From Saccostrea cucullata (Eukaryota), in the NCBI RefSeq assembly GCF_032062105.1, contig NW_026940030.1:310001-374000 (forward strand): 64,000 bases of DNA. Direction: 5' to 3'. The translations under genes and the position numbers were made by a program. Shown piece after piece: positions 1 to 64,000 of the stretch. How positions within the stretch are numbered: position 1 is the first letter of the stretch; each line of letters starts with the position of its first letter. The notes beneath the pieces were generated by a model. The model had not been told where the DNA came from. It did not search any database and saw nothing but the letters and a program-made list of their open reading frames with translations.

Positions 1-2546
1 TTCCCTTGTGTTTTCAATATCAATAGTATCACATTTCTTTATGAATAACATTATAATTGAAAGTCCAAATAACAAAGAGCCAGAAAGGTTTTAATATGTG
101 TGACTGTTTATATTCAACCTTTCCTGCCAACCAAACTTGAAACCAACCATATATACATCTAGGATACTGCAGTTACAGTCTTTTAAATCTTGTGTAGTTT
201 TTTTTTAAAGAAAAAAAATTCTGATAACATTGGCTATTGACACAGGTAAAAGGTTTCCACTAATCCCACTATTGTTCACCTGTTTGGTAAAATCACAACC
301 ATTAAATCTGATCAGGAAAAAAAGAATTCTTGATCGAATCATTGACCAATTTAACAGCTACTTTTTACCCTTGGCACAACAACAATCATTGCTATGATAT
401 AAATTGCATCCCCTGAAAGAGGAAATGATACACGGCATTATAGATGGTATAGTTCAGGGGGACAAATCACCAAGATTTCAGAACAGCTGCAAATCAACAA
501 ATACGTTGTCATCTCAATCCAACTTTTTTTTACTAGTGGGTATATATTAAACATTATACATGTATGAGATCAAGGAAGAGCTGTTACATGTGTATTGTAA
601 TCATTGTCTCCTTCAAACTGTTCTTTTCATACAGAAGTTTGTTCAATTCAGGGCAATTATCCTCTGCAAGTTCAACTACATGTGATTCCTAATACATATA
701 TACATTTAATTCAACAATGTCTACTTTAATCTGTGTTTATTTTCTTGAAGATTTATGCTTAAATTTTATAGAAGTGCACACTATAGATTTTGCATTTATA
801 ATCAGTTTGAATTCACAAACAATATACAACACCACCATTGAAGGGACTTAGTGGAGGAGAGTAAAGCAAACAAACACTATCATCCAGGAGACTCTCTGGT
901 GACCAAATGTCACATTCATATCTTAATCTGAAGCCAACCAATACTGTTCAAGATATATGTGAATGGGTATCAAACATTTCAATAGACGTAATCAATTTTC
1001 AACTTTGTATCCAAAGATATGAAAAGTATTTAGACCCCGGCAACTTATAAAACAACTGATAATGGGGCTAGGGGATTTAAAGTAAAAATATATGCCCCGA
1101 CGTTATTGCAATTTAACCCGTTTTCCATTATAATGGCATCATTCAGGGAGGGAGGCTGTTTCAGTATGTAAAATCTTGCCAGGGGGCCGCTCTCTATCAT
1201 TGGAATTATACATATTGACTAATTTATTTTCAGTAAATGCCATTTACACATAACTTTGCTGTGCCTTTAACGTTGAAGAATAATGTTTCCTTTTCTGCAT
1301 ATTTGGTGTCATACCAGTGACAGGAATCAATAAGGTTATTTGTCAATCCTCTACACTGATTTCTGAACAAACATTTGCGGTTTCAATGTTCACTAACCTG
1401 GGTAACGTGTATACATGTATACTGTGAATTAAATTCTATGGGAAAACCTTTTTTTAAAGGAAGACTTGCATACTGTATTTATATACCACGTAGTTATGAA
1501 AACGAAATTTGAAGTGTCAATTAATAACTTAAGCTGAAAATTCAACTACTGTAAAATTTGGGGTTGCATTCAAAGATGAACATAAAGAATTCCATCTTGA
1601 TTTTCTAATTCTTATTTGTTTTCCATTGAAAATGAAAAGTATAACATACGTAAGAAATTGACAATTTAATACATCATTATCTATTCTGACTTTACAATCT
1701 AAATTATAAATAAGTCCTTAAAAAAAAAATTTAATAGACATATTTTTTCTTCAAAATCTAAATTTTTATGATCACTGCAGCATACTTTTATTTACTTTTT
1801 CAATATCTAAGAACTTCAAAACCGCACTGGCCTTCTCAAAAAAGGGCATAGAGTGTAGTTATTCACAGATGTTATTCACAGATGTGGACAGGCAAATTAT
1901 TGTTCTAAACATAGGCTTGCTTTACTGAAACAGACATAATTGTGTTGACTTTTCTCGATAAATAAATATTTATGTTGAGCAATTCCTGCAAATAAATCAA
2001 GGGTAGTCTATTCTATTCTCACTTTATCAAATTATATTACACTTGATCGTCCTTTGATATCTGGAGAATTTTTCTGGGCCAGGCAGGCATGTGGGGGGTG
2101 TTATTTCTAACACTGAGGAATCTATCTCCTATACTACCTTAAAAGGACAAGGCATATAAATTTACAGTATTTATCCCCCTCATCCAAGGAGTGTTTGGTT
2201 ATAGGTTGCTAGCAATATTCAATTTCTGTTGTGTAAATACTTGAGGTTTTATGAAGTGAGTTATTTTAAGTTTCATTACTCCTTGTCTCTCTGAACCTTT
2301 ATATACAAGACAATTTTATTTAAAAATGCACAAGCCTTATTAAGTCATATATTAAATGACTTTCTAATGGTTAATAATTGGAAATGTCTGACAGCAGCTT
2401 TATATATGTTAAAGTATGCAAAAATACATTATTATATAATATATTTTGCACTTAAGTTTAAACACTATGTTTACATTTTCAAAATCTAAATGATATGTTA
2501 ATAGCATTTCACAATTATTCAATCTTGAAATGTTATCCAGACTTAC

Positions 2547-2865
2547 TTTGTGTCTGCATTTCAGCACCACCCCATAGGCCCCTGAAAAATTTATATAGTA
2601 TATCAATGACTATAAAGGGATACTAAAAAAATAAATAACATTGTTACTACATGCAAATAAAATCTTGCAAAACTTCAGACTTCTAGACATACTGATATAG
2701 TTAACAGTTGTTTATTTTTCTTCCCTCATAGGAATGACTTTTAAAACAGTTATTTTCTATATAACATAAAATAAGAATTGAAATAAATTGGTATTTGTAT
2801 AAGATGAATGAATGGCTTAGTTACAGACCTTCCCCTACAACGCCCAGTATTTCGTACTTGTTCAT
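2547..2865 (-). CDS. CDKL5: Cyclin-dependent kinase-like 5, first two coding exons (2865-2829 and 2581-2547); gene continues left of the window
   Basis: Spliced translation [24 protein letters not shown] with GT-AG junctions matches the CDKL5 N-terminus as recalled ([24 protein letters not shown]). The second exon is 35 nt. Confidence 0.85.
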
Positions 2866-5225
2866 TACATATCACAGGTCTTGGCATAGGCACAAATGTT
2901 CAATTCCCCACATGTCAGAGTCCCACTCTGTAGAAAAATAAAAAACAACATTTAGTTCTTCTGCAAATTTGTTTGGTGATAAATACACATTATTTGGTTT
3001 CAATATGTGCAGGTGCATAATAATGACTTCCTGCAAGTGTACATGCTGCAAGGTAAACACCGGAAACAGTTGGCCTTTTTCTTTTTATTCGCAAACACCT
3101 AAGTGCTTTATCAAATTACCATTTCTCTCTAAAATTAAATGGCTGATAAAAAAATCAAGGAAAAAACTTTACTGCTCTAAAACACGTCACAGTGATATTT
3201 AGAAGTCAGATGTTTACACTGAGTTTAAAATTAACAAATATTGTTGTCAACTCTAATTATGTGTAAAGAATTACAATTAGAATTTTTTCAGAACATTTCG
3301 TTATCTTTTTTGATGATATGACTAAGAAATATTAAATTCTTCACAATTATATAATCTAATTATATGTGATTGTTGATTTTTACTGAATCTGTATTAAAAG
3401 TTCCAGACATAATGAATCATTTAACATATGTACATATGAAATATTTGTAAAACTAACAAATTAATTTATTTACTTCATTGTCTACCTCAAGTCTTATCAG
3501 AAACCCTGAAATTTTTTTTTTCTCATATAAAGACATTGAAAATATCAATAAGAGAAATGTAGGTTATACCTGGCTTATTGCAATAAAAGTTGGCCGCATG
3601 TCCTTACAAGTAAAACACTATTGTGTTTCATTTAAAGACTGTGTTGGCCAGCAATGAACTTCTAAATAATATCCTTCTAGGATCAATAAATCTACTGAAA
3701 TGATTTAAAGCTCTAGGGGGAAAGATTGGGTGACATTAGTAATCTTATTGTGCAGTTTATCCTGCATAAGCCCTGAACAGTTTACTATAAGACTTGGTCT
3801 TAAAATAGATTTTGAAACCATTTTATTTTTTTCCCCTACAAATTTCATATATCTTAGAGAGAAAAGGATTTTCTTTATTGTACGACAATGATATTAAAAT
3901 GTTAATTAAAAAAAGGTTCTAATGTTGCAAATTTTTATAAATAGATTATAAAATTGAACATTTAAGATCTAAGACTGTAAATTTTTTTTACAATTCATAT
4001 CGGTTATCAAGAATTATATTTAATGTTTTTTATATTTGTCTTGAAATCAGATAATCTAAATGCTGATTCATCATTCAATGTTCTAAGTAAATTAACTTTA
4101 TTTCTCAGTGAAGCACACATCAAAGTATTTGTGAAAAAGTATGTGAAACAACTTCTGCTCTAAACCATATAAAACCAAGGTATATGCTCTTTGCCATGAA
4201 AATTCATCGCTATTTTAAGGTAAGAGAGCTAGATTGAGATTCAATCATGTGAATTAATTAGAAATAAATAATTAACTATGTAACATGCACCTTCCTTAAA
4301 CATGTTAAAGGGTAGGTGGACGATTAATTAACTATAGATTTATGAAAATGAAGGTAAAATGAATTTATCTTTATAAACATCAAAATTATCAAGTCTGTGA
4401 AAGTTCAATAAGAAAGAATTAAGAATTGATCAGATATGTCTCACAATATTGATAAACAACGGAAATTTACAAGAAATAATGTTGTTGCAATTTTCTACAA
4501 CTTTACGCTACATGTCGATGGTTGAAATTGATACAAGTCTATAGATTTAATTGATTTAGCCTACAATCTAGCAAAAATAATACAAAAAGACTTAAAGTTT
4601 TATTTTCATGCTGATAGAAAAACTTGCATGATGATACGTACAATGGAAGTATACATAATTGTGGTCACTTAATCAAAATAAAGGAAATTTAAAATTACTG
4701 TAAATAACTGCCGTATCGTTTCAACAGGCCTAGGCCTAAATGAAAATTTAAAAATAAAGCTAAACAATTTTAAATTTAGTCAATCTAAGTTATTTTGCAA
4801 ATTTCGAAAAACACAAGTAAATATTTTAATTTTAAAACAAATTATTCAGTTTCTTACCCATAAATATGGTGTGATATCGTAACATGTTTAAATCCAAATA
4901 GAGCCATGTTTATTTAACAAGTGTCCGAACATGTAAACAACTGACACAATTTAATTTAAAGTTGTTTTTAAAACGATATCCAAATTAACTCAAGTTGAAA
5001 AAAAAAAGTACGGTTCACATCTAAATAAGACAGAAAAGAAAATCGTTTAAAATCCAATCAATCACTGTTGCAAGATATGTACTTCCTTAACGGCGCAACA
5101 ACTTTGTTTAGTTGGTCAACATGCTTCGCAGTCAAACACCCTGTGCGCTTTGTCCGCCATGAATATTTTCCTTGCCAACATACCCATGATGCACCGTCAT
5201 TCAAAATGGTGTGGCTAAAGAACGC

Positions 5226-8200
5226 GGGTACAAGTCAAAACGGTACCTGGTGAAAACGGCACTTGGGAAATATGCAAAACGGCACTTAGGCCTAGTCAAA
5301 ACGGCACTTGAGAGTAGTCAAAACGGCACTTATTTCATTTTTTTCTATTTTGTTATTTCCTGAGTTGTTTATATGGGAAATTGGTGTTTTCTCAGTTAAA
5401 TTTATAACATGATATATTTTTATATTATTACTGATAAAAATTTACAAAAAATATTTAAAAAAAAAAGAAAAAAAATAATTAATTCCTTTTAAAATATATT
5501 ATTATACAATAGTTAGATTTTTTAATGTTTTGTAAATTATCTGTCAATTATTTTCTACAAACTGGACAAAATCTTAATTAATTATGATCCTTTGATATTT
5601 AATTTGGTACTTCTATCAATTAAAATAATATGTGTTCAACAGTCTTCTTCTTTGATTGATCAAAGGGATTATTAAGTAGCTAGTGGTTGCATAATTACGG
5701 GGGTAATGATGAGACACTGCCGGGAATTTGGGGTTGGTGTACCCTGTTTACCATTCTACACTGAAGAAAAGAAGAAGAAAGATGGGTAAGTTATTAGTTA
5801 AGAATTATGAAAAATTAGTATTACTTATTATACCTTACAGTTATATATTTTAAACATTATAAAAAATAATATTGTAGTTGGAAATCATTATGTATAGTAG
5901 TTCAATTAGTAAAGAAATATTTAGGAAAGTTCTTTAAAATTTAGTTCTTATATCTTTCAAGATAATTAATGGCAAATTTAAGGTAGTTTAAGGTGGTATA
6001 TATATGCAAAAATAGTAGGCAATAATTATTTAGTTTATTTTTCTAACATTATGAAAATAATAATGTAGTTTGAAATCATTATATGTATATGTAGTAGTTC
6101 AGTTAGTTAAGAAATATATTTCAGCTAGTTATTAAAAAATTCTTATATTTATTTTTCATGATGATGCCAAATTTAGGGTAGTTTTAGGTGGTATATATAC
6201 AAGAATTATAAATTTAGCATTTAAGATGTATTCAATAATCATAAATTTTTGATAATTAAATTTTTATGATTGTGAAAGAAATCATTTAAAGTATTATATA
6301 TTGCAAAAGAGTAAAGTGATGATTTAGTTAAGATTTGTTTGGTATAGTATTTAATTGATGTATATTCTTAATATCTTAAACTTCATAATTTTCAACATTT
6401 TTAAAAAATAAGATAATTTAGAGTTGTATTGACACAAATTTTATAGCATTTTTGTTTTTCATTTGTACAACATATTCAAAATAATGTATGTGTCATATAG
6501 TAGAAGTTTTCAACAAATTGGTTTATTCATCTTTTTTTTTTAATTTTTTTTTTTAACTTATTACATGTATATTTTGGGGGGTTATAAGGTGCCAGTTACA
6601 GATGACTAATTAGAAGCCAGTTAGTGAATGTTTACTTAGAATACACATGTAGGAATAAGAAACAAAAGACCATTTCACACCTCCCCCATTCTGCTGATTA
6701 TCAATTTGCAAACATATACTATTGTGTGTTTCACTATTCTTTATTGAATATTAAAATATGCATTGCACACACTTGTAAAAATCTTAGAAAAACTAATTAA
6801 AACTTATGTATTCATAAAATCTGAATAAGTATACATTTTCTAAGTTTCTACAAATTACTATATATAGAAGTGCCAAAAAATTATTTATAACTGCAGATGA
6901 AAAATACAATGTTGATATTATAAAATTTAATAATTCATGAAGATATCACTAAAGTTATCGACAATTTGGTTGACATCGAAGTTATATAGTGTACCGCTTC
7001 CTTCGACAAGTCATGTCTCTGCCTTTTCTCCCCCCTGAGCACATCGAGGACACCTTTGACAGGCTTGATGCCAGGGCACCAGAGCAACTGCAACCCATCA
7101 TGGACTACGTGTACCACACCTGGATTAGAAGTGCTGTGTTCCCCATCGACAACTGGACCGTATTCATGACCTCTGTGAGGACGAACAATGACGTGGAGGG
7201 GTGGCACAACCGTTTCAACACGTGTGTAGCCACAAGGGGACCTGTGCCTTTCTACCATTTAATCCAGGAGTTGTACGCGGAGGCCAGCGATATTCCTGTC
7301 CAGCTCCGATTGGTTACAGAGGAAAAAACTCCAGCGCTACCAAAGGAAGAAGAGCAGGCAGATCCAGGGGAAGCTGTTCAATCTGTGGGAGCGGTATTGC
7401 GAGAGAAGCCTGTCTGCAAGTCATCTACTGAAGGAGTGCGCCGTTGTGTATGGACCCCCTGCCCAGTAATATGGATGAACTGAATTAAGGAAGGTGTTCC
7501 ATTTTCCCGACTGAACTTTATTGACGTGATTGTGATCGAAAAATAAAATTGTGATGTTTAATAGTTTTGTGATATGATTTTTGCTGAACATCTTATGATG
7601 TACATATCCTATTGATGATTGTATGATTGTATGAATATGAAAACTTAATTTATATGTTTGCAGTGCATGTAACTATTCGCATTGGTAACAATGCTATTTT
7701 ATGATTGCTATATGTGATTGTGATGTTTAATAGTTTTGTGATGTGATTTTTGCTGAACATCTTATGAGAACAATGCTATTTTATGATAATGTAATACAAA
7801 ATATAATAAAGTTAATATCATCATTATTATTTAATTTTATTTAATTTTATTATTTAAAATAATTTACATTAATAGTAGCTATTACATATTATCAAGGTTT
7901 ATAGGAATTTACTTATAGATAAGCAAATTAAAAATTATATGCTTGTCTATTTTTAATTAATGAATTTCAAAGTAATAAAAGATGATGTTGTTATTGCTTA
8001 TTGATGTTTTTTTATGAATAAAGTTATATTAAAAAAACAATGCTGTTATATCTTTACTATAAAAAGGAGGCTATAAGATGAGAATGACGATATGGATATT
8101 AATACCAGAATGGATATATATTTAAAGAAATGAAATAAAAAGAAATTTATTTCATATTTAGTAATTAAATTTGCACATTTAAGGAATAAAAAAATATGTA

Positions 8201-8510
8201 AAAATATAAGGACATTCACTTATATATATATATTGTTTTCTTGGGAAAAAAATGGACCCCCCCCCTTCCCAGAAAAAAAAAAATTATAAACTGTACATAT
8301 CTATATGCCAACATGCAAATATATATCAATATATATATCAAATTGTCATTACATATATACTTTTTTCTATAAGTGCCGTTTTGACCAAGTGCCGTTTTAA
8401 CCAAGTGCCGTTTTGACCAAGTGCCGTTTTCACTAGGTGCCGTTTTGCATAATCCAGGTGCCGTTTTCACCAGGTGCCGTTTTCACCAGGTACCGTTCTA
8501 ACCATAATTC
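5226..8510 (+). mobile_element. Internally deleted Mutator-like (MULE) DNA transposon
   Basis: 8-bp TSD AAGAACGC (5218-5225 / 8511-8518). Inverted subterminal arrays of AAAACGG(C/T)AC (about 5 copies left, about 8 right). Carries a transposase remnant. Confidence 0.9.
6990..7483 (+). pseudogene. MULE transposase C-terminal fragment, apparent frameshift near 7325
   Basis: LPFLP...YVYHTWI...WTVF...RTNNDVEGWHNRFN is the Mutator catalytic-Glu motif. The N-terminal DD region is absent. Confidence 0.85.
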
Positions 8511-8704
8511 AAGAACGCACAGGTTGAGGAAATCCTGAGTTTTGCTGTCGCACGCAACAATGCGAAATTAAATTTTCAGGCATTTCAGAATTTTATATAT
8601 CAGTTTTGCTGAACATTTTACATATTGTTTTAAAGACAATTCGAGATTTTTAAACCAACAAAATTTAAATCAATAAAAAAATTGAAATAATTACCATACC
8701 GTTT

Positions 8705-9563
8705 GGCCAGGTAAAATTAATCTTTAGATTCTCATCCTAATTTGCAAAAAAATTGGGGCGGGTGGGCGGATTTTATTTTTTATTTTTTATAATTGTTAAT
8801 TTATATATAGGCCTAAGTATCAACAAAACAATGGACGCCCCGTACACATTGTTTTCATTACCTTAATGCAAATATGAATAGATTTAATTCTTTTCATATT
8901 CTTTTAAATATTTAAAGAAAATTTTTGCTTTGAAAGTTAAATATTTATTGTTAATTAACAAATTATCAAGTACACATTATACGCCACACCCTGAACAAAA
9001 TGAGGTGGGGATAACCAATAAATTGTGTATGCGTGACTTCTTATTTTGCAAAATTTTAATCTATATAAATGTTCTAATAGTTATTCTACTGAAAAATCTA
9101 GGCCTTCTCTTAAGTCTGTCTACGATGTTGTAGATTTTTTTTTATTTCAAAGCTAAGTCACACAGCTGGAGATCGTTATATATAACTTGACCAGGTGTCA
9201 TTTTCCTCGTCTATTTTTACTTAGTTACAATCTACATACTTGCTCCTGCCAGTGATGGTATCTTATATGTGTTTATGCTATTTTTTCTTCTCTGCCTTCT
9301 CTATACTGACAAATTATCTTTTCCTTACACATTTAAACTGCTTTTATTGCCGATTTTTCTCCATTCTTCACATGGCGTTTTTGCTATAAATAGCGACACG
9401 CGACTTTTAATACAGACGGGAGATAACTCTTAAACTTTGACCCAAATTCTTACTGAATAAAAATTCATGAAAATACCCAAAAATCAAAATAAAAAACATC
9501 GGGGCGGGACATTTTGAGAGGGGCGGGCGGGGATGAGAATCTAAAGATTAATTTTATATGGCC
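8705..9563. mobile_element. Non-autonomous TIR element, PIF/Harbinger-like
   Basis: ~33-bp TIR GGCCA(GG/TA)TAAAATTAATCTTTAGATTCTCATCC with 3-bp flanks TTT/TTT. Confidence 0.75.
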
Positions 9564-10922
9564 TTTTTCCAAACTGTATATATATTTCTTTTAATTTGAT
9601 ATATAAATTCATAAAAACTGTCTTCTGTCTTATGATACACGTCCTACTAAATTGTTGTATAAGGGATTCTTCACAATTTGTGATTAATTTAATAAGATTA
9701 AAAAAAATGTAAAGAAAACAATTTGCAACAAATGTCGCACTTCGTTCTGTTGATCTAACTCTTACAGGAATATTGTTCATAGAACCCCTCGGCCACACAC
9801 TCACAGTTATCACTTCACCGAAACCTGCTCACTTAATTATTCATTAAAATGGCGATGGAACATGATTGATTCTAATAAAGACAAATTACCGTCCAATTTT
9901 TTTTTAACCACGGGAAAAAATCTCGAATGTCAGTGATGCGGGCGTTTGCACATTCGCACAAATATTCTTTCCAAAATGCAGAGGACAGTGATTCATCTGA
10001 TGATTCCACGTACAAGTATTGGTTGGATAAAGAAAAGTTTTTGGAAACTCGAACTCTAAAATATTTTTCGAAGGGATCCTGCATTTCATGCAAAAGAGAG
10101 GTAACTTAACGCAATACACATTTTTATAACTGAGAACAAAAAATACAAACTATAATATATGCGAGTTCATGTATTTTCTAAAAGAGTTAATACAGCACTG
10201 TAGTCATTTTTGTTTTATCATATATAATAGAAATAAAGTATTTAAACCATCAATAGATTTAGACTGGCTTGCAGTCTATAATAGATTTCGGCAAACAATA
10301 TATAAAGCAATTTGGGTTTAAATTCATCATGAATATCCTTTTTCAAACAAACTAAGAAGCTTAGTCGAGAAACTAAAACCATTAGCAATAAAAAGTAATC
10401 AACATTAATTATTCAGTATAATAACAGTTACTAGGCATGGAATCATGAATATATAATATCATTATATTCTCTTCTCTATGTATAATATTAAACTAGTATG
10501 TTCAGAATTCGATGAAATCATGAAAAACTGAAATTCAGAATATGACTAAATTTTGGGAAAATGTCAGTTTATACTTTATTAACTACGTGTTTACATTAAT
10601 TTGATTAAAATGATTTTGTGCTCTTTAGTTAAAAAAAAAAAAAATACACGAATGAGAAAGCGTACGAGGTAGCAAAGTGCAATCCAATGTTTTCGTACGA
10701 CCAATCAAAACCCGGAATTTATTCATCCCGATGTAAACAAAGCGGAATATTTTGAAAATTTTAAAAGATGTGAAAATGACAGGGATTCAAACTTCTTTTT
10801 GTTTTTAAATTTATGAAGTAAACTCTGCAAAAACTTAAGATCAGTTTGAAAATTCATAAAAATGGACTTTTGACAGAAGCTTTCATTTCAAGGTTCTAAA
10901 TTCTAGCGAGTTGTGCAGCAAA

Positions 10923-13900
10923 ATGGAGCGAGATCGACCAGAGTATATGTCGGCTGAAGACTTGAGAAATAGATTATACCACAGTCTAAGAGACAGAGGA
11001 TTATTCGATTCTATAAAGGTTATTGAAATTCTAATCGAATTCATCGAAAAATAAAATGATGTGCATATAAAGTAGGCAAGAGTGTGCAATTATGTATCCT
11101 GAAACATGTTAGCACCTGTCATTTCAGTTTTCATTTCGAATTTTCTCAACGTTTCTTTCTTGAGAGTACATCACCATTAAGTACATAACTTTGTTTTTAA
11201 GTTTCTTTATTTAGAGTACAGCACCATTAAGGACATAACTTCGTTTTAAGGTTGATAATTTTAGAAAATTGTTACTTAATGATAACTTTCATGCGTGAAA
11301 ATTGATTTAGAAACAAAAATAACTAGATTTTGAATGATTCTCTAAGTTTATGTCAATAACACACGAGTTTATTTCAATATTGTGTGACAGTTCATGCATT
11401 ATGCATTTATTTGTTGTGTATTTCCAGCTAAAGTGAAAGCAATTTAGCAATCTATGTGTTGAAAAAAATGTTTCGATATAATAAAACGGTTCTGGAATGG
11501 GAACTCGGGAAATAGCAAATTTATGGTTCCCCTAGGCAGAAAAATGCAACTTCGCCACCTCTGAAAATAGTTTCCTCCCTTGGGAAACCATAAATTTGCT
11601 ACGTCCCTCGTACCCATTTCATAACTATATACTGTTGTTAAAATGATATTGTCCTATGGAGGTACGGACCCAGTTGTGGTGAGGGCTTGTCCTGAGACAC
11701 AGCTAGATTATTCTAAGTAACTATATATAGGAGTATGATTTGTAATGTTTTAAAACTATACATTATTTTTGAAATGCAAGCTAAGGTAAATAAAGGTGGT
11801 TAATGATGAGAAGTCTCCAGATATCGATGACCATGTGCCACCTGTTGCTATTTCAACCTGAATAATTAATTTGTTGATATGAAGGAAAAGTTTCTGTGCC
11901 ATAATATTTGTTTATACACATATAGTGCAAGATTGTAAAGAAAAAGTAAACAAGAAATTGTGAGATTTTGAACAATTGCAAATATGTTATTGTGTCTCTG
12001 TTATTATGAAGTGTATTGTAGTAAAACAATATTGAATTGATTTGAAATTATAATGATCTACTTACTGAACAATCAAAATTTTATCACATTTTTATATTAC
12101 CACATATAGAGTCAGCTGAGAAATAAATTGGTAACAGAACTACAACAAACAACAAAGGGACACCTTTCGGAGAGAACCGCTAAAGATGCAGAAGAGGGAT
12201 CCTTGTTACACAGAGCGTCAAACAGCCTGGTGGCAGAACATTTACGACACTGCAAATATGACTACTCGCTTAGTGTGTTTTTACCAGAAAGCTCAACAGT
12301 TAGAGATAAAGTAAGTTTAAATAAATTAACTTAATTTAAGGTCATATTCTGTTGTCCCATTATGTTTTTTTCACAAGATACAATGTGCATTCCCACTTTG
12401 TACCATAGAGGATTTTTTCTGAAGAGAATGTATTTTTTATCAATATCATGAAAATAGCCATTCATAAATTTAAATTTTGTATAATTATATTTAAGTAAAT
12501 ATACTTGATGATTAAGATTTTATGATCATGATTGTATTTTGCAATGCAGCTGCCACCTGAGCCAAAATTGGAAGGCTCAAGTGAGTTTTTTCAAAACAGT
12601 TGACATTCGTTGTAGATCGTTGTTGTCGTTGTTAAGTTTAAATAACAAAACTTGGAGAAATGGAATTTTTACTGTTCTAAGGTCAATATTCTGGAAGAGA
12701 GAAATGTCATTTTCCATGGAGAACTTTTTTGTCACATGAATTCATGTATATCCTCAGGTAGTGCAGATTACATGCAAAAAATGGCCAATAAAAATATAGG
12801 TGCATTCCCACTTTGTACCATAGAGGATTTTTTCTGAAGAGAATGTATTTTTTATCAATATCATGAAAATAGCCATTCATAAATTTAAATTTTGTATAAT
12901 TATATTTAAGTAAATATACTTGATGATTAAGATTTTATGATCATGATTGTATTTTTTTTTTAAACAAAAAAACTTCTTGGATACAAAACTGAAAGTTTAT
13001 ACATTGTCACAGTAATCCTTTAGCCAATTCTGTAAATTTGTTAGAATTCTATAATACATGCTATTAAAAATTATTTGAAATTTAAGATTTTTACAACCCA
13101 TGACCTTCTGCAAATCCTTGGAGTCAGTTCCCAATCAAGATTATATCGCAAAATGGTAAGTTGTGGCAATTTAGTTATAAAATAAAAAAAGTTACTAAAA
13201 ATCTTCTTGCCAGTAATTGAGATTGAATGAAATAATCCCTTTTTCCATTGCAGGCAAAAGGACAATCTGATTCAAACAAGAAAGGTAAATGATTTTGCAA
13301 AAATGATTATTAATGGAAATTGTTTTAGAGAATAATTTTAGATTGTTTTATTCAGATTTTAAAAATTAAAAATCCATCTTACAGCATATAATGCTATGAT
13401 AATGTATCACTATGTGTTAAAGGCTTTAATTCTCAATGTTAAAAAAAAACGATTTTAATGATGATTAACTTACATGTACATGTATGTCATATTCGGCAGG
13501 ATTTTTATGGCAGCTACTGTGTGAATTATCTGCCCTCCACTCTAATGCAATGCAGGAAACCGGAACTCAAACAGATCTCATCAAAATTGGAGTTGTGTCA
13601 GCACTTGGTATGTTTTATTTTAGATGACATGGATAGACTGTACCCTTTTTCTTCAATTTATGATAATTAACTTCTAAGATATTATGATTTGTGCACTCTT
13701 CTCCATCAGATGAGAAGCTTGGAGAAATGGAAGACTTTTACTCTTCTAAAAGAGATGAAAATTTCCGAATCGGTGCTACAGCTATGGAAGAGAGACTGAT
13801 GTCATTTCAGAGACAGCTGGAGGAGAGGTACAGAACAGACCTGAAACTGGAGGTATGCTAAGGCAAAAAAAAATTAATTTCTTGGTTCTCAGGCCCTCCC

Positions 13901-16900
13901 TCATCTCTTCCAAGGGTGCCATATTGACCCTTTTTATTGCTAAATCAATAAAATATAAACACCAAATCACCTCCCTCATCATTTTTTGAGGTTTTGTACA
14001 ATGTAAAAAGCTGCCTCATCATGTTTTGGGGGCAATAAAAAAGAAAAAAAAAATGCCTCCCTCCCTCATCATATTTCTTGAAAAAAGGCCTGCGAACCAA
14101 GTAATTAACTTTGCATTGCCTAAACTCCTCATGTTTATACTGAACAGATTATTTCAGCAAAAAAAAAAAATATCAGTGAAGAAAAAGAATTCCCCTGAAT
14201 ACCAAAAAATAGATTAACATTGCAGGTGACCACAGCAAAAGAAAAATGTACTGAAATTCATAATAACAATTAACAAAGTGTGCAGAATTAATAGCACTTG
14301 TATACAGTTTTTTGACACTGGATAGACAACTTTGTTTTCATTTTTACACAATCTAATGATGCATATTTTCTGTGAAGGAATTCTCTTTGTGTAAAGAAAC
14401 ATATGTACATGTATACCAGGAGTATTACATGTACTATTTGATTATTTTGACTCTGTTTTCAGGTGGCCAGAATTAAGGACAGTGAAGCAGCAAGGATTAG
14501 ACTGGAGGAGAAGGAACAATGTAGAAGGGAGTTTGATCAACTAAGAAGAGAGGTAAATTGTTTGATTATCATAGTACCTAGCAGATTTTGAGTCCAGAGA
14601 TGTTTTTTGTCAATAGAAAAGTAAATTTTATGCTCTAGAGTGTCTCTAATGAATTAGCTCCCCCCTCACCCAAATGGTTTCGTTTGTAGAAATCAATGAT
14701 GAAATGATAATGGGATACTTTAAAAGTCCATCAAATAGAATTTGGGTTTGGTATTCTCAAGCTTGAGACTGGGAATGCTGAGGATGACCTTTTATTATTT
14801 TACTTTAACTTTAAACATATGGGAAGCAGATTGAAATACATGTATTTAAATTACCTATACCATCAGGGCTTGATAACTCTAACCTTGAATTCCATCTTCT
14901 TCAGTGCATGTCATTTATTTTAAAAACTTCTAATTTTACAGCTTGAGAGAACATATCAACAGAAAACTGATTCACTTCTACAGAAAGAAAGAAATTCAAT
15001 TGAAAGAATGCAAAGGGAACAGGAGGTATTAAAACTGGTGTATATTAACCTGCAGTACTTTAATTAAATGTTTTAGTATACATAATGTGAAATTTACCAG
15101 CAATTACTTTGAAATCAAAGCAATGTTTATTGAATATATATCTTTGAAGATACATGAGAAGGAGATTTACACTCAGAGGCAGTCAATATTGGAAGAAATT
15201 GAGATTTTACGCAAGAGAGAAGCAGAGGTCAAAAGGGCATCAGAAACTAACGAGAGGTGTGTTGCTCTCTCTACTTATCATACAATGTATTTTATGAAGA
15301 TTGTAATTAAATAAATTTTTAAACAATTTTTGATTAATCTTTACACCATACATACACATATGATTTAATGCTGTATTATTACTACTGTATACTTTGTGTG
15401 ACAATTTCTTTTTTTTTGTATAAATGAAAAAATACCCTCATCCAAAATTGCAATATTTACCTTTAAAAGTGATTTATCTGTAACATTAAAGTTTTAAATA
15501 TAAATACTTTAGGGAAAGGAAATTAAATGAACAAAGGGTGAAAGACAGGGAGACAGATCTCCGGCGTAGAGAACAGGAAGTGAGGAGGATGGAGGGGGAA
15601 TACGAACAAAAGCTAAAGAATGAAATGACAAAGTAAGGATAGGGATATTTTTGTGCTTTTACATTAACTACAGTAAGCTTTGAGTTGATGGTTGAAAATA
15701 GCAATTTTGCATGCCAAGGATAATGGCTGTTTCTTAGTGCTGATTTCTATGGACAAATCTTGATTGCTTAAAATATATAACGATCAGTATTCAAGCTCAA
15801 CAGTTCATTAAACAATACCAAATAGGAGCAGAGCAAACATGGACCTCCAAAACATCAGAGGTGGGATCAGGTGCCATGGAGGAGTGAACATCCCCTGCTA
15901 ACCAGTCACAACCACCGTACATATAAATTAAAGCACAATTTGTCTTTAAAAATTACTTTCTAGTACCTGTGTACATCTATTGTTATTCCTCTTCTAGATT
16001 CAAAGTGGAGGAACAAGCTAAGTATATGGAGAGATCACAGAACCTGGAGATCAGGGAGGCGAGGGCCAGAGGTAAATACACTTAGTCCTTGAAAATAAGA
16101 TTGCAAAAAATATACCTATATACACAATATGCAGTATAGAATATAATTTATGGCTTTCAGATGAGGAGAGAAGAATTAGAGATGAACAAGAAAGAATTCA
16201 GAGTATCAGAGACGAACTGAAAGACAAAACAATGAGAATCAATGAATTGGAGGTAAACTCTCTCTTTCATCAAGTGATATGTTATGCAAAGGGCAAGAAA
16301 TTCACTCATCAACTTGCAAAGCTTTTATTTGATTGGCATGTTGTGGAAAATGTTATAATATTCATTTCATTTAAGAATTTCTGGGTTTCAGAATTAGAAT
16401 TCATTGTGCATCAAGGTACTTAATTTGTACTTTTTAATATTTTTAGACAAGGCTGCAGGAGGAGAAACATGGAGAAGTGTCAGCTGTGAGACAGAACGAG
16501 TTACTGAATGCAAAACTCAGAGATGTAAGTTTCCTCTGTGTTTGTTATACCCCCCGCAAACGAAGTTTGGGGGGGGTATATAGTAATCACCTTGTCCGTC
16601 TGTCCGCCTGTCTGTCTAGCTGTCCATCTGTCAGTCCGTCTGTCTAGCTGTCAGTCTGTCTGTGCAAACATGTCCGGTCCATATCTTTCTTACGGAGGAA
16701 CATTAGAATCTACTACTCCACACAAAGATTGCTTATGACCAAAGGGTGTGTCATGACCTTAACCTAAGGTCATTTGGGGAAGTTCAAGGTCACTGGAAGA
16801 AAAATTTCATAATTTATGTCTGGTCCATATTTTTCTTATGGATAAACTTAGTAGGTTCTCATTTCACACAAAGATTGCCCATGACCTTAATAGTGTGTCA

Positions 16901-19900
16901 TGACCTTGACCCAAGGACATCTGTGCAAGTTCAAGGTCACTGAAAGAAGAATTGTATCATTCATGTTTGATGCATATCTTTATTATGGAAAAACTTACCT
17001 CTGAAAAACCCAGCGGGGGGTATTTTATACCGTTTGGACAGTTCTACTTTCTGTGGACTTTACCATTCACTTTAAATTTGAGTGAGACAAAAATTATCTA
17101 AATCAGTCAGATGGATTTTGAAGAATTATTTGCTTTTGTTTTCTATAAACTCATCTTTTAAAGCATAAAAACAGGCAAGGATACTGTAAACCTATTACAG
17201 TAAAACTCGGTTATAGCGAAGTCCCGGGGACCTGAGAATATAATTCGCTATATCCGTAATTCGTTATATCCGTATAACGAATTCGTATAACCATTATAGC
17301 GAATTCACAATATGCATGATTTCCTTCAGGTATTGCTACCAAATATGTTATGGAAGCAATTATTACGAAACATATCTTCGATAACTAAGGTTTTATTATG
17401 AATTAAATTGTATATACAAATGCTAAACGGAAATAAGATCAGTTCAATTTATCAATTTTTTTATAATCTTTAAAAGTTTGTTATAAAAGATGTAAATTTC
17501 ATTATATTTAACCCAACGGGACTCAGAATCAGTTCGCTATATCCGTAAATTCGTTATATCAGAGTTCGTTATAACCGTAAAATTTTGCAAAAATTTGTTA
17601 AGAATTTTGACAGGGACCCAGAAAAACTTCGCTATATCCGTGAATTCGCTATATCCGTGTTCGTACTAAACGAGTTTTACTGTACATTTGGTGGTGTATT
17701 CTTTTAAGTGTTTATGGCGGAAATAAACTCCCGCTAATTCAAGTACAACGTTAAATGTCTGTAACATATATACATAATAAGAACAATAAAAAATGCGCTA
17801 AATCAAATCTACGCTAAATTGTTCAAAAATCAATTTTCTCCAAATATTGTACACGCTAAAATACAATACATTTAAAGTATGTTTTCTTTAAGAAAATTTA
17901 ATTGTAATTATTAGCAGAATTTAGATATATTTCACCATAATTGAATTTTCACATTGATTTGAATTTTACTATAGATGGCTGACTACAGAGTCATGAAGGA
18001 ACAAAATGCTGTTATGAAAAATGAGCTTGAAACTCTTCGAACGTAAGTGTGATTGTCAACTGCATGGCAGAAGATAATTTACATTACTTCATTTTGTGAA
18101 AATGTTAGCTATCCTCTTTTAAATTTTGCAGAAGACTATCAGAGGTCATGCAGATGAACGAAAGAGAAAGGGGAAGTGAGTAAAAAAAAACATTGAAATA
18201 CATCATAAAATTATCATGTTTTAATTGATATAAAATTTTATCACTTTAAAAAATTCACACAAATGTATATTGTATGACCATGGTAAATACAAAAATTCTG
18301 AAAGTAAGCATTTTAACATTCTGGGTATTTCAAGGAAATGTTTACATTGAATTGATTTCTGTTCCCAGGACAGGAGGAGATGATGAAGGAGATGAGACGA
18401 CCGACGCCGGAGACTCTGATGTTACAGCGGGAGCTGGAGAAAGCCAAGGAGAGTCTGAGACAGGAACAGACGCTGTCTAACGCCGCCAAACAACAGCTGG
18501 AGAAACGACTTCAGGAGGAGGTAACTGTGGTGTTCCCTGACATATGATAAAAGATACACGGATCTGATGTCCAATATAACATAAACTAATCTTAATGAAG
18601 GGATGGATTTCTTCAAAAGTTAAATTAATCAGCTTTAAGTAGATTGTATAAAGGAACATCTGTCAAAGAATCTTTTCGTGAAATGACTCGGTAGCATTTT
18701 TTTTCTGAATATTTTAATACTGTATACAGGATTATTTTCGCACTGTGTTTTATGTTCACAATTTTGCACATGTGAACAATTTGGCCCCATTTTGAATTGG
18801 CCCAGTCATAGTTCTGTTTGAGAAATTACACTGTATTCTTTGAATTTTTCCTGTTTTAAATTTGTCCAGTCATGAAGAGGGCGAAAGGGGCGAAAATAAA
18901 ACAGGGGCAAAAATTTCGCTGTATAATGTATACAGTAATTGGAAAATTTTCTCTAAAAACCGTATTTATGACAGATGTTTTGCCAAAGTACCATTTAATA
19001 TTTTTTAAATTCCCAGATGGACAGAAACAGGGACTTACTGAGAAGGTTTGAGGATCAGACATTACAGATGAAGGAGATGAACCAGGAGTTAGTGGACCTG
19101 AGGGCTCAGCTGTCTATCACTCATAGAGGTAGGTAACAGCATAGTTGCCAACTCACCCGATTTCGTCGGGTCACACCCCATTTTTCAACCCGTTACCCGA
19201 TTATTTTTTATGACCGGGCGGGTCATGCTTTTTTTTTGGTACACAAGACAAAATCTCCCGTTTCCGGAAAGTGTTAGGTTGCACTTTTAACTTCCAGTTA
19301 CAACCAAATTAGGTATATACGTAAACAATGCCGATGGATTAATTATCTGTGCAGGTGTAAACAATTAACTGGGTGTTGTTTAGACAAATTAATGTTTGAA
19401 GTCAATTAAAATGGCTTCGATAGAACTAGATCGTTATCAGGGCCAACAGGAACAAATTGAACCAAACACATGTCTCTGATTGAACCAAGAAAAAGAGAAA
19501 CGATAGTTATGTACATATCAAGGAATCTTGGGGGAAAAAACTGTTTCTAGATAAAATAAAGTGATCAAAGACAGTGTAGGCCTTACTTCAAATTTAAAAC
19601 ATGTTGCAGTAGTTAATTGATTAAGAGAGAGGAAAAACAACTTCAAAACTGAAATTGGTATACTTTCAAATTTAGCAGAAACTGAAAAGGCTTTTTAAAA
19701 AAAATGCACATTTACTTCAGGTCAGTACTGAAATATGAAACCTTCAATTTTCATTTTTAACATGTAAATTAAAGCAAATTATGTATGAATTTTTTTGTCA
19801 TAGTAAATTAAATCCTTTTTCAATAAAAGAATTCTCAATACACAAATATTTTGTATATATGTATAAAATTCAATCATGGTAAATATGTCGTGAATGTCGT

Positions 19901-22900
19901 TACGTGTTATGACCAGTTTTTTTACTTTCCAAATCTGGTCATGACCAGATTTTTACATGCTGGAGGTTGGCAAGTATGGGTAACAGGGATGAGAGGGGCA
20001 GTGTTACCCGCATTTACAAAGGCCTAAATGCTAACAGAGATGTTTATACTGTAGATTCCTAAATATGCGCGTGGAATTAATTATCGCGTAATTTCGCGAG
20101 AAGAACCTCACGCGAAATTGAATTACTCGCCCTTATTTTTATGGTGCTGAAATCTTTGTTAAAATTCTTGATCAACCATCTATTCGCGAATTCTTATTTT
20201 CCCTAGTTGCTGTTGAAGAGCCCATTCGCGATAAAAAGTACTCGCGAAAAATAAGGAATTTGCAGTATGTAAAAAGAGATGGAATCATCAAACAATATAT
20301 TGATTTTTCTTTGTTTTGTAAAAATATAATGAAACATCAAATGTTTGACAAGTGTTGTGACAATTTTTCAGCATTAACAAATGAAGTATATAGGAAACCA
20401 CATGAAGAAGGAACTAATATGAAGTAAGGATATACTAGATATGTTTCTGTGCAGTTTTGATATTTGTGGTGATTGAAGTCTAGGAAATGAATCTGCATTT
20501 ACTTCAAAAAAAAGAAAGAAAACCTTCCTTAAATGTACCTGTAAATCTGTTTTCAGTCGTTCCGTTTCCTTCCGTATTCCAAATCAGCCCAGAGAAGCCC
20601 CCCAGGAGGAGGAGGACAGGGAAGAGGAGGAATATCTGGGGCTCCCGGGGTCTCAGTTTGCCTCCAAACAGTCCAGTCCCCGCCGCCCCAACAGACAGAG
20701 GGAGGAGTATGATGAACATGATGTTTACAATGATATCGAGGCTGAGTTTGGACTGCCCTCTACTGGAAAGAGGAGGCTTTACCCAGCATTCTCTGAAGAT
20801 GATGTTTCTTCTACTAACTCAGCAGATGTAGTGGCTGAGGCCAAATACAGACTCAAAAGTTTAGAGAGAGAGGCCCAGGTACTTGTAGCAATTAAATTGT
20901 TGTGTTAAATTCATTAAAAGGTTCATGTACTTGATTAGACAGGTTATGAAAATGTTCCTATAATGAGCTTTAGAAATATTAAAAATGTATTTTATAATAT
21001 TCTAGAATTTAGAGTCAGCTTACAGAGATTTCCATTACAAACTGTCCAACCCGTCATCCGGTCCCATAGAACGGTCAAAATCTGACAGAGTTACTGAGGA
21101 AACTCAGCTGAAAAAACAAGAGCATGGTAAGGATACTGTCAGGAGAAATTCCTACCACTGAAGTCAGATTTTGAGATATTTGAGAAAAAAAGCTACTTTG
21201 TCTTACTTTGTATTGACAGAATCTCAGAGTCAGAGAAGAGTTGCCTCCCCTGTGGCCAGTCCTATACATCGCCCATTGTCCTCCACGCCTTACCAAGGGA
21301 GACAATCCGGCTCTGGTGGAAATCTCAATGGTCAGATTTTATATAAACTTACAATGGAAGTATTTTTCAAACTCACACTGTTGATTATGCATTTAACAAG
21401 CAGGAATTCTAAGTGTGTCCTCTCTTACATTACAGATAGCCTACATGAGTTGACAGGATCGGGGGCTGAGAGGAAGGCGCCACCTAGGTTTGACCTCTCT
21501 ACAATGTCAGATGATGGAAATCAGTAAGTTATCAAGCTTAATAAATGTAATTCACCCTAGAAGGTGCTTGATACTAAATTTTAAGCATACTACATGTTGC
21601 ACTTCATGTACATGTTTGAATTCCATTTGTACCTTGAATATATAAGTGCTTGAGCATGAAAAAAAAAGTGTTTCTTATAGAAGTAAAGTGTTATTTATAT
21701 TAACTTTTGTCACTTTACAACAGCAAAGAGCCAAGAGTTGAAGAACGGCCTCGACCTATTACAGTATCTGACCTTGAGGCTAGACCAGGGTCACCTGGCA
21801 TTGTAGTAGTTCCAGGGTCAAGGTCAAGTGAAGATGAACTGTCACCCAAACCTGAAACAGGTAGGACTGTTATGTTAAGACATGATTAATCATAAAACAT
21901 ACCAATATTAAATAACTTTGCTTTGATGAATGGAACTGAATAAAAATAATTTTCACAGAATGTATGCATGCACCATTGTATGTGTATTTAACCCAAAATA
22001 ACACTCTAAACCTTATTTATAGCTGCTATAGTGACTGAGGCTGCTACCCCGCTAAGGGCCCCTCCTGGGGGTAGACTACAGCCCATCTCATTGGACAGTG
22101 CCTGGAAAACTCCCGCACAAGATGACAAATCAAATGAAGGTCAATTGTTGCATTTAATTTAATAAATAAGAGATCAAAATTATTATTCCATTTGATAAAA
22201 TTTTAGAACTTGTAATGTTGATATATTTTGTATATGATTGATAAACATTATGTGATGAAAGCTTTCATTTTCTTGTTATGTTATGTATAAAATTACAACA
22301 AATGCTGAAGCACATCTTCTTCAAAATCATAAGCATAATGAATGTACCTGGTACTTAAAGCCCTATCTCCTCAAGAAGTTTTCATTGAAAAATTCTTAAC
22401 ATTTTGGCACCAAATGAAGAAATGTATATAGGTGAATAAAAATTAAAACTACTCTTCAAACAGAAGAGAAGAGAAAGGAAGAAGAGAGAAGAAGAAAGGA
22501 GGAAGAGGATTTGAAGAGATGGGAAGAAGAGAGAAGACAGAAAGAGGAAGACAGGAAGAGGAGAGAGGAGGAGCTCAGAGAGAAAGAGGAGAGGGAACTA
22601 AAAAAACTGGTAACCAGTTTACTATGTAATCAAGTACTGTAGTAGGAACACTGAGGTCAAATTCATAATTAGGATTTAGCAATTACATGTATCATCTTTT
22701 AAATTTTTAAAAAAAGAATACAGTACTACTGTAAATCACTTTTAATTGCAGCTGTAATTAAAGAACAGCATGCTTGCGAAAATTTAATGCGTAAAAAGTA
22801 TTCCTTAAGATTATATGAAAATAACCGCAATTCGTGAAAATTTTGTCTTGCTAATCAAGAGTCAATGCCTGTCTCGCAAAATTAAGGTGTCGCGAAAATT

Positions 22901-25641
22901 TAGTGATGTACAGTATTTCAGAACTGTGACTGGACAAATTTAAGACAGGGCAAAATTGTTTGAAATTTTAAAAGGACAGAATAAAGCAGGGCGAAAATAA
23001 CTCTGTATTCAGTATATTATGAAAATTCTTTGAAATGATTTTGGTTGAAGAACACATTTAATCAATTTTTATTTTCTAAATTGGTGTGAACATTTGAATG
23101 TTGCATTACAGGAGGAAGGTGTTGAATCAGAGAAGTCTGAGGCAGCCAAGAAGGAGCCAGAAATAGACCCTGTGATGAAACAGTACATGGAGATGGTCCA
23201 GCAACAAAAGGAAAAGGAGGAGGAAGAGGTGAGAATAGATTGGAGGATCAAAAGGAGTGGGAAAAGTTGTACTTTTATAGTCAATTATAATCAAATCTGG
23301 GTTACCGATAGTAATGTGGAGAAATTAAATTTTGCATATTAAAATGTCATTTGGATGGTACAGGTTGAAAATTTTGAAGAATGCTTATATTTTTATATTT
23401 AAAAAATCACAAAAATTGGTTTCAGAAAATTTAATGAGATCAATTGATTTTTACATGTTAATGACAAATTCATGTGTAATTTAAAACAGAGAAAAATATC
23501 AAAAAGAAAGGTAAAAGTGTGGCTATGCATTCACTATACAAAACATTTGCTTCATAGCACAGTAAAATAATACATCAAAAATCATTTTTCATTCCAGGAA
23601 AACATACCTGGTATATCTTGTTTCAAGCTCTAGTACATGTATCATAAATGCTAGCACTAGATATAAATGTACTTTAAAGGTAGAGACTGTGTAATTATTC
23701 ATTTGAAACAGAAAAAAAAAAACATTGCTTAAGCATGACTATTTGTTTTGTCTAAATTTGTTTGATCTGTGTTATATTTTTCAGTTTCATGACTTATATT
23801 TTCATTGTTCACAATTATTGATTATAATAAGACTTTTTATTCACTTTACATACATGTAATTTCACTTTCAGTCATAGTCATTTTAAATAAAAACACAGTT
23901 TCATTTAATGATTTTTAAAAAACTCAGTTTTGTTGTTATAGAAACAGCTGTGCAATTAATTTTTGTACAAAATTTTAAAGGGAGAAAACATCTCATTTTT
24001 ACAAGGAAATGTAAAAAGCTGAAATTGGATTGAAATGGAAAAAGAAGGGATTAATTTTTTGCATTAAAATATACTTAATTCTGATTTTCAGTGAAATATA
24101 TTCTAAAGCATTGTGAAAATAATTTCATTCTCATGCTTTTCAGATTGCCAAGAAACCAGTGGATGTGTGGTCAAAAGGCTCCAACAGTGTAGCAGTAAGT
24201 CTGCCCCCTCCCCCTAACATTCCCCCCCCCCATGACAGGGAGAAAAAATGTGTTAAATTTATGGTTCAAAATTATCTTGTTACTTTAAGGTTGTATAGAC
24301 TGTAAATGTATTACATTTGGCGGTGTATTCTTTTTAGCATTTTTGGCGGAAAGAAACTTCCGCTAATTTAAGTACAAAGCTAAATGTCTTAAACATATAT
24401 ACATGTACATTAATAAAAACATCAAGATATGCGCTAAATCAAATTTACTCTGACTTGTTCAAAAATAAATTTCCGCCAAATATTGTACATGCTAAATATA
24501 ATACATTTACAGTACATGCTAAACATCTATCCAAATATTTTGTCAATCTTTAATACTGACCAGTATCTAATATCAGACCAGCAGGATCTCCATATAGAAA
24601 CAAAAAAATATTTAAAAATGTGTGTTTGGCAGACTGTATTTTTGTGTGAGTACACATTCTTGTATGAATAGTGCTTTAATTTACATTGAAAGAATTATTT
24701 AGAATAAGATAATCAATTAAAGTCAAATTAATTGAAATCCAATAGAAAGTGTATTGAATGTTGTTACTATTAAAATAAACTTGACTCAATGGAATACATA
24801 TTTTACTTTAAGGATACACAGTCTGAATTCTCTGTAGCTGAAGACATTCAGAGGTATATATCTATAAACACAATAGAAAACAAAGAGACTAGTCTTGATT
24901 GAATGTACTACTTTGTAAGGGGAAAATACTCTTTGATATAATCACACCCTTGTTTAAGTCAATTTAATATTTAGGTAAACAATGAAGAAATGATATGTTA
25001 GACGATCATTATGTAATTGTATACAATGTCATGATGTGTTGATGACATACTATCAGTAAATACATAACTGCATGTGCCAAGAAGCAAATTTGATCCTAGA
25101 ATTGTATTTTGTTTAAGATTTCTAGCAATACATTTGCACACGTCTGTTTTGTAACTATCAGTAGTTATTAGGGATGTGCGATTTTATCGGTATACCGGTA
25201 TATCGCGATTTTTTGTTGAGTGATACGTATCGTCATATGGAGACCTAAATACCGGTCTTTAGGTACATATTATAAAGTCCAAAAATTATTCATTTATTTG
25301 TTCAATCTTTCAAATTACAATTACAGGAAGTAAAAAAAAATGTTGTAAAAAGTGAAAAGAACGGCCTCTTACCGTCCAAACATAATTGATTTTATATACA
25401 TAAAAATTTCAGGAAAGTAAAATTTTGTTTTTCTAGCATATTTTTTAGAAAAATAATGACTTTTCATGTAAAATCATTGTAAAAACTGCTTTTAAAAATA
25501 TCATGATATTATCGTGATATTGAGGGAAAAAATCGTGATATATCGCGATACGAAATTTTTGGCGATACCCATCCCTAGTGGTTATACCTTGTTTGTTTCA
25601 TTTCCAGCAATAATGGATCTGATGATGATTTCGGTTGGTGA
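10923..25641 (+). CDS. OFD1: Oral-facial-digital syndrome 1 centriolar protein, about 29 exons
   Basis: Exon 1 10923-11018 (MERDRPEYMSAEDLRNRLYHSLRDRGLFDSIK). Exon 2 12110-12310 with LisH motif (NSLVAEHLRHCKYDYSLSVFLPES). Then 13087-13155, 13254-13284, 13500-13607, 13710-13852, 14463-14552 and many E/K/R coiled-coil exons, IDPVMKQYMEMVQQ at ~23160, and a last exon ending DDDFGW-stop at 25641. AATAAA at ~25796. Confidence 0.92.
11476..11631. mobile_element. Foldback MITE-like hairpin in OFD1 intron 1
   Basis: Imperfect inverted arms TAGCAAATTTATGGTTCCCC / GGGAAACCATAAATTTGCTA with AT-rich ends. Confidence 0.6.
12385..12955 (+). repeat. 156-bp direct duplication flanking a 259-bp Helentron-like fragment
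   Basis: 12385-12540 is repeated, apparently identically, at 12800-12955. The spacer begins ...CACCTGAGCC...GGCTCAAGTGAG. Confidence 0.85.
13862..14120. mobile_element. Tourist/Harbinger-like MITE
   Basis: TIR GGCAA...TTAATT(T/A)CTTGGTTC(T/G)CAGGCC, TAA TSD, internal CCTCCCTCATC repeats. Lies 9 bp downstream of OFD1 exon 6. Confidence 0.8.
15828..15918 (-). mobile_element. Isolated 3' terminal motif of a Penelope-like retroelement
   Basis: Reverse complement resembles 51606-51700 (GTGAC..G...GGGATG..CAC.CCT...GGCACCTGATCCCACCTC...GGAGGTCC). Confidence 0.6.
16541..17025 (+). mobile_element. Helentron-associated non-autonomous element (HINE/pearl-like)
   Basis: 5' hairpin TATACCCCCC...GGGGGGTATA, (GTCT/GTCC)n microsatellite, ~150-bp internal repeats (TGTGTCATGACCTT...GTTCAAGGTCACT), terminal GCGGGGGGTAT. 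Confidence 0.75.
17198..17682. mobile_element. pogo/Tigger-like MITE nested inside another MITE (host ~17182-17880)
   Basis: TIR CAGTAAAACTCG/CGAGTTTTACTG, TA TSD, repeated TTCG(C/T)TATA motifs. An uninterrupted host copy is at 24299-24514. Confidence 0.9.
19140..19978. mobile_element. Non-autonomous hAT element
   Basis: TIR CATA(G/C)TTGCCAAC with perfect 8-bp TSD GGTAACAG (19132-19139 / 19979-19986). Confidence 0.9.
20049..20265. mobile_element. Small TA-flanked MITE (CTG...CAG ends, CGCGA-rich)
   Basis: TA|CTGTAGATTCCT ... AGGAATTTGCAG|TA. Related elements at ~22729-22913 and ~25954-26203. Confidence 0.7.
24299..24514. mobile_element. MITE, uninterrupted paralog of the host element at 17182-17880
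   Basis: CTGTAAATGTATT...AATACATTTACAG inverted ends. Body aligns with ~17685-17880. Confidence 0.8.
25169..25577. mobile_element. Non-autonomous hAT-like element
   Basis: TAGGGATG...CATCCCTA termini with 8-bp TSD GTAGTTAT/GTGGTTAT (one mismatch). Confidence 0.8.
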
Positions 25642-27606
25642 TGCCAGTATAAACTCTGACAGGAACCCTTACTATTGGATAATTGTTGGCCATCCATAAA
25701 CAGTCACTTATCTGTGATAGACTATTCCAATTTTTCTTAGAAAGAATTTGTATAAATATTTTATTTTAAGTTATTGTACATGTAGATTGTTTCCTAATAA
25801 AGAATCAAATTAAAAATCCATTTCTTTCTCATTTTTCTTGTTTCTTTGTTAAATACTTGTTCAAAAATTTTCTTATAATTATCTTTTTTGTAAATTTTCT
25901 TATGATTATTTTTTTTGTAGCAAATTAAATGTAGCTGATGGCCATAATTTATTACTGTTGATCATCAAATTAATCTGACAAGTTAAATTATGTAAAATCA
26001 CAAATTTTAATTTTGTGGGGGGTTAATTTTTGTTGTTTTTGAGGTATGAAGAGACCCACGAATTCATGTCCACCACGAAATGTAAAATGCTATATACATA
26101 ACTACTCAACAATTCTTCATCCACGAAATGAAATCCCCAAAAACCAAGATTTTTTCCTAAAACCACGAAATTTTGACCCCCACGAAAATATGTGATTTTA
26201 CAGTATTTGGTGATCATGAACAAGCCAAAATTTTCACAAATGCTAGTTTTTGCTGAATATATCCTATGCCAATAAAAATATACGTGAGAATAAAGCTCAG
26301 CAATCAACACATTTTGCACTTGTTCTCAGCTGTGTATGGTACAATATCTTATTAAGTTGTACTTCACCTGTACCTTGCCTATAATATATAGGCTTACCTT
26401 AGACAATTTCACACCTACATTGTAACTCTTCCTCTGGATAGAACCAATACTGCATGATTGGATGGACAAGTACAGAACTGTATATTATAGCCATAGTGTA
26501 TTTGTTTGCATTTTGAAATTGTATGTTTTCCAAAATACTTGTAAATTTTTTTTTTTTTTTTTGCGAGTGTGTATCTATTAGTCAAAAACAAAATCAACAT
26601 ACACACATTGGTAATGAATCCATTGCAAGATGGACGGAAAGAGTTTTTCAAAATTCCTCTGTTCCACTGTACAAGTTTGCTGCTTGAATTCAGTTGATTT
26701 TTTTTGAAGAAACAAAATTTTATTAGTACATTTTGTTGCTGTGATAATTAAAATATATCTCTGGAATCCTATAAAATGAATTTTCCTCTGCAGATATGGT
26801 TGGAGAGGAGTTAAAAAATACACCATGGTTTACCATTTCTTGGAACATTGCTGAAGCAGATATTTATGGTTCTTTCAAAATGATAACAGTTGCCATCTGA
26901 TTTATTTTTTACTACAATTTCATTTTTGATAGACAAGTTGACCAAAGTACATAATTCTGAAGTCTAGCGTTTCACACTGAAAATATCTTCAGAGTATTTA
27001 CATCTGTAAGCATGTACCGGGGTAAATAATAAAAACAGAAAATATTTAATAGAAGCAAGTGTTTGAAACATAATTCTTGGACAAGGCATTTGAATTGCAA
27101 TTCTTGGAGACATTTCCCCTCTATTGAAAAAAAAAGCAAGTTTTCTACCAGACCATTCCATACATGTCCTCCATGTATTTTGAAGTCAACAGCCATTTTA
27201 CAGACAAAAAGACTCGATGCATAAAATAATACATTTTATTTGAAATTTAAATATCACCTTGATTCCAAAATCAATATCAAAGAGCTGTAATTGTTTTATA
27301 CATACTATATACATCATCAAGATCACTTACAAATATTACTTCAAGAAAATGTCCGGGGCTAAGGGGAAAAAATAACTACTTTCTGCATAAGAGTGATGAG
27401 AATCCAATCGACATGTTTATAATAGAACACAATTTCCACTTTAACCAAATTTCAACACTTATTAAATCACATACTAGTATAAATTGGAGAGTTATTAATA
27501 TTCCTTCATAATTAAATAGCTGAATAATTCACGAAAAAAATCAAATACAGAGAAATTCTTCTGTTTCTAAGTTAGCAAATCATTGTAGTCTTTAGGCAAT
27601 CCAAAT

Positions 27607-30600
27607 TCAATGTTTCATTTTCTTCTCCTTGGGTTCTCCTGACTTGGTCTTCAGAATGTTTTGGATTTTCTGCCACTGTCTGTCTAACTCGGCTTTCTCG
27701 TCTTTAGGACCTGCCCGCCGAGTTTTCCGTCCATCAGCCATTTTGACACCGTACTGAAAGGCTGCCCTACAAAACAAAATTTAAATGATGCATTACACAA
27801 GCATCTAATCAGTAATTTCCTTTCTTTTTCCAACCTTTTGTAAATTTCTGAAATTCACAGTCTTTGAAGCTGCTACAATTACTTCAAACAGTTATCTTGA
27901 TATATATGTTCATGTAAAATTCTTATATAAGCATGTACATAAAGAATAATACTTAAAAATTTTCATGGACTAAAAGATAATTTTTTAACACTACATGTAA
28001 ACAAAATGTGGAAAAATTTTTTACATAAAAAAACCATAAGATGCAAGTCACTATGAATCAAACCTGTAAATACTGCAAAATCACAAATATTTGTTGGGAT
28101 ATACATTAAATATCTACAAAACCTTTTCACTTGATAAATGAATGAAATTTTATCTCCATAGAATTTTTTGCTTCTACAGTTCATAAATCAATTTGTAGGA
28201 GAATTCCGTACTTTGGTAAAGCTTCCTTGTTGGCCATATAATCACTGTACTCCTCCTGGGTGTCAAAGTCCCATCTCCCCACAGGGCCCTTCTTATTGCC
28301 CTGGTCCATCTTACTGAAATCTGCCTCATCATCAGAATCGCCCAGGGCATCATCAGCTTCCTCCATACTACAAAAACAAATATCAAGTCATTGATTTTAA
28401 AGTTTGACATACTGCTAAAACAAAAATCATTGATAAAAGGACAAAACAAATTGAAATTTACAATTTTAATACATGCCACAACATGACAATGAGAACCTTT
28501 TATGGCTGAACAATTGTTATAAATTTGTGAAACAACATTTATTTGTGACTGTGTTCCTAAACATAAATATATCTGACAATTTATAGATAAAATCCCATCA
28601 TACCCAGGGTAACACTCAGCGTAACTGTCAATGAGGGTTTTCTGTTGGAGCTTCTCCATCCATCTCTTTTGTTTATCTACCTTCTCTCTGAAAACAGCAA
28701 AAACATTATGGCTCATATGGTTCAGTTTGGACTTACGGTAACACACACAATTAATTTTGTTTTCATAAGTTATATGTTACTGTCAAGTGCAGGTATAAAT
28801 AATGTCTTACTTTTCTCTCTCTTTCTCAACATCAGCAAATCCCTGCAAAAAGAACGATGATACTCAGCTTAACATTACAAATTTTTCGTCAAAATGTTTT
28901 TACACAAGTGTTCATTACCATGCCGAGTAATGTACACATAGAAGAAAACATAATGTGGCAAAGAATTTAAATAGAATTACATTGTTAAGATAATCCAATG
29001 AAGGCACTCTCCTTCATGAACCAAATGCAAAGTATTTGAAGTTAGTTTCTTTACTCATTATAATTCAATTTAATTGCACAGCAGTAAATTCATATTTAAT
29101 CCTTCAAATGAATAGATTGTAAAATTATAACTAGGCTTGATATAACTAATAATAAATAGTACAAATATTACACTGCAATTTTGAAACTAAACAAACCTTG
29201 AAGCGATCATTAATTGTTTTGACCAAATCCCCTGCTGATCCAGGTCCCTTCATCCTATCATCCTCCTATAAAATAAAGATATAAGAATGTAAAATTCTAT
29301 TTTACAGAGGCTACACCAAAATTCATTTCTGGGTAAAGAAAAGCTTCACATTTTTAATAATCATTTTAAACACACCTCCTCCACTGGTTTCTCAAAGTAT
29401 GACTTCCTTTTCCTCTCTTCTCTTCTCTCTCTGTGGCTTTCTCTGTCTCCGTGACGATCCCTGTCTCCATGGCGATCTCTGTCTCTGCCCCTATCTCTCC
29501 TATCTCGGTCTCTATCTCTATAGTCCCTGTCTCTATCTCGGTCTCGTCCTCTATCTCGATGATCGTCTCTATCTCGATCCCTATCTCGATCACGCTCCTT
29601 TTTGTCTTTCTTGTCTTTAGACTTGGTGTATGATGGCAAGTACTCTCCAGCATCAGCGTAGATACTGAAATCAATGTGCAACATTAATTAATTATAAAAA
29701 TGTGCAAGTCCTACCTCTTCTTTTCTTCAATAAATGTATTTCACATTGCATGTTTGTGAAGACAAGACCTATAGTAACTATATGATCTCACTAAAACCTT
29801 TTACAAATTTCATCGACATTTACCGCTGATAAATAATATAGTCATATGACAGGAATCTTTGTGCACATAAATTATGTATTTAGTATTTCCATTGATTTAC
29901 TTGCAAGTCATGATAAAGATTAAAGTTGTACTTGAAACATTAAAACCTACATGAGTAATTTCCTCCATCTTTTGACATTTAAGACAAAATACTTGATGTG
30001 TACCGGGTAATTTCATAACTTTTTTCCATCTAATTAATTCTAAAAGCATACCTGTCATCAGCTCCAGGTAATTTTTCTTTCAGTTTATCCTCATCCTTGT
30101 TTTTCCCTAAAAAAAAAAAAGAAAACATACACAGTATTTCTCTTAAAGTTGAAATCAAATTATATTTCTTCACTTTTCTAACAACAGTTTTTCCTTCAAA
30201 GCTTTGTACCTGAATCAAAACAATTTGTAAAAAAATCCAACACCGAGTATCTCTGAGGACTTAGCAGTAGAGAGATCAATACAGACCCTTCTCCTTCTTC
30301 TTCAGTTTCTTGCTCTCTCTCCGTCCTTGACGTAGGTACGACAGAATCTGGGTCAGCTTGTTGATGACAATGTCATTGGTGGTCAGGGTTGTGGTGGCCT
30401 ATATATAAAGGAGGTGGAGAAAACTGAAGATTTCTGGAGGACACACTTTGTAATGAACTAATTTCTGGTATGACTTCTCTGTTTTCTTAAGAATGTAATT
30501 ATCAGTTTTCCTATCAATTCTTTTACAAGGGCATGGTAAGGATTATTAAAATTAGTAAAAAATATTTACATCGAGACTAGGACAGTCCGCTTTACTGCGA

Positions 30601-33600
30601 ATGGTGGTACAGGGGACATCATTCTCGGCATAATCATCTTCCAGGTCCACCACGTAGGCCATACGTCCCGGTAAGAACAGCTCATTCCTCTCAGGGACCT
30701 TACTCTTAAACAATGTTCTGAAGATGTTTCTACCTAAATGAGCAATTATAAAACAAATACATGAAGTTTTGGTATGGATGACTTTTCATTCATAATTGGA
30801 GTTTATCATTTATTCATCATTGGAGTTTATGAATTTCAGTCCTTCTCACCCATCTTAGTCTTAAAAATCATTTGATCATCTGGGTCCACCTCTTTATCTT
30901 CCCTACAACATTACAGAAGCAACAGAATTATTTAATTTATCAAGTAGATTTTGTACACCAGAAATGAGCTTCATCTCCTTTTCTCAGATTTTAAAAAATT
31001 TAAATCTTACTTTTTCTGAGTTACAGCTTCTTCCATCAATATTTCATCTTCCTGTTCTTTATAATTTATTTCTGCTCTCACCTAGTCAAAAGATTATATG
31101 TGATAAATAAAAACACAATATAAACTTGTGGAGTTGATTCATCTTTTAACATTCAATATATATTTAATACAAATTTTTTAAATATTAATTAAAGAAGCTA
31201 ACCTTCTCTAACAAAGCAAAATCCAAGCCTTTCACCAAGTGAGTATGCTCCATGTCACCACCGAGATACTTGGACTCCTGAATAAGCTGTTTACGTTTCT
31301 CAGCATAATTATCTCCCCTGAAATGACAATAAGCATAGTTACCCTCACATTTTTCTGGATGCTGCTGCTATGTATGCATTAATTACAGACAAAAGTAAGA
31401 ATTACTAAGCAAAACTTATTTTCATTCTCACTTCAAGGCTAAATGCAAAATTTTCTTTATGCACAATTATGTCGAGTGCAGTTTACATATGAATCTTTGA
31501 CGAAAAGTGTAACAAAAAGAATGAATTTTAGAGCAGTACAAAATTTCGTAGATGCAGAACATAAATCTTAACTTACGCCTTGGCATCAGGAGCCACAGCT
31601 CGATAATCAGCTGTGGTGCTTATGATCTCAGTTTCAGCGTAGTCTTTGTTTACGCCATCTCTTCTCTCCCTGGCCTAAAAAGATTTTAACATGACTGTAT
31701 AATCTTTATTCCACACATGAATGATATAGCTGCAAAATCTCTATGAAAATTTATGGTTCTCTTGAAGACCATTGAAAAACATTACAAAGAATTGTTTACC
31801 TGTATTTTAAACAGATCAACATGCTCTTTTAACTACTTTTAATTACTCTGTGAAAATTTTATTTATACAAACAAGTCAATTTTAACTGTTAAGTAACAGT
31901 AAAAATGTAGTTGACCTTGCTCTGGATAATCTAATTTCAACTCAAATAAAATTCAAATATTCACATCATTTTTTTTTCTAATTTAAACAATGAAAAGTAC
32001 ATACCCTGTCTCTGTATTTGGACTCTAACTCTTTCTGTCTCTCTTCTTCCAGCCTTTTTAGCTTAGCATAGTAACTGTAAAGGAAATATTGAATATGTTT
32101 ATAATGATCACATTGGTTTCCAATAGTGTAATCTTATATAGATTTATGAAACACTTTATAACATTCAGCAAGTACAAGCGATTGAATTAGTAAACATCAT
32201 ACTTTTGCAGTTAAGTTGGTGAAACCGTCTCTTTTGTGTAATATACATGTATTTTTGAATATGGAGAAGTCAACAAAAAGAAGTTGCTATAAATATACAG
32301 GTTTGTATTGTTTCCTTACATTTTCTTTTTCTTTCTTCTGGTGGCTGGATCGTCTTCATCTTCTTCTGGCCTTGGAACACTAATAAAACACATTTACAAA
32401 ATTTTAATAATACCATATGTAGTTTAGTAAGGATTTGTCACTAAATTAGTCATTTCTACTGTCCTGCAGCACAAAATAACCCACTTCATGATTTCATCTT
32501 TTAAGAATTATATTGTTTAATAAGAGGTAACAAGATACATGTATGTGTATTTACTTAAATTTAGCCTATAAAAGGCTAGAATCCAAGTTGGTTTTGCAAT
32601 TCATGTTATAGCATTGTTATAAGATTATGTATTAATTTTTTTTTTCAGTCAGTGTTCGCAGGACTGGTGATCTACATACACTGAGATGTCCTGAATCTAA
32701 TGCATAACTGTGATAAGTAAAGTACCGTATTTGGCTGAGTATAATACGCATTGATGTAAAATACGCACCCCCCTTTTTGCCTCTGGAACCGGGGAAAAAA
32801 CGCAGTTTGGATGTATTATACGCAACAGAAAATTTTACCAAGCGATGTTCTGAACTTTGAAAATCGCGGTAATTTGTAACGAAAATCGGCTCGAAGATTA
32901 AGTGTCAAAAATTTACAGAACACACGTTTTTTCAAATACATTTATATTTTTTTCTTAATCTGCAATTTCCATATCGCGGCAATGTGGAGAAAATTATTTA
33001 TTCATTAATTTCAACAAAGCACAAGATAAGCATACGGTGATTTTGAAATAATACGTCGCCATATAATTCTTTGGTGAAATAATTTTATTTCAACAAAGCA
33101 TGAGATATTGTTGCAAGTTTTAACAGTTGTCATATCTAATTTTGGTTCTAGGTAATCATGCTGAAAAACGAAATTGAAACATCAACGTATTTTAGAAATT
33201 AAGAAGACTACGATTTTTTTCTTCTGAATCGTCGCGGATATTTTATTTTCTACAGAGCATGAATAAATGATAACACTTAGTTTTGGCTTACTTAATATTT
33301 AATTTGTTAACTCTCAATTATTTAAACAAGGGTTCGATAAGTATAAGATAAGGTAAAATTATATTTAACAAGTGTTTAATTGTTTAATGTGCCGTAATCA
33401 ACACATGCTCACACATACGAAAGGTTACAAACCGACCCCCGCTTTTTAACAAAGAAAATAATCAAAGCAATTAAAAGGCTAGTGAAAGTAATCATTGCTA
33501 TAACTGTAAAAACATTGCTTTGGAGTCGGTAGACAATTAATTGCCTGGAGGGGTGTTGAGAGGTAATTATCAAGTGGCCAGCGCACGTGTGTCACGACAT

Positions 33601-36192
33601 TGGCTTCCTTTCATTGGGACGTATAGAGGGGTGTTTGTGTTGGAGTGAATTTTCACTGAGTTATTTAAAAACTAAAATAAAATTTTTATTTTATTGTATT
33701 TCATAAAAAAATCACTTATTATATTGTCAGGCAGATAAGGTGCATATGTACTATGATTACGGAAGCACGTGACAAAGGAATGTGTTAACGTCTTAAAATA
33801 GCATCGGTAATGGCGGCCTACACGGAGACGATAAACATGGAGCTCAAATTGATTTAACTTGCATTTTCATGTCATTTTAGCATCAAAATATTATGAAAGT
33901 GTTATTTCTAACAAGCATACCTTCCAACAATAACTTTCCAAAGTTTAAAAATGATAATAAACAAAAGAAGTTGTATATGTCTCTTGGTAATACTACGGTA
34001 TGTACATATGATAGCCGGGTTTCACCTGAAAGAAAAACTTATCAAAATCCCATTGTGATGTAAAATACACATCCCTTTCTCACAGAAATTTATTTTAGGA
34101 AAAAAGTGCGTATTGTATTCCCCCAAATACGGTAATTGTAACATATCTTACGCTGCTTTTTTGTGATGTACTGCTTGCTTTGCTGCATGCTGGGCGGCAG
34201 ATGATGACGATGCTGAACTAGAGGATGGGGCCCGAGGGGTCATCAACATCTTACGGAAATCCTCATTTGTAAGATGTTGCCTAAAAATGTATTGTCATGA
34301 TTGAATATGTGAAACATTTTGAAAAATTAGTAATACAATTTAGATAACAGAAAAAAGAAATAATGCACTCAGAATAGACAGTTACCATATATGAGTGCCT
34401 TATTGATACATATTTAACAGGTCACTAATTGTGTACACATACACTTCAATCATATACTGAAATGTGATCATATTCTGCATCATTGTAAAATTTTATTCCC
34501 AAATATGTAAATAACAAAACAGACATTACCCATCATCATCTTCATCATCATCCTCAAAGTCTTGTGGAGGGAGAGGGTTTGAAAACACCTCTGTTTCACC
34601 ACCTAAAAAATATAGTCATTTTTATCAGTTATTTCACTGGTCATTGAGGTTTTTCATACAACAGTACAACTAACAAGTACATGTACTTGTAAAATCTTGA
34701 TCAACTAAAAACTAGATGTTATCAATGGTTAGCAATATACAGGTAAACTTCGTTATCTCGACATTGACGGGACAGTCGGAAAATGTCGAGATATCCAAAG
34801 TATCGAGATATCAGAGTTGAGACTCGACGTCCTTAATTTTACTGCATAGTAAAACCATAGACCTAAACTGACCAGACGTATATCTACAGGTACCTACATG
34901 TCTTCAATTAGACTAGCTTGTTTGTTTCAGATATCCCTCTATATTCATTAGAAAATCTAAGAAGTTATTCACAAATGTTATTTATGAAATGCATTCTTTT
35001 TTGTCGAAATCTTCTCATTTTATTAAAAAAACCGTTTTCCATCCAGCATTCGATCCGTGTGCCACTAGCGCTGTCAGAACGGGATACGAAATGCGCTCTA
35101 TAAACTCCAAACCGGAACGGTACAAAGTCGACTTCCAAGATACGGAAAAAAATTAATGTGTATATTTTTTTAAAAATTATTTCATTTCACTTCTTTTTTA
35201 TTTCATAATCATTCATCATTAATTTTCATTTCATTTCATTTTCAAACCAAAATTTAATTGGAATTGCGCTTTTAACAAACTTAGTGATCCATATTACGGC
35301 TGATGCAATATTCATGCATGTCGTTGATTTGATTGATTCCTGTTGAATGCATTTTTACCACAATTTTTAAGTTAAATTGAATTCAATGTGTAAATTGTTC
35401 ATTGTTACTCAGTTACTTTTTTATGTAAAATGTTTAAGTTTTGTTAGATTTCGACATTTTTTTGTAAATAAACGGTTGTACATTTACGCAGAATCGAGAA
35501 GATTTATCAATGATATTATCCAAGCCGCACATTAAACAATTAATGTATTAGAGACGCCGAGGGGGCTTGGGATTCCTCTACAAACACATTTCTACAGAGC
35601 AGTATGTAGTCAAAACATGGGTGTGAAAGATGTGAATTTCTGACGACGTCGAGATACACGGAGTCGTCCGTGCGTGACGAGCGACCAGCTAACAAACAAT
35701 TAGGTTATGAAGAGCAGGAAATTGCCCCGATGTCGACATATAACAGGTAAATTTTGCTCTTAGGACTGTGAAATACGTCGAGATAAGCGGGGTAGTCGAC
35801 ATTACCTAGGTCGATATATCAGAGTTTTTGCAAATCATTTATATAGTAAATAATGCCGGGACCGCGGACGGACGTCGACATATCCCAGGTTGTCGACATA
35901 TCCGATGTCGAGATACCGAAGGTTACCTGTATGTGTTTTGAAAATAAAGCAACATGATTATGTTTTATTTTAAAGCAAAACTGAACAAATCTGGCCTCAT
36001 GATTTAGATCGAATTATACATCTATAGCATTATTATCCGTATTACGTCTTGAAAAAGAAAAATGGCAAGTGCCAGTGCAGCATTTTCTTAGATCTAATAT
36101 CTAAATATAAATTTTGTGATACTAATTCATATGATGTAAGTTAAGAAATAAAACAGTATGAAGTCTTACAAATAATACTTACGTTCTGGCAT
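27607..36192 (-). CDS. IK: Protein Red (IK), spliceosomal B-complex factor, about 18 exons
   Basis: Exon 1 36192-36183 (MPE), exon 2 34602-34530 (FSNPLPP), exon 3 34280-34152 (LTNEDFRKMLMTPR). Also SKYLGGDMEHTHLVKGLDFALL (~31203-31317), an RD-repeat exon (~29376-29664), DSYAECYPG, MDQGNKKGPVGRWDFDTQEEYSDYM and AAFQYGVKMADGRKTRR. Stop at 27609-27607. Confidence 0.95.
32725..34132. mobile_element. Non-autonomous pogo-like element in IK intron 3
   Basis: TA|CCGTATTTGG...AATACGCA and TGCGTATT...CCAAATACGG|TA. Confidence 0.8.
34740..35929. mobile_element. Non-autonomous pogo/Tigger-like element in IK intron 1
   Basis: TA|CAGGTAAACTTCGTTATCTCGACAT and ATGTCGAGATACCGAAGGTTACCTG|TA, with subterminal GTCGA(G/C)ATA repeats. 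Confidence 0.85.
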
Positions 36193-36360
36193 TTTAGAAA
36201 CTGGTAATCTTTGTTGACAAATCTAGTTTTCTTGAGCAAAGCTTCCCAATTTTACAAACCGGAAATGGATTTGCTTTGCGTGTAATAGTTGAATCGAAAA
36301 CGGATTAGGCATTTCCATTTTTTTTGGCGCCATTTTTCATTTGTTTATGAGGAAAAACCC
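36193..36360. promoter_or_regulatory. Compact bidirectional promoter of IK and DCTD
   Basis: 168 bp between divergent ATGs. ETS-type CCGGAAAT at ~36259 and YY1-type CGCCATTTT at ~36328. Confidence 0.7.
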
Positions 36361-38365
36361 ATGGACAGTGTCACAGGATCAATGAAGAATTGTACTTTGT
36401 CGGATAAAGAAAGCAGTAATAGGTGAATGATTATTCAGATGCTCTTATTGTTTAATGCTAAGAATGTATTTTCTCCAGTTTAATTGTAGCTGTTCAGATT
36501 GGGATACAACACTACAACAAACCTGTCAAACCTGGGAGAGGATCCAGTATAAAAATTTAAGGGGAGGGGTGAAGGGTGTGGTGGAGTCAAACTTGATGCC
36601 TACAAGAAAGAAAGGTAGAGAACATGGGTGGATCCTGGATTTTTTTTTATTTACTAAGGTGGATTGGGTTGTTTCACCCCCCCTCCCCCGGCCCCCCAAG
36701 TTTTACAGGATGGATGCTTTTTCTCACTTCATAATTTTCAGGATTCTATATGACATTCTTTAACATTTATTTCATTGCTTTATTAACATGAAAAAATATA
36801 ATTCAATTTTTGTTTGTTGAAAGATGCTTCTTTAATCAAAACATGTATAGAAGAAATATTAATGACAAAAGAAATCGTGTTTTCAAGCATTTCTGTGACT
36901 TAAACTTAAAATAGAAATTATATGTATATTCTTGTTCATTAAGCATTAAAAAAAATTTTAGGGTCGGCACTATAAATTAGGGTCAGTCGGGAAAGCGGAA
37001 ACAAAGATATTTTTTTTCTAGGCCTTATGCATGCATTATACAAATTATATGTGTTCTTGTTCATTAATTTACTTTTACTTAAAGTAACATTGATAATGGA
37101 TTCACACTAGCTGTTCTTATATTACACAACAGATAAATTAATTTCCCTATTTGTTGATCATCTTGAAACACTATGTACCCCAGCCCCAGTAGACTTATTC
37201 AAGTGTAAATATTATTCTTTGATTTTTTTTTAATTTACAGTAAAAAAAGGAAAGATTATCTTGAGTGGCCAGACTATTTTATGGCAATAGCATTTCTGTC
37301 AGCTCAAAGAAGCAAAGACCCTAGGACTCAGGTGATACAATTTATATATAATTATTAATTTTTGTCTCACTTTTAGATGAATTTCAACTTTCAAGATGTT
37401 TTTTTTTCTGGATATCAAATTTTGTGTGAGTAATTTTCAATAAGTTAACTTTAATATTTTGAAATTTTTTTTTTTTAGGTTGGAGCATGCATTGTGAATG
37501 AAGAGAAGAAAATAGTAGGTATTGGTTATAATGGAATGCCAGTGGGTTGTCATGACGACGTAATGCCATGGGGACGGGAAGCTGACAATATACTGGACAC
37601 AAAACAATTTTATGGTTAGATTTAATGTTTAATTTGTTGATCTGAATCTCTCTCAAAATTTCATAGATTTGTTGTACTCTATTAGATTTAAAATTATGCA
37701 TATTTCAGAGATTGTAGTTGTTTTTTTTTAAAATTATGCACTTTATTCATTTACACAGTGTGCCATGCTGAACTCAATGCAGTTCTGAACAAAAACTCGT
37801 CTGATGTAAAGAATTGCAGCATCTATGTGGCCCTGTTTCCTTGTAACGAGTGTGCGAAGGTCGTAATACAGTCGGGAATTAAAGAGGTGATTTATTACTC
37901 AGACAAATATCACGAGAAACCAGAGTTTGTGGCATCACGAAGAATGCTAGACATGGCAGGTGTTAAGTACAGGTATGATTAAAAATCCAGTTTTTTTGTC
38001 ATATTTTATATTTAAATTAATGAGCAGATTGCTAGAATGCCTGGCATTATATTTGTTATAATTAACTCCAATAAAAAAAAAACACTGCATTAAAATTTTA
38101 TAATTTTACCATAAATTAGATATAAAGTTTTAAAGTAAACCTTAGTGCAAGTAAAAGGTGTCTTTGAAGTAAATATCTCAACTTGAGTCAAATATTGTTC
38201 CTTTGAGAGTAAATGTCAATTGATTTCTTAAAGATGTTATATCTTCTACATTGCAGACAACACATTCCAAAGAAGAAGCAGGTTACGATAGACTTCACCG
38301 CCATTGATGCCATGACAGGAAAGAGTGTGGATGAAGTTTTAAATGGGGACCACACCCACAAATAA
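36361..38365 (+). CDS. DCTD: dCMP deaminase, canonical copy
   Basis: Exons 36361-36422, 37241-37331, 37479-37614, 37759-37972, 38257-38365. Motifs [36 protein letters not shown], and Zn motifs CHAELNA and PCNECAK. Confidence 0.95.
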
Positions 38366-38794
38366 GAGCCACACCCACAAATGGAGACCACGTGGTGCTA
38401 CTGTAACTTTTCTCAAACCAAGGCTAAATTGTGGATAAACTGACAGTGCTTTCATTACATGTGCTTAATAATTCAGACTTTTGTGAGTTCATTGTGTCTG
38501 TATGTTGCGAGTTCCGTCTTTAAATAGTCTGTTTTCTACAGAACTAGTGAATCAGAGACACCTAGTCTGAATGGTGCCCAGTTGGCAAGTTATATTAGAT
38601 ATTCCAAATTTGATCTGCTATTTATGTTCTTAAGAATTTGTGATAAACTTTATTCAAAAACCAAAGCCCTTTATCATTCTTTCTGTTTATATAAAACAAT
38701 ATATTTTATGCACCTACTTCAATTATGATGATAAGTTTATTTTGCAATACAATTTCTCACAGCAAATTATTGCCCTGTATTTTGATCTTTGTTA

Positions 38795-39173
38795 TGTGGA
38801 CGTCAGATGGGTTTGGAGGGCCAAAGACATTTAAGGAGGGAAGAATGTGGCAGTCAGCTGGGTTTCGATCGCCGGTGGCCAGATAGCTCAGTTGGTAGAG
38901 CACCTGACCGGAGTTTCAGGGGGCCCAGGTCTGAATCGGGATCCTGGTCCGCTGCATTTTCTCCCCGCCCGTTACGTTTGGTGCTGTGCCATGCCCTGGA
39001 ATTGACAGTTCAAAGACCTGCCAGGGATGAGCCTGGGTTGGGGTCTTTGGAGGGCCAAAGACCTTTAAGGAGGGAGGAATGTGGCGGTCAGCTGTGTTTT
39101 ATCGCCGGTGGCTAGATAGCTCAGTTGGTCGAATCACGGTCTTGTCCCCTGCATTTTCTCCTCTCCCGTTACA
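38795..39173 (+). mobile_element. TRIM (miniature LTR retrotransposon), tandem form, with tRNA-derived sequence inside its LTRs
   Basis: 4-bp TSD GTTA (38791-38794 / 39174-39177). LTR stub 38795-38814, PPT 38833-38845, LTR 38846-38976 (TG...CG), PBS TGGTGCTGTG at 38979, PPT AAGGAGGGAGGAA 39067-39079, LTR 39080-39173 (TG...CA). Confidence 0.85.
38877..38950 (+). pseudogene. tRNA-like cassette within the TRIM LTR (not a functional tRNA)
   Basis: A box TAGCTCAGTTGGTAGAGC, stem CCTGA/TCAGG with an 8-nt loop, degenerate B box GGTCTGAATC. Confidence 0.75.
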
Positions 39174-39354
39174 GTTACAATATATCTTAAATTGACATAT
39201 CTTAAATTAACAAAGGGTAGAAGATGACAGTTTACATATGTAGAAAAGCCACTATTAGAAATGATGGTTAAGTATAAAAAAAAATTGTTTGTTTGCAGTA
39301 TGCTGCCTAAAGACTTGCATAAAAAGCACCGAATCAGAGCTATTGTTCTTTTAA

Positions 39355-39680
39355 TTTACCCTTACTTGACAAGTGGGGGTATATACTATATAGTGCTATG
39401 GGTGTCTGTCTGTATGCTCCTAACATTCCGGGGTAGCCATCCCTTATCCACAACTCCTCTTTCACCACTGAATGCAATTAAATGAACCTTACTACAAATC
39501 GTGATTGCTAGTATTTTTTTCCTCTTATTTTACATCTCTTATCTACAAACTGAGTAAATTTTAATGAGACTAACAGAATATTTAATACACAGTGATATTG
39601 CTCACTTCTATTTTATATTCTGATCATAAAGATATTTTTTTTATTTTCCAGAGCAAAAAACACTGCCATTACACTCATAC
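39355..39680 (+). mobile_element. Degenerate Helentron-like repeat; relatives at ~45655-45960, ~54960-55755 (-) and ~61290-61680
   Basis: Shared CTTATCC(A/G)CAACTCCT core, GTCT/GTCC microsatellite and small 5' hairpin. Confidence 0.55.
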
Positions 39681-41321
39681 AGAATTGCAAAGCAGGGTGT
39701 ATCAATTTTGTGAGCTTAGTGCCTTAATTGTCTTTAGTTATGTCCCACAAGGAATACAGCCAAGGCACGTGGAGTGTGTATCATTTCGGTTTTCTGTCTT
39801 CCAGCCATCACTCTTGACATGTAGCTTGGTTCCAAAGAAACCATTCAAGATATTTTCATAAAGCTTCCTATGCTGATTGAGTTTAATTGCCCCACCCCTC
39901 AGGTCCAAGGGAGGCAGAAACTCAGAATTTTTGTTTTATTTACCCATACATGCAATTTTCGAAAGATTTGATTGTCATGGCTTGTTATACTAGGCATGGC
40001 GCTGAAAATGTTCAAAAGTGTTATATAACCGACCTCTACCAATTTTTTTAATTTCATCGCTCCCGGGGGTTTTCCAATGCAGACATTTTCAGAGAGATGG
40101 TATTATAATAAACCATTTATGATAAAATAAAATATATAATGAAACTTCCAAAATTTTGGTTCTAGGGTCAGTGGTTTTTTGGGATGGGGTGCACAACTGG
40201 TTATAAAGTGGAAGTGCAATTTTTCTGTTAAATTACTCTGATCTACCTCGGAGATTATTATGATAAGCAATGGTGCCTCTATCAAAATTATGAATTTCAT
40301 GGCCTCTGGTTTAAAACAGTTTATACACAAACCAAATTTAATTGTTGGAAAGTTGTTACATGATACTCAGCTGACCTATAAAGCCCGTGGGCCTCGTTAA
40401 TGTTTAATACTGCATGGAGAGAATACTATGGCCTGAGTCCTGGCCGTGTAGACGAAGATGATGATATAATCACAACTTACAGTTATTAAAGTACATAATT
40501 TGTTTTTCTGTTATTGTTAGGAGCAAAAACGGAGACATAAAAGTTCGTTACAGATGGAAGATTGCAACAATACACTAGGTACTAGATCCTATGTACAAAA
40601 TGTCAAGGTCGCCAAGTCGTTAACGAACATATTGTACAGCTTCCGCCCGGCTCTTGAGGTTGTTCCGATCCCTTGTGTTTAAATTAATACATGTACGTAC
40701 TACAACCAAAGTAAGAAGTTTTTATATACATATATTGTTAGCTTTAAAGAAAAAACTTTCTGGATGTGTAGTTAATCAATGAACTTTTTAACAACCTGAC
40801 TATATAGGTTTGCTTGAGAGAGAGAGAGAAAGAGAGAGAGACGAAGTGTGAGATTTACTTCTTAAAATGTGTTGACGTATTTTCAAACGACATATAACGT
40901 ACCACATACATTGTAATGTACAAAAACATTTTCTACGAACACTTATAAATTTTACATGAAAAAAAAACCCAGAACATTTATGAAGTAATTAGAACTCTGT
41001 CATTTTATATCTCATGTATGTATGTTTTATATGGCACGCCAAATTCACAAAAATGAGCTAAACATAGTTTCACAGTTTATAAACTAGGTTTATCGATTGT
41101 AAACTATAATTTACGGACTGTAAACTATAGTTAACAACGTTAATCTATGTTTTTCTGTAAACCATAGTAAACGCGATAAATTATGTTTCAGAACCGTGAA
41201 CTATACTTAACACTGAAAACAATCATTTCACATTTGCGATTGAAAAAAAGATTATAATTGAGCATTAGACTTCAATTTTACCGAGAATTTTTCTGGAGTT
41301 ATTTCTCTTTGCATTGTAATT

Positions 41322-42790
41322 TCATCACACATGTATTGGAGATGGTTTCTAGAAGTTGGTGATATCATTGAAAGCGTGTCATGTGTGAATTTCATCATAT
41401 TGGAGATGGTTTCTAGATTTGTGGAATGAAACATATTCCTCGTTTATTTCATTACGGGAAATGGTTTCAAGATGTGTGGAATGAAACATATTCCTCGTTT
41501 ATTTCATAACAAAGGATATGGTTTCTAGATTGATTGAATGATTAATTGTATACTGTTTAACGTCCCTCTCCAGAAAATTTCACTGATTTCATAACAAAGG
41601 AGACTTACGGCCTTTGGTTTCGTGCCACATTTGTATGTCTCAACGAAACTTAGTCGCCTTTTACGACAAGCAAGGGGGTTCATTTCATTACGGGAAATGG
41701 TTTCAAGATGTGTGGAATGAAACATATTCCTCGTTTATTTCATTACAGGAAATGGTTTCTAGATGTGTGGAATGAAACATATTCCTCGTTTATTTCATAA
41801 CAAAGGAGATGGTTTCTAGATTTGTTGAACGAAACTTATTCCTCGTTTATTTCATCATACATGTATTGGAGATGGTTTCTAGAAGTTGGTGATATCATTG
41901 AAAGCGTGCCTTGTGTGAATTTCATCATATTGGAGATGGTTTCTAGATGTGTGAAATGAAACATGTTCCTCGTTAATTCATTACGGGATACGGTTTCTAG
42001 ATGTGTTTATTTCGTTTATTTTAACAAAGGAAACAGGAAATGGTCAATTTTTCGGGAAATGGTTTTTAGATGTGTGGAATGAAACATATTCCTCGTTTAT
42101 TTCATAACAAAGGAAGGAGATCGTTTATTTCATCATACATGTATTGGAGATGGTTTCTAGAAGTTGGTGATATCATTGAAAGCGTGCCATGTGTGAATTT
42201 CATCATATTGGAGATGGTTTCTAGATTTGTGGAATGAAACATATTCCTCGTTTATTTTATTACGGGATATGGTTTTTAGATTTGTGGATTGAAACATATT
42301 CCTCGTTTATTTCATAACAAAGGATATGGTTTCTAGATGTGTGGAATGAAACATGTTCCTCGTTAATTTCATTACGGGAAATGGTTTCTAGATGTGTGGA
42401 ATGAAACATATTCCTCGTTAATTTCATTACAAAGGATATGGTTTCTAGATGTGTGGAATGAAACATATTCCTCGTTTATTTCAAAACTAGGGAGATGGTT
42501 TTATTGAATGAAACTTATTCCTCGTTTATGGAACAAAGGATATCATGAAAGCGTGCCTTGTGTGAATTTCATCATATTGGAGATGGTTTCTAGATTTGTG
42601 GAATGAAACATATTCCTCATTTATTTTATAATAACGGTGATGCTTTCTAGATTTGTAGAATGAAACATATTCTTCATTCATTTTATAATAAAGGTGATGG
42701 TTTCTAGATTTTAGGTATGAAAGATATTCAAATATCATAACAAAGGAGATGGCTTCTAGATTTGTGGAATGAAACATATTCCTCATTTAT
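41322..42790. repeat. Tandem satellite, ~55-60-bp monomer with a recurring variant monomer; outlying copies at ~43260-43350
   Basis: About 20 or more copies of GGA(G/A/T)ATGGTTTCTAGAT(T/G)TGTGGAATGAAACATATTCCTCGTTTATTTCAT. Variant AGAAGTTGGTGATATCATTGAAAGCGTG at ~41350, ~41880, ~42160 and partly ~42540. Confidence 0.95.
41529..41680 (-). mobile_element. Probable SINE fragment interrupting the satellite
   Basis: (TTGA)n-like tail followed by TGTTTAACGTCCCTCTC...TAGTCGCCTTTTACGACAAGCA, unrelated to the monomer. Family assignment is from recall only. Confidence 0.45.
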
Positions 42791-43090
42791 TTTTAAAATA
42801 TTTTCTTTAGGATTAGGGTTAATATTTACTATTTGTTTTCTCTATGAAAACTCTTATAACGTTATTGGAGTTGATTTCTTGATAATGCTACAGGAATGTA
42901 AATAAGGCAAACGATAGGTCAGGAGCTAAGGAGGCTAAATATGCATGTAAATCTCGTGCAGCTGTCTAAATGTGTTTGACGACAGCTAGTGGGCGAGGAC
43001 TAATGAAATTGACATTGGAGTAATTCAAATGTATTGGTCTACATTTTAAAAATCTAAATCTACAATTTTTTTCACAATTAAATGGAAATA

Positions 43091-43255
43091 TAAGGAATCA
43101 CTGTCTAGCTAGTATAGTGCCAGGGACATAACAGATAGTGGGAAACGTGGGATAATTTATGCATAATGGGTTTCGCCCGTTATGCAAATCATCCCACGTT
43201 TCCCACTATCGTTGATGCCCTGGCATACTGTACTATAATAGACAGTAATTCCTTA
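43091..43255. mobile_element. Foldback (hairpin) MITE
   Basis: Near end-to-end inverted repeat: TAAGGAAT(C/T)ACTGTCTA...GATAGTGGGAAACGTGGGAT / ATCCCACGTTTCCCACTATC...TAGACAGTAATTCCTTA. Confidence 0.85.
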
Positions 43256-44148
43256 AATAACGAATATGGCTGCTAGATTTGTAGAACGAAACTTATTCCT
43301 AATTTATTTCATAACAAAGGAGATGGTTTCTAGATTTGTGGAATGAAACGGAGATGTTTGCTAAATGTCCAGAACTTCAACACTCAGTAACTTAGTTTGT
43401 AAATAAAACAAGATGTATTCGTGAAAAAGAGATGCCCTTGCATGGTAGCTTATGGCAAAGGATGAAATATATCAAATGTAAGTCAAAAGTTCAAGGTAAA
43501 AATATACTTAAAAATGCTGTTACTCTAAGAAAAGACTTCTTTTGAATACGAATGCCATAAGCACAAACCTTTCAAAGGCTAAGTTTGAGGATTATTAAAA
43601 GTGGGTCTAACTCCAATGTCATGGTCAAAGGTTCAAATTAATGGTACCTAAGGAAGCCTTTATCAAAAGAAAAAAACACAGCATGATAATTTTTTCCTTC
43701 GTTACATCAGGACTGGAACCATTAAATTTACAGATTCCCCTCTTCATCCTTCGATGCTGCATAATAATTAATATTAAAGTAATGCTGCGTATTAAGTGAA
43801 ATTGACATTGTTTGGATAGGTTGAAATAACTCTAGGGTTGTTCTTACATCAATGGCTTCAAATTCAAATGTAGTGATAATACCATGCACTCAACACTTAG
43901 CTTGCTTATTGCAGGAAGCCATTATCATCATGACGGTTGACCAACTTGAACGTTCTTGACATTATACTTTTAGGAGCAATAAATAATTTACGGTAGGTCT
44001 TTCGTATTTGGGTATTTAAATCTTATTCTATATTTAAAAGCAACGAAGCAAAAGAAAGAGTTACCCTCAACGCAAGGTTTCGATCGTGAATGGCTCACGT
44101 GCACATAGATCATTGAAGATCAACACTTCCGCCTCCTTGTAAATCTGG

Positions 44149-47100
44149 ATGTCACAAAGTAAAGGTAAATAAGAATGCTATTCTTTTGTATATTTCATAT
44201 CGATCATTACATGGCACCATAGAATGAGAAAGAAATTTACATACAAGAAGTGATTTTGAATATATGATTACATTCTGTCAGTCAATTTACATCCTGGCAG
44301 GTTTAATATGTGGATTTATGTTCCCGAGGAGATACTGTATTCCAGTTTGTGTTATAAAAACACAGGCCAATGAAAGAATGCACGCATGTTCACAACCGAT
44401 TGAAAAACAAGACAAAATAGTTCAACAAAAACGGAATCAAGTAACCGATTTAAATTCTAGGTGAGGTATTGATCTATTAATCTTTCCAGATGCCCCTGAA
44501 CATTTGGGCAACAAAAGGACGGGTTACATAGGCTGGGACGAGTACTTTATGAGAGTGGCCTTAATTTCAGCAGAAAGAAGCAAAGACCCCGTAACACAGG
44601 TTTACTATTCACAATCTTTTTTCTATATAATATCGATTTGCAAAATGAAGGAAAATACTCAACAAAATAACGTCAGTCTAGTACATGTATATACTTATAT
44701 CCTGTGTCGTTAGCTGAAGAAATTTCAAGTCAATATATACCTGTTTAGCACACTTTAATAGTTATAACGCTTTCCCTAACATACAACCAAATATTTACCA
44801 AATCAATGTAAAATATCTTACATAAAATAACCTTTGTTTTACACTTGCTTTATTGAAGGTTGGTGCCTGCATTGTTAACCAAGATAACAGAATCGTAGGG
44901 ATAGGTTACAATGGAATGCCCAATGGCTGTAGTGACGACGAAATGCCCTGGGGTAAAGGTTTCAAGGACCCTCTCCATAATAAAAAGTTATTCGGTAGGT
45001 ACTAACCATAAACCATAACCATTTGATATTAAATACGTCTTACTTCAATGTTGGTAGCATATGATAGTAATGGTATGGTTTTCATACAAGTATCATTCAA
45101 GTTAATACTTTCATGTCCGAGACTACAAATAAGGTAATACCCCCATAAAGCGTTATGCTCATTAATTATGCAAACTAATACGCGAGTAAATTGATTTATC
45201 ATATACAAAACAGAATACTAAGTAAATGAAATAAATAAATAGATAAATGAATAAAGTAAAATGATACATGTAATTAAAAAAACTAGACAGCTATTTAATA
45301 TCTACAAGTGTATAATTAATTTCCTCAACTAATGTTGCTCTGGACACTAGAACTACATGTATACCTCCTGATATACTTTCAGTGTGTCATGCCGAAATGA
45401 ATGCCATCGTGAACAAATTGTCCGCGGACATCAGGGGTTGTACAATATATGTAACATTGTTTCCCTGTAACAATTGTGCCAAAATCATAATACAGAGTCG
45501 TATAAGAGAAGTTGTGTATTATGACGACAAGAATCTCCACAAAGACGAAGCCAAAGCATCGGTATACATGTTCCAGAAAGCCGGGATTATTGTCAGGTAT
45601 CAACAGAACTTTCTTTGACCGTGTTTAATGTATAACCATGGAATTCAATATCATTATTTTACCCCCCCCCTTCTCTTAAAAAGTGGGAGGCATCTAGAGA
45701 TAGGGAGTCCATCCGAGCAGCCCTCCTACTGTTATGTTTCGGGATAGCCATCCCTTACTCGCAATATTCTTACACCACTAAATCCAATTTATTAAAAGAA
45801 TTCACAAAATATACACAACTTAGTGCCATTTCTCAGATCCTATTTAATGTTTTAATTTTACAGACATTTGGGGTTTCCTCTTACAAAACATCGATTTGTT
45901 ATTCATTGAACGATTGGGAATTGCCATCCTTATCCACAACTCATCTTACAACGAATGTTTTTGTGAATGAATGCAATTTTAAAGTCATTTGCTCTACTGG
46001 TCAGAGACCAGAAGAGCTTAAGCGATAATATATCTGTTTTTGATTTCGATGAACGGTGTTGCCGTGGTTACTAAAAATAGAAATTTGTGTGAAATACTTT
46101 CAAATACTTTCAAAATGCCACTCCAAATACAGTTTTAGTCTGATTATAGTATAATTTGACATGCAAGTATACTACACTGAAATACATAATTATTACTTTT
46201 GTGTTTTTGATTTTGATGATTGATGTTGTCATGGTAACTAAAATTGAAAATTCTGTAAAATTTTATTAAAAACTATTCGTACATCTGTAGTATTATTGCA
46301 ATCTTGCCACACAAAGAGACAATCAACACTGTAAAAAATAACTAGTTAATGTCACGAAGAAAACTAGTAGATTCACTGTCCATACAATCACTACCTTAAT
46401 AGAAGTTTTACCAGATATTTGGTATATTTACCAGATAAGATTAGTAAATTTAGAATTGATGAGTAACTTTCACTAGGTATCTAAGTATCTATACGACCCC
46501 CGCTCCACAACTCGCTATCTTAACCAGTAAACTGAAAGTTTACTAATCACGACCAACGCTTTACGAAACACACTAGTTAAATTCACTAGGTTTTTCTTTC
46601 AGTGAAGGATCATTATTCTAATTGTTGCTTTTGTAAAGTATTAAATCCCAACAGTGAACTGCTACGTAACTTTTCTCTTCCTTTATTATAAGTACAAACC
46701 AGTAGAGCCACAGTATCGAGAGAGACTTCTAGTTTTTACATTATTTTCATTATAGTTATTTACCATAACCCTACTTTTTTTAAGTTTACATTGAAAAGAA
46801 AGCGTTATGTGCCCCTTGTCGTGATTGGGAAAGAACGAAAAAATCCGTCGACAATTCAGTGTGTTAATAATGGTCTGACAATTAATTTGGAAAACGTAGT
46901 CAGCATTTAACTTGATGATAGAGTGTATTTGCTGACAGTGTCATTGTATCGAGAACAGAACTTACAAGATAATGACTATAAACGATTCTTATTTCATTAA
47001 CGTGTTTGTCAATAACTTGTCAATAACTTACCTTGTTTTAAAAAATAATACTGTTCATATGTAGAGCCTGTTCTTGCATATCAAATCAACTAAGGAGATA

Positions 47101-47750
47101 TAAGCCCCTTAGGCAGGTGATGAAGGTATATTGCTACATAAGTGGGGAAAGTTAATGAATGAAAAGGTAAATTCATAAGGTTTATCATAAAGCTTTGCTC
47201 TTAGAATACCATTGTCGTCTTTTTCAAGAAAAATATCCAAAAATGGAACAGATGCGTCAGACTCTGTTCTTTTAGACTCTTTTGGAATCTTTTATTTCAA
47301 GCTCACTGGGATAAATTGTATCGATATAAGACTGGAAAATTAGAAACATGAATATGCCTTTCCTGTAACCCCTAAGGAAAACCATAATTTATCTGCAACT
47401 CCATTTACATTAATAGGCCCGTAGGAAACAATATCAGTTCGGGGGGGGGGGGGGGCACAGCCATACGTTTTCGGTTGGGTGTACTATCCACTACCAAAAC
47501 GTCCATGACAAGCAAAAACAAAAAAGAAGTTTTTATTGAGGGGGGCAAGCTTATATCAGCTATGTTTATCAATTTGTGAGCTCAGTGCTCACAGTGCCTC
47601 ATGTTTATTAAAGAAAATGATTCCTTCTCTTCTCCCCCTTCCCTTTTTGTTATGATACTACATATATTTCTATATGTTTTGATACTAGTTTTCTTTCATT
47701 ACAGGCGCTATATACCATCGGGAAATGGACATCTGAAAAGTAAACTTTGA
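44149..47750 (+). CDS. DCTD: Second, diverged dCMP deaminase paralog
   Basis: Exons 44149-44164 (MSQSK, least certain), 44490-44599 ([25 protein letters not shown]), 44859-44994 (VGACIV...GIGYNGMP), 45383-45596 (CHAEMNA...PCNNCAK), 47705-47750. Internal intron positions match copy 1. Confidence 0.88.
46327..46604. mobile_element. CACTG-terminated MITE (CMC/EnSpm-like)
   Basis: AA|CACTGTAAAAAA...ACTAG and CTAG...TTTTCTTTCAGTG|AA, 2-bp TSD. Confidence 0.65.
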
Positions 47751-48600
47751 CAGAGACAAAAGATAACAGATATCTGGCAAAAACTTATAAGCGGCAAAAG
47801 AGAGCCCAATGGCCTAAAGACATATAATTTATTTGTGACTTACCAGTAAATTGAGGATCCATAAGAGATTAACAGTTTTTGTACGATGTTGAAAGTGATA
47901 AGATCAATTTTTTTGGCGTTGTGCCTTGTAAAGTAACAAATACTGAATGGTTTGTTGAAGTACAGTTCTGTGTGAAAGTAGCTACACAAGTCTTTGATTC
48001 AGCATGAATATTGCTAATGATTGAAAAGGGGCTCTGGCCAGGTTTTTAAAGGGTGCATAGTGCGAGAGAGGGTTTAAGAAATGCCCTTTTCCAGTTTTGT
48101 TTTCAATATAAACGGAAAACTTTTTGAATTACCTAGGATGGTTAAATATTAATTTGTGAACGTATCCCTTATTCTCATTCCTGCTTTGATTTAATACACT
48201 TGGAGTATTCAGTTGAACTAGAATTAAAAGATACCAAGGATTCGGACACTTCTGTTTCATAATTAGATGATTTACTAGAAGAAACATTAATGATAATCTA
48301 CTCTTAAACAAAACTTTGACGATAAACGTAATGAGTTTGAATGCATTTTCTATTGCCTCCTTCATTTTAGTAACAAAATACTAAATTATATATTATACTT
48401 TCATGTAAATTACTTGAATCTGATTCGTCGAGAAACATTTGATAAAAAACACTACTACCCGCTGAATAATGAAGCCACGCCCTCCTGCGTAGCAACAGTC
48501 AACATTGCTTGACGACGGGTGGTATTACAAAAAATAGCGACTGCGCGGAATTTATGCGCGCACGGTTTACTGTAATATGTATTTGTATAAAACATTCAGT

Positions 48601-48758
48601 ATAATATAATAAATATTGCATGTAGTTGAGTGTAGCATTGAAAAATTTCACTCCTGGAAAACCATTGTCAACCTCGTCTGCGCCTCGATTGACAATGGAT
48701 TTCCTGGGGTGAAAATTTTCAATGTTACACTCAACTACATGCAACATTTATATATTAT
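48601..48758. mobile_element. Foldback hairpin, probably the end of a larger element starting near 48388
   Basis: TGCATGTAGTTGAGTGTA(G/A)CATTGAAAA...CCATTGTCAA mirrored by TTGACAATGG...TTTTCAATGTTACACTCAACTACATGCA. Confidence 0.8.
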
Positions 48759-48849
48759 CACCTTCCCATGGAGTTGATTTGATATGCAAAAGTGTGATAT
48801 ACACATGAACAATTTCTAAAATGATGAAAGCTATCGAGTACGCGTAGTA

Positions 48850-49200
48850 GTTGAGACAAGGATATCAAAGAGTTTCGATAAAAGCAATCATTTAGCTATT
48901 CTATAGTCGAAACGACCTTGTTAGCTAATACAGTCTATCATAATGATAGTCAAATGTTGACTGATGTTTTGCATACAAATTATTAAGCTATTGTATTCAC
49001 ATTGAAGTGTCTACGGAGTTTACCGTTTGTCCAATCACGATAATCAGCACATGGTGGGTAAGACCGATCGACAGGGATTGCTTGCATCTACCTGTCACCT
49101 CATCAGGCCTCTGATGTTATAGAGGTTTGTATTTGCTCTGCTCCCATTCTGTATTTTTTTGTGGAGCTTCTTGATTGATAAATCTTCATATTTGTCTCAA
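48850..49200 (+). mobile_element. Degenerate 3' end of a Penelope-like retroelement
   Basis: AACGACCTTGTTAGC...GTCAAATG(T/C)TGACTGA and the GACCG.TCG motif align with 51400-51750. Confidence 0.6.
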
Positions 49201-49599
49201 AACCATATTTTTCGATTTTTTTTAAGGGGTTTCGATCATACACTCTCTCTTGACTGTTATTACATAGGCTACAAGATGGTGAAAGATTGGCTCAATTTCC
49301 CTGTTTTCATGTACTTGCCACATTGGGAATTTCATTCGGAAAACAGAACATTTTTTTTTCATACAAAACGAATTTTACACTTTGTACCAAAAATCCATAA
49401 GCATATAGCTTTGACGAACTAGCATCTTTGTAGGAATACGAGTCTAAGTGTAAAATGTACGTTTTTTTTTTTTACTTTTTAAAAAACTCATTATAAACAC
49501 ACTTCAACGTTAAAGCCAAATTCGTTTTCACTGTGAATTGAATTTCTTCCTCTGAACTAGCTGCAAACTGTTGTGTTATGTATTTATATATTAGTTTTT

Positions 49600-50021
49600 T
49601 ACCGTAACGCTACAAATTCCGTATTGCAAAAATGTGCAATTGATGGTGCAATATTTTTTGCGCACTACTGGGGAGAATTTCTCCACTATCCAGCAATGGT
49701 TAGCCAACTGCCTCCTTACTTATCTTCCAACCCTAAGGCTTTATATTCGTTTCTACAGGTGATAAACTATGAATAGCTTGATTTGAATTGTCTGTCAGAT
49801 TTCAGAAAAATTCAAATCAAGGCTGAAACTATAATGGGTTAGGACTTCGGAGGTATATAAAATATACAGATTGGTTAAAGAATGTGTTTAAAACTAAGAA
49901 GTGAAAGGTAGTTGACTGACCATTGCTGGATAGTGGAGAAATTCTCCCTAACAATGCGCAATAATTCATGCAACATAAACTGCACATTTTTTGCATTACG
50001 GGATTTGTAGCGTTATGGTCA
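49600..50021. mobile_element. Long-TIR MITE upstream of HSPA12 copy 1
   Basis: ~110-bp inverted arms (ACC(G/A)TAACGCTACAAAT...GGAGAATTTCTCCACTATCCAGCAATGG). Confidence 0.85.
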
Positions 50022-50540
50022 AATTCATACTGGGCTTAGTAGATACATAACCCTTAACGCTACAGTTCTGTAGCTACCTCTACACTTGTTGTGAAGTACA
50101 GTTTTAAAATCATTGAATGACGGGCATTTAAAAAAACAGATGATTTTATCAAATAAAATGTGTGCCGCTTTAAAAATACAAAGAAGCAACTTCCTCACGT
50201 TACAAGTATGTTGTGTACATGTAAATCAAGTCCCCACAGGTAGATAAAGTTTAAGGTCATTTTATTGATATTACATGTACTTTCGTTTTAGTTTATATCT
50301 AAGGTAAGAATTTTGTTTTTTCAAAAGCTAACTTCATTTGGTCATATCAAATAATCGTATTAAAATTTTTACCAAATACTGATTTCTGAATACTTTCTAA
50401 AGCCTGTGTTGGTTTACGTTTTAATCGAGAAAGGGGAGGTTACATACATTCATTACGTATGAAGATAGTCAAGTTTTGCTTTGAAAATAACTTTTATTGA
50501 CGTAAAACATTATTATGCTATAAAAATTCAATTCGTATAG

Positions 50541-53500
50541 ATGGCTTCGAGAGAAAAGGGAGAAAACATGTTAATGGTAGCAGCCATAGACTTTGGAACA
50601 ACATACTCGGGATATGCTTATGGAATGCGACATGAACTAGAGGAAGATCCTCCACAATTATTTTGTCCACATTGGCAAGGGAGAGGGAGTATCATCTCAT
50701 TTAAAGCCCCTACAACTGTCCTGCTGGATGAGAACAAAGAGTTTGTCGCCTTTGGATACGATGCTGAGGACCAATATGCAGATCTCGCAGAAGAAGAGAA
50801 ACACGAAGATCATTTTTATTTTTATCGATTCAAAATGATGCTCTATGAAAAAGTTCGCCGAGGGGTTTGTAATGTTAAAATATATTTTTAACTTCAATTA
50901 GGTAATAATTTTAAGGATGAATTTAGTTTTTTTTTCTCCAACAGGAAATAGTTTATTCCCATTACCCCAACATTAAACGTACTCATCCAGTACTGTTGGA
51001 TCTTATGTTTATCATAAAACATAAAATATATCAGAGATAAAAAATTGCTGTGGCCTTCAACTCAACATTTAGATTCTAGTATATCGACGACGTATTGTCA
51101 ATTAACAATTCCTATGTCTATACGATATACCCTGTTGAACGTGAGGTAAAAAATACCACAGAGTTTGTTTGATACTTGGATATTTTACTTGAAGAAGATG
51201 TTAATGGTAATTTAACAACCAAGCTCTATGATAAACGTGATGACTTTAACTTTTCTATCGTCAACCTTATTTATGCAGCAATATACCGTCATCACCTGCA
51301 TATGGAGTTTATATATCTCAGTTGATTCGATACGCAAGAGCCAAGCTCTACGCATGAACAATTTTTAAAACGAGGTAAATTATTGACAAACAAGTTAATG
51401 AAACAAGAATATCAGCAGTCTCGTTTAAAGTCATTATTTCGTAAGTTTTATGGTCGATATAACGACCTTGTTAGCAAATACTAGTATACAATTTATCATT
51501 GAGTCAAATGCTGACTGACGATTTTCATACTAATTGTTAGTCCATTATTCATACACTGAATTGACGACGGATTTTTGCGTTATTTCCCGATCATTACAAG
51601 GAGCACACGGCGCGTGTGACCGGTCGGCATGGGATGCTCATTCCTTAATGCCACCTGATCCATCTCCGATGTTTTGGAGGTCCTTGTTTGCACTGCTCCT
51701 ATTTTGTATTGTCTAAAGGACTTTTGATCTTTAATACTGTTCGTTATCTCCATATGTTTCATGTACTAATACAGTGATATGTATTTTAATTTCCTTCGGA
51801 GATAATGCGTTCATTGCAGTTGCTTTCCTGAAATTGAAAACATGCATGTCAATAAAGCTAAATCTATAAATTGCAATATCATTTTACAGAAACTACCACC
51901 CAAGTTACTTTATTGATCAAACTTGCAAACAAGTACCTACGTAGTATTTTGTATAATAATGCACGTTATGACAGAAATGAAAAATGAATGACCATTTTTT
52001 TTCTTCAAAAATTGCAATACTTTTTTTCCAGCGACTAACGATGAACACAACCGTTCCAGACATTTTAAATCGAGAAGTACCTGCTGTAGAGATTTTTACA
52101 CACGCCATACATTACTTAAAAGAACACCTTTTAAAAGATGTGAAACAGAGAGCAGCCCATGAAGTTGAGGAGACAGATATCCTATGGCTGGTTACTGTTC
52201 CCGCAATTTGGGACGATCCTGCTAAACAATTCATGAGACAGGCCGCAGAAAAGGTGAATAATACCCATAGTTCTATAATGTCTATACTAGTGTATATATA
52301 TTATATATATAAACAAAAAGTATTTTTAAGAATTCTAAAGAATGATAAAAAGCACTTAACAGGTCTGGACGATTTCTAAATATGGAAGTCAAGAACGATA
52401 ACCGAAAGTTGCTATAAATGTACATCAAGTACACGTAATTATTTTTCTGTCCAATCAGACAACTGCATTTTTACACACCCCAAAGAACAAAAAGTTATTA
52501 CGTGCTTTTGTTTTTTTTCCTCAAAAAGATTTTTTAAACAAAAAATTTGTAGAAGTAAGATGAAAACTTTTGAAGAATAAGGTATTCCCAACATTTTTAC
52601 CGTGAACAACCTTGACATTTTTATCTCGGTAAAGAAAAAAAAAATAATTCACGATAGAATGTAATCGTTTACAGAGGTATAGATCGCAACAACAAGTTTT
52701 TATCAAGTTCAATTATAACATTTACCAGAATATACTATATGTTTATAAAATATAATTTTACTTAGCCACCCGATTTTCATCATTGATGCTTAAATTCCAT
52801 GTGTATATAGATCAACTCACACAAGTGTTTATCGTATGGACTATACACATATATACTGACACGCAAAAGAAACGCAACAAGCAGTAATCTACAATTTTTT
52901 GATTTTTTTATCTTAAGACTTTCAAAAATGAATACAGTTAGGCTAAACTCACTTTTCAGAACATCAGAGATTTGATAAAAATGTTAAATGTTTATTTTTT
53001 TACTTTACTAAGTAACACATGACTGTTAAAACACCCCCCTCCCAGCCATTCAAGTAAAACGTGCAAGACTGCCCTAAACAACAATTGCAGCTTAATTTCT
53101 ACGATACAATAGGTTCATCAATATTGAGATCTTAGCGAAGGAATTATTCTTTGTCATTTTTAAATGCACGTTTTTCAGATGATTAGGTCGAATTTTCTCT
53201 AACTTAGAGCAGTGTAGTCAACCCCTGGACTTCCGGTACAAGGACTGTCCTCAGTGAATATGATACGTAAGACCCTTTTGAGACGTTTGTTTTAAATTTT
53301 TGAATCAGCAACTCTCCATCACCTTTAAATTGAAATTTTCCAGCTAGAGCAATGGAAATGCGTACTTAAGCCATTTTCAAGAAGCCTTAGCATCGTTACA
53401 GGAAACGAAAGGAGAGTTTATTTTTTGAAATATTGCTGCATTACTTGTGATGAACAGTTAAAACCCTTAAAACTCCATAATATTGCCAAATATTTTGTTA

Positions 53501-56500
53501 AACTTGCAATTTTTGATTTTTGTTAAGCAGACTCAAACTTGACTTCCGGTTATGGTATGAAAATCGTTCAACCATTAAATTACCAATGTTTACCAAAGTG
53601 AAGATATCCATAATTTTAAGATACAATTTTTTTTGCTTTACATAATTATTTCCCCCTAAAGTAGGATGTTGCGTTTCTTTTGCGTGTCAGTATAGTTTTA
53701 AACTATCACGGGTTTCATGAGCGCCGAATACTTAGCTATGCAGACTTTAAATGGGCATAAGGAAAGGCGTATAACGTGGAGAAAAGAGAATCTGTAATTA
53801 TACATGAATGCGTTTTATCCCAATATCTTACATGTACCTCGCATATATCAGAAACTGCATGGACTATTCTGTAATAAACATTCAAAAATGATAAAGACTG
53901 ATATCTTTTCGATAAGAATTTTATGCCAGGCTCTAAAAACTGAAAATTTACCGTATTTATATCAATTTTTTAACGTAAGTTAAACTTTTGGGATTGCTAC
54001 CTCCTAGAGACAGATTTTTTTATCCCACTTAAAACGTATTCTAAGCTTTCAAGTCGTGTTTGTTCACGGTAGAATTGTCATAAATATTATATTATTCCCA
54101 AATGCGCATAAAGTTTACAAAAAGTTTGTTCTAAAAAAAATCTTTTGAGCAAAAAACTTAAAAACCACGTGTTTTATTTATTTTCTCATGGGTTAGTCTA
54201 AATGCTGTTATCTGATTGGTCAGACTGGTTAGTGTCTTGTTTATTCCGTGTATTAATAGCAATTCACAGTTATCGTTCTTGACTGCCTTATTTAGAAATC
54301 GTCCAGACGACCTACTTAAGGATAATGATAACGCATTATCAGGCAGGTATAGACAGAGACAAACTACGAATCGCACTAGAACCAGAGGCGGCTTCCATTT
54401 GGTGCAAGCATTTACCTGTGGAAAAACTCAAAGGAAGTGATAACAGAATAGACTCTTTTCAAGTGGGCAGCAAATATCTCGTTCTGGACGCAGGAGGTTT
54501 GTTCTTTGACAGTCTAATTAGATTGGTTCTTTGAGGGGTAGAAAAATTTAATTGTAAATCTTTATTTAGTAAATAATTCAAATAAGTAATTGATACATGT
54601 GTATTTTTCATCTTCATAGAAGAATATCTTGCATCTATAACTCCCCGTCTGTCCCTTTCTATATTCTGTTAGCTCCATCCTTTACCTCTTGTATTTTTTC
54701 TCCACGTTAACCCATTCACCTTCTTTCTCCATCACATTTCTTCTTTTTTGATAGACAAAGTTTTCTGCAGTGTATTTCCATTTTACATTTGCTGTTCCAT
54801 AAGTTCCCTGTAATTCATATACTAGTATTTGTTCATCTCTTTATCCATACACATGATGTGTTTTTTGTATTCTTTTGTATATGTTTATTCGATTTTAACC
54901 CATTGAGCCAGGGAAAACACTAGCCACTAAAATCACAAGCTCTAGAAGTGCCAGAGAAGGCTAAGTATCCCAATGAAAACCGGTTTTACTAAGAGATGGG
55001 TACCCTTCAAGACTTTAGAAATAATGGCAGTGTCAATGTTTTACTATTGGAAACTCGAAACATGTGGCAGATCAAAATGTAAAATAAAATGTGAACAATG
55101 GCAATATGTGACTAGAAAGTCTGCTATTGCAAGCAGTAGCTTATGTCGCCCCGAACTGAACAAGACTGTCATTTTTTTCGTCACTAAAACAATACCCATT
55201 AGGTAAGCTTGGACAACCATCAACTCGTATCAGTACTTTCAGTACTTTGATTTAAAAATCCAAGTTAAAGAATTTTCACTTTTCCCATGTTTCCATGGAA
55301 ACTATTGATAATTTCTAATTTTTAAATCCAATGAGCACAATTACAGATACTAATCATTACATCAATAAAATTTCATGAAGAATGTTCAAGGGACCAGAGA
55401 GAACACTTGCGGACAAAATTTGTCGCTTTTTGCAGGTTTCCATGGCAAAGGTAGCCAATTTGAAACTGAATGACCACACAACACAACTACAACCAGCGAT
55501 CCTCCTTTAAGGAAAGTTTCAGGAAGATTGTCCCAGCCATATCCGAGAAACAGCTTGTACAACAAAAATCGCAATATGTCGTCCCCGACTTCGTTCGGGA
55601 CGACATAATAAAGATTCTGTGAAAGTTTCAATCAGTGGTATAAGAGGAGTTGCGGATAAGAGATGGGTACCCTAAAGCGTAACAGACGGACGGACGTACA
55701 GAGGGACATTCTAATTATTATATACCTTCACTCTTTTCAAGCGTGGGGTATAATAATGACCTAACAATTTGTATGGAGAATGTCATTCAGCGCTTGACAT
55801 TAAGAGGAAATGAATGTAATAAACTTGTTTTTTTTTATCGACCATATAATTCGCTAAATGTTGACTTTAAACGACAGTGTTTAGTGCCCTTGATTAATCA
55901 ACTTATTTGTCAGTATTCTGTCTTGGTTTAGAAAGTGCTCGTCTGCAGAACATGCCTTTGCGTATCAAATTAGAAACAAAAACAATGTGAAGATGACGCG
56001 GGTATATATCGGTATACTGCTTCATATAACAGGGGAAGTAGGCGATAGGGAAGTTGAAGTAATTACTTTTTCATATAATTATAAGTTAAGTAGTTAGTTT
56101 GCCATCAATACATTTCTGTAGTAAAACGACCAATTGATATAGATTGAATATGTCTGTAACTGTGGTGTCCATTATTTTGAGTTTAGTAGGATATATAGAA
56201 TCAATATATGACTAAAAATAAGTACGTCGTCTATAAACAGCATAAATCTCGAACGAAAGGCTAAAGTAAGGACTTGTTTTAGAATAAATCGGCAAACGCA
56301 ACATTGAAACCATCTTTACATTTGTTGATGAAGACAATATAGCATTTTACATGTAGATTTTTTTGAATCTTTAGATTGTTTTACTGTTCTATACAAGTGA
56401 TTCTTTTAAACCGATGTACTCTATTCGTAGGTGGTACAGTTGACATAACTATTCATGAGGTAAAAGACGGCGGAAAGATCCGAGAATTGGCGAAGGCCAG

Positions 56501-57488
56501 TGGTGGTGACTGGGGTGGAATCAACGTTGATAACGCTTTTAAGGCCGCACTGGTACATATTGTTGGAGAAACCTTGATGGAGGAGTTTCGTCATGAATGT
56601 ACGGCCGACTACATCGAGTTATTCAGGGACTTTGAAATAAAAAAGAGAAAAACTAACGAAAGCAACGACGTCTTTGTCACTTTGAAAATACCACTAAGTT
56701 TCGTAGACATGTGTGGAAACCTGAAGGGAATGATTTCATCTTCCAAATACAACGGGGAAATAAGGCTAGAATCAGATAAATTAAGAATAAGCCGTTCGAC
56801 TTTTGATGGGTTTTTTAAACCCACTTGCGACAAAGTTGTTGACCACGTAAGAGAACTTCTGGGTTCACAGAGGGCAAGAGGCGTAGACTTCATCCTCATG
56901 GTGGGTGGATTTTCAGAGTCACAGGTCTTGCAAGATGCAATAAAAGGAGCCTTCTGTTCAAACTATCGTGTCATAATACCTCAGGAAGCAGGACTGGCTG
57001 TGCTAAAGGGTGCTGTGCTTTTCGGCAAGAACCCAACCATCATCGACTGTCGAATTGCTCAAAGAACGTACGGAATTGCTTCTTCTACAACTTTCAACCC
57101 GGAAATACACAGAGAAGCAAAGAAGTTCAGAGTAAATGGCGTGGACAAATGCGACGGCCTTTTCAGCAGGCATGTAAAGAAAAACGATGAACTGAAGCTG
57201 AACGTAGCACAAGCAGAAAAGACATATACCCCTCTAAAATCTAACCAAACGAGTATGCGGATTTCCTTGTATAAATCAGAAAACGATAACCCCATGTATA
57301 TAGATGATCCAGGATGCAAATATCTAGGAAGTTATGATGTCGATATGCAAGACACTACTGGCGGATTAGACAGAAAAGTCAAGGTTAGCTTGCTCTTTGG
57401 GGACACTGAAATAGAGGTTCAGTCTTTGGTTGTAAGGACCGGTGATAAAACGTCAAGACAATTTGAGTTTCTTGAAGATGAACCTTAA
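50541..57488 (+). CDS. HSPA12A: Heat shock 70 kDa protein 12A/12B-like
   Basis: Exons 50541-50864 (AAIDFGTTYSGYAY, KAPT, FGYDAE), 52032-52253 (WLVTVPAIWDDPAKQFMRQAA), 54343-54496 (LEPEAAS, LVLDAGG), 56431-57488 (GTVDIT, SGGDWGG, MVGGFSES, AVLKGAV, FGDTEI). A versus B cannot be resolved. Confidence 0.93.
51080..51760 (+). mobile_element. 5'-truncated, decayed Penelope-like retroelement (RT C-terminal part plus 3' end) in HSPA12 intron 1
   Basis: Frameshifted translation YIDDVLSINN...TKLYDKRDDFNFSIVN...[22 protein letters not shown]...RLKSLFRKFYGRY. Confidence 0.85.
52854..53692. mobile_element. Non-autonomous Tc1/mariner element
   Basis: Perfect TIR TACTGACACGCAAAAGAAACGCAACA with TA flanks. 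Confidence 0.9.
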
Positions 57489-57629
57489 ATGTTTTTTCCT
57501 GAAGTTTGAAGGACAAGTGTGTTGACATTATTTATTTACCACTTGTAAATTTAAATTACTAATATAACAAATCTTCTATTTTGTACACGTTTATAAATAT
57601 ATGTGGAGTTCATTGCCATATATTAATCT

Positions 57630-58182
57630 TAAGGATGGCAATTTGTAACCGGTTAATCGATTAATCGGTCGGAACGATGCTAATCGGTTAGGAAATCCAT
57701 AATCGGTTAGTCGGAAAAAAATAAAATATATGTAAATTTGAGCGCAGTTTCCTTCAAATCCCTTCTGTTTTTTAGAAAGGAAATTTAAGCGCTGCATAGA
57801 TTTTTAATTAGTGTTTTACACATCTTTAAAATTGTAAATAAACTGAGAGTTCAGACATCGACTAGTTCTGATTATGGTGACAACGCAGACTTAACTTCTT
57901 ATACATCTACGTTGGAAAGTTATCCCTGTCTGATTTCTCAAGCAAGATTCACGTTTTTCTTAATTTTTATTTCTTGTCTATTGAAACTGAAATAAAATAT
58001 ATTCTTATGTACATAAAATTCCCCGATCAAAGTAATAAACAAAATGTAACTTCTAACGTCTTTTTAGCCTTTTTTGTGTATACGAAAAGAAAATGTCGTA
58101 TCTTGATACGACTAACTGATTAATCGGTCGGAACATTTTGCGATTAACCGATTAGCAATTCTGCAATCGATTGCCATCCCTA
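57630..58182. mobile_element. hAT-like non-autonomous element just 3' of HSPA12 copy 1
   Basis: TA(A/G)GGATGGCAAT termini and subterminal TAATCG(G/A)T repeats. TSD imperfect. Confidence 0.7.
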
Positions 58183-59442
58183 AATTTAATCTATAATACT
58201 TTTTATTACTATTTTTAAAATGAAGTCATAATTATTATATGAGGACAGGCTTGATCTCTCATTGGTTATCGTTATTTAATATCATCTGTATATCGTGTCA
58301 TATATGTAAATGTAAATCCCTATGTGACTTTATCTCACCTGATCTGAAAAATCACATAAGCTTTGCCTGTCTGTATGTCTATCCCTTCGTTTGTAAACTT
58401 TTCACTTTTTTGACTTCTTCTCCAGGACTATTTGATCAATTTTAACCAAACTTTTCCACAAAGGTTGAATGGAATTCAAGTTTGTTCAAATGAAGGACAG
58501 CGTCTTCATCTAAGGGGATGTAATTCAGAAATAGTGAAGTTATTATTGGCATGTTTTCTATACATTGCAGAATCGAATTTGTTCGAATCATGACCCAACG
58601 ATAAGTTTAGGATATTTCGGCAGTCCCTTAAAATCACACCAATTGAAATCAGCTACAATATTGAAAACCCCAAACCCTGGAATTGATTTAATGTAACACT
58701 TACAGCAACAAATAAGGGGACAGCATTTACATGTAAATTTACTGTAGCAAAATACTCTACGCAGAAAAAGTAAATGACTGTACCCCCTGTCCCTCTCCTC
58801 GTTCTACGGACCAGAATAGTGATTTTAGATTGTCTTGAGGTACATGTAAAATACTTTTTCGCGACAGGCCTTATAAATGGATTGGCAAACCTCATATGGC
58901 CTTCCAAATTTACTCTCGAGCTGTAATAGTTAAAAGTTAAGTGGATTTGAATTTCTTATATTTTTAATAAAGGGCAACGCCTTCTTCCAAGGGCAGATAA
59001 TTACGAAGAAGATTGGGGGTGGGGGGAATAAGGCGGGCGAAGTGCCTATAGATCGACAGATAAGAAGTGAAAAAAATAAATCTCAATTATATCCAAATTT
59101 TATTTGATATTTCATCTAATACTAAATGTACAATCTCTACAATTTACAAAAATCCCACAAACACCGAAAATATTTGCCTATGGTAAAGCATACACACATT
59201 AAAAAGAACAAAAATTGATAAGAAAACAAAGAGACCCAAGTGCCCATAACGTTCACCTATGTAATTTTGGCCATGCTGTTCTTCATCAGATTCCCCCTTG
59301 TATTTTCTATTGTGGCCTCGCTCTACCCTGGAGTCATGATTTGAAAAATGTATAATATTTACTACACCAGGATGCTTTCACATAAGTTTCAGTTATTCTT
59401 GAAGATAAGATTATTCAAGATTGCTATTTTACATTTCAACAT

Positions 59443-59530
59443 CATCGTCGGAAACCCACGGGTGATCTCGTCTTTACTTATCACGTGATAAGTAACTGTA
59501 GACGAGATCACCCGTGGGTTTCCGACGATG
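59443..59530. mobile_element. 88-bp palindromic mini-transposon (P-element- or hAT-like)
   Basis: Perfect 31-bp TIR CATCGTCGGAAACCCACGGGTGATCTCGTCT and perfect 8-bp TSD TTCAACAT (59435-59442 / 59531-59538). Confidence 0.9.
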
Positions 59531-61027
59531 TTCAACATAAAACTTGGATTTTCTTTTGTGGTCCCGTCCTACCCACAGGGGTCATGATTTGAACAATTTA
59601 AAATGTACACTACCCCAGGAAGCTTCCACAACAGTTTCAACTTTTCTGGTCCAGGGCTTCTTGACAAGATTTTTCAATGTTTTGCTTATTTATTTAAATG
59701 TAAAACTTTCATTCATTCATTATTGTGGCCCAGCCCTACCACTGGGGTCATAGTCTAAACGTACACTACCCCATGGTGCTTTACATAAATTTCAGCTTTT
59801 TGCCACAGTGGCTCTTGAAGAGAACATTTTTAATGACACTATCATATCTTTGTTATATCTTGTTTAACTGTCTATAGGTGGGGTGGGGGGTTGGGGGTTG
59901 GACCAATGGTCCTTCATTTAAACAATTTTAATTCCCCCTAATATCTTGCAAATAATTCCTAAAACGTGATTTTAAACATTTTTTCAAACTTTCCTTAAAC
60001 GTGCCCGGAACTAAGTGCAAAGACTAAATCCCAATTCCAGACATTTCAAAATTCTAGAGGCATTCCGATGAAATTAAACAGTTCTGAAATAATTCATCTT
60101 ACATTCAAATTTCTTAGGATGCCTCTATAAATTTGGATTGTTTGCAAGATGTGAGGGTTTTTAATCAATGTTTCAAGAGTCTGGTGCATAAAGATCGGTA
60201 GGAGTAGTAATATTTTCAACGAACTATCCAGGTAAACAAGCGACTTGAGCAGCCTCCATATATACCTTTACTTTAATACATATCAATAAGGTACATATAT
60301 ATATTAATCAACCAAGATCCAAGAATCTGTGGTCAAAGATGTTTATTCAAAACTTTACATTTTTATTTATGGAGAAAGTGAGAAAATTTCACGTCGTCAT
60401 TTTCTTTTCGAGTTAAGGTCACTTTAGCACTAAAATTATTGTTATTTCCGATAGAAGATATAATGAAAAACCAAAATAAATTTAACCGAAACATTAGTTC
60501 ATAAAAATTTGCAATTTTTGTAAGTTCTTTATATAAATATTAATGGATTTTTCCGCCACTATAGCTCCAATATGGCGAATATGTAAATGAGCAGAATGAA
60601 CATCGTTTCTACATAATGTAGTTTTGCCTGTTCATAAGGAGAATCAGAAGCAGGTCTAGCAGGTTATAAAATTTATTTTTTTAACCACATAAAGTTCTAA
60701 CATGAAATGGATTTCAGTTCATTCCCAAGGAACCCTTTCCTGTCCCCTCCAAAACTCCACGTGCTTTACTTCATATCTTAGGTTTATTTCTCTGTCCTTT
60801 ACCTTCATTTTAAAAGATATCGGAGCTTGGAAGTGAAGACTTTAGTCTTTTCAGAAACTTCCGGTTCAATCCTGAGACAAACAATATACTTCATTATTAA
60901 AGATTCAAACCAAAAATCGGTTACATAATTTTGCGCCCGAACGATAGATCCGAGGCGTATATTGTTTTGTCCTGTCTGTCTGTTTGCTAGCTGCAGATCT
61001 GTAGCATTATGGTTTATATATTTGTCT

Positions 61028-61195
61028 TTGACCATAACGCTACAGATCCCGTAATGCAAAAAAGATGCAATTTACGGCGCAATATTTTTTGCGCACTTCT
61101 GGTGAGAATTTCTCCACTTTCCAGCATCGGTCAATGAACTACCTTTCAACCTCTAATTCTATACACATTATTTAACTATTATCTGTATATTTTAT
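61028..61195. mobile_element. One arm of the same MITE family as 49600-50021
   Basis: Reverse complement aligns with ~49855-50023. Confidence 0.75.
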
Positions 61196-62217
61196 CCATC
61201 TCCCAACCCTTTATAGTCGTCTCAACAAGACTAGTGATAAGTTCGCTGGATTATTTGTAAGATTGCTGAAAGTTCACTTCAAGCGAGTTTATACCCTCCG
61301 TATACTGTAATCGGTATGTCCGTCCGTCTGTACGTCCATCCATCCGTTTGTTACGCTTTGGGGTACCCATTTCTTATCCTCAACTCCTTTCATACCACTG
61401 TATGAAATTTGATGAAACTTTCACAGAATCTTTATTACATATTTATGATATTGCCATTGTGCATCTTCTATTTTACTTTCTGATCGGACACATATTTTAG
61501 GTTTTCCAGAGCAAAACATGGACACTGCCATTTTTTTTTTCAATAATATTGAAGGGTACCGATCTCTTATCCGCAACTCCTCCTATACCACTGCATAAAA
61601 TTTAATGATACTTTCACTGATTCTTTAGTACATAATGCAATTGTGCACCTCTTATTCTACTTCTTGATCTGACACTTATATTTAGTAAAGTCTCTGACAC
61701 AGAGCCCTCTCCTGACATTATATACTATAAAGAAAGAAATTTTATCTCCCAAACGTTTTAAGAGCGGAGATGATGCAAATAATATCGGAATTCAGGTATT
61801 AAATATCCCCTTTAGGTCAGTACTGTTTTACCTTATTTGATTACCTTGACTGTGTATGTATTCAAATGTTTCAATAATCATGATAATCTGTACTTTCGTT
61901 TTGATTTTATAGGAAAAGCACAGGTAAGAAAAAGTTTAAAATATACAGATGTTTCGTTTTGTGACCAGACTAAACAATACCAAAAGAAAAATATTATACC
62001 GTAACATTATTGAGAAAAAAATTATTTTCCACTCTACTTAAACAATTGAGAATTAATGTAATGGATTTAATGAGTCTCTAATTGTGATACTGCCTTCACG
62101 CTCACATTTGTTATATTTGGATAAAATGATAAATATGATCGTCCCCTTTCTTGGGTTGGGTCAACTCAGGTATACATATGTAAACACATGCTCTATCTGA
62201 CAATTTTTTTTGACAGA

Positions 62218-62535
62218 ATGGCGGAAACTGATTATGATAGTTATTCTGTGGTAGCATCTATAGACATTGACACAACTCGTTCAAGCTATGCATTTGGATT
62301 TACATATAACTTAAAGAAGGACCAGTCAGATATTTATATCCCGTCATGGCGTCAACATGGCACGATGTCTAACATGACATCTACAACAGTCTTGTTAAAC
62401 AAAAAGAGAGAATTTGTGGACTTTGGTTATGAAGCAGAGGATCGGTATGAAAGACTTGCTGAAGAAGAAAAGAAGGAGGACTATTATTATTTCCATAGAT
62501 TTAAAATGTTACTTAATGACAAGATCAGGACAACA
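62218..62535 (+). CDS. HSPA12A: Second HSPA12-like gene, first coding exon; continues beyond the window
   Basis: VVASIDIDTTRSSYAFG...TTVLLNKKREFVDFGYEAEDRY...YYFHRFKMLL aligns with exon 1 of copy 1. Donor GTGAGT at 62536 is at the equivalent position. Confidence 0.85.
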
Positions 62536-64000
62536 GTGAGTATTCCGGGGTAGAAAGTCAAAAGTAACAAGAATAGATAAGGGTTACCCCATATCCAAAG
62601 ATATTCGACTTTTAGATTTAATATGTTTAACAGTGTTTAATGACATTTATAAAAATAAAACTGCACTGTCCAGTTATAGAACTTGTGTAAATTTCGTGAG
62701 TCCGTAGCATTACGGTCACCCAATATCCTAACCATGCTAACAAACAGTACACATACCTATGTCCGCAAGACCAGTTAGCCTTGGTCTATACACACGTGCG
62801 ATTGAGTTGTCAAACGGACTCCCGCAAACAGAGAAGTTACGATGGCAGACAGAACTTTTTTTCATAATTAGATCACATGAATACAAATTTTGATTCATAA
62901 AAATTAAACGACAGTCAGTTTAGAAATCCCCGGCCAGTTCGGGTTTTGTTACACATTTTACAGGTACTCTCCCGATGTGTAGTTTGTCTACACATGTGCA
63001 GGAATCTGCTCAGGGATTGAAAATTCCGTCATTTAATATACTACACACACAGAATGATTATTTTTTCTCTTAGATGAAACTATATGATAATTAACGAACA
63101 ATTAAGATGATTTTACTACAGTTGTTGATATTAGTATAATCAATTCATCAGTGAAAAAATATCAACCGAAGAATGACCTATATATTCTCTGTTATCAAAC
63201 ATGTTAAAAAAAAAGCTGAGGAGGGAGCGAGCGTAGGAATATTAACATTTTTTATTTTCATTTAGGGGGGAAAGTGATCTTTGGAGGAAAAATTAACATT
63301 AATTTTGGTTTCTTTTACGTATGACATACACAACATTATTCTTATCATGAACAATTATGTTGTATCTACTTATTAATGATGGAACTATTTTCGTCGGAAC
63401 AATTTGTGTGAGTCGCCGCTGAATACAGTAATATATCTTGCACTAATAGTATGCATTGATCGAATATATTAATCAAAGTACTGAAAGTACTGGGAAGCGC
63501 TAAGTATATTAATTTGAAATTTATCAGAAATATTTGAATTTAAAATGCCCTGTTGTATTGAATTTTAAGCGATATTTTGACAGTGGGATAGCGCTAGGTC
63601 GAGCACAGTTGTCAAAAAGTATGTGAGTCCCGATTTTGTGAACCCCGTTGGGATATGAAATCCAACATAATATCATGCCTTTTTTTCAAGCATTATACAT
63701 TATCTTCTTATGTCAAAAGATCAATCAATCTCATTTACAGTTCTGTACACGAAATTGCAAGAAAATATTTTTCCGTGTAAAATTATTTTTTTCTCCATCG
63801 CCTTGTAGGAATCTATAACAGGTCGTATTTGCGTATAAATTGCAATTTATTGGAAGAGAGATGTTAATCGAGTTTTCCGATGAAATGTAAACTCTAAATG
63901 TACATGTAGCTATACTTTTGCAGGAAAATGTATACATTGCATTTGAAAAAAAATGTGAACACTTGAAAATGTCGCTAAAATTCCTCTCATTTACGTGCAA

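Follow-up and report, generated by a model that had tools for sequence, protein, structure and literature searches.

An old Helenus-1_SaGl insertion in Saccostrea cucullata and a candidate Ty3/Gypsy helper for its family

Introduction

What kind of element occupies positions 38795–39173 of the window (that is, the whole stretch of 64,000 nucleotides of Saccostrea cucullata DNA that was analysed), how might it have been transcribed and mobilized, and is it new? The initial annotation had read it as a miniature LTR retrotransposon with a tRNA-derived RNA polymerase III (Pol III) promoter in its LTRs, had stated that tRNA-bearing TRIMs go by the name Helenus and occur in bivalves, and had flagged possible novelty for checking. 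The statement is correct according to Kojima 2024 (Biology 13:119, PMC10886601), in which Helenus comprises TRIMs with tRNA-derived sequence in their LTRs and forms one group of TRIMp3 (that is, TRIMs transcribed by RNA polymerase III); the novelty is absent, Helenus-1_SaGl having been published in 2024. On the evidence of sequence comparison, the window element is a real and correctly read member of this already published family.

Taken as a whole, the reading that we favour is that of an old, inactive Helenus-1_SaGl insertion, a TRIMp3 whose LTRs carry a tRNA-derived Pol III promoter and whose family would move through a cycle of Pol III transcription and Gypsy help, and we put its probability at roughly 85%. 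It was established in 2024 that a tRNA-type Pol III promoter can be acquired by LTR retrotransposons and not by LINE-dependent SINEs alone, and the window adds no new kind of element; the additions made here (a named candidate helper for bivalve Helenus, chimeras joined in the primer-binding site (PBS), and copied stretches of tRNA-His) are all modest, and make Pol III transcription and mobilization in trans easier to test in oysters.

Structure and decay of the window copy

Read directly from the sequence, the element begins with TG, ends with CA and is flanked immediately outside by a perfect 4-bp duplication, GTTA (38791–38794 and 39174–39177, with no strand assigned); all further parts lie on the plus strand. 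The duplication is adjoined by an LTR stub, the first 19 bp of an LTR (38795–38813), which starts TGTGG and matches the LTR start of copy L013 at 15 of 19 positions, and which is followed by the 3′-terminal 32 bp of a first internal region (38814–38845; BLAST aligns internal positions 70–103 with 38812–38845 at 91% identity) ending in the polypurine tract (PPT) AAGGAGGGAAGAA (38833–38845). The full LTR of 131 bp (38846–38976) is 90% identical to a young LTR, by BLAST and by alignment, and ends ACG where other copies end ACA. Its tRNA-like module (38877–38950; Rfam tRNA match at 38882–38949) contains an A box, TAGCTCAGTTGGTAGAGC (38884–38901), an anticodon-type stem, CCTGA/TCAGG (38903–38907 and 38916–38920), and a degenerate (that is, mutated) B box, GGTCTGAATCG (38928–38938); 4 nt past the module lies a TTTT run (38957–38960), a putative Pol III terminator and R/U5 boundary.

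The internal region of 103 bp (38977–39079) starts with a TT spacer, ends in AAGGAGGGAGGAA and matches published Helenus-1_SaGl at 100 of 103 positions, differing at the other three. Within it lie the PBS TGGTGCTGTG (38979–38988), a first predicted hairpin (38994–39026), the tRNA-His box CCTGGGTTG (39032–39040), a second predicted hairpin (39042–39063) and the PPT (39067–39079). The 3′ LTR, delimited by alignment with other LTRs, comprises 94 bp (39080–39173) and ends in CA; in the alignment it carries a 35-bp deletion that runs from the end of the A box to the start of the B box of its tRNA-like module. A direct-repeat search finds the repeats of the window element to be 93–94% identical, and the parts agree with BLAST against a young copy. 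Every component listed in the initial annotation (LTR stub, PPT, 131-bp LTR, PBS, interior of about 100 bp, PPT, LTR ending in CA and GTTA duplication) is thus present, the A box, paired stem and degenerate B box lie where it had placed them, and the PBS is, as it had claimed, one change from the complement of the tRNA-His 3′ end, namely a C-to-T change that sits at a CpG. The sole open reading frame at the element (38789–39115) has a TTG start, runs across the repeats and was regarded as spurious. Around the element the DNA is AT-rich (33% G+C), and neither a convincing open reading frame nor a second copy lies nearby.

As judged from its sequence, this copy is an old and inactive insertion, which had arrived as one unit within its GTTA duplication. 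Between its two LTRs, 15 of 94 aligned positions (16%) are mismatched, and each LTR differs from a young one by about 9%. The copy still has an intact box A, but a mutated box B in one LTR and a partly deleted module in the other; the Rfam tRNA model scores 25.3 bits (E 0.014), under its gathering score of 29, and ARAGORN finds no tRNA on the window copy, such that the module is seen by Rfam only, below threshold. About 180 bp have been lost on the 5′ side, and the breakpoints have TT in common. We read the LTR stub as the probable remnant of a three-LTR form, such as those at L005–L009, after this deletion of about 180 bp. In the simplest history, a three-LTR form with one duplication would have inserted as such or have arisen by unequal recombination, and would then have decayed.

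The family across the genome

A search of the whole genome with a 382-bp stretch gave 1356 first-look candidates, of which 85 are scored matches. With up to two mismatches allowed, the places matched number 535 for an LTR-specific 28-mer and 390 for an internal one, against none for the reversed-pattern control of either. The genome holds several hundred copies of the family, and this multiplicity, together with the 4-bp duplications that the copies share, means that the element is not a product of chance. The usual form consists of a 129-bp LTR, a 103-bp internal region and a second 129-bp LTR, and three-LTR forms are frequent among the 30 loci considered. Perfect 4-bp duplications flank about 20 of the 24 full copies examined, three-LTR forms with a single duplication included.

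Six diagnostic motifs were counted across 61 LTRs and 36 internal regions. The LTRs are exactly 129 bp long in 55 of 61 cases, start with TGTGG in 60 and end with TTACA in 58; the PBS reads TGGTGCCGTG in 26 of the 36 internal regions and the PPT AAGGAGGGAGGAA in 33, both exactly at the LTR borders. The organization LTR–PBS–PPT–LTR, the TG...CA ends and the 4-bp duplications that the initial annotation proposed to check in other copies therefore hold across a multi-copy family, and the observations that it had named as contrary (SINE-type tails or a single copy) were not made, there being no such tail and several hundred copies. These comparisons were made copy against copy or against published text rather than against a consensus built here. 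Within elements, paired LTRs differ by 0–8.6% in a sample biased to well-preserved copies, and five pairs are identical, which indicates that some insertions are recent.

The internal region is predicted to fold into two hairpins (z-score −2.81), and the hairpin before the PPT shows a compensatory G–C to C–G change between Helenus-1 and a Helenus-2-like copy. At one locus, a Helenus-2-like tandem array on the minus strand (L002:886–1345) lies head to head with a Helenus-1 array (L002:1377–2126) whose four LTRs are all identical, such that the two neighbours form a local cluster of TRIM arrays.

Relation to published Helenus and other TRIMs

According to PMC10886601, pteriomorph bivalves have 51 Helenus families, animal members have 4-bp duplications, and bivalve members use tRNA-His as one of their primers; the supplement of that paper gives, for Helenus-1_SaGl from the oyster Saccostrea glomerata, an LTR of 129, an internal region of 103, a total of 361 and a duplication of 4. 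Compared by eye with the published sequences, copy L013 agrees at 359 of 361 positions, the LTR and the internal region accounting for one mismatch each. This near-identity points to S. glomerata, or a species very close to it, as the source of the genome. The features that define Helenus are all found here: two short LTRs around a short non-coding interior with a total below about 1.3 kb, a tRNA-complementary PBS after the 5′ LTR, a PPT before the 3′ LTR, a 4-bp duplication and, at the level of the family, box A (TRGCY...YGG) and box B (GGTTC) inside the LTR. No family-level difference separates Helenus-1_SaGl from the family of the window, of which the window copy is a degraded derivative of the three-LTR form.

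Among the closest known systems are the sister bivalve families Helenus-2C_CGi and Helenus-2_SaGl, which are likewise primed by tRNA-His and which share with Helenus-1 the termini TGT...GTTACA, the A and B boxes, a PPT ending in GGAGGAA and the pre-PPT hairpin; their LTRs diverge by about 25%, and the differences from Helenus-1 concern the first 30 bp of the LTR, which are U3-like, and the central part of the internal region. Plant Cassandra TRIMs, which the initial annotation had named for their 5S sequence in the LTRs, in agreement with what PMC10886601 says of them, resemble Helenus in that both LTRs of a non-coding TRIM carry the promoter of a small-RNA gene and in forming tandem multi-LTR arrays (PMC10886601 and PMC7215508). 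The module of Cassandra is derived from 5S rather than from tRNA and the element resides in plants; the two are of independent origin. A further bivalve TRIM, biv-TRIM (Satovic et al. 2019, PMC6934838), also occurs as solo repeats and tandem forms, yet has no canonical PBS and contains a conserved segment, TGATCCCAAAGGAC, whereas Helenus-1 has a clear tRNA-His PBS and is without that segment; on these two grounds biv-TRIM was rejected as the identity of the window element.

The tRNA-like module of young copies

In young copies, the module (LTR positions 31–103) forms a full cloverleaf; in L010 it scores 58.8 and 52.6 bits over positions 1–71 of the Rfam tRNA model. The motif GGTTCGAATCC is intact in 51 of the 61 LTRs and the A box in 48, and CATTTTC, with the TTTT run 4 nt after the module, is found in 58. 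A Helenus-2-like LTR, 25% divergent, keeps the module, the TTTT run and the last 20 bp or so, whereas its first 30 bp have diverged. Within Helenus-1, the major-allele frequency is 0.99 in the A and B boxes versus 0.98 in the rest of the LTR; the conservation of the boxes within the family gives no support either way, as expected for young neutral copies.

As a separate observation, the U3-like LTR positions 9–30 (38854–38876 in the window) hold a partial second T-arm-like stretch, GCCGGGTTCGATCGCCGGT. Compared over 19 positions with the T arm of the main module, it agrees at 16, which gives the LTR the look of some 1.3 tRNA-like units.

tRNA-His as the probable primer

The family PBS is complementary to the last seven bases of tRNA-His(GTG) plus CCA. 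The tRNA-His(GTG) genes of the genome end ...CCTGGTCACGGCA (...GAATCCTGGTCACGGCA), followed by GTGG and not by CCA. Retroviral plus-strand synthesis copies the PBS anew from the primer. A PBS with a match to 17–19 nt of tRNA-His, as would be expected from such recopying, is present in several Helenus-1 copies, and these copies are the sequence evidence that points to tRNA-His as the primer of Helenus-1.

Longer copied stretches occur in related elements: a Helenus-2-like copy with the duplication AACT (L069:1371–1690) carries 30 nt of tRNA-His complement, two LTR ends lie head to head around 37 nt of tRNA-His with a non-encoded CCA at another locus (L074:1380–1800), and a member of another LTR family (L068:1490–1540) carries 34 nt of tRNA-His complement. 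All three look like read-through into the primer or aberrant strand transfer. Given that one of the copied stretches includes a CCA that is not encoded, mature tRNA-His appears to be the primer in Helenus-2-like elements and in this other LTR family.

The PBS may be only one part of the contact with the primer. Up to 200 nt from the PBS, we find extra boxes of 9–14 nt that are complementary to the D arm, anticodon stem or T stem of tRNA-His; boxes of at least 9 nt are present in 11 of 19 distinct tRNA-His-PBS contexts (L031–L060), and reversed or shuffled controls reach at most 8 nt. The box (A)CCTGGGTTG is common to Helenus-1 and the Gypsy candidate described below, and it is exactly at this box that the copied tRNA stretch of L069 joins the internal region. 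These sequence matches suggest a multi-part primer binding; extra tRNA-pairing boxes are used by Ty1 and Ty3 of yeast.

A candidate Ty3/Gypsy helper

The initial annotation had envisaged an autonomous element that uses the same primer, makes a 4-bp duplication and mobilizes the TRIM in trans; this idea is supported by a concrete candidate. A 17-nt tRNA-His PBS occurs at 283 places in the genome, and of the first 30, which were inspected, five belong to one family with the LTR end CGGTTACA. This Gypsy family is about 8.8 kb long, with LTRs of 1227 bp (TGTAG...CGGTTACA), a 19-nt tRNA-His PBS and a 4-bp duplication. One copy (L041 plus L063) lies on the minus strand at G000:C1610:~120560–129350, and the others are represented by L035/L061, L048/L064, L037/L062 and L044/L065; across the five, LTR pairs are 95.4–99.8% identical, the best pair reaching 99.76%. 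A single copy retains a gag-like open reading frame of 335 aa and a pol frame of 1308 aa, the other copies being interrupted. On the latter frame, Pfam reports Asp_protease_2, RVT_1, RT_RNaseH, Integrase_H2C2, rve and Integrase_p58_C in this order (that is, protease, reverse transcriptase, RNase H and the zinc-binding and core domains of integrase), which together with the LTRs, PBS and PPT is the composition of an autonomous Ty3/Gypsy element; the gag has weak matches to capsid-type Pfam families (SCAN and PNMA).

The borders of the two elements are alike. The junction of PPT and LTR start reads TTTAAGGGGGGAGGAA|TGTAGTGGT in the Gypsy element and TTTAAGGAGGGAGGAA|TGTGGCGGT in Helenus-1, and the LTR ends are ...CGGTTACA|TAAG in the former, with TAAG on both flanks, and ...CCGTTACA in the latter. 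The two therefore agree in PBS, in PPT (near-identical), in both termini (similar) and in duplication length; beyond PBS, PPT and termini, BLAST with a word size of 7 finds no likeness between them. The other tRNA-His families inspected end otherwise (for example, ...ACGTTCA, ...AACCA and ...AGTCA), and the LTR–PBS junction of the Gypsy family occurs at 29 places in the genome. We consider the family at G000:C1610 the best candidate helper among the first 30 of the 283 places, and another family could fit equally well or better. For a Helenus partner, PMC10886601 could point only to PBS similarity; a partner that shares PPT and LTR termini besides the PBS, and footprints of tRNA-His copying, are absent from its main text and from the passages of the supplement cited.

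The two families also occur joined. At L066:2045–2618 (G000:C3871), the last 116 bp or so of a Gypsy LTR, the spacer and the PBS lead into Helenus-1 sequence (internal region, LTR, internal region and LTR). The two parts meet in the shared PBS, and the same junction is present at G000:C8614 and G000:C12088; two of the three places have common flanks. Template switching between co-packaged RNAs would explain these chimeras. They could also have arisen by DNA recombination, and the three loci may be one event assembled several times.

Proposed life cycle and alternative readings

In the cycle that we propose, TFIIIC and Pol III would use the A and B boxes of the module (LTR positions 31–103), with transcription starting near LTR position 31, and the TTTT run, a weak one, would let some transcripts through in the 5′ LTR and stop them in the 3′ LTR. 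A full-length template would need such read-through in the 5′ LTR. The LTR would accordingly be divided into U3 (about 1–30), R (about 31–111, some 80 nt made up by the module) and a U5 of about 18 nt at its end. The RNA would then be packaged in particles of the autonomous Ty3/Gypsy element, host tRNA-His would prime reverse transcription at the PBS, the PPT would prime the plus strand, and the Gypsy integrase would insert the cDNA with a 4-bp duplication. The Pol III start site, the dependence on Pol III and the read-through of TTTT are steps that we infer from the arrangement of the LTR.

The strongest alternative, which we nevertheless consider improbable, retains a Helenus-type TRIM and attributes the template RNA to Pol II or to read-through from a neighbouring gene; the module would then be a passenger (that is, left over from a SINE that had inserted into an ancestral LTR) or, alternatively, a TFIIIC-bound chromatin mark or a processing signal for RNase P/Z. 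A TTTT run right after the module would indeed be expected to stop a large share of Pol III transcripts within the 5′ LTR, short of the PBS, and PMC10886601 itself states that Pol III transcription of Helenus lacks validation. Against the first point, the run may be a weak or leaky stop, given that most of the six host tRNA-His genes (a small sample) are followed by T5–T7 runs, with T4 coming first at one or two. Moreover, Helenus-1 and a Helenus-2-like copy both retain the full cloverleaf and its canonical A and B boxes despite diverged U3-like parts and 25% divergence overall, and PMC10886601 reports that the module is also kept across phyla (section 3.5) and that Cassandra, the 5S analogue, has transcripts from its Pol III promoter. 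With 30 bp of LTR upstream of the module, a Pol II promoter would hardly fit. Transcription by Pol III from the module is the reading that we retain as the more probable.

A more specific extension of the Pol III cycle combines several of these features and is put forward tentatively, as possible rather than likely: Helenus-1 and its Gypsy helper would share a two-part tRNA-His site (the PBS plus (A)CCTGGGTTG, the latter complementary to the 5′ strand of the T stem and to the variable loop), the leaky TTTT run would set the R/U5 border so that the module serves as the R repeat for strand transfer, and extra boxes would be present in most tRNA-His-primed LTR families of the genome.

Two other readings have very little left to recommend them. 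A tandem dimer of a tRNA-derived, LINE-mobilized SINE, or a local tandem duplication, in place of an LTR element would account for the tRNA-like head and for the units repeated in tandem at several loci, but it is excluded by exact TG...CA ends in the absence of an A-rich or simple-repeat tail, a duplication fixed at 4 bp in about 20 of 24 copies, a tRNA-His PBS and a PPT exactly at the LTR borders (26 and 33 of 36 internal regions) and three-LTR forms with a single flanking duplication, as expected from unequal LTR–LTR recombination. A satellite was likewise rejected on structure.

That the module is a working tRNA gene spread by the element is hardly credible either: its full-length Rfam tRNA matches lie well over threshold, but ARAGORN reports it in 58 of 61 LTRs as ‘tRNA-???’ with a four-base anticodon in an 8-nt anticodon loop, a loop that rules out a working tRNA, and PMC10886601 deems a functional tRNA from Helenus unlikely. 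The notion that the four-base anticodon might aid the gag–pol frameshift of the helper was also discarded, the pol frame being −1 relative to gag whereas quadruplet decoding gives +1. An Rfam tRNA search of the genome yields about 101,000 first-look candidates, which points to many tRNA-like repeats (for example, SINEs and Helenus LTRs), and the Helenus class accounts for part of this flood of tRNA-like matches in bivalve genomes.
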